Shown here: positions 1-51,523 of the stretch, one piece after another
Layout: every line of letters starts with the position of its first letter
Numbering within the stretch: the stretch's first letter is position 1
DNA from: Promethearchaeia archaeon
Lineage (GTDB): Archaea > Asgardarchaeota > Lokiarchaeia > Sigyniarchaeales > SOKP01
Assembly (NCBI GenBank): GCA_029856105.1
Contig: JAHQWH010000034.1
Coordinates: 1-51,523, forward strand
Direction of reading: 5' to 3'
Length of the DNA stretch: 51,523 nt
The notes under the pieces: model-generated
What the model saw: only the letters and a program-made list of their open reading frames with translations
What the model was told of the DNA's origin: nothing
The model's database searches: none
Made by a program: the position numbers and the translations under genes

Positions 1-323
<323 letters not shown>

Positions 324-401
324 TTTATTTAAATCTTAATTACTTGGAGTTTGTTATAAGAGTTATTAATTAACTTTCAACCTTTTTATATTAATCGTAA
401 T

Positions 402-503
402 GGGCCTGTAGATCAGTAGCAGATCGCTTGACACACAACTAGCAATTAGCTTGATGCGAGATTTGCACTCAAGAGGTCACGGGTTCAATTCCCGTCAGGT
501 CCA
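402..503 (+). tRNA. tRNA-Ala(TGC) with a 30-nt intron at 32/33 (433-462)
   Basis: Acceptor GGGCCTG/CAGGTCC with G3:U70; anticodon stem CTTGA/TCAAG; BHB central helix CTTG/CGAG with ACA and ATT bulges; T-arm ACGGG-TTCAATT-CCCGT. Confidence 0.93.
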
Positions 504-689
504 CTTTCTTCTCGCAAGATCGATAAAGCGATACAAAAATCTTTTACTTCTTTAAATTTATTATTATTGTAAAGATATAAAACTCAAAAAACAAATTCAA
601 ATTTTTATTAATAAGACATAAACTTATTATTTTAAATTGTAAAATCAGAACTTTTTTTAATTATTCTTTATATTTTATGAATAACAACT

Positions 690-845
690 ATGAAGTTAAT
701 AAGTTATTTTGTGATTGTCATTTTATTTTTATTTCAAGACTTAACTCCAGAACAAGAAATGTTTAATTTCATGTTAGTTTTCCTTGGAATTATATTGATA
801 ATCGTTATTTTAGTGTATATTTTGTTAACTTCAAGGCAAGAATGA
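690..845 (+). CDS. Small putative membrane protein (51 aa, not in ORF track)
   Basis: ATG..TGA, MKLISYFVIVILFLFQDLTPEQEMFNFMLVFLGIILIIVILVYILLTSRQE; two hydrophobic segments; converges on ychF. Confidence 0.45.
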   Translation: MKLISYFVIVILFLFQDLTPEQEMFNFMLVFLGIILIIVILVYILLTSRQE

Positions 846-851
846 TTCTTT

Positions 852-2063
852 TTATTTTGCTGATACAATTTTAATGATATCATTATGATTTAATTCATAA
901 TTTTCGCCTAATCTCTTTTTCGTTCGCGCATCAATACCAAAAATAAAATGGTCAGCTAAATCAGTATGAATTTTATCGCGAACAAAATTCTTTAACAAGG
1001 TACCTTTTTTGACGAGGAAAGCATCGGGTAGAACATTACCCTTGTTATCTGTATATTTATTAATATCAGAAATGGGGTAAACACAGATTTGATTTAAAGT
1101 GTTAAAAACAGCGAAATTTAACGCTTTTTGAATCCCAGTTTCTTTAAACGGGTTAAGAATTATCTCTCGTATCTTATTTAACATCTGTAATTCTTTTTGG
1201 CCTAAATTTTGATCACCCATTATATTAAAATTATCTGAACCAGGTAAATAATCAATCTTTTTTTCTTGGTGGTATTTTCTTAAAAAATATTCAGCTAAAG
1301 CGCTACAAGGAATAACTTCTCCATCAAACTTTTTCTTTAATACAACAAAATTTTCCATACCATTCTCTTTATCAATCTTATTAGCTAAAATAAGAATAGG
1401 TTTTGAAAGTTCTCTTAAATTTTTCGAGAAAATTAAAAGGTCATCATCTGACCACGATGAAGGGTTTTTATCTCCTAAATTTGATTGTTTTAAAGCTAAT
1501 CCAATTTGATGCCTTTTAACCTTTATTCCCGAAAGCCTTTTATGTAATTCTTCAACAAATTTTTTTTTTCCCCGAGAAAATAAATTTAAGAATTTACTCC
1601 AATCTTCTCTTTCTAAGATTTGCTTAAACCAAAGATTAATTTCATTTTCAAGGAAGATTATATCTTCGTAGGGGTCATTTTCACCGATCTTTATTCTTTT
1701 CCCGTTTTTATCGAGAGAACCGCTAATATCAACTATATGAATAAGAACATCCGCTGTACCTAAATCGTTAAGAAATCTATTTCCCAAGCCTTTTCCCTTA
1801 TGAGCGTCAGGAACTAAACCAGCAACGTCGAGTATATTTATAGGAATAAAACGATTACCAATGACGCAGTAAGAATTTTTTGGATTATCTTTGACATTTA
1901 ATTCTTTACAAACACAATTTATCTTTATATACGCCACTCCTTTATTCGGTTCGATGGTTGTAAAAGGTAATTCACTCACTTTTGCGTTTGTTAAGCATGC
2001 TGCATTTAAAAAAGTCGATTTTCCAGAACTTGGTTTTCCAATAATCCCTATTAAAAAACTCAT
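852..2063 (-). CDS. ychF: YchF/OLA1-related OBG-family translation-associated NTPase with TGS domain
   Basis: GKPSSGKST, PFTTIEPN, DVAGLV, NKID, C-terminal IHTDLA TGS-like region. Confidence 0.9.
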   Translation of the reverse strand: MSFLIGIIGKPSSGKSTFLNAACLTNAKVSELPFTTIEPNKGVAYIKINCVCKELNVKDNPKNSYCVIGNRFIPINILDVAGLVPDAHKGKGLGNRFLNDLGTADVLIHIVDISGSLDKNGKRIKIGENDPYEDIIFLENEINLWFKQILEREDWSKFLNLFSRGKKKFVEELHKRLSGIKVKRHQIGLALKQSNLGDKNPSSWSDDDLLIFSKNLRELSKPILILANKIDKENGMENFVVLKKKFDGEVIPCSALAEYFLRKYHQEKKIDYLPGSDNFNIMGDQNLGQKELQMLNKIREIILNPFKETGIQKALNFAVFNTLNQICVYPISDINKYTDNKGNVLPDAFLVKKGTLLKNFVRDKIHTDLADHFIFGIDARTKKRLGENYELNHNDIIKIVSAK

Positions 2064-2095
2064 TATTTAATACTAGAATTCCAATTTCTTAAAAT

Positions 2096-3892
2096 TTATT
2101 TATTTTTCTCTTGTTCATTGAATAAATTAGTAATATAATCATCAAATTTATCATATTTCTTTTTTTCAACCATAATAACTGCATTTTTTTTGCTATTTTT
2201 TACAGTTATTAAATTTGTAGAACTTAGTAGAGAGGAATCTTCTTTTTCTCTATTTTGCAAAATCTTTTTTAAAATCTTTTTATTTTTCAACAGATTTATT
2301 TTGGAAAAATGCTTTGAAATTGATGTTTTAACATTTTTAAGCAGAAGTTTGTATATTTTACTAGTTTTTTGCTGAAATTCTATTTTTGAATCCAATTTTT
2401 TTTCACTCTTTTCTAAAATCAACTGATTTTTTCTATTTATCTCTGAAACTGTTATAAAGTGCCGCTTTATATAGGGAACGTCAAGTAAAAATGGTTCTTT
2501 AATTGAATCTACACGTATGATACATTGACCTTCATCCAATATTGAAAGATAGTTCCTTTTTTCAATATCTAAGTTTAAAAGTTCACACATGACATCTTTT
2601 TCAAGATGATTTTTAAAAGTTAGAACAACGCCATTATTGGCTAATATTTCTCTACTAATATTTGGACGAGTAGATAATGTTATTAAGCATTCTCCAGTAC
2701 CCCTTTGTATAAGTGCAATATCTTCTAAATAGGACGTCAATTTTGACTTTTTTAACAAGTCTTGAGGTGCAAAATATTGAGCATCTTCGATAATAGTGAT
2801 ATGTTTTATTCCTTGATAATTTAAGGCACCCTGGGTTAAATTTTTATCCCACATATACTTTAGAACCATATTTAGAAAAAAAAGAGCATCTTCTTTTTCT
2901 CCACCGAGACGAATTATTGAACTTAAATCTAAAATAACATTTTTAATAAAAAGTTCTGATATCTGTATCTTAGAATTTGATTCAAATACAGCCTTGATCG
3001 GACCTATAGAAAATCTCCTGATTCTATTTTGTAAACTGACAAGTGTTTGTTTTAACATAGGGATTTTATTCTGATTAACATTAAGATATTTTTTACTACA
3101 AATTTCAAAACCTTCCCAACTCTGAAGAGCCTTATTTTCACAGATTTTTGTTAATATTTCAATTAATACTTTTTCCATTTGAGGGGAATATTCTGCGCTC
3201 TCATTTAAAAACTGTCCACTTTTTAATATATCAAATATTCTCTCGGCGTGGATAATGGGGTTTGCACCTAATGGGTCGAAGATATTAATCGAAAAATTTT
3301 CTCCTGGCCATAGAATTAATAAGTCTTTTAGTTTGTCTTGCAAGAAATGATATTCTCCCTTAAATTCTACTAAAAAAAAAGGCTTTTTATATTGCTTTGT
3401 AAAATTTATTAGAAAATTTTGTAGAAAATTACTTTTTCCGGTGCCCGTTGAACCGCAAACAAACATATGTTTCTCAAGATCCTTTATTGAAAGGGAAAAA
3501 TCATATTTTTTTGAATTTCCCCTTAAGACCTTCCCTAATTTAATAGAACCCCCTTTTGAGGTTTGATATGAAGGCTCTTCCAAATCCATGATTAATTTAT
3601 CTACTTTTAAAAAATTTAATATGCATAAAATAATGGAACAACAAAGAAAAATTACAGACATGTTAAAATTAAAAATATCTCCGATATAATTATTGAAATT
3701 ATCTAAAATGTAATCCGAGTCTTTTATCAAAAACAATGGAAAATCAATTAACAGAAAATATACTACAGCTATAAAAAGCGTAAATATAAGATATCTTAAT
3801 TTTAATAAAGAAAATCCCCTTTTCTTATAAAAATAATAAACTACATTTATTATAAAACAGAATATATTTAAAATAAAAAAACTATTAACCAT
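2096..3892 (-). CDS. HerA/VirB4-like (DUF87) ATPase with N-terminal transmembrane segments
   Basis: HMFVCGSTGTGKS Walker A, EFKGEY, IIEDAQ Walker B-like, STRP; three hydrophobic N-terminal stretches. Confidence 0.75.
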   Translation of the reverse strand: MVNSFFILNIFCFIINVVYYFYKKRGFSLLKLRYLIFTLFIAVVYFLLIDFPLFLIKDSDYILDNFNNYIGDIFNFNMSVIFLCCSIILCILNFLKVDKLIMDLEEPSYQTSKGGSIKLGKVLRGNSKKYDFSLSIKDLEKHMFVCGSTGTGKSNFLQNFLINFTKQYKKPFFLVEFKGEYHFLQDKLKDLLILWPGENFSINIFDPLGANPIIHAERIFDILKSGQFLNESAEYSPQMEKVLIEILTKICENKALQSWEGFEICSKKYLNVNQNKIPMLKQTLVSLQNRIRRFSIGPIKAVFESNSKIQISELFIKNVILDLSSIIRLGGEKEDALFFLNMVLKYMWDKNLTQGALNYQGIKHITIIEDAQYFAPQDLLKKSKLTSYLEDIALIQRGTGECLITLSTRPNISREILANNGVVLTFKNHLEKDVMCELLNLDIEKRNYLSILDEGQCIIRVDSIKEPFLLDVPYIKRHFITVSEINRKNQLILEKSEKKLDSKIEFQQKTSKIYKLLLKNVKTSISKHFSKINLLKNKKILKKILQNREKEDSSLLSSTNLITVKNSKKNAVIMVEKKKYDKFDDYITNLFNEQEKNK

Positions 3893-4316
3893 TTTAACTT
3901 TTTTAAATCAAAAAGTTATAAACTACACAAAATTTTAACCTTAAAAAGCTTAATTTTCTGGATGGCTAGAGCGAATTTATATCGATTTTCAAGTTACCTA
4001 AAAATAAAAAATCCTGTGAAAAAGCTACCCGCCAAAATAAGAAGTAGAACCGTTTGATGACGTCTTTAGATTATAAGAAGATATATTCTCTCAGAAATAT
4101 GCCAATTGAGTCAATATACCTGAGAATAATAATTAAATAAAGAAAAAATAATTTAGGAGTTAATTTCTTAGTTTTAATGCATTCTTTAAAAACATTTTCA
4201 CTAAGGAAAATTGAAAGAATTCATATTCGTAAACTTTTTTAATTTTATGACTTAGAGATCATTATATAAATAACATAAAATTTTGAATTAAAATATTAGA
4301 ATAAAGTGATTTTAAA

Positions 4317-5921
4317 ATGGCACAGTTGAGCGGTGTCCCAATCCTTATCTTAAAAGAAGGTACAGAAAGAAAACAAGGAAAGGATGCCCAAAAAAATAAT
4401 ATAGCTGCAGCTAAAGCAGTAGCAGAAGCAGTAAGAACAACACTTGGTCCTAAAGGTATGGATAAAATGCTTGTTGATTCTTTAGGAGATGTAACAATAA
4501 CGAACGATGGTGCAACGATCTTAGACACTATTGATATTGAACATCCAGCAGCTAAAATGATAGTCGAAGTTGCTAAAACGCAAGATGATAAAGTTGGCGA
4601 TGGAACTACTACGAGCGTTATCATTTCTGGAGAATTATTGAATCTTGCCCAAGAGTTAATGGATCAATCAGTTCACCCAACGATAATAATTAGGGGTTAT
4701 AGAAAAGCTTTATTAAAGTCTAAGGAAATATTGAAAGAACTAGCTACTAAAATTGATATTAACGATGTAGAGACTTTATTGAAAGTCGCAGGAACTTCAA
4801 TGAATAGTAAATTAATTACGGGAGTTAAAAGTCATTTTGCAGATATTGCTGTTAAAGCGGTAAACCAAATAAAAGAAAAACGCGGAGACCGTATTTTAAT
4901 CGATTTGGATCAAATTCAAATGATAAAAAAAGAAGGAAAAAGTCTAATAGATACAAAAATCATAGATGGAATTATAGTGGATAAGGAAATTGTACATCCT
5001 ATGATGCCAAAATCTCTCAAGGATGCAAAAATTGCATTAATTACCTCATCTCTTGAAGTTGAGAAAACTGAATTTGATGCCGAGATTAGAATTCAAACAC
5101 CTGATCAAATCAATAAATTCCTTGAAGAAGAAGCGAAAATGCTTAAATCCCGCGTTAACAAATTAAAAGAAGTTGGAGTTAATGTTGTTTTTTGTCAGAA
5201 GGGTGTTGATGACAAGGCACAAAACTTTCTTGCCCAAGAAAACATCATAACGATTCGTAGAGTTAAGAGATCTGATATGGAAAAACTTGCTCGAGCTACA
5301 AATGCAAAATTGGTCAATAATATCTTCGATATTAAAGCTGAGGACTTAGGTAAAGCAGGAAAAGTAGAGGAAAAGAAAATTGGGGATGATAATATGATTT
5401 TTGTATCCGAGTGTGTTGATCCTAAGGCTGTGAGCATATTAATAAGGGCTGGGATTGAACATGTTATGGATGAAGCTGAAAGAATGTTCGATGACGCACT
5501 ATCTGTAGTAAAAGCAGCAATTGAAATGCCTTACATTTTACCGGGGGGCGGAGCCTCTGAAATTGAGTTAGCTAAACGATTAAGAGCTTATGCTCGTTCA
5601 ATAGGGGGTAGAGAACAATTAGCGATTGAAATCTATGCTAACGCCTTAGAGATAATCCCTAAAACATTAGTTGAAAATGCGGGACATAATCCTGTTGATT
5701 TGATTGTAGAATTACGTTCAAAACACGAATCAGATAATGGAAACTCGTATGGTATTAATATTGATACGGGTAAACCTGACAATATGATGGAACTGGGTGT
5801 TATTGAACCATTAATGATATTAACTCAAGCTATTCAATCAGCAACTGAAGTTACTTCTATGATTTTAAAAATTGACGATGTAATTGCTGCTTCAGGACTT
5901 TCGAAACATTCTGGAGATTAA
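4317..5921 (+). CDS. ths: Thermosome (group II chaperonin) subunit
   Basis: [30 protein letters not shown] motifs. Confidence 0.97.
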
Positions 5922-5944
5922 TTTTTTTTAATTTTTTATTTTTA

Positions 5945-6406
5945 TTAAAATTTATTCAATTTTTTAAATTCAACTCCCCATGAAAATTTTGAGAGTATCA
6001 AATCAGCGTAATTATGAAAATCTGTAATATAAAGCGCTGCCGCTAATGCCTCAACAGAGCTCAATTTTTCCACTTTGCCATAATTTACTGGATTTGCAGC
6101 GATAAGTGCTGGTAATCTTCTGCTGTTTTTTAAGTTAAAGTTTTTCAAATTGAATATTTTTTTCCAAGAGCAATCCACGACAATAAGACCGTACTTCAAA
6201 ATAATCTCTCTATCGCTATCATTTATCAATTTTTTAGAAAAGGGATCTAAAAAAATAGCATTATAGTTTCTTCCTTTAATTTTAGACACGATTTTTAGCA
6301 GATTAAACCTTGATAATTTCAAGGCTGTGCATTTTTTCCTATCGCATTCATTAAAATGGAGACAAAATAGTTTCGGAATAGATTCTTCCAAATTAGATTT
6401 AATCAT
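5945..6406 (-). CDS. tsr3: Tsr3 rRNA aminocarboxypropyltransferase (DUF367)
   Basis: ECDRKKCTALKL, VDCSW, RRLPALIAANPVNYG, LSSVEALAAAL, FSWG. Confidence 0.93.
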   Translation of the reverse strand: MIKSNLEESIPKLFCLHFNECDRKKCTALKLSRFNLLKIVSKIKGRNYNAIFLDPFSKKLINDSDREIILKYGLIVVDCSWKKIFNLKNFNLKNSRRLPALIAANPVNYGKVEKLSSVEALAAALYITDFHNYADLILSKFSWGVEFKKLNKF

Positions 6407-7397
6407 ATTTAAAACTGGTTAATACATTTACAGATTTTATAAAGTTTTCAGTAGTTCGCTCAGCCCCTATTATTTTCATTATTGAAAATATAATATTTCG
6501 GGATTCACACATAATTGGAATTCCCCCATACGTCAATGTGAAGAGACCTATAAAAGAAATTTCTTCCATGTTTAAAGTTCCTTCCACTTCAGAAAACTTT
6601 AATTTTCCAGAAGGACAAGTAATAATTCCGTAAAAATTTTCAGGATCTTGCCCAGAAATTGCCACATAACACAATAACTCACCAATTGAACAGCTCTCAG
6701 ACTCTTCTTTCATTTTTTGAAAAGCAACATTAGCACTGGCAGAAAACGCCTCAACCGGAATTGGTAAATTTCGGCCACTAACTTCCCGAGCATCTAAAGT
6801 TAAGCCCGTTGAGCTTACAAGACTATACCTTATATATATAGGGTTTTGTATTGAGTCCAAAACATAACTTATAGCCGGTAATAGATTGGTAGAATCAAAT
6901 TTTTCTGGAGAATAAGATACGAAAGAAACTTCAGATCCCATACCAAAGAGGTAAATCGCACTTCGTACTTTGTTTGAAAAATATTCAAGATCTCTCTCAG
7001 TTTCATTATTACTACCAAAAAAATCTCCTAATTTCTGTTTTATATAGTACATAGAACTTGCTAAATTATCTGCATCTAATGGCCATTCTTTGTGATAATC
7101 ATGAACAATTGTTAAGAGAGTTTGATTTATCCTAATCGTTATTAAACAAACCTTATCAAAGAATGAAAACGAAATAACTTGGTCCTTAATATTCAAATCT
7201 TCCCAACTTTCTTCGCTCGCAGAAAACGCTGCTGAAGCTAAACTAGTAATACGATTAGCATTTATCTCAATATCACTTTTCCTTCCAATTTTAGCAATAG
7301 AAAGCCCATTCAAATCACATAAGATTACCAAAATTGTACCTTGAGATGCCCTCAAAATTGACGTCAAATATTTTATTAACGAATCTCTTACACTCAT
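6399..7397 (-). CDS. Tandem Roadblock/LC7-like domain protein
   Basis: Two Roadblock-like patterns: LCDLNGLSIA..ITSLASAAFSASE and LVSSTGLTLD..FSASANVAF. Confidence 0.6.
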   Translation of the reverse strand: MSVRDSLIKYLTSILRASQGTILVILCDLNGLSIAKIGRKSDIEINANRITSLASAAFSASEESWEDLNIKDQVISFSFFDKVCLITIRINQTLLTIVHDYHKEWPLDADNLASSMYYIKQKLGDFFGSNNETERDLEYFSNKVRSAIYLFGMGSEVSFVSYSPEKFDSTNLLPAISYVLDSIQNPIYIRYSLVSSTGLTLDAREVSGRNLPIPVEAFSASANVAFQKMKEESESCSIGELLCYVAISGQDPENFYGIITCPSGKLKFSEVEGTLNMEEISFIGLFTLTYGGIPIMCESRNIIFSIMKIIGAERTTENFIKSVNVLTSFKYD

Positions 7398-7571
7398 AAA
7401 AAAACCTAATTTTTTTATCTAACCTTATAATTCTATCTGCTTTAATAACAATAATCTTAATTCTTAAATATTTCTTATTTTTATTTTCAACTATCAATTT
7501 AATCGCAAGTAAAATTATTTCTTTAACTAACTAAAAAATTTATTTAGTTTTTCGCATTTTAAATACTAAAT

Positions 7572-7609
7572 TAACTACTAACTTCTAAAAATAACTACTA
7601 AATTCTAAA
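7572..7609. repeat. Two imperfect 20-bp tandem units directly before tRNA-Leu
   Basis: TAACTACTAACTTCTAAAAA / TAACTACTAAATTCTAAA. Confidence 0.6.
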
Positions 7610-7694
7610 GCGGGAATTGCCAAGTCTGGTCTACGGCGCTGGACTTAGAATCCAGTCTCAGAGGAGTTCGAGGGTTCAAATCCCTCTTCCCGCA
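7610..7694 (+). tRNA. tRNA-Leu(TAG), intronless
   Basis: GCGGGAA/TTCCCGC acceptor; CTGGA-CTTAGAA-TCCAG anticodon arm; long variable arm; GAGGG-TTCAAAT-CCCTC. Confidence 0.97.
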
Positions 7695-7855
7695 TTTAAT
7701 TTACAACAATAAAGATAGCATATTTTTAATAAGGTAATCATTTCTTTTTCTATTATAAAAAAATTTAAAATCAAACATTAATTAGAAAATTATATTTAGA
7801 ATCGTTTTTATACAATTCTAATAATCCGTTTGATATAATTTAAAACAAATAGTAA

Positions 7856-7987
7856 GCTCTCGTAGTGTAGTTCGGCCAAACTTTCCTAATAGGAAAGGGC
7901 TTAGCATGCTAGGCTTTCACCCTGGTGACAATACGGAACAAATCGGACCGTATCATTAACCGGGTTCGAATCCCGGCGAGAGCACCA
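7856..7987 (+). tRNA. tRNA-Glu(TTC) with two introns (7880-7903 at 21/22; 7930-7959 at 48/49), CCA encoded
   Basis: GCTCTCG/CGAGAGC-ACCA; CTAGG-CTTTCAC-CCTGG; BHB helices GGCC/GGCT and GGTG/CATT with 3-nt bulges and intron hairpins CTTTCCTA/TAGGAAAG and ATACGG/CCGTAT. Confidence 0.92.
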
Positions 7988-8021
7988 TCAGAACTTGGTA
8001 TAAAGCATTGGAAAATAATCT

Positions 8022-8218
8022 GCCTCGATAGCTCAGTTAGTGAGAGCACCGTATCGGTGTGCTTGATAAAGTAGAGCACCCGGCTCGAATAATGGATGGA
8101 TTTACCATTATTCCCGGAAGTTAACCGGGCGGTCGCATGTTCGATTTGTTGACTAACCTCTGGGCAATACGAGAACCATAAAATAATCGATTTCCGAAGT
8201 TTGGTTTAGCTCGGGGCG
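8022..8218 (+). tRNA. tRNA-Asn(GTT) with four introns (~8039/41-8068/70 in D-loop; 8086-8119 at 33/34; 8146-8175 at 59/60; 8180-8208 at 63/64)
   Basis: Removing four hairpin inserts yields a full cloverleaf: GCCTCGA/TCGGGGC-G, GCTC/GAGC, CCCGG-CTGTTAA-CCGGG, GCATG-TTCGATC-CATGC; BHB helices CCGG/CCGG, TTCG/CGAG, AACC/GGTT. Confidence 0.88.
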
Positions 8219-8347
8219 TTTAAATCCTCTTACTTTTATTTATTATAGATTAATGTTTAAATCCGCAATTTACAGAGTATTATAATAGAGTTGATAGAAA
8301 AGTTTCTTTTTTGCGGTTAAAATGGCAATTTCTAAAAATAGGGCGAA

Positions 8348-8872
8348 TTATGTTTGATTTGCATAAAATATAAGCCACTTTGCCATGGCTTGAAACGATT
8401 CGTTTATGTTTATATTTTCTTTTGAAGAAGTGAAAACGCATTGATTGCATTTAGCATTTTGGGCGTATTCATTTGCGATTTCGAAATCCACTTCGTGGTT
8501 CGCTAAATCCCACTTCATCCCCATAAGAATAATAGGTACAAATCCTGCTTTTTTCCGAATAATTTTTAGCCAACCTGGAATTTCTCTGAAAGTATCGTAA
8601 TCCGTTATATCAAAGCAAATAAACGCACCACTAGCACCTTTACAATAGTCTGGTAAAAGCTCTCGGAAGCGTTTTTCTCCTGCGAAGTCCCATAATTGCA
8701 TTTTTACAGACTCTCCGGTGTCAAGGACTTCTGACTTTGTGTGGAATCCCGCACCTATAGTCATCTTATAGCCTTCTTCAAATTTTCCCGTACAATATCG
8801 AGCCACCATAGCAGTTTTTCCCACACCACCTGCTCCTGCTACGATTACTTTAAAAATCCATGAACTCATCAT
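8348..8872 (-). CDS. Rab-like small GTPase
   Basis: GAGGVGKT, TIGAGF, WDFAGE, MKWD, TSSK; no C-terminal prenylation cysteines. Confidence 0.92.
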   Translation of the reverse strand: MMSSWIFKVIVAGAGGVGKTAMVARYCTGKFEEGYKMTIGAGFHTKSEVLDTGESVKMQLWDFAGEKRFRELLPDYCKGASGAFICFDITDYDTFREIPGWLKIIRKKAGFVPIILMGMKWDLANHEVDFEIANEYAQNAKCNQCVFTSSKENININESFQAMAKWLIFYANQT

Positions 8873-9100
8873 TTTTTTTCATGAATTATTTTTTTTTAAT
8901 TATATTAAATAAGAATTTATTTTTATAATGTTGTTAATAATAAAACCTAAAAACCAAATTAATCAATTCCTTATAAAAACTTAACATTTTTAAAATTATA
9001 CAAAACCAAAATAAAAAAAGGTTTTTATAAGATTTAGTTCTATTATTTTTTAGTACTGTATTTTAATAAGTTTCAATAATAAAGGTTGTGAAAAAGGAGT

Positions 9101-9448
9101 ATTAAAGAAGAAGACATTTGTCCGGTATGTAGTTTTCCGAAAGACCTATGTATATGCGATAGTTTAAGCGCAGATGAACAACAAATCATTATCTCTAACG
9201 ATCGAAGGAAATGGGGGCGTGTGGTTACAGTTATCACCTTCGAAGGAAATATAGACGCAAACTTAAAGGATATTCTTACGCAAGCTAAAAAGAAATGTGC
9301 TTCTGGGGGAACTGTTAGAGGAAATTTAATCGAGCTTCAAGGTGACCACAAGTTCAAGTTGAAAAAATTTTTAATTGACTTGGGCTTCCCTGAAGAAAAT
9401 ATTATCATTCGACAAGGGATGATGAAGAAACCATATAAAAAGCGATAA
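9101..9448 (+). CDS. aif1: Translation initiation factor aIF1 (SUI1), probable ATT start
   Basis: SUI1 motifs KKKCASGGTV..IELQGDH; frame extends 5' of 9221 through zinc knuckle CPVCSFPKDLCIC to an in-frame TGA at 9089; no ATG/GTG/TTG before the knuckle. Confidence 0.9.
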   Translation: MKEEDICPVCSFPKDLCICDSLSADEQQIIISNDRRKWGRVVTVITFEGNIDANLKDILTQAKKKCASGGTVRGNLIELQGDHKFKLKKFLIDLGFPEENIIIRQGMMKKPYKKR

Positions 9449-9534
9449 AATAATAATAGTACCGGTAGTTCATTTGCATTTTTTTTTATTCTATTTAAAT
9501 TTTAAAATTTAAAAAAAAGATAAATTAGATTTCT

Positions 9535-9987
9535 ATGAGTGCAATATTTTACAAGGTAATTTTTAAGGGGAATAAAGGGGTTAAAAATGAACCGCATTCA
9601 TTAACTTTTAAAAGCATAATCTCTGATAAACCGATTAATATTCCTTCTCAATATTTTTCGTCTCTAAAAATATTAAGTCAAAAGCATCAAAACGTAATAA
9701 ATTTTAAAAACATTCGAGAAGTAATAAAAAGTGGAGATGTACCTACTAATTATAATTTTAATTACTATATTGTTATTCTCTACACATCTTTATCAGATGG
9801 AAAAAAGGAAGGTTTTTTAATTGGAAATGTAAAGAAACTAGGAGATATTTTAATTGGTATTTGGCCATTTAATCAACCGTATACTCAATTTACCTCAGAA
9901 ATGATTTTAGAAAAGTTAGATGTTCTAATTAGTAGCGAAAATTTTAAAAATATAAGTGTAATTTATTCATTAAAAAATGTACAATAA
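9535..9987 (+). CDS. Hypothetical protein
   Basis: 150-aa ORF, ATG start, no recognised motif. Confidence 0.65.
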   Translation: MSAIFYKVIFKGNKGVKNEPHSLTFKSIISDKPINIPSQYFSSLKILSQKHQNVINFKNIREVIKSGDVPTNYNFNYYIVILYTSLSDGKKEGFLIGNVKKLGDILIGIWPFNQPYTQFTSEMILEKLDVLISSENFKNISVIYSLKNVQ

Positions 9988-10002
9988 AATGTGTAAGCTT
10001 TA

Positions 10003-10935
10003 TTAGAAAGTATCATCATTCTTCTTTAAGAAATCTAACAACTCGTTTTCTTTAGGCATGCCAGATCTCGCACCTAATTTTTGAATTTTCATAGAAGCTG
10101 CAGCATTACCGTATTTACAAGCCTTCTCCAAATCCCAACCTTTAATCCAGTAAGCTAGAGAAAATGCGCCATTGAATGTATCTCCTGCGCCCGTAGTATC
10201 AATAATTTGTTTAATATCGTAAGTAGGTATCCTTTTTTGAAAGTCACTTGTGGTTATTAACGCTCCTTTACTCCCCAATGTAATAATTACAATAGGTATC
10301 CCTTTTTTCACCAAAATTTTAGCTGCTTTTTCAGGGCTATCGCTTTGTGTAATTGATTTTGCCCCTTCTTTATTTGGAATTAAAATATCAGCATTTAAAA
10401 GTAGATTTTTTAAATTTTCCCAACCTCTTTGCGCAATTTGAGATTCTAAATCAATGCTAATTTTAACATTATTTCTTTTAGCAATTTCAATGGCTTTTTC
10501 AGTAACTTCCTGATGAATCATTGTAGTATGTAATAGCTTAGCTTCTGCAATAAAAGATTCGTTTAAATCGTTAACATCTATTTTTGTTGTTTGCATATGA
10601 GGGGATTGAATTATTGACTTTTCCCCTTGAGCAATAAATATAAAATTAACAGGCGTTTTTTTATTTAGCTTCTTTACAATAAAAGTTGCGTCTACCTTTT
10701 CTTTAGCAAAATCATCAACCAAGAAATTACCATACGAATCATCTCCAATAGCACCTATAAATCCGCATAAACCCCCCAGTCTAGCTATTGCTACTAAATA
10801 ATTAGCTGTAACGCCGCCAGAAAAATAGTTTTCGCTTAATGCATCAATCTTTTCATCCGGTTTTGGAAAGTGTGGTATTTCGGCAACCCAATCTAAAACA
10901 ACTTCGCCTAACCCTACAATGTCAATATACCGCAT
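10003..10935 (-). CDS. PfkB/ribokinase-family carbohydrate kinase
   Basis: GGVTAN..ARLG, PNKEGA, TLGSKG, DTTGAGDTFNGA. Confidence 0.93.
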   Translation of the reverse strand: MRYIDIVGLGEVVLDWVAEIPHFPKPDEKIDALSENYFSGGVTANYLVAIARLGGLCGFIGAIGDDSYGNFLVDDFAKEKVDATFIVKKLNKKTPVNFIFIAQGEKSIIQSPHMQTTKIDVNDLNESFIAEAKLLHTTMIHQEVTEKAIEIAKRNNVKISIDLESQIAQRGWENLKNLLLNADILIPNKEGAKSITQSDSPEKAAKILVKKGIPIVIITLGSKGALITTSDFQKRIPTYDIKQIIDTTGAGDTFNGAFSLAYWIKGWDLEKACKYGNAAASMKIQKLGARSGMPKENELLDFLKKNDDTF

Positions 10936-11023
10936 GTTTCCTATCTAAAAACTAATAATTTTTAAGATAATTTATGAAATAGAAACAAAAATTAATAAAA
11001 AAGCTTTTTTTATAAAATTTTAT

Positions 11024-12748
11024 TTAAGTCAAGATTTCCTTCATACTTTTTTCTAATTCTTCTTCCACATTGATATTCTGAAAATCTGAAGCAACAATTT
11101 CGTAGGAATCGCTATAATCATTAAATTGAACTTTTCCTTTAATCATAATATCTCTTCCAACGAGTTCTGAGGAGAAATTCTCTAACAATTTATCATAATC
11201 CGGAGTATCTTTCACTTTAACAATTAAATCTGCCTTAGTACCAACTAATTTCTCTGCCGTTTCTCCTATGAAAGTAGCCCTAATCTTACCGCTTTCATCC
11301 TCGACGATATGACTGACTATCATTGTCATTTTAGTATCTCCCTTTTTATCACAAGTACAATTATCAATCTTTTTTCTACAATTTGTACATGCTTCATAGA
11401 ACCTGATGTTCTTTAATTCATTTGAAATAAAACCTTTAATTTCAAAAAAGCCAGATGATTGAATCGAATTTATTTCTGTGAAATTTTTCGAAAAAGAACT
11501 ACTTCTTTCTTTAGTAGGGGTTTTAGCAATTTTTAAATTTGAGATTTTTAAATCTATTTTATCTAAAATTGAATCAAATAAAATTGTTGCTTCATTTTTT
11601 TCCCAATAATTACTAAATCTTAATTCAACATTTTTTAACGAAATTCCCTCTCCAATCTTTAAAGACTTCGATAATTCATCTGCTTTTTCCCGCCATGCAG
11701 TAATTCTTATGCTATCGGTATCGTCACTTGCCGTAAAACTTAATAGGGACACCTCATCTCCTGATTTTAGCGTAATCTTCCTTAAGTCTTCTACTGCAGT
11801 AATAACGCCCTGAAATGAAGCGTAACCCTTCTCCTGTTGAAGCTTTACGATTCTATCAATAAATTTTGCATCTAACTTCAATTCTTTATCTTTTTTAGTT
11901 ATTTTTGTCCACGAATTTGCGTGCACATCTATTCTGTTTTCGGCATAGTTGCTTTTTCTAGGATTTAGGTTAGTCAGCGAAATAAAATCACCAGCTTCAA
12001 GGTTTTCGATTTTCTCGATATCTTCGTTCCAAAAAGTAATTCTTACTTTTCCCGTTGAATCTCTTAGTATTATTGAACTTACACTACCGTTTTGACCATC
12101 TTTTCTAGTGAATTCTTTTACGGGGAAACGGCTCATTATCTTTCCCTCAGTTGATATAGATCCTAAATTTTCATTGATATCTTGTATATTTACGAATTGT
12201 TCTTTAATTTTTGGGTATTTTTTATAATCAACATCCTCAGGACCCAAATTAATTTTGCTAAATCCTCCAACATGAATTTCAATTCCACCATCTCTTCCTT
12301 TTTTTGCATTAGCATTTGAAATTTTAACAATTTCATTTTTTTCAAAGCGTTCATCTTTAAAAATGCTCACTTGCTCATCCCATAAAACAATTCGGATATC
12401 CCCGGTATTATCATGCAACAAAAACGATCCTACATATCCTGTTTCTCCACTTTTTTTATTGAAACTATTAACACGATGAATTTCCTTAATTCTACCGACT
12501 ATCACTATATTTTTCATATTTAATGTAATATCTGAGATATTTAACTCAATTTCATTCAAAAGTTCCTTGTTTTCACTCGTCACATCTACTCCTAATTCTT
12601 TAGCAATTACAAACAAAGCTCCTTCGTCTGAGATTAAACCCTTAAGTTCTTCTTTTTTTTCTTCTACTAAGCTTTGAATATCAGTTCTAGATAGACCAGT
12701 ATCCTCAATAATTTTATTAATATATGCTTCCGTTTTCATTTCTTTCAC
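11024..12748 (-). CDS. rpa: Replication protein A large subunit (multiple OB folds plus Zn finger)
   Basis: Repeated DxTGxIRxxxW OB motifs, YEACTNCRKK, DESGKIRATF; N-terminal GLISDEGALFVIAKELGV. Confidence 0.9.
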   Translation of the reverse strand: MKEMKTEAYINKIIEDTGLSRTDIQSLVEEKKEELKGLISDEGALFVIAKELGVDVTSENKELLNEIELNISDITLNMKNIVIVGRIKEIHRVNSFNKKSGETGYVGSFLLHDNTGDIRIVLWDEQVSIFKDERFEKNEIVKISNANAKKGRDGGIEIHVGGFSKINLGPEDVDYKKYPKIKEQFVNIQDINENLGSISTEGKIMSRFPVKEFTRKDGQNGSVSSIILRDSTGKVRITFWNEDIEKIENLEAGDFISLTNLNPRKSNYAENRIDVHANSWTKITKKDKELKLDAKFIDRIVKLQQEKGYASFQGVITAVEDLRKITLKSGDEVSLLSFTASDDTDSIRITAWREKADELSKSLKIGEGISLKNVELRFSNYWEKNEATILFDSILDKIDLKISNLKIAKTPTKERSSSFSKNFTEINSIQSSGFFEIKGFISNELKNIRFYEACTNCRKKIDNCTCDKKGDTKMTMIVSHIVEDESGKIRATFIGETAEKLVGTKADLIVKVKDTPDYDKLLENFSSELVGRDIMIKGKVQFNDYSDSYEIVASDFQNINVEEELEKSMKEILT

Positions 12749-12912
12749 TATTTTTAAAAGGTTTGTTTATTCAAAGATAATTTTAGAATTAATACTTTAA
12801 AAATAAAACTATTTAATAATTAATTAATCACTATTTAAAAAAAAAAAGGGTATTTCATATTGGTAATTTGTTGATTTTTTCTTAATAAAAATATAAATTT
12901 TAAGTCGAAAAT

Positions 12913-13656
12913 ATGAGTAGTTTTAAGATCATACCGGTAATTGATGTGTTAAATTCTGAAGCAGTCCACGCCATAAAAGGAGAACGAGAGAGATACAAAC
13001 CGTTAAAGGCGGTTTGGATTAATAACTGTGATCCAATAAAAATAGTTAAAAAATTAAAAGATGATTATGAAATCAATGATATATATATTGCCGATTTAGA
13101 CGCAATAATCAAAAAAGAACCTAATTTTAAGCTATTAGAAAAAATTTTAACCATACCAAATGTTAAAATCATAATTGATCCAGGAATTTTGTCTATAAGA
13201 AATGTTAAAATATATTCTAACTATAACATAGATACATTAATTTTAGGATTAGAGACGATAAAAAATTTAGAAGTTATTTCTAAATGCTTAAAAATTTATG
13301 GTAAGAATAAAACTATTGTAAGTATAGATATGTACAACGAATTGATTCAAACCAATATAAAAGAATTACAAAATCAGAAGCCAATTGAAATTATAAAGAA
13401 GATTGAAAATTTAGGAGTTGAAAAAATAATTCTACTTGATCTTTATAAAGTAGGACAAAAGTTAGGTGGAATCCCGCAGTTATATCAAGAAATAAGGGAT
13501 GAATTTAAGGGAAATATAATAGTTGGAGGAGGAATTAAGGATATGAGTGATATTAAATTATATAATCAGCATAATTTCTCAGGAGTTCTAATAGGGACCG
13601 CCTTACACGATGGAACTATTAATATTGATAATATAAGAAATTTTAATAAAAGTTAA
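12913..13656 (+). CDS. HisA/HisF-like TIM-barrel protein (type associated with methanofuran/H4MPT genes)
   Basis: IIPVIDV..AVHAIKGERERYKP, YIADLDAI, VGGGIKD, GTALHDG. Confidence 0.8.
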   Translation: MSSFKIIPVIDVLNSEAVHAIKGERERYKPLKAVWINNCDPIKIVKKLKDDYEINDIYIADLDAIIKKEPNFKLLEKILTIPNVKIIIDPGILSIRNVKIYSNYNIDTLILGLETIKNLEVISKCLKIYGKNKTIVSIDMYNELIQTNIKELQNQKPIEIIKKIENLGVEKIILLDLYKVGQKLGGIPQLYQEIRDEFKGNIIVGGGIKDMSDIKLYNQHNFSGVLIGTALHDGTINIDNIRNFNKS

Positions 13657-14183
13657 TCAATAAAAATCACACCAGAACTTGATACATTTAAAGATTTTTT
13701 ACAAACTGGACAAGCGTGTTTCATTCTAACCCAATCAATGAAATGTCCTTTATGAGCTTTCGCTTCACAGATTGGACAACCAGTCACTTCATCGAAAATC
13801 TCAATATTCTTTCCACAAACAGTACATTTCGTTTTGGATGCAGTAGAGATTCTAATAATTTCCTTTTTTATATCAAGCACAACGTTTTCAGTATTTTCAG
13901 CAGTAGGATTAATCTGTTTTAATTCCGTTTTAGTATCAACGCAAAAGATAGTTCCTTCGCTATCATCCTTTTTATTGCCAATCCAAACAACCTTACCCTT
14001 GAAATAACTGGATCCTTGATTTTCTAAAGAGAGGTTCAATCTTCGATCTTCCATTACAAATGTTTGAATAACTTTAGTATATTTTAACCAATCTAAATTT
14101 AAGGATATTTGTTTAATAACTTCAAATGGTTCTCTAAATACTTCGTTTGTTATGTCTACTTTTGTGATTTCTTTTGGGGACAT
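13653..14183 (-). CDS. RING-like zinc finger protein (putative E3 ligase)
   Basis: CTVC..CPIC..H..HFIDWVRMKHACPVC RING-variant with conserved Trp. Confidence 0.75.
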   Translation of the reverse strand: MSPKEITKVDITNEVFREPFEVIKQISLNLDWLKYTKVIQTFVMEDRRLNLSLENQGSSYFKGKVVWIGNKKDDSEGTIFCVDTKTELKQINPTAENTENVVLDIKKEIIRISTASKTKCTVCGKNIEIFDEVTGCPICEAKAHKGHFIDWVRMKHACPVCKKSLNVSSSGVIFID

Positions 14184-14395
14184 AATAAATTCATAATTTT
14201 TTTGATATTTAATAATAATTATTTAATTTAAATTTTTATATCATTTGTTCTTTATTTGTTTTAATTTAATTACAAATATCTAAAAATAAAAAAATATTTT
14301 AGTTTGATAATATAAAAGATCTATCAATTAAACGCATTTATTTATTAAGATTGGTAAATTCTAATCGTTCCATTCAGAATTATATTTAAATTTGA

Positions 14396-15136
14396 ATGAT
14401 TATGCAAAAAAGAATCAAATTGTTGATAAGTCCAAAAGATATTGAGGAAGCAAAGGTTATAGTTCAAGATAAAGATGTAAATTATATCGATTGCAAAAAT
14501 CCAAGCGAAGGTTCTCTTGGAGCAAATTTTCCTTGGATTATTAAAAAAATGAAGAGCTTAATTTCTCCTAATAGCTCTCAATTATTGAGCGCAACTATTG
14601 GAGATTTTCCTAATTTACCTGGTTCAGCTTCGTTAGCGGCTCTAGGTGCTTCAGTATCGGGGGCAGATATTATTAAAGTTGGGCTTAAAGGACCAAATAC
14701 CGAAAAAGAAGGCATAGATTTAATGACTAAAGTTGTAAAAGCTGTTAAAGATTATAATATGGATATAAAGATCGTCGTAGCGGGTTATGCCGATAGAATA
14801 CGGATGGATTCATCACCAGATTTTTTATCCATCCCCACTATTGCAGAAAAATCTGGTTCTGATATTGCAATGCTTGATACATTCATCAAAGATGGAAAAA
14901 ATTTGTTTGATTTTTTAAATGTTGAACAATTAAAACAGTTTAGAGATAAATCAAAAGAATCAAACCTTGAAGTTGCTTTAGCTGGAAACTTATTGAAAGA
15001 TTCAATCCCTAAAATAAAAGAAATCTCACCCGATTTAATTGGCGTTAGGAGCGTAGTTTGTGAAGGATATGACAGAAATCATGGAATGATTAAAGGGTAT
15101 CTTATCGAAGAATTAAAATTAGAATTATACAGTTAA
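14396..15136 (+). CDS. mfnB: (5-formylfuran-3-yl)methyl phosphate synthase (DUF556)
   Basis: LLISP..EEA, DCKNPSEGSLGANFPWII, SATIGD, MLDTFIKDG, ALAG, GVRSVVC. Confidence 0.92.
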   Translation: MIMQKRIKLLISPKDIEEAKVIVQDKDVNYIDCKNPSEGSLGANFPWIIKKMKSLISPNSSQLLSATIGDFPNLPGSASLAALGASVSGADIIKVGLKGPNTEKEGIDLMTKVVKAVKDYNMDIKIVVAGYADRIRMDSSPDFLSIPTIAEKSGSDIAMLDTFIKDGKNLFDFLNVEQLKQFRDKSKESNLEVALAGNLLKDSIPKIKEISPDLIGVRSVVCEGYDRNHGMIKGYLIEELKLELYS

Positions 15137-15143
15137 ACCGTCT

Positions 15144-15668
15144 ATGAGGGAATTTCAAATAGATAATTCAGATCTCAGTATAAAAGAAGCAAATAAAGAA
15201 GATTTAGTTGACTTAAATCTGTGTGCAAAAGAATTTTTGCAACTAATTGAAGATTTTAATATCAATTTTTTAAATCGCAAATATTTTACATTAACGGCAT
15301 ATTATAAGAAACTTTTAGTGGGAATTTTAGTTGCAGAAGAAAAAAATCACAAGGTTGATTCGTTGGAAAAAATTGTGCCTAAAACGAATCTTTATTTGAT
15401 ATATATAAATCCAAATTTCAGGAAAAAGCATATTGGACAAAAAATATTAAAAAACTACTTAACCATTCAAAAAAAAAAAGGAATTGCTTCTATTTTTGTA
15501 GAATTACCTCAAAAATATAAAAAAGGGATTCAATTTTTTCAACATAATAAGTTTCATCAAATTAATAAAGTGAAAGATAAAATTATTTTAGAAATTAATT
15601 TATGGAACGATTTCGGAATTAGATCCTCTGAATTTATAGCAAATAATCTTAGTGATGTATTTAATTGA
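15144..15668 (+). CDS. GNAT-family acetyltransferase
   Basis: IYINPNFRKKHIGQKIL acetyl-CoA motif A, FFQHNKF. Confidence 0.75.
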   Translation: MREFQIDNSDLSIKEANKEDLVDLNLCAKEFLQLIEDFNINFLNRKYFTLTAYYKKLLVGILVAEEKNHKVDSLEKIVPKTNLYLIYINPNFRKKHIGQKILKNYLTIQKKKGIASIFVELPQKYKKGIQFFQHNKFHQINKVKDKIILEINLWNDFGIRSSEFIANNLSDVFN

Positions 15669-15754
15669 ATATTATCTGAGAAACATCTTTTAAATTTTTT
15701 AAATAATCGTTCTATTTAATAACATTATTTTGGTTACATTAATAAACTAAATTT

Positions 15755-16579
15755 ATGTACAATAAAGAATTAGGAATTATCGGTATTGGAAAAATCGGTT
15801 CTGGCTTATTAAAGAGATTACTTTCTACGGATACTCTTAATAAAAATGAAATTATTATTTTTGATATAGATGAAAACAAAAGAAATATACGATCTAAGGA
15901 ATTTAATGTTGAGATTGCTGAAAGTAACGCGGATTTAGTGCGCTCATCCAAATATGTTTTAATTGCTGTTATTCCCCAAGTAATAGATACCGTTTTGCGT
16001 GAAATTGGGCCAATAATTACAGAACAACAAACAATTATTTCTATAGCAGCGGGAATTTCTCTTACTCACATTACTAAATTTATTAATAACCCAATAGGAT
16101 TAATAAGAATTATGACAAACACTCCAGCACTTATAGGTGCTGCAGCAACGGCAATAGCATACAACAATAACATCAAAGATTACCAAAAAGACTTTGTTAA
16201 AAAACTTTTTAATGCAGTCGGTATAGTAGTAGAATTAGACGAAATTCATTTAGATGCGGTTACAGGATTATCTGGAAGCGGTCCCGCTTATATTTTTATT
16301 ATTATTGAAGCATTAGCTGATGGTGGCGTGAAAATGGGATTACCTAGAGCCGTATCTCTAAAATTAGCTGCTCAAACTGTTTTGGGTTCCGCAAAATTAC
16401 TATTAAAAACTGGTAAACACCCTGGAGAACTGAAAGATATGGTAGCCACGCCTGGAGGAACGACGATCACTGCAATACATGAAATTGAATCTGCTAAGTT
16501 GAGAGCAACCATGATTAGAGCCGTAGAATCAGCTACAATAAAATCAAAATCATTAAATTCAGCAAAAAATAAAAATTAA
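15755..16579 (+). CDS. proC: Pyrroline-5-carboxylate reductase
   Basis: GIGKIG, SIAAG, RIMTNTP, TGLSGSGPAY, VATPGGTT. Confidence 0.96.
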   Translation: MYNKELGIIGIGKIGSGLLKRLLSTDTLNKNEIIIFDIDENKRNIRSKEFNVEIAESNADLVRSSKYVLIAVIPQVIDTVLREIGPIITEQQTIISIAAGISLTHITKFINNPIGLIRIMTNTPALIGAAATAIAYNNNIKDYQKDFVKKLFNAVGIVVELDEIHLDAVTGLSGSGPAYIFIIIEALADGGVKMGLPRAVSLKLAAQTVLGSAKLLLKTGKHPGELKDMVATPGGTTITAIHEIESAKLRATMIRAVESATIKSKSLNSAKNKN

Positions 16580-16584
16580 TTGTT

Positions 16585-17538
16585 TTAAAAAGAGATTGTA
16601 TTTTTATTGTTAATAGATAACTTAAATATTAATATTTCTGGTTTATATGTATTTAAAACTTCAAGAACCTCGTTTTCTTTTCCTTTTTTACAAAATATAT
16701 AAACTGAGCGCCCTAATTGATTCATACTGGCACCTATGATATCTAATTTGTGTAAATCATTTAATAATTCCCTAATTCTATCTAAATGTAAAATATTCAA
16801 TATCTCTGACTCTTCTACAAATTGAAATGAAACCTTAATAAAATTTCTATAATTAGGCTCTAACATTAATTTATTTAAGGCAATCTTACCTGCTCGTTTT
16901 ATTTTTGAACTCAAACTTGCGTCTGATAAAATTGATTTTGTTTGTATCGTTCCAAAAGAACCACAAATCACTAAAAGATCATTAGGACTTTTTAAGCGCT
17001 CATAAGTGCAAGGATAACCGGGTTCCTTTAATATGCATAGACCTCGTCCTAATTGTCCACAAACGGTTCCTAATCCTGTTTTTTTTACTACTTCTGCAAT
17101 ATGGGCAATCTTTCCGTTTTCAAAATCATCTAAGTTTAGATTAAATAGTTTGTTCAACCCAAAAATCGTTCCTAATGCACCTGAACCACTTGCGCCATAC
17201 CCACATCCAACGGGTAAATCGAAAAAATGTTCAATTTTAACTTTAACGGGATCTTTTATTAATTTTTTAACATAATCAAAGATAAAACATGTTGTTTCTG
17301 CTTTTTTATCAAACTTTTCTTCATTAATATAAATTGTACAACAACTTTCTTTTCCCTTCTCTAAGTTTTCAAATGATAAATCTGTTCTTCCTTTCCCACT
17401 TACGTTAAATCCAGCTCCTCGAGAACCTATTTGTTCAGGATTGTTAATTTTATTGCCATTTTTTTTATCTACAATCTCAAAAAAGCCAGAAATACGATGT
17501 GGAACTTCAACTGTAATTTTATTTGTCGTATTAGCCAT
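16585..17538 (-). CDS. Pantoate kinase (GHMP family)
   Basis: PHRISGFF, GSRGAG, PVGCGYGASGSGAL, AHIAEV..TGLGTV, SMNQLG. Confidence 0.9.
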   Translation of the reverse strand: MANTTNKITVEVPHRISGFFEIVDKKNGNKINNPEQIGSRGAGFNVSGKGRTDLSFENLEKGKESCCTIYINEEKFDKKAETTCFIFDYVKKLIKDPVKVKIEHFFDLPVGCGYGASGSGALGTIFGLNKLFNLNLDDFENGKIAHIAEVVKKTGLGTVCGQLGRGLCILKEPGYPCTYERLKSPNDLLVICGSFGTIQTKSILSDASLSSKIKRAGKIALNKLMLEPNYRNFIKVSFQFVEESEILNILHLDRIRELLNDLHKLDIIGASMNQLGRSVYIFCKKGKENEVLEVLNTYKPEILIFKLSINNKNTISF

Positions 17539-17611
17539 ATTCCTTGAATAATCAAATTTATCAATTCAATTATATATATTATTAAAAAGTAAAAATTAAT
17601 TATATTTTATT

Positions 17612-18319
17612 ATGAATAAGAATATTGTGATAAAGATTGGGGGTTCTCTTTTATTTTCTGAAGGGAAAACGATAAATTCTAAAAGAATTACTGAATTTTG
17701 CAATATAGTTAAAAACAACAAAGAATACGATTCCATTGTTATTGTTTGTGGCGGCGGAATAGTAGCGAGGGAATACATTGATGTTATAAGAGATTTTACT
17801 CAGAATGAGGCTTTATGTGACTTGATTGGAATTGATATTTCCCGTATAAATTCTCGATTAATTATTTCCAATTTAAAAGAATTTGCTTACCCCCAAGTAC
17901 CAAAATCAATTGAAGAGTTATCAATTGCTATTCTAACTCATAAAATTGTAGTAATGGGTGGTTTACAACCAGGGCAATCGACAACTTCCGTAGCTATCGA
18001 AGTTGCAGAATATATATACGCAAACAAGTTAATAATCCTCACAGATGTAGAAGGTATATTTGATAAAGATCCAAAACTCTTTAAAGATGCAAAATTGATT
18101 AAAAATCTTTCTTATGATAAATTACGAGAAATAATTTTACAATCATCAGGAGCTAAGCAAGCAGCTGCGGGAGAGTATAGGATTTTTGATGCAGTTTCTT
18201 TACAAATATTAAAAAGAAGTAAAATTACAGTAATGGTAATTTCAGGAAAAAAGTTAATTCAATTTAAAAAATTTTGGAATAATGAAAAAGAGATTATTGG
18301 TACTACTATATCAAACTAA
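17612..18319 (+). CDS. pyrH: UMP kinase
   Basis: VIKIGGS, GGGIVAREYI, GGLQPGQSTT, TDVEGIFDKDP. Confidence 0.95.
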   Translation: MNKNIVIKIGGSLLFSEGKTINSKRITEFCNIVKNNKEYDSIVIVCGGGIVAREYIDVIRDFTQNEALCDLIGIDISRINSRLIISNLKEFAYPQVPKSIEELSIAILTHKIVVMGGLQPGQSTTSVAIEVAEYIYANKLIILTDVEGIFDKDPKLFKDAKLIKNLSYDKLREIILQSSGAKQAAAGEYRIFDAVSLQILKRSKITVMVISGKKLIQFKKFWNNEKEIIGTTISN

Positions 18320-18399
18320 GATTTTTTTTAATAAATTATTTTAATTTGCAACATTTTACTAACATAGTTCTAAACAGTCAATATAAAGATGAAATAAAA

Positions 18400-18627
18400 A
18401 TGTCTCAAGCTTCATGGAAAGACCAAATTAAAAAGAAATGGGGGCCACATGGTCATTGTCCAATATGCGGAAAGGCAATGCCAACGGATAAGCAATTTTG
18501 CAGTCAAACTTGTCGAGATAATTATCTCACCCATGAAAAAAAGAAAAAGAAAAAAAGTAGGATTCAAATGCTTTTTATGTTCGGGATGATGGCGGTTCTT
18601 TTTGTATTTATGATCCTTATGGGATGA
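18400..18627 (+). CDS. DUF2116-like Zn-ribbon membrane protein
   Basis: PHGHCPICGKAMP..FCSQTC plus C-terminal TM; ATG at 18400 preferred over TTG 18346. Confidence 0.8.
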   Translation: MSQASWKDQIKKKWGPHGHCPICGKAMPTDKQFCSQTCRDNYLTHEKKKKKKSRIQMLFMFGMMAVLFVFMILMG

Positions 18628-18716
18628 TAATGCGAATATCACCTCATCTTTAAAAAATTATTAATTTATACTTATCATTACAAAATATATAAGAGATAGT
18701 AAAGAATTGAAATAGA

Positions 18717-18882
18717 GCAGAGATAACCAAGCCAGGTCAAAGCAAGAATTATTTCTAAATAAGGAATAACAAAGCGGCAACCGGTGATGGACATTTTCAA
18801 AAACCGTAATCTTTTGCGTTTTTGAACCACACTCAAGATCCATTGACATAGGTCTACAGGGGTTCAAATCCCCTTCTCTGCA
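18717..18882 (+). tRNA. tRNA-Leu(CAA) with two introns (18741-18781 at 21/22; 18793-18832 at 32/33)
   Basis: GCAGAGA/TCTCTGC-A; spliced D-arm ACC-AAGCCAGGTCAAC-GGT parallels the Leu(TAG) gene; ATGGA-CTCAAGA-TCCAT; relaxed BHBs (3 of 4 central pairs). Confidence 0.88.
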
Positions 18883-18919
18883 TTTTTTCTTTAAATATTT
18901 CTCATTTCAACCTATTCAA

Positions 18920-19288
18920 TTATTTATCATTGGTGTTAGAGATTTCATCTAACGCTTCATTTAAGAATAAGATTAGCGTTTTTGCAATCTCATTTTCGTT
19001 TTCTACTAATTTTAAAAACAACAACAATAATACTGGAGCATTAAGATAAGAAGATGTTTTTTCAACAATAATTTTACTTAATAATTTTCTTTGGACTCCG
19101 AATAACTGATGTGTAACTGATGACGCTTTCATTCCTTCAATTGTAGGTGGGCTTCCTAAAGTTACATTTCCGATACCTCTGTTTTCCTGATCAGAGATGA
19201 GCAAGAGATAACTTTTTTGTAATTTAAAAAGAGATAAATAAATCTTAATCTTATCAATCTCTTTAGATTTTTCGATTATGGGTCTCAT
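18920..19288 (-). CDS. Putative proteasome assembly chaperone 4-like protein
   Basis: 122 aa; LLLISD..GIGNVTLGSP..LFG..SKIIVEK...PVLLLL pattern resembles PAC4/PSMG4 fold (by eye). Confidence 0.5.
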   Translation of the reverse strand: MRPIIEKSKEIDKIKIYLSLFKLQKSYLLLISDQENRGIGNVTLGSPPTIEGMKASSVTHQLFGVQRKLLSKIIVEKTSSYLNAPVLLLLFLKLVENENEIAKTLILFLNEALDEISNTNDK

Positions 19289-19327
19289 TTCTTATAAATA
19301 CTATTAATGATTTAATAAATTTGCGCT

Positions 19328-20140
19328 TTATAGACCTTTTATGTTTGTTTCTTTAATAGCTTCTTCTACTTCATAATTTTTATGAACAATTAAATAAAGC
19401 GCTTTCACAACTTTTGTCGGATTATCCGCCTGAAAAACATTTCTTCCATAGGCAACTCCAGCGCCTCCAACATCTATGGATTGCTTAGTGGTTTCTAAAA
19501 GTTCTTTAATCCCCGCCTTAACGCCTCCTGCGATAATTACTGGTGCCATGCACCCCTCAACTACTTCACTAAAAGAATCAGGGTCCCCCGTCCAATTAGT
19601 TTTCACAATATCTGCCCCTAGTTCAGCAGCGACTCTTGCTGCTATTTTAACAACCTCAAAATCGTGTTCATTTTCGATCTTTTCCCCCCTAGGATACATC
19701 ATAGCCAAAAGGGGCATTCCAAACTCTCGGCATTCACGTGAAACTACACCTAGAATTTCTAGCATTTCTGGATCTGTCTTTGCTCCAATATTAATATGCA
19801 AAGATACGCCATCGGCTCCTAATTTTACTGCGTCTAAAACATTATTAACTAAAACTTTATAATTTGACTTGGGACTTAGAGAAGTTGAACCAGATAAATG
19901 TAAAATTAAGCCAATATCTGGACCATATCTTCTATGGGCGTATAATGGAATCCCTATATGTCCTAAAACGGCATTTGCCCCCCCTAAAGCTATTTTGTTT
20001 ACCATCTCACCTAAATTTCTTTTAATTCCTTTAATAGGACCTACAGTTAATCCATGGTCCATAGGAACTATGATCGTCTTATTTGTTTCCCTATTAAAAA
20101 TTCGTTCTAATCTAATTCTTTTGCCTATATAACCCGAAAT
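19328..20140 (-). CDS. DhnA-type class I aldolase / ADH synthase (AroA'), probable ATT start
   Basis: VPMDHG, AMMYPRG, AAELGADIVKT, GRNVFQ; frame extends upstream through IGKRIRLERI to ATT at 20140 with GGTGA 7 nt upstream. Confidence 0.9.
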   Translation of the reverse strand: MSGYIGKRIRLERIFNRETNKTIIVPMDHGLTVGPIKGIKRNLGEMVNKIALGGANAVLGHIGIPLYAHRRYGPDIGLILHLSGSTSLSPKSNYKVLVNNVLDAVKLGADGVSLHINIGAKTDPEMLEILGVVSRECREFGMPLLAMMYPRGEKIENEHDFEVVKIAARVAAELGADIVKTNWTGDPDSFSEVVEGCMAPVIIAGGVKAGIKELLETTKQSIDVGGAGVAYGRNVFQADNPTKVVKALYLIVHKNYEVEEAIKETNIKGL

Positions 20141-20254
20141 TGCTTATTCACCAATTAAACAATGAATTTATAATTTTATTTAAATTGAGAATTATATAAT
20201 ATAGTTTACAGCATTTTTTTAATTCTATTAAATTATATAAGTCTTTGAATTCTA

Positions 20255-20476
20255 ATGTCTAGGTCCAAACACAATTCTACTATTAAAAAGAATAATGCGC
20301 TGACACGATGTTATAACTGTGATAGTGAAATTATTGACCCAAATCAGAAATATTGTGAAAATTGCAAGGCAATCCTTAATCCTAACGATTTGAAGTGGAG
20401 AAATAGTTTTATTGCTTTTATATGTCTATTATGTTTAATTCCCTTTATTATCGTAGTCGTTACTAATTTAATGTGA
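20255..20476 (+). CDS. Zinc-ribbon protein with C-terminal TM helix
   Basis: CYNC..YCENC plus hydrophobic tail. Confidence 0.7.
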   Translation: MSRSKHNSTIKKNNALTRCYNCDSEIIDPNQKYCENCKAILNPNDLKWRNSFIAFICLLCLIPFIIVVVTNLM

Positions 20477-20485
20477 ATATAATTA

Positions 20486-20944
20486 CTAAGGAGAAAAAAC
20501 AACATCTGATATACGTTGCCGACGTATATCAAAATCATGATCAACATGAAGAGTTATACAATGCTGATCTTTATTTTGAGGGTTTTTGTGAATATAACTT
20601 ATGGGAACAACAGGTAGCTTTGATTTTGATATAAATTTCTTTGGAATTGGCACGGGAATTATTTTTTTACACCGTTCACAATTTACTAAAACTACTTTTA
20701 TTTTTTCCGATTCAAGCTTTTTCATTTCATTAAGCAAGTCAGTAGAAAGACCTCGAGAATTAACCGTTAACTTTTCTTTTTTTTTTGGTGCTTCAGGAAC
20801 TAAAGGAATATCCATTTCTAAATCCTCATCTGTTATATATACTGGTTTTTTTTTTTCAAACTTTTTTTTTGGTTGCTTAACCACTTTTCTTCGCTCGTTG
20901 CTATTTTGATTTTTGGAAGGTAATTTGAGAGAGGTATTTGCCAT
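20486..20944 (-). CDS. Hypothetical protein with C-terminal CxxC/H/H putative Zn-binding domain
   Basis: Lys-rich N-terminus; CERC..YIH..HCITLHVDHDFDIRR. Confidence 0.7.
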   Translation of the reverse strand: MANTSLKLPSKNQNSNERRKVVKQPKKKFEKKKPVYITDEDLEMDIPLVPEAPKKKEKLTVNSRGLSTDLLNEMKKLESEKIKVVLVNCERCKKIIPVPIPKKFISKSKLPVVPISYIHKNPQNKDQHCITLHVDHDFDIRRQRISDVVFSP

Positions 20945-21022
20945 TATGTTATAAAGATTTTAGATTGTTTTTATGTTTTTTCTGAGAACTTTCTAATAAT
21001 AACACTATAGTTAAAAGTCAAA

Positions 21023-21631
21023 TTACACTCCAAATATTTGTCTTAACTCGTTATATATTTTTGAAAGTTCGGATATGATTTGGGCGTTATTTTGTTGAAG
21101 ATAATAATTAATATATCCTGAAAGCCCCTCACCATCTTTAATCCATTCTAAGAAAGACTGAATTTCCCCCTTTAATTGCGGATCTATGCTTTTTCCTGCA
21201 ACAGGCGCAGGAGTTCCACTGCCTTCGCTAAATTGAGTATTAGCCCCTACATAAGCTTGTTTTGTACTTAATTCTGAAAGTGCTCTTGATGTATCCATCG
21301 TTGCTCCCATAGGTTCACCATCTGGTTCAAGGTATATTAATATTTTGTGTTCTTCATCTTTTGCCCCAATTATATGTCCTTCGCCTCGAATTGAAGTAGC
21401 TACTAACCTTTCTGATGTACATTGAAGCACAGAATATTTCACACCAGAAATCATGATAAACGGAGCGTTTAAGCTGCTCCAACTTGAACTAACTTTACCA
21501 ATATCAGGGCTAATGTCCCAATTATCTGTTGAGTAAAGAATGTTATTTCTTCCTTGAATTACAGCAGCAGCAATAATACTGGGATCTTTTTGCAATAAAT
21601 TATATATAACAGTTGCTGGATCAGCTGGCAT
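21023..21631 (-). CDS. Asgard profilin-like protein with C-terminal extension
   Basis: AAAVIQ..ILYSTDNWDI..W..ISGVKYSVLQCTSERLVATS..GHIIG resembles Loki profilins; linker and ~50-aa helical tail added. Confidence 0.7.
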   Translation of the reverse strand: MPADPATVIYNLLQKDPSIIAAAVIQGRNNILYSTDNWDISPDIGKVSSSWSSLNAPFIMISGVKYSVLQCTSERLVATSIRGEGHIIGAKDEEHKILIYLEPDGEPMGATMDTSRALSELSTKQAYVGANTQFSEGSGTPAPVAGKSIDPQLKGEIQSFLEWIKDGEGLSGYINYYLQQNNAQIISELSKIYNELRQIFGV

Positions 21632-21738
21632 TTTTTCCTCAATTTTTTAGATTTATATATCCTAGTGAAGAATTAATAATAATATATTAGTATAAATATA
21701 ATTATAAAATTTTTATTAAAATGTTATGGGTTCGGTAT

Positions 21739-22230
21739 TTATTTTTTTGATGACCTTATATTAATTCTCCCAAACCTAGGTTTATCTTGAAATTTATTCT
21801 TTTCAGATTTTAATTTATTCATATCATCGTTAAATTTATTTTTAAATATAATTTTATTTTGAAAAAATAATTTATGCGTGGAATCATTTTTTTTTTGTTC
21901 ATTCAGATGATCTTTTAAATAAATTTCTTTTTTAAATAATTTTCCACACACTGGGCAACTGAAATATGGGTTTTCCAAAAGACCTTTAGGTTTTTTAACA
22001 ACAACTGGAAAAATTTTTCTTTTTTGTGATATTCCACCAATATTCCGACAATAATGTCTTTGTAATTTTCCATAAGGTGGGTACTCAAAAAAGATTTTAC
22101 TTCCATGAGTGCATTCCCAATATAACACATCTGCACCACATTTTCTGCAAGATGTCTGAAAAGATCGAAGATAACAATGCTTACCGTGACTTTTATAAAA
22201 ATGTCGCATTATATAATCAGAAAAATACAA
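21739..22230 (-). CDS. Zinc-finger protein (C2H2-like)
   Basis: CRKC..CTHG and FSCPVCGKLF..LKDH. Confidence 0.7.
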   Translation of the reverse strand: MYFSDYIMRHFYKSHGKHCYLRSFQTSCRKCGADVLYWECTHGSKIFFEYPPYGKLQRHYCRNIGGISQKRKIFPVVVKKPKGLLENPYFSCPVCGKLFKKEIYLKDHLNEQKKNDSTHKLFFQNKIIFKNKFNDDMNKLKSEKNKFQDKPRFGRINIRSSKK

Positions 22231-22377
22231 CTTATTAAAAATTTTCGGTGAAATATTAAAAACTAAAATTTTAAAATGTGATTTTTATTAACTGATAAAT
22301 CCTAAAAACGCAAACATTTAAATGTATGATTTTAATTATAGAAATTAAGGAATTGAAATATATGTGGGTATAAGTAA

Positions 22378-23313
22378 TTGGATCTTTCAATGCTTCAAAA
22401 TAATTTAAATTTATGCCCAGAATGTGGGAACACAAATCTTATTTCTGATAGCGCCCGTGGTGAGTTAATTTGCAATGTATGCGGTTTAGTTTTGAGCCAA
22501 AAAATCATTGATTCTGGTCCTGAATGGAGAGCTTTCTCTTCAGAAGAAGCCAATAAAAAAGTCAGAGTAGGAGCGCCAACAACTTTGACTCTTCACGATA
22601 AAGGATTAAGTACTATGATTGGGTGGAAAAATAAAGACGCGTTCGGTAAAAGTATCAGCCCAAAAATGAAAGCTGAAGTATATCGCTTAAGAAAATGGCA
22701 TGTAAGAACGAGGACAAATAAATCAATAGATCGAAATTTAGCTTATGCTATGAACGAATTAGATCGCTTTTCTTCTCAATTGAATCTGTCTAAAGCCTTA
22801 AAAGAATCGGCTGCTCATATATACCGAAAAATGGCTCATAAAAATCTAATAAGAGGAAGATCTATTGAGGCAATGTTGATAGCTTCCATTTATTTATCAT
22901 GTAGGTTGAATAATATTCCGAAAACTTTGGATGATTTTATCGAATTTGCCCTTGTCGATAAAAAAAAAATTGCTCGTTGTTATAGGTTAATTCTAATCGA
23001 ATTAAAAATAAATATTCAAGTTTCCTCTCCAATAAATTTTATCCCTAGATTTTGTGCTGAGTTAAAACTTTCAGGAAGAACTCAGAATCGAGCAGCAGAA
23101 TTATTAAAATTAGCAAAAAAATATCATATTACTGCTGGAAAAGCACCTACTGGTCTAGCGGGTGCTGCTTTATATGTAGCAGCTATACAAGAGGGAGAAC
23201 GCCGGACTCAAAAAGAGATCTCATTAGCCGCAGGTGTAACTGAAGCTACTATACGGAATAGATATAAAGAACTTGTAAATCATATGCGATTTGAAACCAT
23301 AGATCGCATTTAA
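22378..23313 (+). CDS. tfb: Transcription initiation factor IIB
   Basis: CPECG..CNVCG Zn ribbon, GPEWRAF, HDKGLST, GRSIEA, RTQKEI..GVTEATIRNRYKEL. Confidence 0.98.
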   Translation: MDLSMLQNNLNLCPECGNTNLISDSARGELICNVCGLVLSQKIIDSGPEWRAFSSEEANKKVRVGAPTTLTLHDKGLSTMIGWKNKDAFGKSISPKMKAEVYRLRKWHVRTRTNKSIDRNLAYAMNELDRFSSQLNLSKALKESAAHIYRKMAHKNLIRGRSIEAMLIASIYLSCRLNNIPKTLDDFIEFALVDKKKIARCYRLILIELKINIQVSSPINFIPRFCAELKLSGRTQNRAAELLKLAKKYHITAGKAPTGLAGAALYVAAIQEGERRTQKEISLAAGVTEATIRNRYKELVNHMRFETIDRI

Positions 23314-23342
23314 AAAAATCTTATTTTTAAATTAATAGAGTC

Positions 23343-23492
23343 TTATATCACTTTAAGCCTTTTTATAACATCAGGGCGTTTTTTGTATAGGATGCGAAAT
23401 CCACAGTGGGAACATTTTATTCCAGGAAGAGCGTTTAATTCTTTTTTAGAGACTTCTTTCCCACAACTTTTTCTTGCGCAAACATACTTCAT
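23343..23492 (-). CDS. rpoP: RNA polymerase subunit Rpo12 (RpoP), not in ORF track
   Basis: MKYVCARKSCGKEVSKKELNALPGIKCSHCGFRILYKKRPDVIKRLKVI (49 aa). Confidence 0.92.
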   Translation of the reverse strand: MKYVCARKSCGKEVSKKELNALPGIKCSHCGFRILYKKRPDVIKRLKVI

Positions 23493-23591
23493 ATTTTTTA
23501 AAATGAATTATTGTTAAAATATTTTTCGCAAATAATTAAAGCCGTTAGTAGAATTCCTAAAAACATTAACAATGTAAAAAAATAAATAATT

Positions 23592-24407
23592 TTAAATGTA
23601 TAATGACTTTCTTTTATCGTCTATATCAACAAATTCAAATGTACCAAGATCTTTTTCTAATTGGTCTCTTTTATTTTGAAGATTTTTTGTAATATCTTCT
23701 AAATTATCAAGGGAATATTTCTTTTTAATTGGTAACATAAAAGATTTCTTAAGCATTTCTAAGAGTGTTATTGAAGCTTTTAGATCGGTGATATCCTCAT
23801 TAAGCATTGCAATATTATCCGTTTCTGCCAAAAGAACAATCCCATCTATATTAAATCTCGCTTTTGCCAAAGTTGGGATTAACCCATTAGCACCAATAAT
23901 AACCCCTTTTTGGATTTTTTCACAATTATTTTTTAATAAAAAATTCTCTAGCAATTCTCGGTTAGTTGAACTTGCAAAAATTTTTGGAATTTTTGAATTG
24001 ATCTTGCGACTATTTACGGGATACGCTCCCAAAGCAATTATCAACTTAATTTTACATTGAGATATTATCTCTGTAAGAAAATTTGAAATTCTATATATGC
24101 CTTTAGGTGTTAAACTTTGCGCATCTGCAGTAATTAAAAGAATATCTCTTTGATAATTTGGATCTTTCCAAAAAAGAATTTCTGCTTTAGGTGCTGACAA
24201 TAGACTATCATCAACTATAGCTCCAGCGGGGTAATCATCAAATATAAAATCCATAAAATTTTGGGCATCCAATTGTCCAATTAAGGAATCTATAGCGAAT
24301 TTTCCAACATCAGCGATACCTGGCATTCCTAAAATACAAATAGGGTCCTTGAATTCTTCTTCTTTAATATCATTATGTTTAATAATCCTTATCCCAGACT
24401 CAGTCAA
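23592..24407 (-). CDS. PAC2-family proteasome assembly chaperone
   Basis: ILGMPGIADVGKFA, IIGANGLI, LLAET. Confidence 0.85.
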   Translation of the reverse strand: MTESGIRIIKHNDIKEEEFKDPICILGMPGIADVGKFAIDSLIGQLDAQNFMDFIFDDYPAGAIVDDSLLSAPKAEILFWKDPNYQRDILLITADAQSLTPKGIYRISNFLTEIISQCKIKLIIALGAYPVNSRKINSKIPKIFASSTNRELLENFLLKNNCEKIQKGVIIGANGLIPTLAKARFNIDGIVLLAETDNIAMLNEDITDLKASITLLEMLKKSFMLPIKKKYSLDNLEDITKNLQNKRDQLEKDLGTFEFVDIDDKRKSLYI

Positions 24408-24601
24408 TTTTTTTACCTTAAGTATTGTTTATACGATATAATTAGAATCTTTTTTATGTCTTTAAATCAATGTGTTATCCTAATAGACTCATGATTTACT
24501 GTTAAAGTAATATTTTCATAATATCACATAAATTAATTTTTTAAGGTATCTATAAATATAATGAGGATTTCATATCAATATCATCTGAAGAAGGTAATTT
24601 T

Positions 24602-25204
24602 TTGGAATTGACTGAGCTAAAGTATAAATGCATGAAATGCGGAACGTGTTGTCATGAAATTTCTGGTTCCAAAAAAAGAATACCAATATATCCTAAAGAG
24701 GCAAATAAATTAATAGAAATCGCTAAAAAAAAAGGTATTGCCTTTAAAATTATCGAAGATTTAGTATTTCCAGACATTTTAAACAAAAAAATACTTGTTG
24801 TGACATATAAAATACGATTGGACAACGAAACTCAAGGATGCCCTTTTTACGATAAAAAAAATGGGTGTACAGTACAGGAAATTAAACCATTAGCATGCAA
24901 GGCTTACCCCTTGGCTTTAAAACAAGTTGATGCTTTTAATTTTCAAATAAGTATTGATCCATTGTGTAATTTCGTAATTAGTTATTACGATTTCCTAAAA
25001 AATACGGATTTTGATGATATTAAAGAGATTTTTAGAGATGAATATCCTAAAGCTCTAGAACACTTGGAAAAGAATAAAAAGATTATGTTAAAAATTAAAA
25101 AACTCGAATATAAAAAAATAATAAAAATATCCAGACAAATTACGCTCGAGGATTTTAATAAATATTTAATAGAATGGGAAAGGGAAGAAATAACTACAAA
25201 TTAA
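24602..25204 (+). CDS. YkgJ-family CxxCxxCC cysteine-cluster protein
   Basis: CMKCGTCC, GCPFY, CTVQEIKPLACKAYP. Confidence 0.88.
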   Translation: MELTELKYKCMKCGTCCHEISGSKKRIPIYPKEANKLIEIAKKKGIAFKIIEDLVFPDILNKKILVVTYKIRLDNETQGCPFYDKKNGCTVQEIKPLACKAYPLALKQVDAFNFQISIDPLCNFVISYYDFLKNTDFDDIKEIFRDEYPKALEHLEKNKKIMLKIKKLEYKKIIKISRQITLEDFNKYLIEWEREEITTN

Positions 25205-25219
25205 AATTTGAAATGAACA

Positions 25220-25855
25220 ATGAGAAAATTTATATCTTTACTTTCAGGTGGTTTAGACAGCTCAATTGCAGCATATTTAATGATAAAAAGGGGTTTTATT
25301 CCGGTGTTTCTCTCATTTTTAACCTCAGACGATGCAGATCATTCTATGAAAGATAAAGTTACAGATCTTGTCAAATTATTATCAAAGTACACAGATAACG
25401 AATTAAAAATCTATATTATTAACCACGATAACAACTTGGAGGTTTTTAAACAATTTTGTGATAGAAAATTAACTTGTGTTTTATGCAAGCGATTAATGCT
25501 TCGAACAGCAAAACGTATAGGAAGTTTAGAAAATACAAATATAATTGTTACAGGAGATATTTTAGGAGAACAAGCCAGTCAAACTTTGGATAATTTATAT
25601 TCATATAATAGTATAATTCAAGATTTTATAGTATTAAGACCTTTAATAGGATGTGATAAACAAGAAGTAATAAACACGAATAAAAAAATTGGGTCATATG
25701 AAGTTTCTTCTATCCCATCAGCGGGGTGTAAATTTAATCCACAATACCCTGAAACTCACGCAAAACCTCATGAAATACAGCATTCAGAATCAAAAATCAA
25801 TATTATCGATTTAGTTGAACATTCAATAGAAAATGCAGAAGTATTAAAATTTTGA
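25220..25855 (+). CDS. thiI: ThiI-like tRNA sulfurtransferase, catalytic domain only
   Basis: SGGLDS PP-loop, CVLCKRLM, TGDILGEQASQTLDNL, RPLIG. Confidence 0.82.
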   Translation: MRKFISLLSGGLDSSIAAYLMIKRGFIPVFLSFLTSDDADHSMKDKVTDLVKLLSKYTDNELKIYIINHDNNLEVFKQFCDRKLTCVLCKRLMLRTAKRIGSLENTNIIVTGDILGEQASQTLDNLYSYNSIIQDFIVLRPLIGCDKQEVINTNKKIGSYEVSSIPSAGCKFNPQYPETHAKPHEIQHSESKINIIDLVEHSIENAEVLKF

Positions 25856-26236
25856 TTCCAATTTATTAATTAAACCTTCAAATTCATTATCTTTTAACTC
25901 AACTTTTTTATATTTATTCAATGCATCACATATTACCTGAGTTATAAGATGTTTACAATAACCTATGGATTGATTTTTTACAACCTCCCTATAAAAATTT
26001 AGGCAGGAACAATACAATTTAGGATATATTAAATATTCGCGATGCTCTCCTGAAGCGAGCCAAATGACTCTATTCGAAGGTTTATAAGTATATTTTGTTA
26101 TGCCTTTTTTTATAACATCTAAAACTTTATCTGCCTTATTAGGAAAAATAGTATCAATGAAATTTATTAACTCATCATCGATTACGCCCTTCTTTTTTGC
26201 AATTGAATAAACATCAAGTAATAAATCTTTAGACAT
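25844..26236 (-). CDS. SWIM zinc-finger protein
   Basis: YCSC..F..CKH motif. Confidence 0.8.
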   Translation of the reverse strand: MSKDLLLDVYSIAKKKGVIDDELINFIDTIFPNKADKVLDVIKKGITKYTYKPSNRVIWLASGEHREYLIYPKLYCSCLNFYREVVKNQSIGYCKHLITQVICDALNKYKKVELKDNEFEGLINKLESKF

Positions 26237-26285
26237 TTAGTTATCATATATTAATTATAATTGATAAATAAAAAGGATATTAACT

Positions 26286-27590
26286 TTGAACAAGATTTTA
26301 TATCTCCCAACAAGATATTTCCCCGCAATCTCGGGGGCAGAGTTTTATATCCAAACGATGGCAGAGATATTAAATTTAAAACACAATTACCAAGTTGATA
26401 TCTATACCTCCACCGCAATTGATTTTAAGGCCCTAAGAGAACCTAATGGTAGAATAATTAATATTGGGGACAAACATTACGATATTGTAAATAATTTAAA
26501 AATCACGCGTTTTCCTATAAAATATAATGTTTTATTAGAAGAAAAATTAAAAACGATTAAAAATCTTCCATCCTACAATCTTTTGAAACTATCTGATGAT
26601 TGTTTGATTGAGTTTTTAAAAAATGGCCCTTATTTAGGAAATATAATTGAAAAAATAGCACACTCAACTAAATTTTCCTTTGATTTAATTCATACAACTT
26701 TCTTTCCTTACTTTAATCTTATAATAAGTTTAATACTTGGAAAACTTATCGATAAACCTACTGTTTGTACGCCTTTTTTTCATTTCTCAAATCCTAGATA
26801 TCTCAATAAAACCCTTATCGAAGCTTTAAAAAAATTTGATCAAATCATTGCATGTACGAATATTGAAAAAAAAGTAATGGTAGAAAAGTTTAACCTACCC
26901 GAAGATAAAATTAAAGTTATTTCGATGGGAGTAGATTACAAAAAGTTTGCTCTCTCTTCTGGTCGAGGCAACAACAAATTTAAATTTAAACAAAAGTACT
27001 TCAAGCCAAGGGAAAAGAAATATAAAATGATCTTATTTTGTGGTTATAAAAATTACGAGAAAGGAGCGATTTCTATTTTGCGAGCAATTCCCTACATTAT
27101 TAAAAAATATAAGAAAGTGTATTTTGTTTTTATTGGACCTTCTACTATCGCGTTTAATCTAGAGCTCTCAAAAATTAAAAAAACGATAACTCGACGAGTT
27201 ATTAATTTGACTCCAGATAATTTAGATGGCTATTACGATAAAAAAAAAATAGCAGCTTTTAACGAAACAGATGTATTTTTAATGCCAAGCCGAAGCGATG
27301 CGTTTGGCATTGCATTTTTGGAAGCTTGGGCTTCTGGCAAACCGGTTATAGGTGCAAACGTAGGGGCAACTCCAGAAGTTATTAGGAATAACATTGATGG
27401 TTTGTTAGTTGAATATGATAATTATTTAGACATAGCTAATAAAGTTATAACGCTACTAAAAAGGAAGAACTTCAGTAAAAAATTAGGATCAGAAGGTAAA
27501 ATTAGAGTTCGTGAAAATTTTTCTTGGGATATAGTAGCTAGAAAAACTCATGAAACTTATCAAGAATTAATTTCAAAAAAAGTTGATTAA
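26286..27590 (+). CDS. GT4 glycosyltransferase
   Basis: GAE N-terminal motif; MPSRSDAFGIAFLEAWASGKPVI. Confidence 0.9.
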   Translation: MNKILYLPTRYFPAISGAEFYIQTMAEILNLKHNYQVDIYTSTAIDFKALREPNGRIINIGDKHYDIVNNLKITRFPIKYNVLLEEKLKTIKNLPSYNLLKLSDDCLIEFLKNGPYLGNIIEKIAHSTKFSFDLIHTTFFPYFNLIISLILGKLIDKPTVCTPFFHFSNPRYLNKTLIEALKKFDQIIACTNIEKKVMVEKFNLPEDKIKVISMGVDYKKFALSSGRGNNKFKFKQKYFKPREKKYKMILFCGYKNYEKGAISILRAIPYIIKKYKKVYFVFIGPSTIAFNLELSKIKKTITRRVINLTPDNLDGYYDKKKIAAFNETDVFLMPSRSDAFGIAFLEAWASGKPVIGANVGATPEVIRNNIDGLLVEYDNYLDIANKVITLLKRKNFSKKLGSEGKIRVRENFSWDIVARKTHETYQELISKKVD

Positions 27591-28812
27591 ATTGAAGAAG
27601 ATATCTGGAAATCCCTATTTAAATAAAAAAGAAGGAAAAGTACTAATTGATACGATTCTACTCGACGACATTTTAAGAAATTCAACAACTCCATTGATGA
27701 TTTTTTTAGAAAATAGAGTTAGAAATAATATTAACGCCTTTAGTAGAGTATTTAAATCAGTTTTTAAAAATTTTCAATGTTTTTACTCATTTAAAGCCAA
27801 TTTTCTCCCAGAAATTTGTAAAATTATTCAATCGGAAGGTATAGGTGCTGAATTAATTGGATTACCTGAATTAAATTTAGCGTTAAAATTGCAATTTCCC
27901 CCAAACAAAATTATTGTAGGAGGTCCTTATTTACCACCTGATCTGATCGAAAAATGCATACAAGAGAATGTAAAAGAAATAATTGTCTATAACTTAAACG
28001 ATTTAATTCAAATTAACTCGATTGCTAAAAAACATGATAAAATTCAAAATATTTGCATTAGAATTAATTCTCAAAAATATGGGAGTAATTTAGGAATCGT
28101 ATTTGACAAATCTAAATTAACAAAATTAACAAATTTAGTAAAAGAATGTGAAAACATCAAATTAACAACGATTTTATCTCATTATTCTACTCAAATGAAT
28201 AATTTTGGACAGTTTAAAAAAAATGTAGAATCTCTCATAGAAAATATTAAAATTTTATCTGATGCGGGGATTAATGTAGAAAATATTAATTTAGGAGGAG
28301 GTTTTCCAGAAGCAGTTATAATGCCAGAAGCCCAATTGAGAGAAATAGCGAATAATATAAACTCAACCTTAAGTAAATCTGAGCTCAATTTAAAAAACAT
28401 CTATTTTGAACCAGGACGCTATTTTATTGGAGATGCTGGTATATTTATTGCGAAAGTTATTAAAGTGTCTGAAGATAGATGGATTTTTTTAGATATAGGA
28501 AATCATATTTGTCCTAAATTCGCAAAGTGCTCCTTAAGATTTTACAACGCATCAAAAATCAACGAACCACATAAATTTAAAACTTCAATAGCTGGAATTG
28601 TGCCTACTGATCAAGATGTATTAGCGAAAAATTATTTTTTTACTAAAGATTTAAAAGAAAATGATATAGTAATGGTTACAAATGTCGGAGCGTATACTCT
28701 GACTTTTTCTAATCGGTTTCCATATACGCTCCCTAAAATAATTCTTGTTAAGAATAGAACTATTTCCGAAATTTTTGATCCTTTGAGAAATTATGATTTT
28801 TCCCTAACTTAA
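27583..28812 (+). CDS. Diaminopimelate decarboxylase-like PLP enzyme (fold III)
   Basis: YSFKAN, NLGGGF, FEPGRY, VGAYT. Confidence 0.85.
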   Translation: MIKLKKISGNPYLNKKEGKVLIDTILLDDILRNSTTPLMIFLENRVRNNINAFSRVFKSVFKNFQCFYSFKANFLPEICKIIQSEGIGAELIGLPELNLALKLQFPPNKIIVGGPYLPPDLIEKCIQENVKEIIVYNLNDLIQINSIAKKHDKIQNICIRINSQKYGSNLGIVFDKSKLTKLTNLVKECENIKLTTILSHYSTQMNNFGQFKKNVESLIENIKILSDAGINVENINLGGGFPEAVIMPEAQLREIANNINSTLSKSELNLKNIYFEPGRYFIGDAGIFIAKVIKVSEDRWIFLDIGNHICPKFAKCSLRFYNASKINEPHKFKTSIAGIVPTDQDVLAKNYFFTKDLKENDIVMVTNVGAYTLTFSNRFPYTLPKIILVKNRTISEIFDPLRNYDFSLT

Positions 28813-28927
28813 AGATTTAAAATTGTTCTTTTATGTAATTTACAAATAATATGAGCATATTATATTAATTCTAAAATTTCATTTATAATATTTCTATAAC
28901 ACATACAAAACAATCTGTTGTTTTTTA

Positions 28928-30034
28928 ATGGAATCTCTAATAAGAAATGCTCGAAAGAGAGAAGTAATCAAACCAACTCGTGAAAATTTTGGTTACGCTA
29001 ATATAAAAATTGTTGGATGCGGAGGCGCTGGAAACAATACCATTAATCGGTTAATGAAAATAGGAATAAAGGGAGCAAAATGCGTAGCGGTAAATACAGA
29101 TCTCCAACATTTAGAAAGCGTTGAGTCCCACATAAAACTGTTAATCGGTAAAAATTTAACACGGGGCTTAGGTGCAGGTGGTAATCCAGACATTGGTAGA
29201 GCAGCAGCAGAAGAATCACGTGAAGATTTAACAAAGATACTAAGAGAAGCTAATTTAGTCTTTATTACTTGTGGAGAAGGTGGGGGGACTGGGACCGGAA
29301 GCGCACCTATAGTAGCTGAAATAGCCAAACTTGAAGGAGCAATAGTTGTAGGCGTAGTTACATTACCGTTTGATACTGAAATAGGACGAATAGAAAAGGC
29401 TCAAATGGGACTTAATGAATTAAAGAAATATGCGGATACCCTAGTAGTAATCGATAATAATAGCCTTTTAGAGATTGCTCCAGATTTACCGATCATAGAG
29501 GCGTTTAGCGTCGCCGATGAAGTTTTAGCAACGATGGTAAAGGGAATAACTGAAACAATTTCTTTACCTTCCCTAATTAATTTAGACTTTGCTGATGTTA
29601 GGACCATTTTAAGTACGGGAGGTGTAGCAATTGTGGGAGTGGGTGAATCTGGTAATAAAGGTAACCGTGTAGAAGAGGCCATTGAAGACGCACTCAACTC
29701 ACCATTACTAGATGTATCAATTGACGGTGCAAAGGGTGCTTTAATTCATATTTGTGGAGGAAACGATATGACCCTCGCAGAAGCGAATTCTGTAGCAAAA
29801 AAGATTTCTGAAAGAATGGATGTGAACAATGCGATGGTAATCTGGGGTGCCCGAGTAAACGATGAATTCGATGGATATTTAAGAGTTATGCTCCTTATAA
29901 CGGGTATTAAATCACCGCAGATTTTTGGAAAAGATATATCACCCGTTCAATCATTTAATAACAAAAACATATCTAATAAAAAAGTTGGATTATCAAATGA
30001 TATTTTTAACATCGGTGAACTTGCTTTTGATTAA
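28928..30034 (+). CDS. ftsZ: Cell division protein FtsZ
   Basis: GCGGAGNN, GLGAGGNP, GGGTGTG, INLDFADV. Confidence 0.97.
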   Translation: MESLIRNARKREVIKPTRENFGYANIKIVGCGGAGNNTINRLMKIGIKGAKCVAVNTDLQHLESVESHIKLLIGKNLTRGLGAGGNPDIGRAAAEESREDLTKILREANLVFITCGEGGGTGTGSAPIVAEIAKLEGAIVVGVVTLPFDTEIGRIEKAQMGLNELKKYADTLVVIDNNSLLEIAPDLPIIEAFSVADEVLATMVKGITETISLPSLINLDFADVRTILSTGGVAIVGVGESGNKGNRVEEAIEDALNSPLLDVSIDGAKGALIHICGGNDMTLAEANSVAKKISERMDVNNAMVIWGARVNDEFDGYLRVMLLITGIKSPQIFGKDISPVQSFNNKNISNKKVGLSNDIFNIGELAFD

Positions 30035-30081
30035 TGTAATTTTTACTACTCCTTTTTAAATTCATTTCTTTAATTAATTAT

Positions 30082-30432
30082 ATGGATCCAAAATATTGCT
30101 CTAAAACCCAAAAAGAAGTAAGAACAGTTTTAAAAAGTCTATTTGACTGGAAAAATTTATTTTCTATCAAGGTAAAATATTTTTATGAAGGATGGGCCGT
30201 ATACATAAGAGAAAAGAGCATGTATCCTCGATGTATAGTGATTTTCAGACCTTACTCTCAGGAAAATTTTTCGATTAAAAGTTTTGAGATAAATTATGAT
30301 AAAATCAAAAGTGAGTCTTATAAGGAGCTTTATGTTAATGAAAGTATTTACTCTATTTCTAATCTTTTAAGTGAAATAAAGCAAATTATCTATGGAAAAG
30401 ATATGTTAGGAAATATCAAGAAATTGTTGTAG
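30082..30432 (+). CDS. Hypothetical protein
   Basis: 116-aa ORF after ftsZ. Confidence 0.65.
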   Translation: MDPKYCSKTQKEVRTVLKSLFDWKNLFSIKVKYFYEGWAVYIREKSMYPRCIVIFRPYSQENFSIKSFEINYDKIKSESYKELYVNESIYSISNLLSEIKQIIYGKDMLGNIKKLL

Positions 30433-30459
30433 TAATGTAAAAAAAGCTAAAAACGCTAA

Positions 30460-31017
30460 TTAGAATTGAGGTTTATATAATTTTTTAAATTCTTCCTTCT
30501 TTTTATCGTTGTATTTATTTTCTAAAAACTTTAATACAGTGTGATGAGGCATCCCGCTCAATAACATACTTACTGCTTTTCTTGCGATTTGTAAATTCTC
30601 ATAATCGGAAATGACTGAGACTGTTTTTCCATAGACAGATACGTAGCTCTCGGCAAATCTTTCGATTGCTTTTCTCATTTCACCATTCCTACCAATAATC
30701 CTCCCTTTTAATCTTTTTATTTTCTTCTCAGATTTTCCTAATATACTATACAAGTTAAAAACTTCTATGTCAAAAGTTTCGTCTAGAAGCTTCATAGCTT
30801 TAATTGGGTTAAATCCTCTGTTTATTGCATTGATTATTTTTTGAGCACTAAAGACATTAAGGGGATTATATTTTGGGTGCCCTATAACAGGTCTCACTTC
30901 GCAATCTCCAGATTCACTGTCCAAATTAATCTTAACTCCCAGTGACTCTTCAATTTCTCGTTTAGTTTCACCGTTTTTTCCAATTATTACAGCAATTCTA
31001 TTTTTTCCTATTTTCAT
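30460..31017 (-). CDS. KH-domain ribosome biogenesis factor Pno1/Dim2
   Basis: IIGKNG, AINRGF, KGRIIGRNG, VYGKTV. Confidence 0.93.
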   Translation of the reverse strand: MKIGKNRIAVIIGKNGETKREIEESLGVKINLDSESGDCEVRPVIGHPKYNPLNVFSAQKIINAINRGFNPIKAMKLLDETFDIEVFNLYSILGKSEKKIKRLKGRIIGRNGEMRKAIERFAESYVSVYGKTVSVISDYENLQIARKAVSMLLSGMPHHTVLKFLENKYNDKKKEEFKKLYKPQF

Positions 31018-31063
31018 AATTCTACTTTAGCTTTAGTATCTTCAATAATGAATGTTTATTTTT

Positions 31064-31927
31064 TTATTTATCTAAATTTATAACTTCGTAATAAAAATCC
31101 TCTGGATTAGGAATTTCAACTCCAATTTTTTCAAAATAATTAAAAACATTCTTAATATCTCTCACTAAATAAACTTCTGCTTTTGGATGATGTGTAGTGA
31201 CTGCTTGCGAGATGTCAATTACAATTGATTTTTGATTATGATATAAAATATTAAATTCGGATAAATCACCATGAACTAAGTTTGCATTTTGATATAAGTT
31301 TTTAATAAAACCAAGAATTTCATTTAATAGTTTAATAGGTTCCTTTGGAAACTTTATATCTTTAAGTTTTGGTGCTGGAATTGATCCAAAACCAATATAT
31401 TCCATGATTAAAATATTATTTTTTACATAGATTGGCTCAGGTACGCTCAAACCCGCTTTATAAGCCCTTTTAAGATTTTTAAACTCTTTACTTGCCCATA
31501 AAAATATAATTTTTGATACATTATGTGGTATTTTTTTAAATCTAGGATCTCCTATAATATAATTTCTCATCCATCTTGACGTATTACTATCAATCTTATA
31601 TATCTTTATCGCAACTTCGCGATTATCTTCACCGTAAGCAAGGTAAACATTTGCTTCCTTACCTGCAGAAATTATCCCTTCAATTCTGTTTAAATGTCCT
31701 GCTTTTAATAATTTACTTACATGTAAATACATTCTTTCATCAAAAACAGAATCTACAGTGGCTCTTTTTTTAGTTTGATCAATTTTTTTAATTCTTATTG
31801 AATCAATCTTCTTTTTTTCCAAATTATCTAATCTTGTATTAAATTTTTTATTAAAATCATCATTTGAGATTTCTCTTTCAAGTTCTTCCTCATCTTCATC
31901 AATAGCATCGTTGTTTTGTTTCTCCAC
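31064..31927 (-). CDS. rio1: RIO1 kinase
   Basis: SAGKEANVY, YIIGDPRF, WASKEFKNL, VHGDLSEFN, IDISQAV. Confidence 0.95.
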   Translation of the reverse strand: MEKQNNDAIDEDEEELEREISNDDFNKKFNTRLDNLEKKKIDSIRIKKIDQTKKRATVDSVFDERMYLHVSKLLKAGHLNRIEGIISAGKEANVYLAYGEDNREVAIKIYKIDSNTSRWMRNYIIGDPRFKKIPHNVSKIIFLWASKEFKNLKRAYKAGLSVPEPIYVKNNILIMEYIGFGSIPAPKLKDIKFPKEPIKLLNEILGFIKNLYQNANLVHGDLSEFNILYHNQKSIVIDISQAVTTHHPKAEVYLVRDIKNVFNYFEKIGVEIPNPEDFYYEVINLDK

Positions 31928-32845
31928 TTAATCCCCGTCCATAATCCTTTTAAACGATTTTTTATCATCAAAAAAAGAAAAGTTTTTTATAAGTTTAACA
32001 TGGTTTTCATCCCTTAATAAAACCCTATTTTTGGTAATATTCTCTACAAAATATTTGGATTTGTTAATAAAAATACAGTCATTTTTTTTAATTGGTAAAA
32101 ATTTTATAAGAGTTTTTAACCTATAGAGATTTCTTCCCTTTTGAGTATCTCTCCCTACTAGCTTTTTTGTTCTCTTTAAGATAAAATTATATTTTGATTT
32201 TAATTGTGAAACTATGTGTTTCATTAACTCATTCGTACTTAAATACAAATCCACACCAAGTTTAACATCTTCTATTTTTGAAATATATTGTTTATCGTCT
32301 TTTTTAAAGATATTCTCCACAAAATAAAGGATATCCTCTAAAACTTTTTCAATAATCTCGAATTGATTCTCATTTTTTACCCGTAACTGAATAATTGATA
32401 AAAAATACATACCCCCTCTTAAATTAGAGCAATTTTTACACAATTCGTAATTTATTTTGACTTTTATCGTTTGTTGATGAGTTATTTTATGATCTTCTCT
32501 CAAAGTTCCTGTAATTGTAAGATCAAAAGAAGATAACAAGTCTTTTTGAGTAAACATTAATTCTTCAAATGAGAATGAAAAGGTTATTAAATCTTGTTTT
32601 AAATAAGATTTTAATAAAAATCGAGATATTGCCTCTTCAATAATAGGAAATAACTCATTTTCAGCAGTTTCAATCCATTCTTCTTTTTTTGAATATTTCC
32701 TGCAATCGTTGCACATTTTAAAACTGATACTTTTTGGCAATTCAAATAATGGATTTTCTTTTAAAAAACAGTTAAGGCACATACTAAAATAAGGCGCTTT
32801 TTCTTCTAGAGCTGTTCCACATATTGCACAAAATCTATGAGGCAT
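31928..32845 (-). CDS. nmd3: NMD3-family protein
   Basis: Multiple CxxC, GGMYFLSIIQLR, KLVGRD...YR. Confidence 0.9.
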   Translation of the reverse strand: MPHRFCAICGTALEEKAPYFSMCLNCFLKENPLFELPKSISFKMCNDCRKYSKKEEWIETAENELFPIIEEAISRFLLKSYLKQDLITFSFSFEELMFTQKDLLSSFDLTITGTLREDHKITHQQTIKVKINYELCKNCSNLRGGMYFLSIIQLRVKNENQFEIIEKVLEDILYFVENIFKKDDKQYISKIEDVKLGVDLYLSTNELMKHIVSQLKSKYNFILKRTKKLVGRDTQKGRNLYRLKTLIKFLPIKKNDCIFINKSKYFVENITKNRVLLRDENHVKLIKNFSFFDDKKSFKRIMDGD

Positions 32846-33141
32846 TAAAACATCATTTTTATTGCCATTGGAATATTATTAATTTTTTTAACCCCTTCTT
32901 TAGAAAGGATTTTAAGGGAAATTGCCTTATTAGTTATATTTTCACCCACGATATTAAAGTAAGACGCCGTTTTTAACAATTCTCCTGCCTTATCTATGCT
33001 TAGAAGATCGCCCCCAAAAAAGCGATCACTCATTTCAATTTTCAAATTGCCCTCAATAAAAACTTGGTTTAATAGCAACTCATCGCAACATGCAACCGTA
33101 TCGATACCATTTTGACGATGGATTTTAAGATATACTCTCAT
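32845..33141 (-). CDS. DUF424 family protein
   Basis: ACCDELLL..FFGG..NIVGE. Confidence 0.87.
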   Translation of the reverse strand: MRVYLKIHRQNGIDTVACCDELLLNQVFIEGNLKIEMSDRFFGGDLLSIDKAGELLKTASYFNIVGENITNKAISLKILSKEGVKKINNIPMAIKMMF

Positions 33142-33165
33142 CTGGCAAACTTTAAACTATATTTA

Positions 33166-33576
33166 TCATTCTTTTATTTCTTCATGCGCCCCGCAAGCGG
33201 TGCATTTAAGAAATTTTTTTTTCCCTTCTCTTTGAATTTCTGTATCAGGTTTATTACAAATTTTGCATAATACAAATGTCTTAGAATATAATTCAATTAA
33301 CCGATTTAAAACTTGTTCTTTATAAACTCCTTTTAAAAATAGATGTTGTCCCCTCATTTCTCCCATTGTACCTACTTTTTTTAAAAACTCAACAATGAAA
33401 TGTTTTCGATCGCGATTTAAAGTATTGATAATTTTATTGAAATTTGTAATATAAGTATTCTTAGCTTCTATTCTTATCTGAACTTTTGGTATTTCAAATC
33501 TAGACAATTTCTTTACGTTGTCGGGGATATTTTCATATCCCTTGTCTAGTAATTCCTGATAATTGTTTATATCCAT
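33166..33576 (-). CDS. eif2b: Translation initiation factor 2 beta subunit
   Basis: RFEIP, TYITNF, CKICNKPDT..CTACGA. Confidence 0.95.
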   Translation of the reverse strand: MDINNYQELLDKGYENIPDNVKKLSRFEIPKVQIRIEAKNTYITNFNKIINTLNRDRKHFIVEFLKKVGTMGEMRGQHLFLKGVYKEQVLNRLIELYSKTFVLCKICNKPDTEIQREGKKKFLKCTACGAHEEIKE

Positions 33577-33701
33577 TTTAGTTTACCTTTTTTTACTTTA
33601 TATACTAAATGTAATAATCATTCTAACAAAAATAATTTTTCGATTTTGAAAAATTATTTGATTTGAAAATTCAAAAAAATCAATTCTAGTTAGAATTGTT
33701 T

Positions 33702-34436
33702 TTAGTAACTTTGATATATATTTTCCTCAGTTGGATAAATTCTTGATTCCATCGCCAAATCGTTAATATATGTCCTCAGTTTATTTTCGGGAATCTGCAA
33801 CTTAAATTGTAATTCTTTAAGACTTATACCATTTCCGTCTTGAGAATATTCATATATTATCGTAAAAATCTTTTCTTTAAGTTTATCAACTTCTGAAGGC
33901 TGCTCTTCTCCAAATATTTTGTCTATGCGAATTTCATCTGAAGTATTATCAAAAGAGAACTCTTCATCCGTTTCAGAATCAGTTTCAATAGGAATCTCGT
34001 GGAGATCTCCAGATTTAATTTTTTTTATTATTTCAGCGTCTCGTAATAAGATATAATTTGGATCTGTCTCTTTTTTTATCAACTTGATATTACTAATTTG
34101 AACGGTATCGCCATAAAAACCCACTCGTCCTAAAATATCTACAATATCTCCTCGATTTATATCATCATATTTCTCTAAATCAACACCCCACTTGACAGCA
34201 GAAATTAAACCAGTTCCGTCATCCAGTTCAAATCTTAAATTGGTGCTTAATTCCCCTGTTGATGTATTACTAACGAAATCTTCTCTATTAGTGATTGTTG
34301 CGACAAGTCGCATTTTTCTAAGAGCTCCAAAGATCGTGAATAATGACTTTTCTTCAGCGTTATACTTCCCCTCTAAAAGATGTTTAACCCAACAACGAAT
34401 TGCTGGAAAATATTCATAAGATTGAGTTCCACTCAT
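33702..34436 (-). CDS. RPA32-like OB-fold plus winged-helix protein
   Basis: LDDGTGLI OB fold; acidic linker; C-terminal GISLKEL..L..ESRIYPT winged helix. Confidence 0.8.
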   Translation of the reverse strand: MSGTQSYEYFPAIRCWVKHLLEGKYNAEEKSLFTIFGALRKMRLVATITNREDFVSNTSTGELSTNLRFELDDGTGLISAVKWGVDLEKYDDINRGDIVDILGRVGFYGDTVQISNIKLIKKETDPNYILLRDAEIIKKIKSGDLHEIPIETDSETDEEFSFDNTSDEIRIDKIFGEEQPSEVDKLKEKIFTIIYEYSQDGNGISLKELQFKLQIPENKLRTYINDLAMESRIYPTEENIYQSY

Positions 34437-34604
34437 AATTTAAATCATGTGAATTTTCTATTATGCAATCGATTACTATATTAACAAATTTTATGAAATA
34501 TAGGCGTGATTATTAATTGTTAAATATAATTAATTTTCTCTTAATTTTAATTCATTTTACATTTTTAAGAATTTTATCATTTTAAGATAAAGAATGAAAT
34601 AAAA

Positions 34605-34711
34605 TAGCGGGGACTGGAATCTCAGATTGTTGTAAATCAAGCAAAATCTTTTGAACCAGTGTTCTCAGGGTTATGAGCCCTGCGGCATAAACCAGGCTAG
34701 CCCACCCCGCT
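34605..34711 (-). tRNA. Initiator tRNA-Met(CAT) with a 31-nt intron at 59/60 (34619-34649)
   Basis: A1:U72 acceptor AGCGGGG/CCCCGCT; CAGGG-CTCATAA-CCCTG with three G:C pairs; BHB TTCA/TGAG with AAA and ATT bulges. Confidence 0.94.
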
Positions 34712-34857
34712 AAGGTGAGAATAACTCTTTTATATAGATCATATAATTTTTTTATCTTTTAATTTTTTATTATTTTGACGGAGATTATGGTGGTATTTTT
34801 TTAGTTTAAAATATATTAACTTACAATTATTTAAAATAAACACAACTCTTTGAAAAA

Positions 34858-35595
34858 ATGGTGGATTCACATTCAAAAAGCTTTTTCGGACAGAACACCG
34901 GGATGATAGTGAGTAGTTCCTCGAGCTCAGACCCCTTTATTTTTATACATTGCATTAAAAAAAAACCCGATGGAATTTGGGAAAAACCTTCTATCAATGA
35001 AGGTAAAGTAATTAAAATTTCGTTAGAAGAGATCGTTATGATCTTGCGAGTATTAAATCGTCAAACTCTAAATTGGCAAAGTCATCATATTTACAAGGAT
35101 AAGAAAACTTCGCTATCTTTTAGTTGGGAAGATGAAGATACAAATATATTGTGGATTAATATTGGAATTTATTCTAAAATGCTTAATCTTGCTCAAGCGG
35201 AAATTTTGAGGTTATTGTTAATTCATTTACTTAAGGAAAAAATATTTTATTCGACGATACCAAAAAGAACTAGCAACGGAAATAAAACAATAAAACTCAA
35301 ACAAGAGGAACTTTATAATAGGAATAATATTGAAGAAATTAATGAAGAATCAGATCGTAATAAACACAGCCTTTTTCCTGACATAGCACTTCGAGGAGAT
35401 ATCCTAAAAGACTTGAGTAATGTCGATGGAATAATCTTGGGAGAAACAGAAAAGGCTATTTTAATTGAATTCGATAATAAGGAGGTGTGGGTGCCGAAAT
35501 CTACCATTAATAATCATTATCTTCCTCGAAAGAACCTTTCTCAAAAATTCTTGATTAATAATTGGTTTTTAAAAAAAAATAATTTAACCTCTTAA
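34858..35595 (+). CDS. Hypothetical protein
   Basis: 245-aa ORF; C-terminal ETEKAILI..WVPKS motif. Confidence 0.75.
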   Translation: MVDSHSKSFFGQNTGMIVSSSSSSDPFIFIHCIKKKPDGIWEKPSINEGKVIKISLEEIVMILRVLNRQTLNWQSHHIYKDKKTSLSFSWEDEDTNILWINIGIYSKMLNLAQAEILRLLLIHLLKEKIFYSTIPKRTSNGNKTIKLKQEELYNRNNIEEINEESDRNKHSLFPDIALRGDILKDLSNVDGIILGETEKAILIEFDNKEVWVPKSTINNHYLPRKNLSQKFLINNWFLKKNNLTS

Positions 35596-35700
35596 TTACT
35601 CGTTTAAAGAAAATTGCCTTATTTCAGCAAAAAGAATAACCTTAATTTTTATTCTTAATTAACCTTGATACTAGATAAAATAGAGCTTAAAAAAACTTAT

Positions 35701-37494
35701 ATGACTTTACTTGATATTATCGTAGATTTCTTACTCAATCCTTGGTTTATCATTTCCTTAGCTTTTTGGATTATCGTAATCGTATTTGTTTTTTTATTAA
35801 AAAATAAAAAAGAAGCATATAGTTTATTCTTTCCATTACTAGCGTTATTTAAAACTCAAAAGCTAAATAACTTTATCATAAAGATTTCTAGAAGAAAACC
35901 AAAATTGTGGAGAGTATTTTGGAATATTGGAATATTTGTATCGTTTAGTTTTACAATTTTTGGCTTCTATTTCTTTTTTACAAATATTCTAAATTTAATA
36001 TTCCAACCAAGTATTGAAAATGCTATTGTTCCACTCATCCCGGGAGTTACAATTGATCTACCTATTTTGTTTTACTTATTTTTACCCCTATTATTTATTA
36101 TGACTACCCACGAATTTGCTCACGGAATTTCAGCTAGTATCGATGGAGTGGAGATTAAATCTACAGGTGTACTTGGCGTTGGCTTGTTTTACCTGGTGGG
36201 ATTTGGTGCATTTGTGGAAGTTGATGAAAGAGAATTAAGATCGTCAAAATTCCATCGAAATACGAGATTAAGAATAGCGGCAGCAGGAACATATGTAAAT
36301 GCGTTAACTGCTGGTTTAGCATTCTTGCTAATTCTTAGTTTTCCTATGTTAGTCTCTCCTTTTTACGTGCAAGTCACACAGGTTTATACGGTATTAACAC
36401 CGCAAGATGGAGGCTTTAATAATGGGACTCTTGAAGCAGGAGATGCTATCGTTGCTATAAAAAATTCAGGTGACCCAGATGCAAATTTTTTGAACCTTGA
36501 TTTAAACCAAGGAATTAGTCTTACTTCTATATTAAGTAATAGTACTAGAATTAAATTTTCAATTGGAGATAATTTAACTTTTAAAACTTACAACCCTTTT
36601 AGTGAATCCTATTCTAAAAAAAATGTTACTTTAGGACCTCGTTACGATATAGGAATCCGTTATGAGTATACGGATAACGGTATGGGATTACGAATTACCT
36701 ATAATTATTCCAGTAATACGGAAACAAACATATTAATCACAAAAGTAAATGGAACTGCAATAAATAAGTCCAACGGCGACACATTAGAAATTTTACTAAC
36801 AAATTTTGATTTAAAAGCCATAAACCTAACTTCAGACCTGGAGATTGATTACATATTGGATGTTGAGGTTGAAGGTGTCTTCGTGGGGGTTCAAAGTACT
36901 TACTATTGGATGCATCTCAATGAATTTGCAAAATTTTTTACCGCTAACTGGCCAGATTTCTTGCTTAGAGAATTAATATGGCTTTTTATTATTGCATTTA
37001 GTATAACATTATTCAACATGATGCCTTTACCGATATTTGATGGAGATAGATTCTTGAAAGAATTGGTAAATTGGATTTTTGGTGAAAATTACAAATCTAA
37101 AAAGAAGAAAAAAGATAGGCTAATATATAAAGGAATTGATACAGAATGTAAATTGACCGAATATCGTGTAGAAAAAATAGAATCTGTGAAAATATACTTA
37201 AAAGATAATCTTAGAGAGGATCAAAATGGTGAAATAATTTTAGGAGAAGATAACTATGAACTAGTGGATAAAATAGGCGATGGGTATAAAGATACTGTAT
37301 TAGTAAATTTGCCAGAAAATACTAAACTTAAAGAAAATACTGTTTTCGAAATCTCTTACGAGTATTTGTATGACGATAAAAAAAGAATTAAAAGTATTGT
37401 ATTGAATGCAATCAGAATTATCGCATTAATTCTTATAGGTGGTAATTTCCTATTATCTTTTATAAAATTTGGCTTTGAACTTTTTTGGATTTAA
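35701..37494 (+). CDS. Site-2 protease (M50) family zinc metalloprotease
   Basis: HEFAHG, GAFVE, AAAG, NMMPLPIFDG; multiple TMs. Confidence 0.93.
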   Translation: MTLLDIIVDFLLNPWFIISLAFWIIVIVFVFLLKNKKEAYSLFFPLLALFKTQKLNNFIIKISRRKPKLWRVFWNIGIFVSFSFTIFGFYFFFTNILNLIFQPSIENAIVPLIPGVTIDLPILFYLFLPLLFIMTTHEFAHGISASIDGVEIKSTGVLGVGLFYLVGFGAFVEVDERELRSSKFHRNTRLRIAAAGTYVNALTAGLAFLLILSFPMLVSPFYVQVTQVYTVLTPQDGGFNNGTLEAGDAIVAIKNSGDPDANFLNLDLNQGISLTSILSNSTRIKFSIGDNLTFKTYNPFSESYSKKNVTLGPRYDIGIRYEYTDNGMGLRITYNYSSNTETNILITKVNGTAINKSNGDTLEILLTNFDLKAINLTSDLEIDYILDVEVEGVFVGVQSTYYWMHLNEFAKFFTANWPDFLLRELIWLFIIAFSITLFNMMPLPIFDGDRFLKELVNWIFGENYKSKKKKKDRLIYKGIDTECKLTEYRVEKIESVKIYLKDNLREDQNGEIILGEDNYELVDKIGDGYKDTVLVNLPENTKLKENTVFEISYEYLYDDKKRIKSIVLNAIRIIALILIGGNFLLSFIKFGFELFWI

Positions 37495-37549
37495 TTAAAT
37501 AGTTGATGTGATCTTCATAAGCAATCATGAAAATAGTTATAACGTGCTT

Positions 37550-38509
37550 ATGAAAATAGGTACATGTGATTATTGTAATAAAAATGCATTAGTAATCCAC
37601 AGAAAATATTCCGGTGAGCTAATTTGTACTGAATGCTTCACAAATAGAATAGAGAAAAACATTTATAAGACAATATCCAAATACAAAATGCTAAAACATC
37701 GAGATAAAATTGTTGTAGGGCTTTCTGGCGGAAAGGATTCTATAGCATTACTGTATAATCTTATAAAAATTCAAGAAAAAAATTTTCACGCTCAACCTAT
37801 TATCGCAATAACCGTTGACGAGGGTATCAAAGATTATAGGAGCAAAAGTATAAAGAATGCCAATGAATTTTGTAAAAAATATGGAATTGAGCATAAGATT
37901 GTTTCATTTAAAGAAAAAACAGGAAAGACTTTAGACGAGATTATAGAATTAAAAAGTAAAACTTTAGATTATAAATACGCCTGTAATTATTGTGCAACAT
38001 TTAGGAGAAGACTGCTAAATGAAATCGCTAAAGAATTAGGCGCTGATGTTCTTGCGATGGGGCATAACCTAACAGACATCGCAGAAACATACCTTATGAA
38101 CATTTTATTTAAGAGATTTCAAACAATCTCTAATCAATATCCCTTTAAAAGAGAGAGTAAAGAAATTAGCAAGCATTTCGTAAGAAAAATTACTCCTCTG
38201 ATGAGAATTCCTGAAGAAGAAATCTTTCTTTATTCAAACTTGAAAAAATTTGATTATTATCCCTCGCATTGCCCCTACAGAGAGAAAGATCCAATTTTAA
38301 GGAAAAGAGTTTTAGATTTTATTTTAGAATGTAAAAAATTTAGCCCAGAAATAGAATTCAATTTACTTAATGGTTTTTTAGAAATGTCTGAATTATTTTA
38401 TTACCATTATAAAACAAAATCGTCCAATTCTTGTGAAGAGTGTGGATATCCATGTGGAAATACAAATCTATGCTTGTATTGCAAATATTTAAAAGAATTT
38501 AATAGATAA
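37550..38509 (+). CDS. TtuA/Ncs6-family tRNA 2-thiolation protein (TIGR00269-like)
   Basis: CDYC, SGGKDS, CNYCATFRR, GHNLTD, CPY, C-terminal Zn finger. Confidence 0.92.
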   Translation: MKIGTCDYCNKNALVIHRKYSGELICTECFTNRIEKNIYKTISKYKMLKHRDKIVVGLSGGKDSIALLYNLIKIQEKNFHAQPIIAITVDEGIKDYRSKSIKNANEFCKKYGIEHKIVSFKEKTGKTLDEIIELKSKTLDYKYACNYCATFRRRLLNEIAKELGADVLAMGHNLTDIAETYLMNILFKRFQTISNQYPFKRESKEISKHFVRKITPLMRIPEEEIFLYSNLKKFDYYPSHCPYREKDPILRKRVLDFILECKKFSPEIEFNLLNGFLEMSELFYYHYKTKSSNSCEECGYPCGNTNLCLYCKYLKEFNR

Positions 38510-38511
38510 AT

Positions 38512-39504
38512 TTACTTGATAAGATATTCGCTAAATTCCTTTAATCTGTCATATTCTCTAATTTCTTCTCGAAAAAGAGGAATTTCAATCAAAATCTTTC
38601 CCAAATTTTCTTTAAAAATTTTGTAAATGTTTAATAAATTACGATGTTGCATGTTTCGTCGAGCTTTGCAAAAATCACATAATTCTTCTTCAGTTTGATA
38701 TAATTGGTTAATTATAATGTTTGAAACAGGAATATTAAATTTATACAATTCGTTTAAAAGGCGACCCGTTTCTGAAATAGCCATCTCTTCCGGTATCATC
38801 ACAACGACAAAAGAATTTTTCAAAGGGTTAGTGAGATCCTCTCGCGCATTAATGATAGAGTTTTTTAATCTTTCTAAAACTTCTAAAGAGTTATCTTTTT
38901 CTTTTTCATTACTAGAAAATAAACTTTTCATTAGACCCATTATACTTCCAAGTTTTAATCTCATTTTCAATAGTTTACCTATCCACCCCGATAGCGTTTC
39001 TGGAAGGCTTAAAAACCTAAGAGTATGTCCTGTTGGGGCCGTATCAAATATAACTAAATCATAGTCGTGTTCTGTTTCTATAATTTCTAATACTTTTAAT
39101 AATGCGAAAGCTTCATCGATACCTGGTGGATTCATTGAGGTCAAATCTTGCAGATCCTCCATCATTGGAATACCTTCCATTAAACCGGGCATATCCATCC
39201 CTTCCATGGGATTTACATTCGTTAAACCTTTATATTCTGCTAAATTTTTTTTTGGATCGATTTCTAAAGCAGTCAAATTATTTATTCCGGGTATAGGTGT
39301 CGGTTCACCGGGAGGAAGATCCATCCCTAAACTATCCCCTAGTGAATGTGCAGGATCTGTACTAATAATTAAGGTATTTCTACTATGCTCTGCGGCCCAG
39401 ATTGCTGAACTTGAGGCGCAAGTTGTTTTACCTACACCTCCTTTACCACCAAACATGATTATTTTTAAATTTAATAACATTTCTTTTAATTCCATATTAA
39501 TCAA
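38512..39504 (-). CDS. ArsA/GET3-family ATPase
   Basis: GKGGVGKTT, STDPAHSL, PGIDE, DTAPTGHTLR, CDFC. Confidence 0.93.
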   Translation of the reverse strand: MINMELKEMLLNLKIIMFGGKGGVGKTTCASSSAIWAAEHSRNTLIISTDPAHSLGDSLGMDLPPGEPTPIPGINNLTALEIDPKKNLAEYKGLTNVNPMEGMDMPGLMEGIPMMEDLQDLTSMNPPGIDEAFALLKVLEIIETEHDYDLVIFDTAPTGHTLRFLSLPETLSGWIGKLLKMRLKLGSIMGLMKSLFSSNEKEKDNSLEVLERLKNSIINAREDLTNPLKNSFVVVMIPEEMAISETGRLLNELYKFNIPVSNIIINQLYQTEEELCDFCKARRNMQHRNLLNIYKIFKENLGKILIEIPLFREEIREYDRLKEFSEYLIK

Positions 39505-39541
39505 CCCTTTTTTTTGAATTAAGAACTATGTGATTTATATA

Positions 39542-40816
39542 CTAATAAGTAAGTTTGAAACGAAGAATTGCAACAATTCCTCCGAAAGTACTATATAGCA
39601 TTTCTCCCTCTTCTGTTTCTGGAGAAATGAGTATCACATCAGTGTTCATAGTTTCTGCGATGGAACCCAGCTCTTCAATTATAGAAACCGTGTCTACAAG
39701 GTTAAATGTGTTTGAACTACATTTTGGGCAACTTTCTTCTTGGATGGATAATTCTACTTTGTTTAATTCTAACCCCCTTGCAATACGAGACTCCTTATAG
39801 CCACAATTCAAACATTCAATTTTTAATTGATAAATATCTAATTTTTCAGAAAGAATTAATTTTTCCACAGCACCCATATTTAAAGCTTTTTCCACTTCTT
39901 TAAGACCGTAAGTAACTAAACCCGATTCGTTTGATATCTCCTTTAAAAATCCTTGGACAACTTCTTTTTCCCGAATGAATTTTACGTTTGATATTTTCGT
40001 TTTAACCTTTTCAATCAAAGCGCGAATTCCCTCAGTTCCTCCATAACCAAGGTCTACAACATCTAAAATTTTATCTCGTAATCGATAATCTAAACTTTCG
40101 TCGTTTACAAACTTTTCTTTAGAAGGACCAGGCCCTCCAACAAAAATTCCTTGTAAATCCTCTATTTTCAAAAATAATTCGTTAACTTCTTCAGATATTC
40201 TTCTATAAAACCTCTTCTCTCCCTCTTCAATCAATCTTTCATATCTTTTCTGCGATTGACCACCGGCTTTATGCTTTCCATGAATTCCCGAGGTAAACTC
40301 TCTCACGATTTCTACGTGATTTCCCGTGACATACCCAACTGCTGATTCCTTTCGTCCGATAACAAGCAATCCATAAGTTTCCTTTGATTTGAGCATGTCC
40401 TCTAATGGCCATAGTAAAAATTCACTCGCACAGTGATATCTAAATGTTTTTGCCTTTTCTGGGGGATCTACGATGTACCTTTCCATTTTTTCTGTACCAG
40501 GAGTATTGTTTTGAGGGATAGCTCCAGCAAACATAACTAATCCATTCTCTGGAACTTCTTTATAATTCTTCAACATCCCCATAAGTGTTGAGATTCCATC
40601 TAATACATTTTTACGAGTTAATTTTGATTTAATGTTTTGGCTTTCGCTTACTTCGTTCTTTAAATAATTGGTAACATCCGAAAGTTTTCGATCATGAGGA
40701 ATATATAAAGATATCAGCTCTGTATGAAAACCTTTTTTTGATTTAAGCTTGTCTAAAAGCTTTTTTATCTTGTAAACTTTTAAATCCTCGCTTTTTTTAC
40801 GTTCTACTGGAGCCAT
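39542..40816 (-). CDS. prf1: Peptide chain release factor aRF1
   Basis: NIKS, YHCASEF, GKHKAGGQS, FGGIVAILRF. Confidence 0.97.
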   Translation of the reverse strand: MAPVERKKSEDLKVYKIKKLLDKLKSKKGFHTELISLYIPHDRKLSDVTNYLKNEVSESQNIKSKLTRKNVLDGISTLMGMLKNYKEVPENGLVMFAGAIPQNNTPGTEKMERYIVDPPEKAKTFRYHCASEFLLWPLEDMLKSKETYGLLVIGRKESAVGYVTGNHVEIVREFTSGIHGKHKAGGQSQKRYERLIEEGEKRFYRRISEEVNELFLKIEDLQGIFVGGPGPSKEKFVNDESLDYRLRDKILDVVDLGYGGTEGIRALIEKVKTKISNVKFIREKEVVQGFLKEISNESGLVTYGLKEVEKALNMGAVEKLILSEKLDIYQLKIECLNCGYKESRIARGLELNKVELSIQEESCPKCSSNTFNLVDTVSIIEELGSIAETMNTDVILISPETEEGEMLYSTFGGIVAILRFKLTY

Positions 40817-40910
40817 AATCATCAACAATGAGATAAAATTAACAAAAGATTAATAATTTTTCTTCCTTTTCAACCTATATAAAGGACTACATAATAATAA
40901 TTGTTGTTTT

Positions 40911-41708
40911 ATGATTACCAATAAAAATAATCATTCTGATGTTCCTAAAACTCATCCCCGGTACGAGAGCTTAAAATATCGTCATAGAATTATAGAAGGG
41001 ATGGAAAATCTAGTTGTAGCTGAAGCAGGTTTAATAGCTCATGGTAGAGGTGAATGTTTTGATTACATATTAGGTGAAAAAACAAATGAAGCTGCTAAGA
41101 GAGCCATTAAAGCTGCAGTAGCAATGCTTCTGCTTGCTAAAAAGCCAGTGATTAGCGTTAATGGGAATACTGCGGCATTAGTACCTCATGAACTCGTTAA
41201 ACTTTCGAATGTTATAGATGCTCCACTCGAAATAAATTTATTTTATAGGAAAGTAGGACGAATCAATGCTATTAAGAACGTATTAGAAAAGGCAGGAGCT
41301 ATTGATATTCGAGGTATTAATGAAGAAAAAATGGTTGAAATTGAAGGATTGGATAGTAATAGAAGGTTGGTAGAATCAATTCAAAATTCTGATGTAATAA
41401 TGGTCCCTTTAGAAGATGGAGACCGAACAGAAGTATTAAAAAGGATCGGAAAAAAAGTAATCGCAGTCGATTTAAATCCAATTAGTAGAACTTCGATATG
41501 GGCAGATATTACGATTATAGACAATATTGTCAGAACATTACCAGTAATGATTGCGGTCGCTAAAAAATTAAAACATGTTGATAAGAAAGAATTGCAAAGC
41601 ATTATCGATAATTTTAATAACAGAAAAAACATTCTTTTATCTTTAGAAACCATAATTAGACATGTTAAGAGACAAAAAAAAGTTGCATTCAAAATTGTAA
41701 AAAATTGA
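40911..41708 (+). CDS. Phosphopantothenate synthetase (DUF137)
   Basis: HPRYESL, AHGRGECFDY, SVNGN, PLEDGDR, DLNPISRT. Confidence 0.94.
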   Translation: MITNKNNHSDVPKTHPRYESLKYRHRIIEGMENLVVAEAGLIAHGRGECFDYILGEKTNEAAKRAIKAAVAMLLLAKKPVISVNGNTAALVPHELVKLSNVIDAPLEINLFYRKVGRINAIKNVLEKAGAIDIRGINEEKMVEIEGLDSNRRLVESIQNSDVIMVPLEDGDRTEVLKRIGKKVIAVDLNPISRTSIWADITIIDNIVRTLPVMIAVAKKLKHVDKKELQSIIDNFNNRKNILLSLETIIRHVKRQKKVAFKIVKN

Positions 41709-41813
41709 ATTTAAACCTTTTTATTATTTAAAAAAGCTTAAAAAGTTCTAAAATAATATTTTATATAGCTATAATTTTAAATATCAAGAACTATAATTTG
41801 AGCTCATACAACT

Positions 41814-42338
41814 ATGGGTACAGAAAAAGATACGCGGACTAATTACTTCAATATTTTCAATGATAAAAAACCAATCGTTGTAAGAAGATGTTCAATAGAA
41901 GACTTAGAAGGCGTTATCGAAGTAAACGAAAAAGAATTACCCGAAGATTATCCTTATTTTTTTTACAAAAGCATATTAGATAATTATCCAGAATCCTTTC
42001 AAGTTGCTTGTAATAGCAACGGAAAAATTATTGGATATATAATGTGGAGAGTTGAACGATCTCCCGCGATAAATAGTTTGAAATTGATGAATAAAGGACA
42101 CTTGGTTTCAATAGCAGTTTTAAAGAGCTATAGGAGGTCCGGTATAGCAGCAACTTTGTTATTAAATTCTATGAAAAAATTAAAAAAATACAAAATAGAC
42201 GAGTTTGTCTTAGAAGTAAGAGTGAGTAATTATGTTGCTATTAGTTTATACAAAAAATTTAATTTTACCACCCATAACATAAAAGAAAAATATTATAGAG
42301 ACGGGGAGAATGCGTATTATATGACCCTAAAAGCCTAA
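41814..42338 (+). CDS. N-terminal acetyltransferase (Ard1/RimI-like)
   Basis: LPEDY, GHLVSIAV..RRSGIA, LEVRVSN, YYRDGENAY. Confidence 0.92.
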   Translation: MGTEKDTRTNYFNIFNDKKPIVVRRCSIEDLEGVIEVNEKELPEDYPYFFYKSILDNYPESFQVACNSNGKIIGYIMWRVERSPAINSLKLMNKGHLVSIAVLKSYRRSGIAATLLLNSMKKLKKYKIDEFVLEVRVSNYVAISLYKKFNFTTHNIKEKYYRDGENAYYMTLKA

Positions 42339-42343
42339 TTTTC

Positions 42344-43351
42344 TTATCCAAAAGATTCTTCTAATCCTTTTATTAAATAAGTGAGCATTTCATTTATCGG
42401 AACTTTTACACCTACTTCCTTTGCTAAACTTACAATTCTACCATTAAGAAAGTCAATTTCTGTGAGATTTCCTTTTAATATATCTTGTAACATTGAATTT
42501 TTGTTATTGTATGTTTTTTCGGCAACAGAATACATTAACTTGACAGAATCCCTATCTAAAAGTTCGATGCATTTTAACTTAGCTACTTCTAAAGCCTCTT
42601 TAACCGCTGTACTCATTAATTGTTTCAATTTTTCATTCTCTAAAAGTTTTCCATTATTTAAACGAGTTAACGCCCCTAATGCGTTAATTCCAATGTTTAC
42701 AAATGCTTTTTCCCAAGTATGCTTAATAATATCGTCAACAATTTCAGTTTCTAAACCTCCCGCGTCTAGACGATTTTTTAACACGTTTAATTTTATAAGA
42801 GCGCTCTTATAACGACTATGATTTTGTTTTTGGGGTTTTAAATAGGCAAACCCCATTTTTGTAAATCCTACGCCTGTATGATACACGAAACCATTTTCTT
42901 TCACTAATGCCCCATGCGAAGTAATTATTCTTATAATTTTATTTCTATCGCAATATTTCTTCACTAATTCCTCGTTACCGATGCCATTCTGTAGAATTAT
43001 TAACCAATTACTCGAATTAATCAATTCTTTATATTGAATCATCGCTCTCTCGCTATCGTATGTTTTAGTCGTTAAAAACAAATAGTCTAATTTGTATTTT
43101 TTGTCATTTATTGATATTTTAGTAAAATCTTCAACATTCTCGAAAGCTTTAATATTAGTTAGCGTTATATTACCGTTATCTCTGTATATCTTTATTCCAT
43201 GCTTATTTATTACCTTAGCATGACCCCTTCTACAAAAAAAAGAGATTTCTAATGGGGCAGTCTCAGTATGAACAGAAGCAAGACATCCTCCGAATAAACT
43301 ACCAATAGATCCTGAACCTATAAAACCAATTCTTAATAAGTTGTGATTCAA
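42344..43351 (-). CDS. panE: Ketopantoate reductase
   Basis: GSGSIG, LQNGIGNE, WEKAFVN, NSMLQD..TEIDFLNG. Confidence 0.94.
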   Translation of the reverse strand: MNHNLLRIGFIGSGSIGSLFGGCLASVHTETAPLEISFFCRRGHAKVINKHGIKIYRDNGNITLTNIKAFENVEDFTKISINDKKYKLDYLFLTTKTYDSERAMIQYKELINSSNWLIILQNGIGNEELVKKYCDRNKIIRIITSHGALVKENGFVYHTGVGFTKMGFAYLKPQKQNHSRYKSALIKLNVLKNRLDAGGLETEIVDDIIKHTWEKAFVNIGINALGALTRLNNGKLLENEKLKQLMSTAVKEALEVAKLKCIELLDRDSVKLMYSVAEKTYNNKNSMLQDILKGNLTEIDFLNGRIVSLAKEVGVKVPINEMLTYLIKGLEESFG

Positions 43352-43414
43352 ATCTTAATCAACCTCTTTTAGCAACAGAATCTACTATGCTTACTCACAA
43401 GTTAAATTTGTGTT

Positions 43415-44284
43415 TTAATTTAAAAATTTATCTAAACCTGTTTGACCTCTTGAATAAGTACCAGATTTTTTCTTTATATCTAATATTCTAACTTGTTTAG
43501 GTTCTTTTCTGGGATTTAGATTTAATTCTCGCATCATCATTAAAGAATTTTTAGTAGCATATCCCGAAAAATGATTGTTAAAATATATCCCCACTCTATC
43601 AACTTTTTGAGCTACATCTCTTATTGAAATCGCCCATTTTTTAATCTCCTCTTCTTTGAAACAGTAATTAAACCAAATTTTTTGCCCGTAACCATGAAAC
43701 CTAATATAGGCAAATTTTGGATTTGTAACGTCCATTCTAGGAGGCAATAATGGCTCAATAACGGCACAATATGTAAGCGAATTTCTTTTTAAATACTTAA
43801 AAACATCGTCATCCATCCAAGATTCGTGCCTAAATTCTACAATCAAATTATAACCTTCTTGTTCTGGATTACCCGGCCAATTTTGAATAAAATCTTTTAA
43901 GTTATCGTAATGCTCCTCTTTATTAAAGGAAGGAGGTAATTGTATTAAAAACCCTAATAACTTTTTGGATTCTATTAAAGGGCTCATCGCTTCTAAAAAA
44001 TAATCCAAATCGTTTAAACATAAACTAATATCTAACTTATGTTCATGAGTAATCTTTCTGTGAAGTTTCGCAGTAAACAAGAAATTTGAGGGGGTCTTGT
44101 CTCTCCAGCGGGTTACGATAAATTTCGAAGGAACATTGTAAAAAGTAGTATTTATTTCGTTTGTGTAGAATATTTCCGAATAATATGAAAGATAATCCTC
44201 CTTTTTCAAACTCTTAGGATAAAATGGCCCTACCCACTCATCATACCCCCATCCCGAAGTTCCTACCAAAATCTTCTTTTCCAT
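43415..44284 (-). CDS. DUF72 family protein
   Basis: GTSGW..W..FYP, EINTTFY, QLPPSF, EFRHESW, YIRFHG, YFNNH. Confidence 0.94.
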   Translation of the reverse strand: MEKKILVGTSGWGYDEWVGPFYPKSLKKEDYLSYYSEIFYTNEINTTFYNVPSKFIVTRWRDKTPSNFLFTAKLHRKITHEHKLDISLCLNDLDYFLEAMSPLIESKKLLGFLIQLPPSFNKEEHYDNLKDFIQNWPGNPEQEGYNLIVEFRHESWMDDDVFKYLKRNSLTYCAVIEPLLPPRMDVTNPKFAYIRFHGYGQKIWFNYCFKEEEIKKWAISIRDVAQKVDRVGIYFNNHFSGYATKNSLMMMRELNLNPRKEPKQVRILDIKKKSGTYSRGQTGLDKFLN

Positions 44285-44800
44285 TATTTAATCTGATACT
44301 TAGATTTTTAAGATATTTTAAGTAAACCTTTTAATATTGCTCCCTTCTTTTAAAAGAGCCCTTAACTGAATTTTTAATTTCTTAATTCATTTTTGATTAT
44401 TATTTTTTTTATTCTTTTTATGATTTTTCCAATATAACTATCGTTAAAAAAATTATTAAACTTCTGCTTATTAATCCTTTATGATCTTATTATTAGTCAA
44501 ATGAAAGACCGCTCCTTCCTTTTAAAGTTTATGAATTGCTACCATAAAATTTTTAATCAAGAAATTACTCTAATATTTCGTCGATGGATTTTTAATTTGT
44601 GATCTAAATTTATCCCTATTAACATCGTCGCGTTATTGGCTGAGAAAAATATCTCATCGTTAATCGATGAAATACCATCAATAACAGGTACCGGCCTCAT
44701 GGAAGTTTATCAGAAGTGACTTCGGTCAAAATGCCTGATGCTACAGGAAATGAGTGCCTAAAGCGACCAATTCCTCGGTTGTTTAAGGGTTCCGGACCAA

Positions 44801-44870
44801 GCACGAACACAAAGCGAACAAAAACTAACAGAAACGAACAAAAACTAACAGAAACGAACAAAAACGAAAA
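44801..44870 (+). repeat. 10-bp tandem repeat (about 7 units) in the 23S leader
   Basis: AAAGCGAACA AAAACTAACA GAAACGAACA AAAACTAACA GAAACGAACA AAAACGAAAA, bracketed by AGCACG/CGTGCT. Confidence 0.9.
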
Positions 44871-44981
44871 GCGTGCTCATAAGAACATACTCCCCATAGA
44901 TATAATATAGAATATTTTCGTCTCAAAAAAATTTAAAATTTCAATTTTCAAATATTTATAGTCTCTGAATACACAAGTCTT

Positions 44982-45002
44982 TTCACAAGCAATCTGAATC
45001 TT
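44982..45002 (+). other. 5' strand of the pre-23S BHB processing stem
   Basis: TTCAC-AAGC-AAT-CTGAATCTT pairs with AAGGTTCAG-GCTT-AGA-GTGAA (48360-48380) to form a canonical BHB. Confidence 0.88.
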
Positions 45003-45012
45003 TCCTCAAGTA

Positions 45013-48347
<3,335 letters not shown>

Positions 48348-48359
48348 AAAGAGGAGCTC

Positions 48360-48380
48360 AAGGTTCAGGCTTAGAGTGAA
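48360..48380 (+). other. 3' strand of the pre-23S BHB processing stem
   Basis: Complementary to 44982-45002, with AGA bulge. Confidence 0.88.
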
Positions 48381-48472
48381 TCGAATTGTGTAGAATGTTA
48401 GACGATAATTAGTTTCGAAATTGAGAGGTGAGATGAGTTAAGTATGTTATATATTGTAGAGGGGGTATGTTC

Positions 48473-48506
48473 TGGAGTTTTACACTCCAAATTTTTTCTT
48501 TTTTTT
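48473..48506 (+). terminator. Hairpin plus T-tract, probable 23S terminator
   Basis: TGGAGT-TTTAC-ACTCCA followed by long T runs; retained in repeat copies 2 and 3. Confidence 0.65.
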
Positions 48507-48522
48507 ATTATAATTAACAAAA

Positions 48523-48696
48523 GTGAAACATTTTGGAATTTTGTTTCACAATTTTTTTAATTTTTTTGAATATACAATAATAAACAAGTTATCATTCTTT
48601 CTATTTTCGCAATATATATTTGAATTTCCGATAATTTTACCATTGATTTGTGGAATGATTCTCATTATAGCGGGTAAAATGCTAAAGAGATGCTGA
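48523..48696 (+). pseudogene. Possible remnant or small membrane protein (57 aa)
   Basis: GTG..TGA frame ending FPIILPLICGMILIIAGKMLKRC. Confidence 0.3.
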
Positions 48697-48752
48697 TGTT
48701 TATTACAAATTTTATAAGAAAGTTCCCTTTTTTCAAATTAAATCGAAATTTC

Positions 48753-48781
48753 GTTTCGAAGTTGAGAAGTTGTGTTCCGGA
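48753..48781 (+). repeat. Highly decayed trailer repeat fragment
   Basis: GTTTCGAAGTTGAGAAGT..TGTTCCGGA versus GTTTCGAAATTGAGAGGT..TGTTCTGGA. Confidence 0.5.
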
Positions 48782-48792
48782 TTATAATTTTA

Positions 48793-49395
48793 TTATTTAG
48801 GATGGTCCCTTCCAAGCGTTGAATAAATTTGAAAAAGGCGTAAAAACATTACTCGCTTGGTTTTTCTCACAAATTCTTTGTTTCCGTAACGTCCTGAATC
48901 GAAAAGCAGTTCTTTGTTATTAGGGAGTATGATGATTACCCGAGCGGTTGTCACAGATGGCCTTTTATATCCTCCTCTTGTCGTATGGATACTTCCTTTA
49001 GCGAGGGTTACATTTTTCCATTCAAAGTAACCCTTTTTAGTCACTCTTCGATAATAGACTCCTGAGGGACTAATAACAACAAACCATCGTACAACAGAAA
49101 TGCAGATGATAACAACGAAAATTTCTACAAATGCAATTGCGATTGAGAACGATACCAAAATCATTATGCGATATTCTTCATCTATATCGAGGAAAAAATA
49201 CATTATTGCAGTTATCATCGGAACAAATACACAAAGGAGCCAAATTTTCTTAGTACCCTTTAAAACAAATATTTTCCCATCCAAGAACGCTTTTTCAATT
49301 TGCTCCCCTGTTGCGTATTTGCCAAATGTGTATTTTCCTTTTTTATAGCTTTTAAGAGCCTCTTTTAATTCTTCTAGAGTGTTTGGATTATCCAA
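48793..49395 (-). CDS. Two-TM membrane protein with putative PH-like C-terminal domain
   Basis: TTG start with AGGAG upstream; two TMs then VVISPSGVYY..FEWKNV. Confidence 0.8.
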   Translation of the reverse strand: MDNPNTLEELKEALKSYKKGKYTFGKYATGEQIEKAFLDGKIFVLKGTKKIWLLCVFVPMITAIMYFFLDIDEEYRIMILVSFSIAIAFVEIFVVIICISVVRWFVVISPSGVYYRRVTKKGYFEWKNVTLAKGSIHTTRGGYKRPSVTTARVIIILPNNKELLFDSGRYGNKEFVRKTKRVMFLRLFQIYSTLGRDHPK

Positions 49396-49413
49396 ATTAT
49401 TCTCCTCTTTAAT

Positions 49414-50049
49414 TCAAAAATTAGGTGGTTCAAATCTTCCTAGTTTACTGTAATTATAATAACTGAAAAATGAGAAAAAGGTCATTGCATCAATTTGTTG
49501 TCCTCGAATGTTTTTAGGGAATTCTTTTGTGGTATACTCGATGTTTTCTAAAAGGTCGCCGTTTGGCATTGCAATATGGATTACCTTAATTTTTGATCTT
49601 GAAATTTCCGATGTTTCTTCAACAATGTCGATACTAATATCTTTCCACTTACAAGATTTAATATCTCCCACATTCAATTTGTAGACTATACCTTCTGCGC
49701 CAAGAACTAAAAAGTTTGGGCGAAGATGTAATAATCCTGGAATCAAAAATCTAAGACCAAGTGGAGCAAAGACATAGATTGGTAGAAGGCTGATCAAAAA
49801 GCCATATAGAGTAAAAGTGAAAAGCTCTATGCCAAAAAAGGAATAAAGACTTAGTACAACAATAAATCCTATAGAAGTGAAAATTAATCCCAATATAATT
49901 TCTATTTTCACACCTGCTTTAGTAAACACCAATTTTTTTCCATTCTCTACTGCTTTCCTAACATCATAATGTGAAGTTATGGTCCCGTATACATAATTCC
50001 CATCTTTATAATTCTGAAAACTTTCGATATAGTCGTTTAAATTTTCCAT
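49414..50049 (-). CDS. Two-TM membrane protein, paralog of 48793-49395
   Basis: YKDGNYVYG, KAVENGK, LVLGAEGIVY..KWKDI, YTTKEF align with the neighbour. Confidence 0.8.
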   Translation of the reverse strand: MENLNDYIESFQNYKDGNYVYGTITSHYDVRKAVENGKKLVFTKAGVKIEIILGLIFTSIGFIVVLSLYSFFGIELFTFTLYGFLISLLPIYVFAPLGLRFLIPGLLHLRPNFLVLGAEGIVYKLNVGDIKSCKWKDISIDIVEETSEISRSKIKVIHIAMPNGDLLENIEYTTKEFPKNIRGQQIDAMTFFSFFSYYNYSKLGRFEPPNF

Positions 50050-50261
50050 TCTTATCAGATTTGACCTTTAAAAAGAAATTATAATAGCACGAAGTAAGAT
50101 TTTTTGAATAATATAAAATATGAATCTATTTATATTTTTCAGATCAATTAGCAATCTCTTTATTAAAATTCTACAACAGTTTGGTTTTTACCCTTTTTAT
50201 ATATTTCCTAAACACCTAGAAGGTTATATACTTCAATTTTTTATATTTTTAGAAAAAAATA

Positions 50262-50561
50262 CGAACCGTGGGAGCGAGACGAGCGCACCCGTAGAAGACG
50301 GGTTTGGTGAGATGGGGGGGGGGTGTACGTGCCGAGCTTTCGGGCGAGGTATTCAGCCCGCCATTCTCAACAGCGCGAGTGTGTGGCATTCGAAAGAGGA
50401 GCTCGAGGTTCAGGCTTAGAGCAAAAAGATTTGTGCGAATGGCAGACGATAGTTTGTTTCGAAATTGAGAGGTGAGATGATTTAAGTGTGTTATATATTG
50501 TAGAGGGGGTATGTTCTGGAGTTTTACACTCCACATTTTTTATTTTTTTTATTATTATTAA
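50262..50561 (+). repeat. Repeat copy 2: duplicate of 23S H99-H101, BHB half-site, trailer and terminator
   Basis: Near-identical to 48222-48376 (G5 to G10 run, few substitutions), more diverged in the trailer. Confidence 0.95.
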
Positions 50562-50620
50562 ATTATTTGTGACCATTTTATAGTTAGGTTTAGATTAAGG
50601 TATAATTTAAAACCTATAGA

Positions 50621-51232
50621 TTGAATTTTATGAAAAATTATTTACGGTTGAACGAGAAAAATATAGTTAAATATAAGAATGAAAACAACTGGCAAGGAAA
50701 CGGTATTGAGGCTCACGATCCTATTATTATAAATTCGATTAATCCTCATTATCATAGATTAAAACTAAAGAATTTGAACAGATTTATACAAATTTCGGAC
50801 CTTTCTTTAGACTACATCTATTTAACTGGTTGTAGAAATATTCAAATAAAGGAATGTAAATTTAATCAATTTAATTTGACGTCGTGTCAGCGTATTGAAG
50901 TAAGGAATAATATCCTTCCTGCCTTTGTTCTTCTTTTTAGTAGAGACAATAAGATAATAGGTAATGAAATATCTCAAGACTCTTATGATATTGTAAAAAA
51001 TTCGTTAGATGAACACCACGATGATAAAGGGCTATCTATAGTATTAGGGATAATAGTTATATGGATGCTATATAATTTCTCATATGATCTGTGGATATGG
51101 TTTTTCTATTCCCTCATAGTATTCGGAATAGTTATCTATTTTAAAATTAGAAGCAAAATTCTCATAAAAAGAGCTAATACTTTCCCAAATAATATTTTTA
51201 GGAATAACATAAAAATTCCAACAGAAATATGA
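50621..51232 (+). CDS. Membrane protein with short beta-helix (NosD-like) repeats
   Basis: WQGNG..DPIII, LTGCRNIQIKEC / LTSCQRIEVRNN repeats, two C-terminal TMs. Confidence 0.7.
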   Translation: MNFMKNYLRLNEKNIVKYKNENNWQGNGIEAHDPIIINSINPHYHRLKLKNLNRFIQISDLSLDYIYLTGCRNIQIKECKFNQFNLTSCQRIEVRNNILPAFVLLFSRDNKIIGNEISQDSYDIVKNSLDEHHDDKGLSIVLGIIVIWMLYNFSYDLWIWFFYSLIVFGIVIYFKIRSKILIKRANTFPNNIFRNNIKIPTEI

Positions 51233-51302
51233 TTTAAATAATTTTTTTAGTATAATTAGAAATTTTCGCGAAGAAAGGTAATAAGGTGAAATCGCGCTAG
51301 TT

Positions 51303-51396
51303 TGGCAGACGACACATGTTTCGAAAATGAGATGTGAGATGATTTAAGTATATTCGGGGGTATGTTCTGGAGTTTTACACTCCAATTTTTTATTTT
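51303..51396 (+). repeat. Repeat copy 3: trailer and terminator only
   Basis: TGGCAGACGA..GTTTCGAAAATGAGATGTGAGATGATTTAAGT..GGGGGTATGTTCTGGAGTTTTACACTCCA-T tract. Confidence 0.9.
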
Positions 51397-51523
51397 ACAA
51401 AATTTACGACTTGAACCGTTATTTTAGCAATGTTTTTATTATCTACCTTTACCTTACATACAATGTTATGTTTGATGGTATGAAAGCTATTAAAGGCAGC
51501 TTTTTGATTGGGCTACTTCTTGT

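Follow-up and report, generated by a model that had tools for sequence, protein, structure and literature searches.

A four-intron tRNA-Asn(GUU) gene with interlocked T-arm introns and a probable splicing order in a Promethearchaeia archaeon

Introduction

Nested pre-tRNAs of Crenarchaeota and Thermoproteales reportedly carry up to three introns. In the account of nested archaeal introns that PMC3978253 gives of earlier work (Sugahara 2007; Tocchini-Valentini 2009, PNAS 106:20246), the last intron forms its BHB motif only after the others have been processed. The tRNA genes of the red alga Cyanidioschyzon merolae, where permuted as well as multi-intron pre-tRNAs are processed in an ordered way, can contain up to three ectopic BHB introns in the D-arm, in the anticodon arm and in the T-arm, and intermediates detected by RT-PCR show that one order, in keeping with BHB stability, is preferred (Soma et al. 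2013, PMC3728597). Among Asgard archaea, Valentin-Alvarado et al. 2024 (PMC11291895) found introns in 92-95% of the tRNA genes of Atabeyarchaeia and Freyarchaeia, and Supplementary Data 4 of that study lists four-intron genes for Arg-TCT, Ile2-CAT, Leu-GAG and Trp-CCA in Freyarchaeia and Atabeyarchaeia. A preprint by Goswami et al. 2026 (October; 10.64898/2026.10.13.758758) reports up to five intervening sequences per gene and identifies D-arm introns as those that annotators miss. Multi-intron Asgard tRNAs and ordered nested tRNA splicing are already documented (2007-2013; 2024, 2026). The published four- and five-intron Asgard genes also make outdated the archaeal maximum of three introns, on which the initial annotation of the locus described here had relied.

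Here we describe a tRNA-Asn gene of a Promethearchaeia archaeon with four introns, two of which share nucleotides in their splicing motifs. The locus resembles those of the two Asgard studies in having several small BHB-type introns at non-canonical positions within one tRNA gene, and the adjacent Asn(GTT)-Glu(TTC) gene pair is found in the genomes of PMC11291895 as well. Both studies however centre on other Asgard classes, and their tRNA-Asn genes have two introns. The preprint text makes no mention of Lokiarchaeal or Promethearchaeal genomes nor of nested or sequential splicing, and interlocked motifs and removal order are undiscussed. As in the nested pre-tRNAs of Crenarchaeota and Thermoproteales, in so far as they are summarized in PMC3978253, one intron breaks up the structure by which another is recognized; here intron 4 lies in the T-stem that flanks intron 3. 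A further likeness is the dependence on a broad-specificity heteromeric EndA, an architecture that we infer for this genome. The locus differs in that the early intron also borrows six bases of the late intron, a situation known here from comparison. C. merolae differs in being a eukaryote, in an order set by motif stability and not by shared nucleotides, and in lacking a 4-nt exon.

Results

A tRNA-Asn gene in five exons

The window, which is the whole 51,523-nt stretch analysed (contig JAHQWH010000034.1 of assembly GCA_029856105.1), contains the following gene, with exon borders given in their corrected form.

8022..8218, plus strand: tRNA-Asn(GTT) gene of 197 nt with five exons and four introns, discriminator G8218, CCA not encoded
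8022..8040, plus strand: exon 1, with the 5' strands of acceptor stem and D-stem, U8 between them, and the D-loop to G18
8041..8070, plus strand: intron 1, 30 nt, position 18/19, relaxed BHB-like motif
8071..8085, plus strand: exon 2, G19-U33, with the remaining D-arm, A26, anticodon-stem 5' strand, C32 and U33
8086..8119, plus strand: intron 2, 34 nt, non-canonical position 33/34, relaxed motif of the HBh' type
8120..8145, plus strand: exon 3, anticodon GTT to U59
8146..8175, plus strand: intron 3, 30 nt, position 59/60 in the T-loop, strict motif
8176..8179, plus strand: exon 4, 4 nt, CCAT, C60 to U63
8180..8208, plus strand: intron 4, 29 nt, position 63/64 in the T-stem, strict motif
8209..8218, plus strand: exon 5, G64, C65, acceptor 3' strand and discriminator G73

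The initial annotation had proposed a tRNA-Asn(GTT) of about 74 nt spread over 197 nt in five exons, and the exons joined in silico are indeed recognized by ARAGORN as a 74-nt cloverleaf tRNA-Asn(gtt), in the annotated as well as in the corrected version. The gene starts with a tRNA 5' end (GCCTCGA-TA-GCTC) and closes with the matching acceptor strand TCGGGGC, followed by the discriminator G. The corrected mature tRNA has U8, A14, G18G19, A21, U33, the pairs G15:C48 and G53:C61, the T-loop UUCGAUC and G73. The expectation that standard finders would miss the gene was borne out, as neither ARAGORN nor the Rfam tRNA model matched the unspliced locus 8022-8218, the latter even at E<=10. Within the window, ARAGORN reports a tRNA-Leu only (7610-7694), and Rfam reports this tRNA-Leu and an intron-containing tRNA at 402-503. 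The intron-less orthologue L017 reaches 66.8 bits on RF00005 (gathering score 29). Another intact tRNA-Asn elsewhere in the genome had been named as a possible sign of a pseudogene; none was found in the 3.66-Mb assembly (238 contigs, 92% complete, 6% contamination) by ARAGORN -i, blastn-short with the mature sequence, or a scan for the anticodon arm. A TATAAA at 7999-8004 was considered as the TATA box of a promoter and rejected, being only about 20 nt from 8022 and thus too near for a typical archaeal TATA box.

Related genes fix the borders independently of the motifs

Orthologues were found in 94 of the 135 genomes of the family by searching the locus against related genomes. A search of GTDB species genomes also recovered the exact 26-mer of exon 3, in 54 DNA stretches from Asgard MAGs, with sources labelled as Promethearchaeota, Promethearchaeia, Hermod-, Hod- and Thorarchaeota MAGs. 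The nearest named relative is Promethearchaeota archaeon isolate HM4_B22. A spliced-alignment script placed the mature sequence onto every related locus, and 61 distinct gene sequences were counted. Intron numbers among these range from none (4 genes) through one (15 genes), two (4 genes) and three (27 genes) to four (11 genes). The last count includes L095, for which the aligner proposed five introns as an artefact of a diverged acceptor stem and which has four introns when inspected by eye.

The borders of introns 2 to 4 and the CCAT exon are fixed without reference to any splicing motif because related genes lack individual introns. Genes without the 59/60 intron (L007, L010, L011, L019, L029, L030) read GTTCGATCCAT unbroken, and genes without the 63/64 intron (L005, L008, L009, L012-L014) read CCATGC unbroken. 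The 4-nt exon proposed at 8176-8179 is therefore sound, since relatives missing either neighbouring intron read straight across it. Genes without the 33/34 intron read GGCTGTTAACC unbroken, and the exon 1 region is unbroken as GCTCAGTTAGGTAGAGC in L012-L014, L036 and L038. Across the 61 distinct orthologues, exons are conserved and introns variable, with intron helices kept through compensatory change. The four-intron layout of the window is retained in at least five species of its clade, and four-intron layouts also occur in other genera. Two other placements were rejected. A canonical 37/38 position for intron 2 leaves the 5' side without GTTA, and a single large intron at 8146-8208 would remove CCAT and break the T-stem; relatives carry the two introns separately.

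The related genome G009 holds two tRNA-Asn copies, one with four introns and GGTT (L004/L026 on C148), the other with three introns, lacking the 59/60 intron and carrying GGAA (L019 on C430), which could be either a real duplication or a mixed-strain bin. Genes of the genus g22 (L032-L035, L100) have a 63/64 intron of about 85 nt without a BHB: at the borders that the mature sequence implies, 0-1 central pairs out of 4 form. This intron may contain a nested second intron or have other borders.

Splicing motifs of introns 2, 3 and 4

We took as BHB core two 3-nt bulges, which hold the cut sites, with a 4-bp helix between them. Strict motifs (hBHBh') have a flanking helix on either side (h and h'), each of no fewer than 2 bp, and relaxed motifs (HBh' or hBH) have one such flank. 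The borders that had been read for introns 2-4 are exact, and each of these introns has a complete central helix at the borders fixed by comparison. Intron 2 pairs CCGG with CCGG (4/4) between 3-nt bulges, has an inner helix of 9 bp and no outer helix, and its motif coincides with the local minimum-energy fold (z = -2.6). Among its orthologues, 38 of 39 distinct sequences retain all four central pairs and the inner helix, using 20 different helix sequences. Intron 3 pairs UUCG with CGAG (4/4) and has an outer helix of 3 bp and an inner helix of 5 bp. Intron 4 pairs AACC with GGUU (4/4) and has outer and inner helices of 4 bp each; this full hBHBh' motif exists only while intron 3 is still present. 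Random pairs of borders, drawn in the real gene or in shuffles, produce a strict motif with p about 6e-4 and four central pairs plus one flank with p about 7e-3. The joint chance of the motifs at introns 2-4 is about 3e-9.

The D-loop intron

Intron 1 has a weaker motif. Its central helix AGUU/GAUA consists of 3 bp and an A.A mismatch, its bulges are AG/U and AA/G (slash at the cut), and its inner helix is GAG/CUU. The chance of such a motif is p about 0.05, and it differs from the local minimum-energy register. The intron is present in 16 distinct orthologues, with at least three central pairs in 16/16 and the inner helix in 13/16, and compensatory variants of the central helix include AGCT/GGCA, AGTT/GACA and AGTT/GGCT. 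An 8-nt repeat, AGAGCACC, lies both at 8043-8050 within intron 1 and at 8073-8080 in exon 2, so that nine cut pairs yield an identical product. Relatives without a D-loop intron read AGTTAGGTA. Only the cut pair between 8040 and 8041 and between 8070 and 8071 restores G18G19 together with the D-loop sequence of these relatives. The junction that the initial annotation had noted as ambiguous by about 2 nt is thus resolved, and lies 2 nt upstream of the border implied there. An intron at 8039-8068 was also considered. It has 4/4 central pairs here, but leaves the D-loop AGTTAAGTA without GG and has only 3/4 central pairs in L003 and L004.

In related genes, D-arm introns at 18/19 and at 22/23 (L006, L007/L099, L012-L014) share a conserved core, …agcaccg-ywtc-ggtgtgc…, containing a copy of the 3' strand of the D-stem. 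They would thus seem to be a single intron, displaced by 4 nt through duplication. In some relatives the 18/19 and 22/23 introns occur together, with a 4-nt exon GTAG between them.

The T-arm introns share nucleotides

Introns 3 and 4 are separated by the 4-nt exon, and their motifs overlap through one segment.

8170..8175, plus strand: CGAGAA, dual-role segment, the 3' end of intron 3, used by the intron-4 motif

Within this segment, CGAG 8170-8173 is the 3' strand of the central helix of intron 3 and also the 5' strand of the outer helix of intron 4, where it pairs with CUCG 8210-8213. A8174 and A8175, the final bases of intron 3, make up half of the central helix of intron 4, as the initial annotation had seen in its AACC/GGTT pairing. 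On the exon side, C8177-U8179 serve the outer helix of intron 3 and C8176-C8177 the central helix of intron 4. Both motifs thus lay claim to CGAG 8170-8173 and to C8177, and intron 4 in turn splits the T-stem helix of intron 3. In the isolated segment 8168-8215, the minimum-energy fold is the intron-4 motif, with 8170-8173 paired to 8210-8213 and 8174-8177 to 8203-8206; one additional A-U pair moves the 5' bulge by one nucleotide.

The clade of the window comprises five four-intron genes (from G000, G005, G014, G009 and G142), and all of them show the same dependence. Intron 4 has 4/4 central pairs and a 4-bp outer helix in the primary transcript. Removal of intron 3 leaves it with 3/4 central pairs, an internal U-U mismatch and an outer helix of 1 bp. 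The outer helix of intron 3, which is the T-stem, has 3 bp before and 5 bp after removal of intron 4. The earlier claim that this T-stem is completed by removal of intron 4 therefore stands for the gain from 3 to 5 bp, although the motif of intron 3 is formally full beforehand. For three four-intron genes of another genus (L041, L042, L047), the primary context is likewise the more favourable one (3/4 versus 2/4).

Sequence changes follow the presence of the neighbouring intron. The intron-4 strand is GGTT in all five clade genes, where intron 3 ends in AA. In the nine genes with a short intron 4 alone, the strand is GGAA (5 genes), GGAT, GGGA, GGGG or GGGT and pairs with the exon bases (A)UCC. 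The end of intron 3 is CGAG where both introns are present and mostly CGAA where intron 3 stands alone. The five GGTT genes are close kin and thus represent roughly one evolutionary event.

Splicing machinery and proposed maturation

Two EndA paralogues are present in the genome, both about 200 aa long and both containing PF01974 and PF02778. The paralogue on contig C107 (L021:1171-1773) has the Tyr/His/Lys triad, matches crenarchaeal catalytic subunits best (3p1z_B, 3.2e-34), and is nearest to the A. pernix, S. tokodaii and P. aerophilum catalytic subunits. The second paralogue (G000:C12, L022:1210-1815) is nearest to M. jannaschii EndA, and in the alignment to that enzyme it keeps the catalytic Tyr and Lys and has a Ser aligned at the catalytic His125. 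From its sequence, this second protein is probably the structural subunit, and the two would then probably form a crenarchaeal-style alpha2-beta2 enzyme of relaxed specificity. In the account given in PMC5829648, the alpha2-beta2 and epsilon2 types of EndA are those known to cut non-canonical motifs. RtcB is also encoded in the genome (559 bits).

The gene would be transcribed as a precursor of about 200 nt with introns at 18/19, 33/34, 59/60 and 63/64. The host EndA would cut within the 3-nt bulges, and RtcB would join the five exons into the 74-nt tRNA. The predicted mature junctions (each marked by a slash) are …GTTAG/GTAGAG…, …GGCT/GTTAA… and …CGAT/CCAT/GCTCGG…. In the proposed pathway, intron 4 would sit in the T-stem flanking intron 3 and use the six bases at the end of intron 3 for its own motif. 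With the T-arm introns interlocked in this way, productive maturation would most likely remove intron 4 first and intron 3 second. The predicted intermediate, with intron 4 out and intron 3 in, would read ...CGAGAACCAU/GCUCGG, and the alternative intermediate, with intron 3 out and intron 4 in, would read ...UUCGAU/CCAUAAAA.

Discussion

The four-intron gene at 8022-8218 is real and firmly backed by the comparison of relatives. We consider it likely that it is the functional tRNA-Asn(GUU) gene, with the T-arm pair most likely spliced intron 4 first. The early intron borrows six bases of the late one, hence removal of the late intron first would damage the motif of the early intron. Partition-function folding of the 3' domain points the same way: the intron-3 motif gains in probability from 4.5e-4 to 0.025 once intron 4 has been removed, and the intron-4 motif drops from 2.9e-4 to 7e-6 if intron 3 is removed first. 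These absolute probabilities are low, and neither T-arm motif appears in the minimum-energy fold, be it that of the entire precursor or that of the 3' domain. The fold of the whole precursor reproduces the region of introns 1-2 and replaces the T-arm motifs by long-range pairing of 8119-8130 with 8199-8211, hence thermodynamics alone cannot decide the order. An unlikely alternative is that the four introns are real and their order is not enforced. A relaxed EndA would then cut the eight sites independently of one another or in whatever order, and the sharing of CGAGAA would be a by-product of the 4-nt spacing. Intron 3 has its full motif in the primary transcript before any cut (4/4 central pairs, outer helix of 3 bp, inner helix of 5 bp) and could thus go first. 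The two T-arm conformers of the primary transcript are about 1.6 kcal/mol apart in constrained energies, with similar motif probabilities in the 3' domain. Relatives with a lone intron 4 manage with 3/4 central pairs and a 1-bp outer helix, hence a relaxed-specificity enzyme may tolerate a damaged motif. Against such independence, GGTT is confined to genes where intron 3 is present, and an A-to-G change creates the CGAG that pairs with CUCG. Both changes look like selection for the motif of the primary transcript. Cutting intron 3 first would moreover create the internal U-U mismatch and lower the motif probability about 40-fold. Comparative co-variation is the strongest argument, and we regard the removal of intron 4 before intron 3 as reasonably probable. 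The order proposed in the initial annotation is hence retained as the favoured one and not as an obligatory one.

Two further readings concern intron 1 and the status of the locus as a whole. Placing intron 1 at 8043-8072, or at an equivalent cut in the AGAGCACC repeat, would give a D-loop AGUUAGUGA and a mature tRNA …AGUUAGUGAGAGC…, as the initial annotation had it. The repeat makes nine cut pairs equivalent, and ARAGORN still accepts the product. Yet the product has no G19, not one of these nine cut pairs combines more than three central pairs with a flanking helix, relatives free of a D-loop intron read AGTTAGGTA, and at the 18/19 border a BHB-like motif is conserved and co-varies in all 16 distinct orthologues, which makes this placement very improbable. 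Even less credible is a decaying pseudogene that acquired insertions, with the true tRNA-Asn hidden in the 8% of the genome that is unassembled. The incompleteness of the assembly and its division into 238 contigs leave some room for such a copy. Against decay, the exons of many species are identical or almost identical, whereas the introns have diverged with changes that compensate each other. All tRNA invariants are intact, the four-intron layout persists in the clade and recurs in other genera, and the adjacent tRNA-Glu is built likewise. The reading of 8022-8218 as a presumably expressed tRNA-Asn gene with intron 1 at 18/19 is thus the preferred one.

We suggest, as a tentative view that falls slightly short of an even call, that the T-arm introns have co-evolved into a cooperative unit. 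In such an intron-assisted BHB, CGAGAA would supply the outer helix and half of the central helix of intron 4, and the later-spliced intron would scaffold the folding of the earlier one and shield the 4-nt exon from mis-splicing. The changes from GGAA to GGUU and from CGAA to CGAG would have been fixed after the two introns came together. If true, an intron-assisted BHB would turn round the dependency that is described for nested introns of crenarchaea. The novelty is modest and lies in an early intron that borrows the 3' end of a late intron, with matching compensatory changes. The general picture of archaeal tRNA splicing remains unchanged by this result. Extremely fragmented tRNA genes, as reported for Atabeyarchaeia and Jordiarchaeia, are also present in a lineage of the Promethearchaeota/Lokiarchaeota type. 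The tRNA-Asn family moreover amounts to a natural experiment, with zero to four introns at six sites in close relatives and two introns only 4 nt apart. It offers substrates for studying site choice and order by a broad-specificity EndA.

Neighbouring genes and the tRNA set

In this lineage, standard finders detect no more than roughly half of a tRNA set. With introns allowed, ARAGORN reports 23 tRNA genes in the 3.66 Mb of the assembly (G000), including doubtful calls for Ile-aat, Phe-aaa and Pyl-cta. With so few genes recovered, most of the tRNA set is probably hidden by multiple non-canonical introns.

The upstream neighbour of tRNA-Asn has a similar architecture.

7856..7987, plus strand: tRNA-Glu(UUC), two introns, encoded CCA

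Its intron 1 (7880-7903, position 21/22) has the central helix GGCC/GGCU and an inner helix of 7 bp, and its intron 2 (7930-7959, at the junction of variable loop and T-stem) has the central helix GGUG/CAUU and an inner helix of 6 bp. The unspliced gene is missed by Rfam and mis-called as tRNA-Ser(aga) by ARAGORN -i, and the spliced 78-mer is recognized by ARAGORN as tRNA-Glu(ttc). The gap between tRNA-Glu and tRNA-Asn is only 34 nt, and the two genes may thus be co-transcribed.

Further away, the window begins with the 3' end of a 16S rRNA (1-322), followed by an intron-containing tRNA-Ala(TGC) at 402-503. A 23S rRNA lies at 45014-48345, 44.5 kb downstream, and measures 3332 nt versus the 2987 positions of the model. 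The distance and the excess length indicate that the rRNA genes are unlinked and that the 23S rRNA gene contains insertions.

Follow-up and report, generated by a model that had tools for sequence, protein, structure and literature searches.

A probable AUU start codon of the aIF1 gene in a Lokiarchaeial family that uses AUU, AUA and AUC starts widely

The gene for the initiation factor aIF1 (SUI1) in this Asgard archaeon is very probably translated from the AUU codon at position 9101 of the window, which denotes the whole stretch of 51,523 nucleotides that was analyzed. Comparison with relatives strongly supports the AUU start put forward in the preliminary description, and the layout is conserved across a whole Lokiarchaeial family. 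The Asgard assignment made there fits as well, given that near-identical NCBI proteins carry the labels Promethearchaeota or Lokiarchaeota. The features discussed below are listed in Table 1.

Table 1. Positions and strands of the features discussed; entries with a contig number refer to this genome (G000), the others to the window.
Feature	Position	Strand	Basis or remark
Putative BRE/TATA-like promoter block AAAGGTTTTTATAAGATT	9017-9034	+	near-invariant in 62 distinct family upstream sequences
Conserved block TCTATTATTTTTTAG, predicted transcription start region (about 9052)	9039-9053	+	family alignment
Split Shine-Dalgarno (SD) GGTTGTGA	9084-9091	+	6/8 match to GGAGGTGA; ends 9 nt before ATT 9101
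Out-of-frame mini-ORF GTG AAA AAG GAG TAT TAA	9088-9105	+	stop overlaps ATT; not conserved; regarded as incidental
TGA closing the aIF1 frame upstream	9089-9091	+	read from the sequence
aIF1 (SUI1) coding sequence	9101-9448	+	115 codons plus TAA (9446-9448); PF01253 and NF002096 matches
Proposed ATT start codon of aIF1	9101-9103	+	substitution periodicity, profile alignment, homologous positions
N-terminal zinc knuckle of aIF1, CPVCSFPKDLCIC	9119-9157	+	translation; knuckle codons pN/pS 0.126
Internal GTG (Val), not a start	9221-9223	+	codon not conserved in relatives
Run of nine T, possible archaeal terminator	9479-9487	+	judged from the sequence alone
DeoC-family aldolase	19331-20140	-	ATT start behind GGTGA
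Initiator tRNA, anticodon CAU	34605-34711	-	A1:U72 pair, GGG/CCC anticodon stem; pattern search
uS4	C7:10306-10806	-	ATC start behind AAGGTGAT; protein IGDPRR...
AUH-started gene, example	C19:11652-12455	+	
AUH-started gene, example	C225:17882-18832	-	
AUH-started gene, example	C194:96618-98519	+	
AUH-started gene, example	C161:52115-53254	+	

The aIF1 gene and its start codon

Downstream of the TGA, the aIF1 frame reads AAA AGG AGT, ATT (9101), AAA GAA GAA GAC, ATT (9116) and TGT (9119), the first codon of the knuckle. Neither ATG, GTG nor TTG occurs in this frame between the TGA at 9089 and the knuckle at 9119, and the earliest canonical start is the GTG at 9221. Re-reading the coordinates thus bore out the earlier observation that the knuckle lies in frame 5′ of this GTG with no canonical start between it and the TGA. 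The product carries the archaeal CxxC...CxC pattern N-terminal to the SUI1 domain. It matches Pfam SUI1 (PF01253) with 55.5 bits against a cut-off of 25.5 (E 8e-15) and NCBIfam NF002096 with 107.6 bits against a cut-off of 98 over profile positions 2–101, position 2 aligning with residue 4 as counted from ATT 9101. This is the one SUI1/aIF1 match in the genome, whose completeness is 92%.

We gathered the locus from 68 distinct assemblies representing 12 genera of one Lokiarchaeial family. An in-frame canonical start before the knuckle is missing from 61 of the 68 distinct loci, and an ATG start was found in none of them. Given this recurrence in 12 genera, the layout can be ascribed neither to chance nor to error, and the objections foreseen in the preliminary description, namely ATG in the reads or in relatives, do not overturn AUU. 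The common family layout is (A)AGGTTGTGA, 9 nt and ATT AAA GAC GAC GAN ATT TGT. Genera g12, g17 and g20 have a TAG or TAA one or two codons 5′ of the ATT, which leaves ATT as the only codon available, and ATC occupies the position in three of the six g16 loci. The seven loci with an in-frame GTG belong to genera g14, g18 and g21, plus one from g15, and may use this GTG as their start. Six of them have it within the SD-like block with a spacer of 8 nt rather than 9, and the seventh (L077, g15) has it at the start position itself.

Among 35 distinct sequences, the codon periodicity of substitutions sets in exactly at the A of ATT 9101. The pN/pS ratio is 0.118 for codons 2–40 versus 0.134 for codons 41–100; the knuckle region is constrained like the rest of aIF1, which indicates that it is translated. 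At the third base of the start codon, 32 of the 35 sequences have T, three have C and none has G. Given that synonymous sites in the family are near saturation (pS 0.58–0.76), a non-AUG start appears to be selected at aIF1, and ATG appears to be avoided. Of the two ATT codons considered in the preliminary description, that at 9101 stands as the start. The other, at 9116, was rejected, since it is 24 nt away from the SD and codes for the conserved Ile that precedes the first Cys.

The element at −17 to −10, GGTTGTGA, is invariant in the 35 distinct sequences, while the 9-nt spacer between it and the ATT varies in its bases without periodicity; genus g22 has GGAAGGAA where the others have GGTTGTGA. 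The 3′ end of the 16S rRNA, located in this window, reads ...GGATCACCTCCT, and its duplex with GGTTGTGA amounts to −7.9 kcal/mol, typical of SD-led genes in this genome (median −8.3 to −8.5 kcal/mol). The GTGA of the element lies at −13, against a genome-wide optimum of −10/−11, so that the spacing exceeds the optimum by 3 nt. The AGGAG at 9095–9099, also proposed earlier as an SD, ends 1 nt before the ATT and is confined to the closest relatives, and thus is not the working SD; the invariant element is GGTTGTGA. Farther upstream, about 75 nt from the ATT, the archaeal BRE/TATA consensus points to a promoter at 9017–9034. The block at 9039–9053 lies 26–27 nt 3′ of the TATA box centre, and we infer a transcript that would start near 9052 and carry a leader of about 49 nt with the SD inside. 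A hairpin in this leader (9050–9057 with 9098–9105) was rejected, given its z-score of −1.5 and the pairs broken in relatives without compensating changes.

Beyond the family, the start codon of aIF1 is more varied. The homologous position in Lokiarchaeia holds ATA in families f5, f7 and part of f2, TTG, GTG or ATG in the rest of f2, ATG or TTG in f6, and ATG in f4. In the other Asgard families, 36 of 40 sampled aIF1 loci were readable; these mostly start with ATG, and GTG was seen in five families. CTG is found at three loci of f12 (L272, L274 and L275), a Heimdall-like family, where it is preceded by AGGAG with no canonical start, and possibly in f9. Outside Lokiarchaeia, ATA occurs in f14, f20 and one of two f19 loci; GGAGG or GGAG precedes the ATA in f14, f19 and f20 and also in f7 (L279, L287, L289; L311, L312). 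Thus ATT 9101 would give a fidelity-factor gene a non-canonical start that is kept in 61 of 68 loci of the family but not across the phylum.

Eight relatives (L302–L310, e.g. G005:C60:41000-41760) possess a second, diverged aIF1-like gene with 57%–63% identity, laid out as GAGGTGA, 8 nt, ATT (ATA in two) and AAA GA. It could be a paralogue or a contamination of the assembly bins, and no such gene was found in this genome.

AUU, AUA and AUC starts across the genome

The start codons of the genome were surveyed at ORFs of at least 100 codons with a nearby 5′ stop and a 5-mer SD core in register. These sites comprise 200 ATG, 43 TTG, 15 GTG, 41 ATT, 24 ATA, 7 ATC and 71 other codons, as compared to 66 ATG, 12 ATT, 8 ATA and 66 others for composition-matched control motifs. 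Furthermore, GGTG at −11/−12 precedes ATG 44 times, TTG 20, GTG 6, ATT 13, ATA 11 and ATC 7 times, but each of the control triplets AAT, TAT, TTA, AAA, GAT and ACT only 0–3 times. The SD register of ATT, ATA and ATC, hereafter AUH, is the same as that of ATG. By this classification, which relies on the SD and has control motifs that partly resemble an SD, AUH codons would make up roughly one fifth of the strongly SD-led starts. A strict floor is given by 39 genes with a strong SD and an AUH codon in which a stretch of at least 15 codons contains no canonical start. In six of ten genes checked, a Pfam domain begins a few residues from the ATT or ATA, and the first canonical start falls within the domain. 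Counted from the AUH start, profile positions 1–146 of Gtr1/RagA align with residues 1–146, and positions 1–199 of AFOR_N with residues 9–207.

Two genomes of a sister family, in small samples, also contain AUH starts, with 6 versus 42 canonical in G032 and 9 versus 25 in G038. In G038 (family f2) aIF1 has a canonical start, apparently TTG, and a tie between the aIF1 start codon and genome-wide AUH use is hence not supported. A scan by codon-usage log-odds for coding-like extensions 5′ of the first canonical start turned up many long genes without a canonical start; it ranked aIF1 358th, being too weak for short Cys-rich heads.

Four AUH-started control genes were traced in the same family, in a sample of 45 genomes; C225:33348-35882 was dropped from the controls, as it is not conserved in the family. 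Ribosomal protein uS4 starts with AUH in 4 of 30 genomes (ATC in three including this one, ATA in one) and with ATG in the other 26; the gene reads ATC GGA GAC CCA here and ATG GGA GAT CCA in most relatives. The aldolase at 19331–20140 shows ATT in 14 relatives, ATA in one, ATG in 12 and TTG in one, with swaps within genera. A ThrC-like gene has AUH in about 24 of 30 relatives and a DHPS-like gene has ATT in all 30, so that aIF1 is not the only gene to conserve its ATT. The aIF1 gene is at the conserved end of the control range and is not alone there. With AUH starts common genome-wide, even at uS4, the idea in the preliminary description that AUU singles out aIF1 did not hold, and the codon is not exceptional in the genome in the way that the start of infC is. 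That so many genes start with AUH suggests only mild discrimination against such codons in this lineage.

Possible feedback of aIF1 on its own start

ARAGORN and Rfam found few tRNAs in the genome and no tRNA-Met, and the one initiator tRNA, of ordinary type, was recovered by pattern search. About 30 nt are inserted in the T-arm region of this tRNA, which was missed by ARAGORN and by Rfam at the gathering score. No initiator-like tRNA with another anticodon was found in the genome search, in which the recovered tRNA set is incomplete. Given the anticodon CAU, AUU would be read with a third-base mismatch. In a putative model for initiation, the SD would position the 30S subunit at the AUU of aIF1, Met-tRNAi would pair with the codon despite the mismatch at the third position, and the protein would begin with Met. 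The AUU of aIF1 would then be one instance of a lineage habit of AUU, AUA and AUC starts. Since aIF1 should act against such codons, a degree of negative feedback on aIF1 synthesis would be automatic.

Related arrangements of translation-factor genes are known from other systems. In bacteria, the AUU start of infC, the gene for IF3, has been demonstrated to be under translational autocontrol, and AUU-type starts are very rare in E. coli. The gene prfB for RF2 is autoregulated by a programmed +1 frameshift. Eukaryotic eIF1 is reportedly autoregulated through the poor context of its AUG, a finding attributed to Ivanov et al. in 2010, a work cited in PMC6237735 and PMC4705826. Like infC, aIF1 is the gene for a factor acting against non-canonical starts and itself appears to start at AUU behind an SD. 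However, its fold is unrelated to that of IF3, AUH starts are common here, and the aIF1 case is known from sequence, whereas regulation was demonstrated for infC. As the orthologue of eIF1, aIF1 likewise has a suboptimal initiation site, but the site of eIF1 is an AUG with a weak Kozak context on an mRNA that is scanned, and that of aIF1 a near-cognate codon placed by an SD; the combination of an AUG, a conserved weak context and a scanned leader is thus not what is seen at the aIF1 AUU. With prfB, aIF1 shares the role in translation and an in-frame stop adjoining the start-proximal sequence, but it has no conserved slippery site and its upstream frame is not conserved.

It is possible, though we consider it doubtful, that AUU has been retained because aIF1 represses its own weak start as IF3 does at infC, which would fix both the aIF1 level and the stringency of start-codon selection. 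In favour of such feedback, G is absent from the third base of the start despite near-saturated synonymous sites, the SD is invariant together with its 9-nt spacing, and the SD–ATT layout recurs at the second aIF1-like gene of the eight relatives. Near-cognate aIF1 starts also recur (ATA in f5, f7, f14, f19 and f20, CTG in f12). IF3 discriminates against AUU, AUC and AUA (PMC4611024). A passage of PMC4705826 citing Hasenoehrl et al. states that Sulfolobus solfataricus aIF1 rejects AUU in vitro on a model mRNA, which makes feedback mechanistically plausible. Against it, AUH starts are so common that the rarity marking infC is absent, the DHPS-like and ThrC-like genes keep AUH codons in all 30 and in about 24 of 30 relatives, respectively, aIF1 is mostly ATG-started outside Lokiarchaeia, and AUH starts persist in G038 despite its canonical aIF1. 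Feedback would thus be a reasonable consequence that the comparative data do not single out, and we regard it as tentative. The aIF1 AUU may also, though this is doubtful, be the sensor of a homeostatic loop that clamps the efficiency of AUU, AUA and AUC initiation in a lineage in which such codons would start about one fifth of the SD-led genes, a ribosomal protein among them. If aIF1 did control translation from its AUU, tuning of start-codon stringency via the weak start of a fidelity factor would occur in all three domains of life, with the archaeal example found in the closest lineage to eukaryotes.

It is very improbable that ribosomes initiate at GTG 9088, which is out of frame, and enter the aIF1 frame through a +1 frameshift or by terminating and reinitiating at ATTAA, where the two codons overlap. 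This GTG is invariant in most genera and the TAA of its five-codon ORF overlaps the ATT, but genus g22, with GGAAGGAA, lacks the GTG, and the g16 loci bearing ATC lack the stop of the mini-ORF. In two loci, L019 and L021, the out-of-frame codon at this position is ATG or TTG; there, however, the NTGA reads as an SD core (GAGATGA, GAGTTGA) 6 nt before an ATA. The GTG has no SD at a workable distance, and the variable spacer lacks both a conserved slippery site and codon periodicity, whichever frame is taken. The conserved shift site and 0-frame upstream start of a prfB-like arrangement are likewise missing. A knuckle-less protein starting at GTG 9221, or the loss of a start by assembly or sequencing error, can practically be dismissed: products of 69–91 aa do exist in public collections, made by gene finders limited to ATG, GTG and TTG, but purifying selection acts on the knuckle as on the rest of aIF1, the layout recurs in 61 independent assemblies, and the codon at 9221 is not conserved among relatives (GTG 21, GTT 19, ATT 6, ATA 4, GTC 3, ATC 2, GTA 1, GAT 1).

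Public records and other features of the window

Translation from AUU 9101 agrees with some public records. The NCBI records of relatives, named YciH, already begin with MKDDDIC, which corresponds to the ATT start. The JGI and ENA calls of aIF1 are truncated to 69–91 aa, and those starting at or after GTG 9221 lack the whole knuckle. The ENA protein of one relative (P0001) begins with MWKKSIK, in that a TTG before the in-frame TGA was used and the TGA was read as Trp, a miscall attributable to the missing canonical start. TGA 9089 as a sense codon after TTG 9086 was considered separately and rejected, as genus g12 has TAA or TAG next.

In the literature searched, we found no paper on an AUU start or autoregulation of aIF1, and none on frequent AUH starts in Asgard archaea. 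For AtubA in an Asgard metagenome-assembled genome, an upstream ATT start was proposed and called rare (PMC13394414). In both cases the deposited Asgard protein is too short, and an upstream ATT, plausibly spaced from a ribosome-binding site, restores it. Unlike the present analysis, that paper treats a single case and is silent on aIF1 and on genome-wide frequency. Whether or not there is feedback, aIF1 is truncated by gene finders that accept only ATG, GTG and TTG, as probably is a considerable fraction of Lokiarchaeial proteins. Analyses of domains, localisation and phylogeny in Asgard proteomes would be distorted by such truncation.

The aIF1 gene is divergent from a Ras/Roc-family small GTPase gene with an ATG start (8348–8872, minus strand), and the two share an AT-rich intergenic region of 228 nt. 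At its left edge (1–322 and 402–503), the window contains the 16S rRNA 3′ end and an intron-containing tRNA. The 23S rRNA gene (45014–48345) lies 44 kb from the 16S, and the rRNA genes are thus unlinked. Elsewhere in the genome, a heterodisulfide-reductase-like ORF (G000:C57:6154-6708, plus strand) runs on upstream of an in-frame TGA and is coding-like on both sides of it; this TGA may be a selenocysteine codon.
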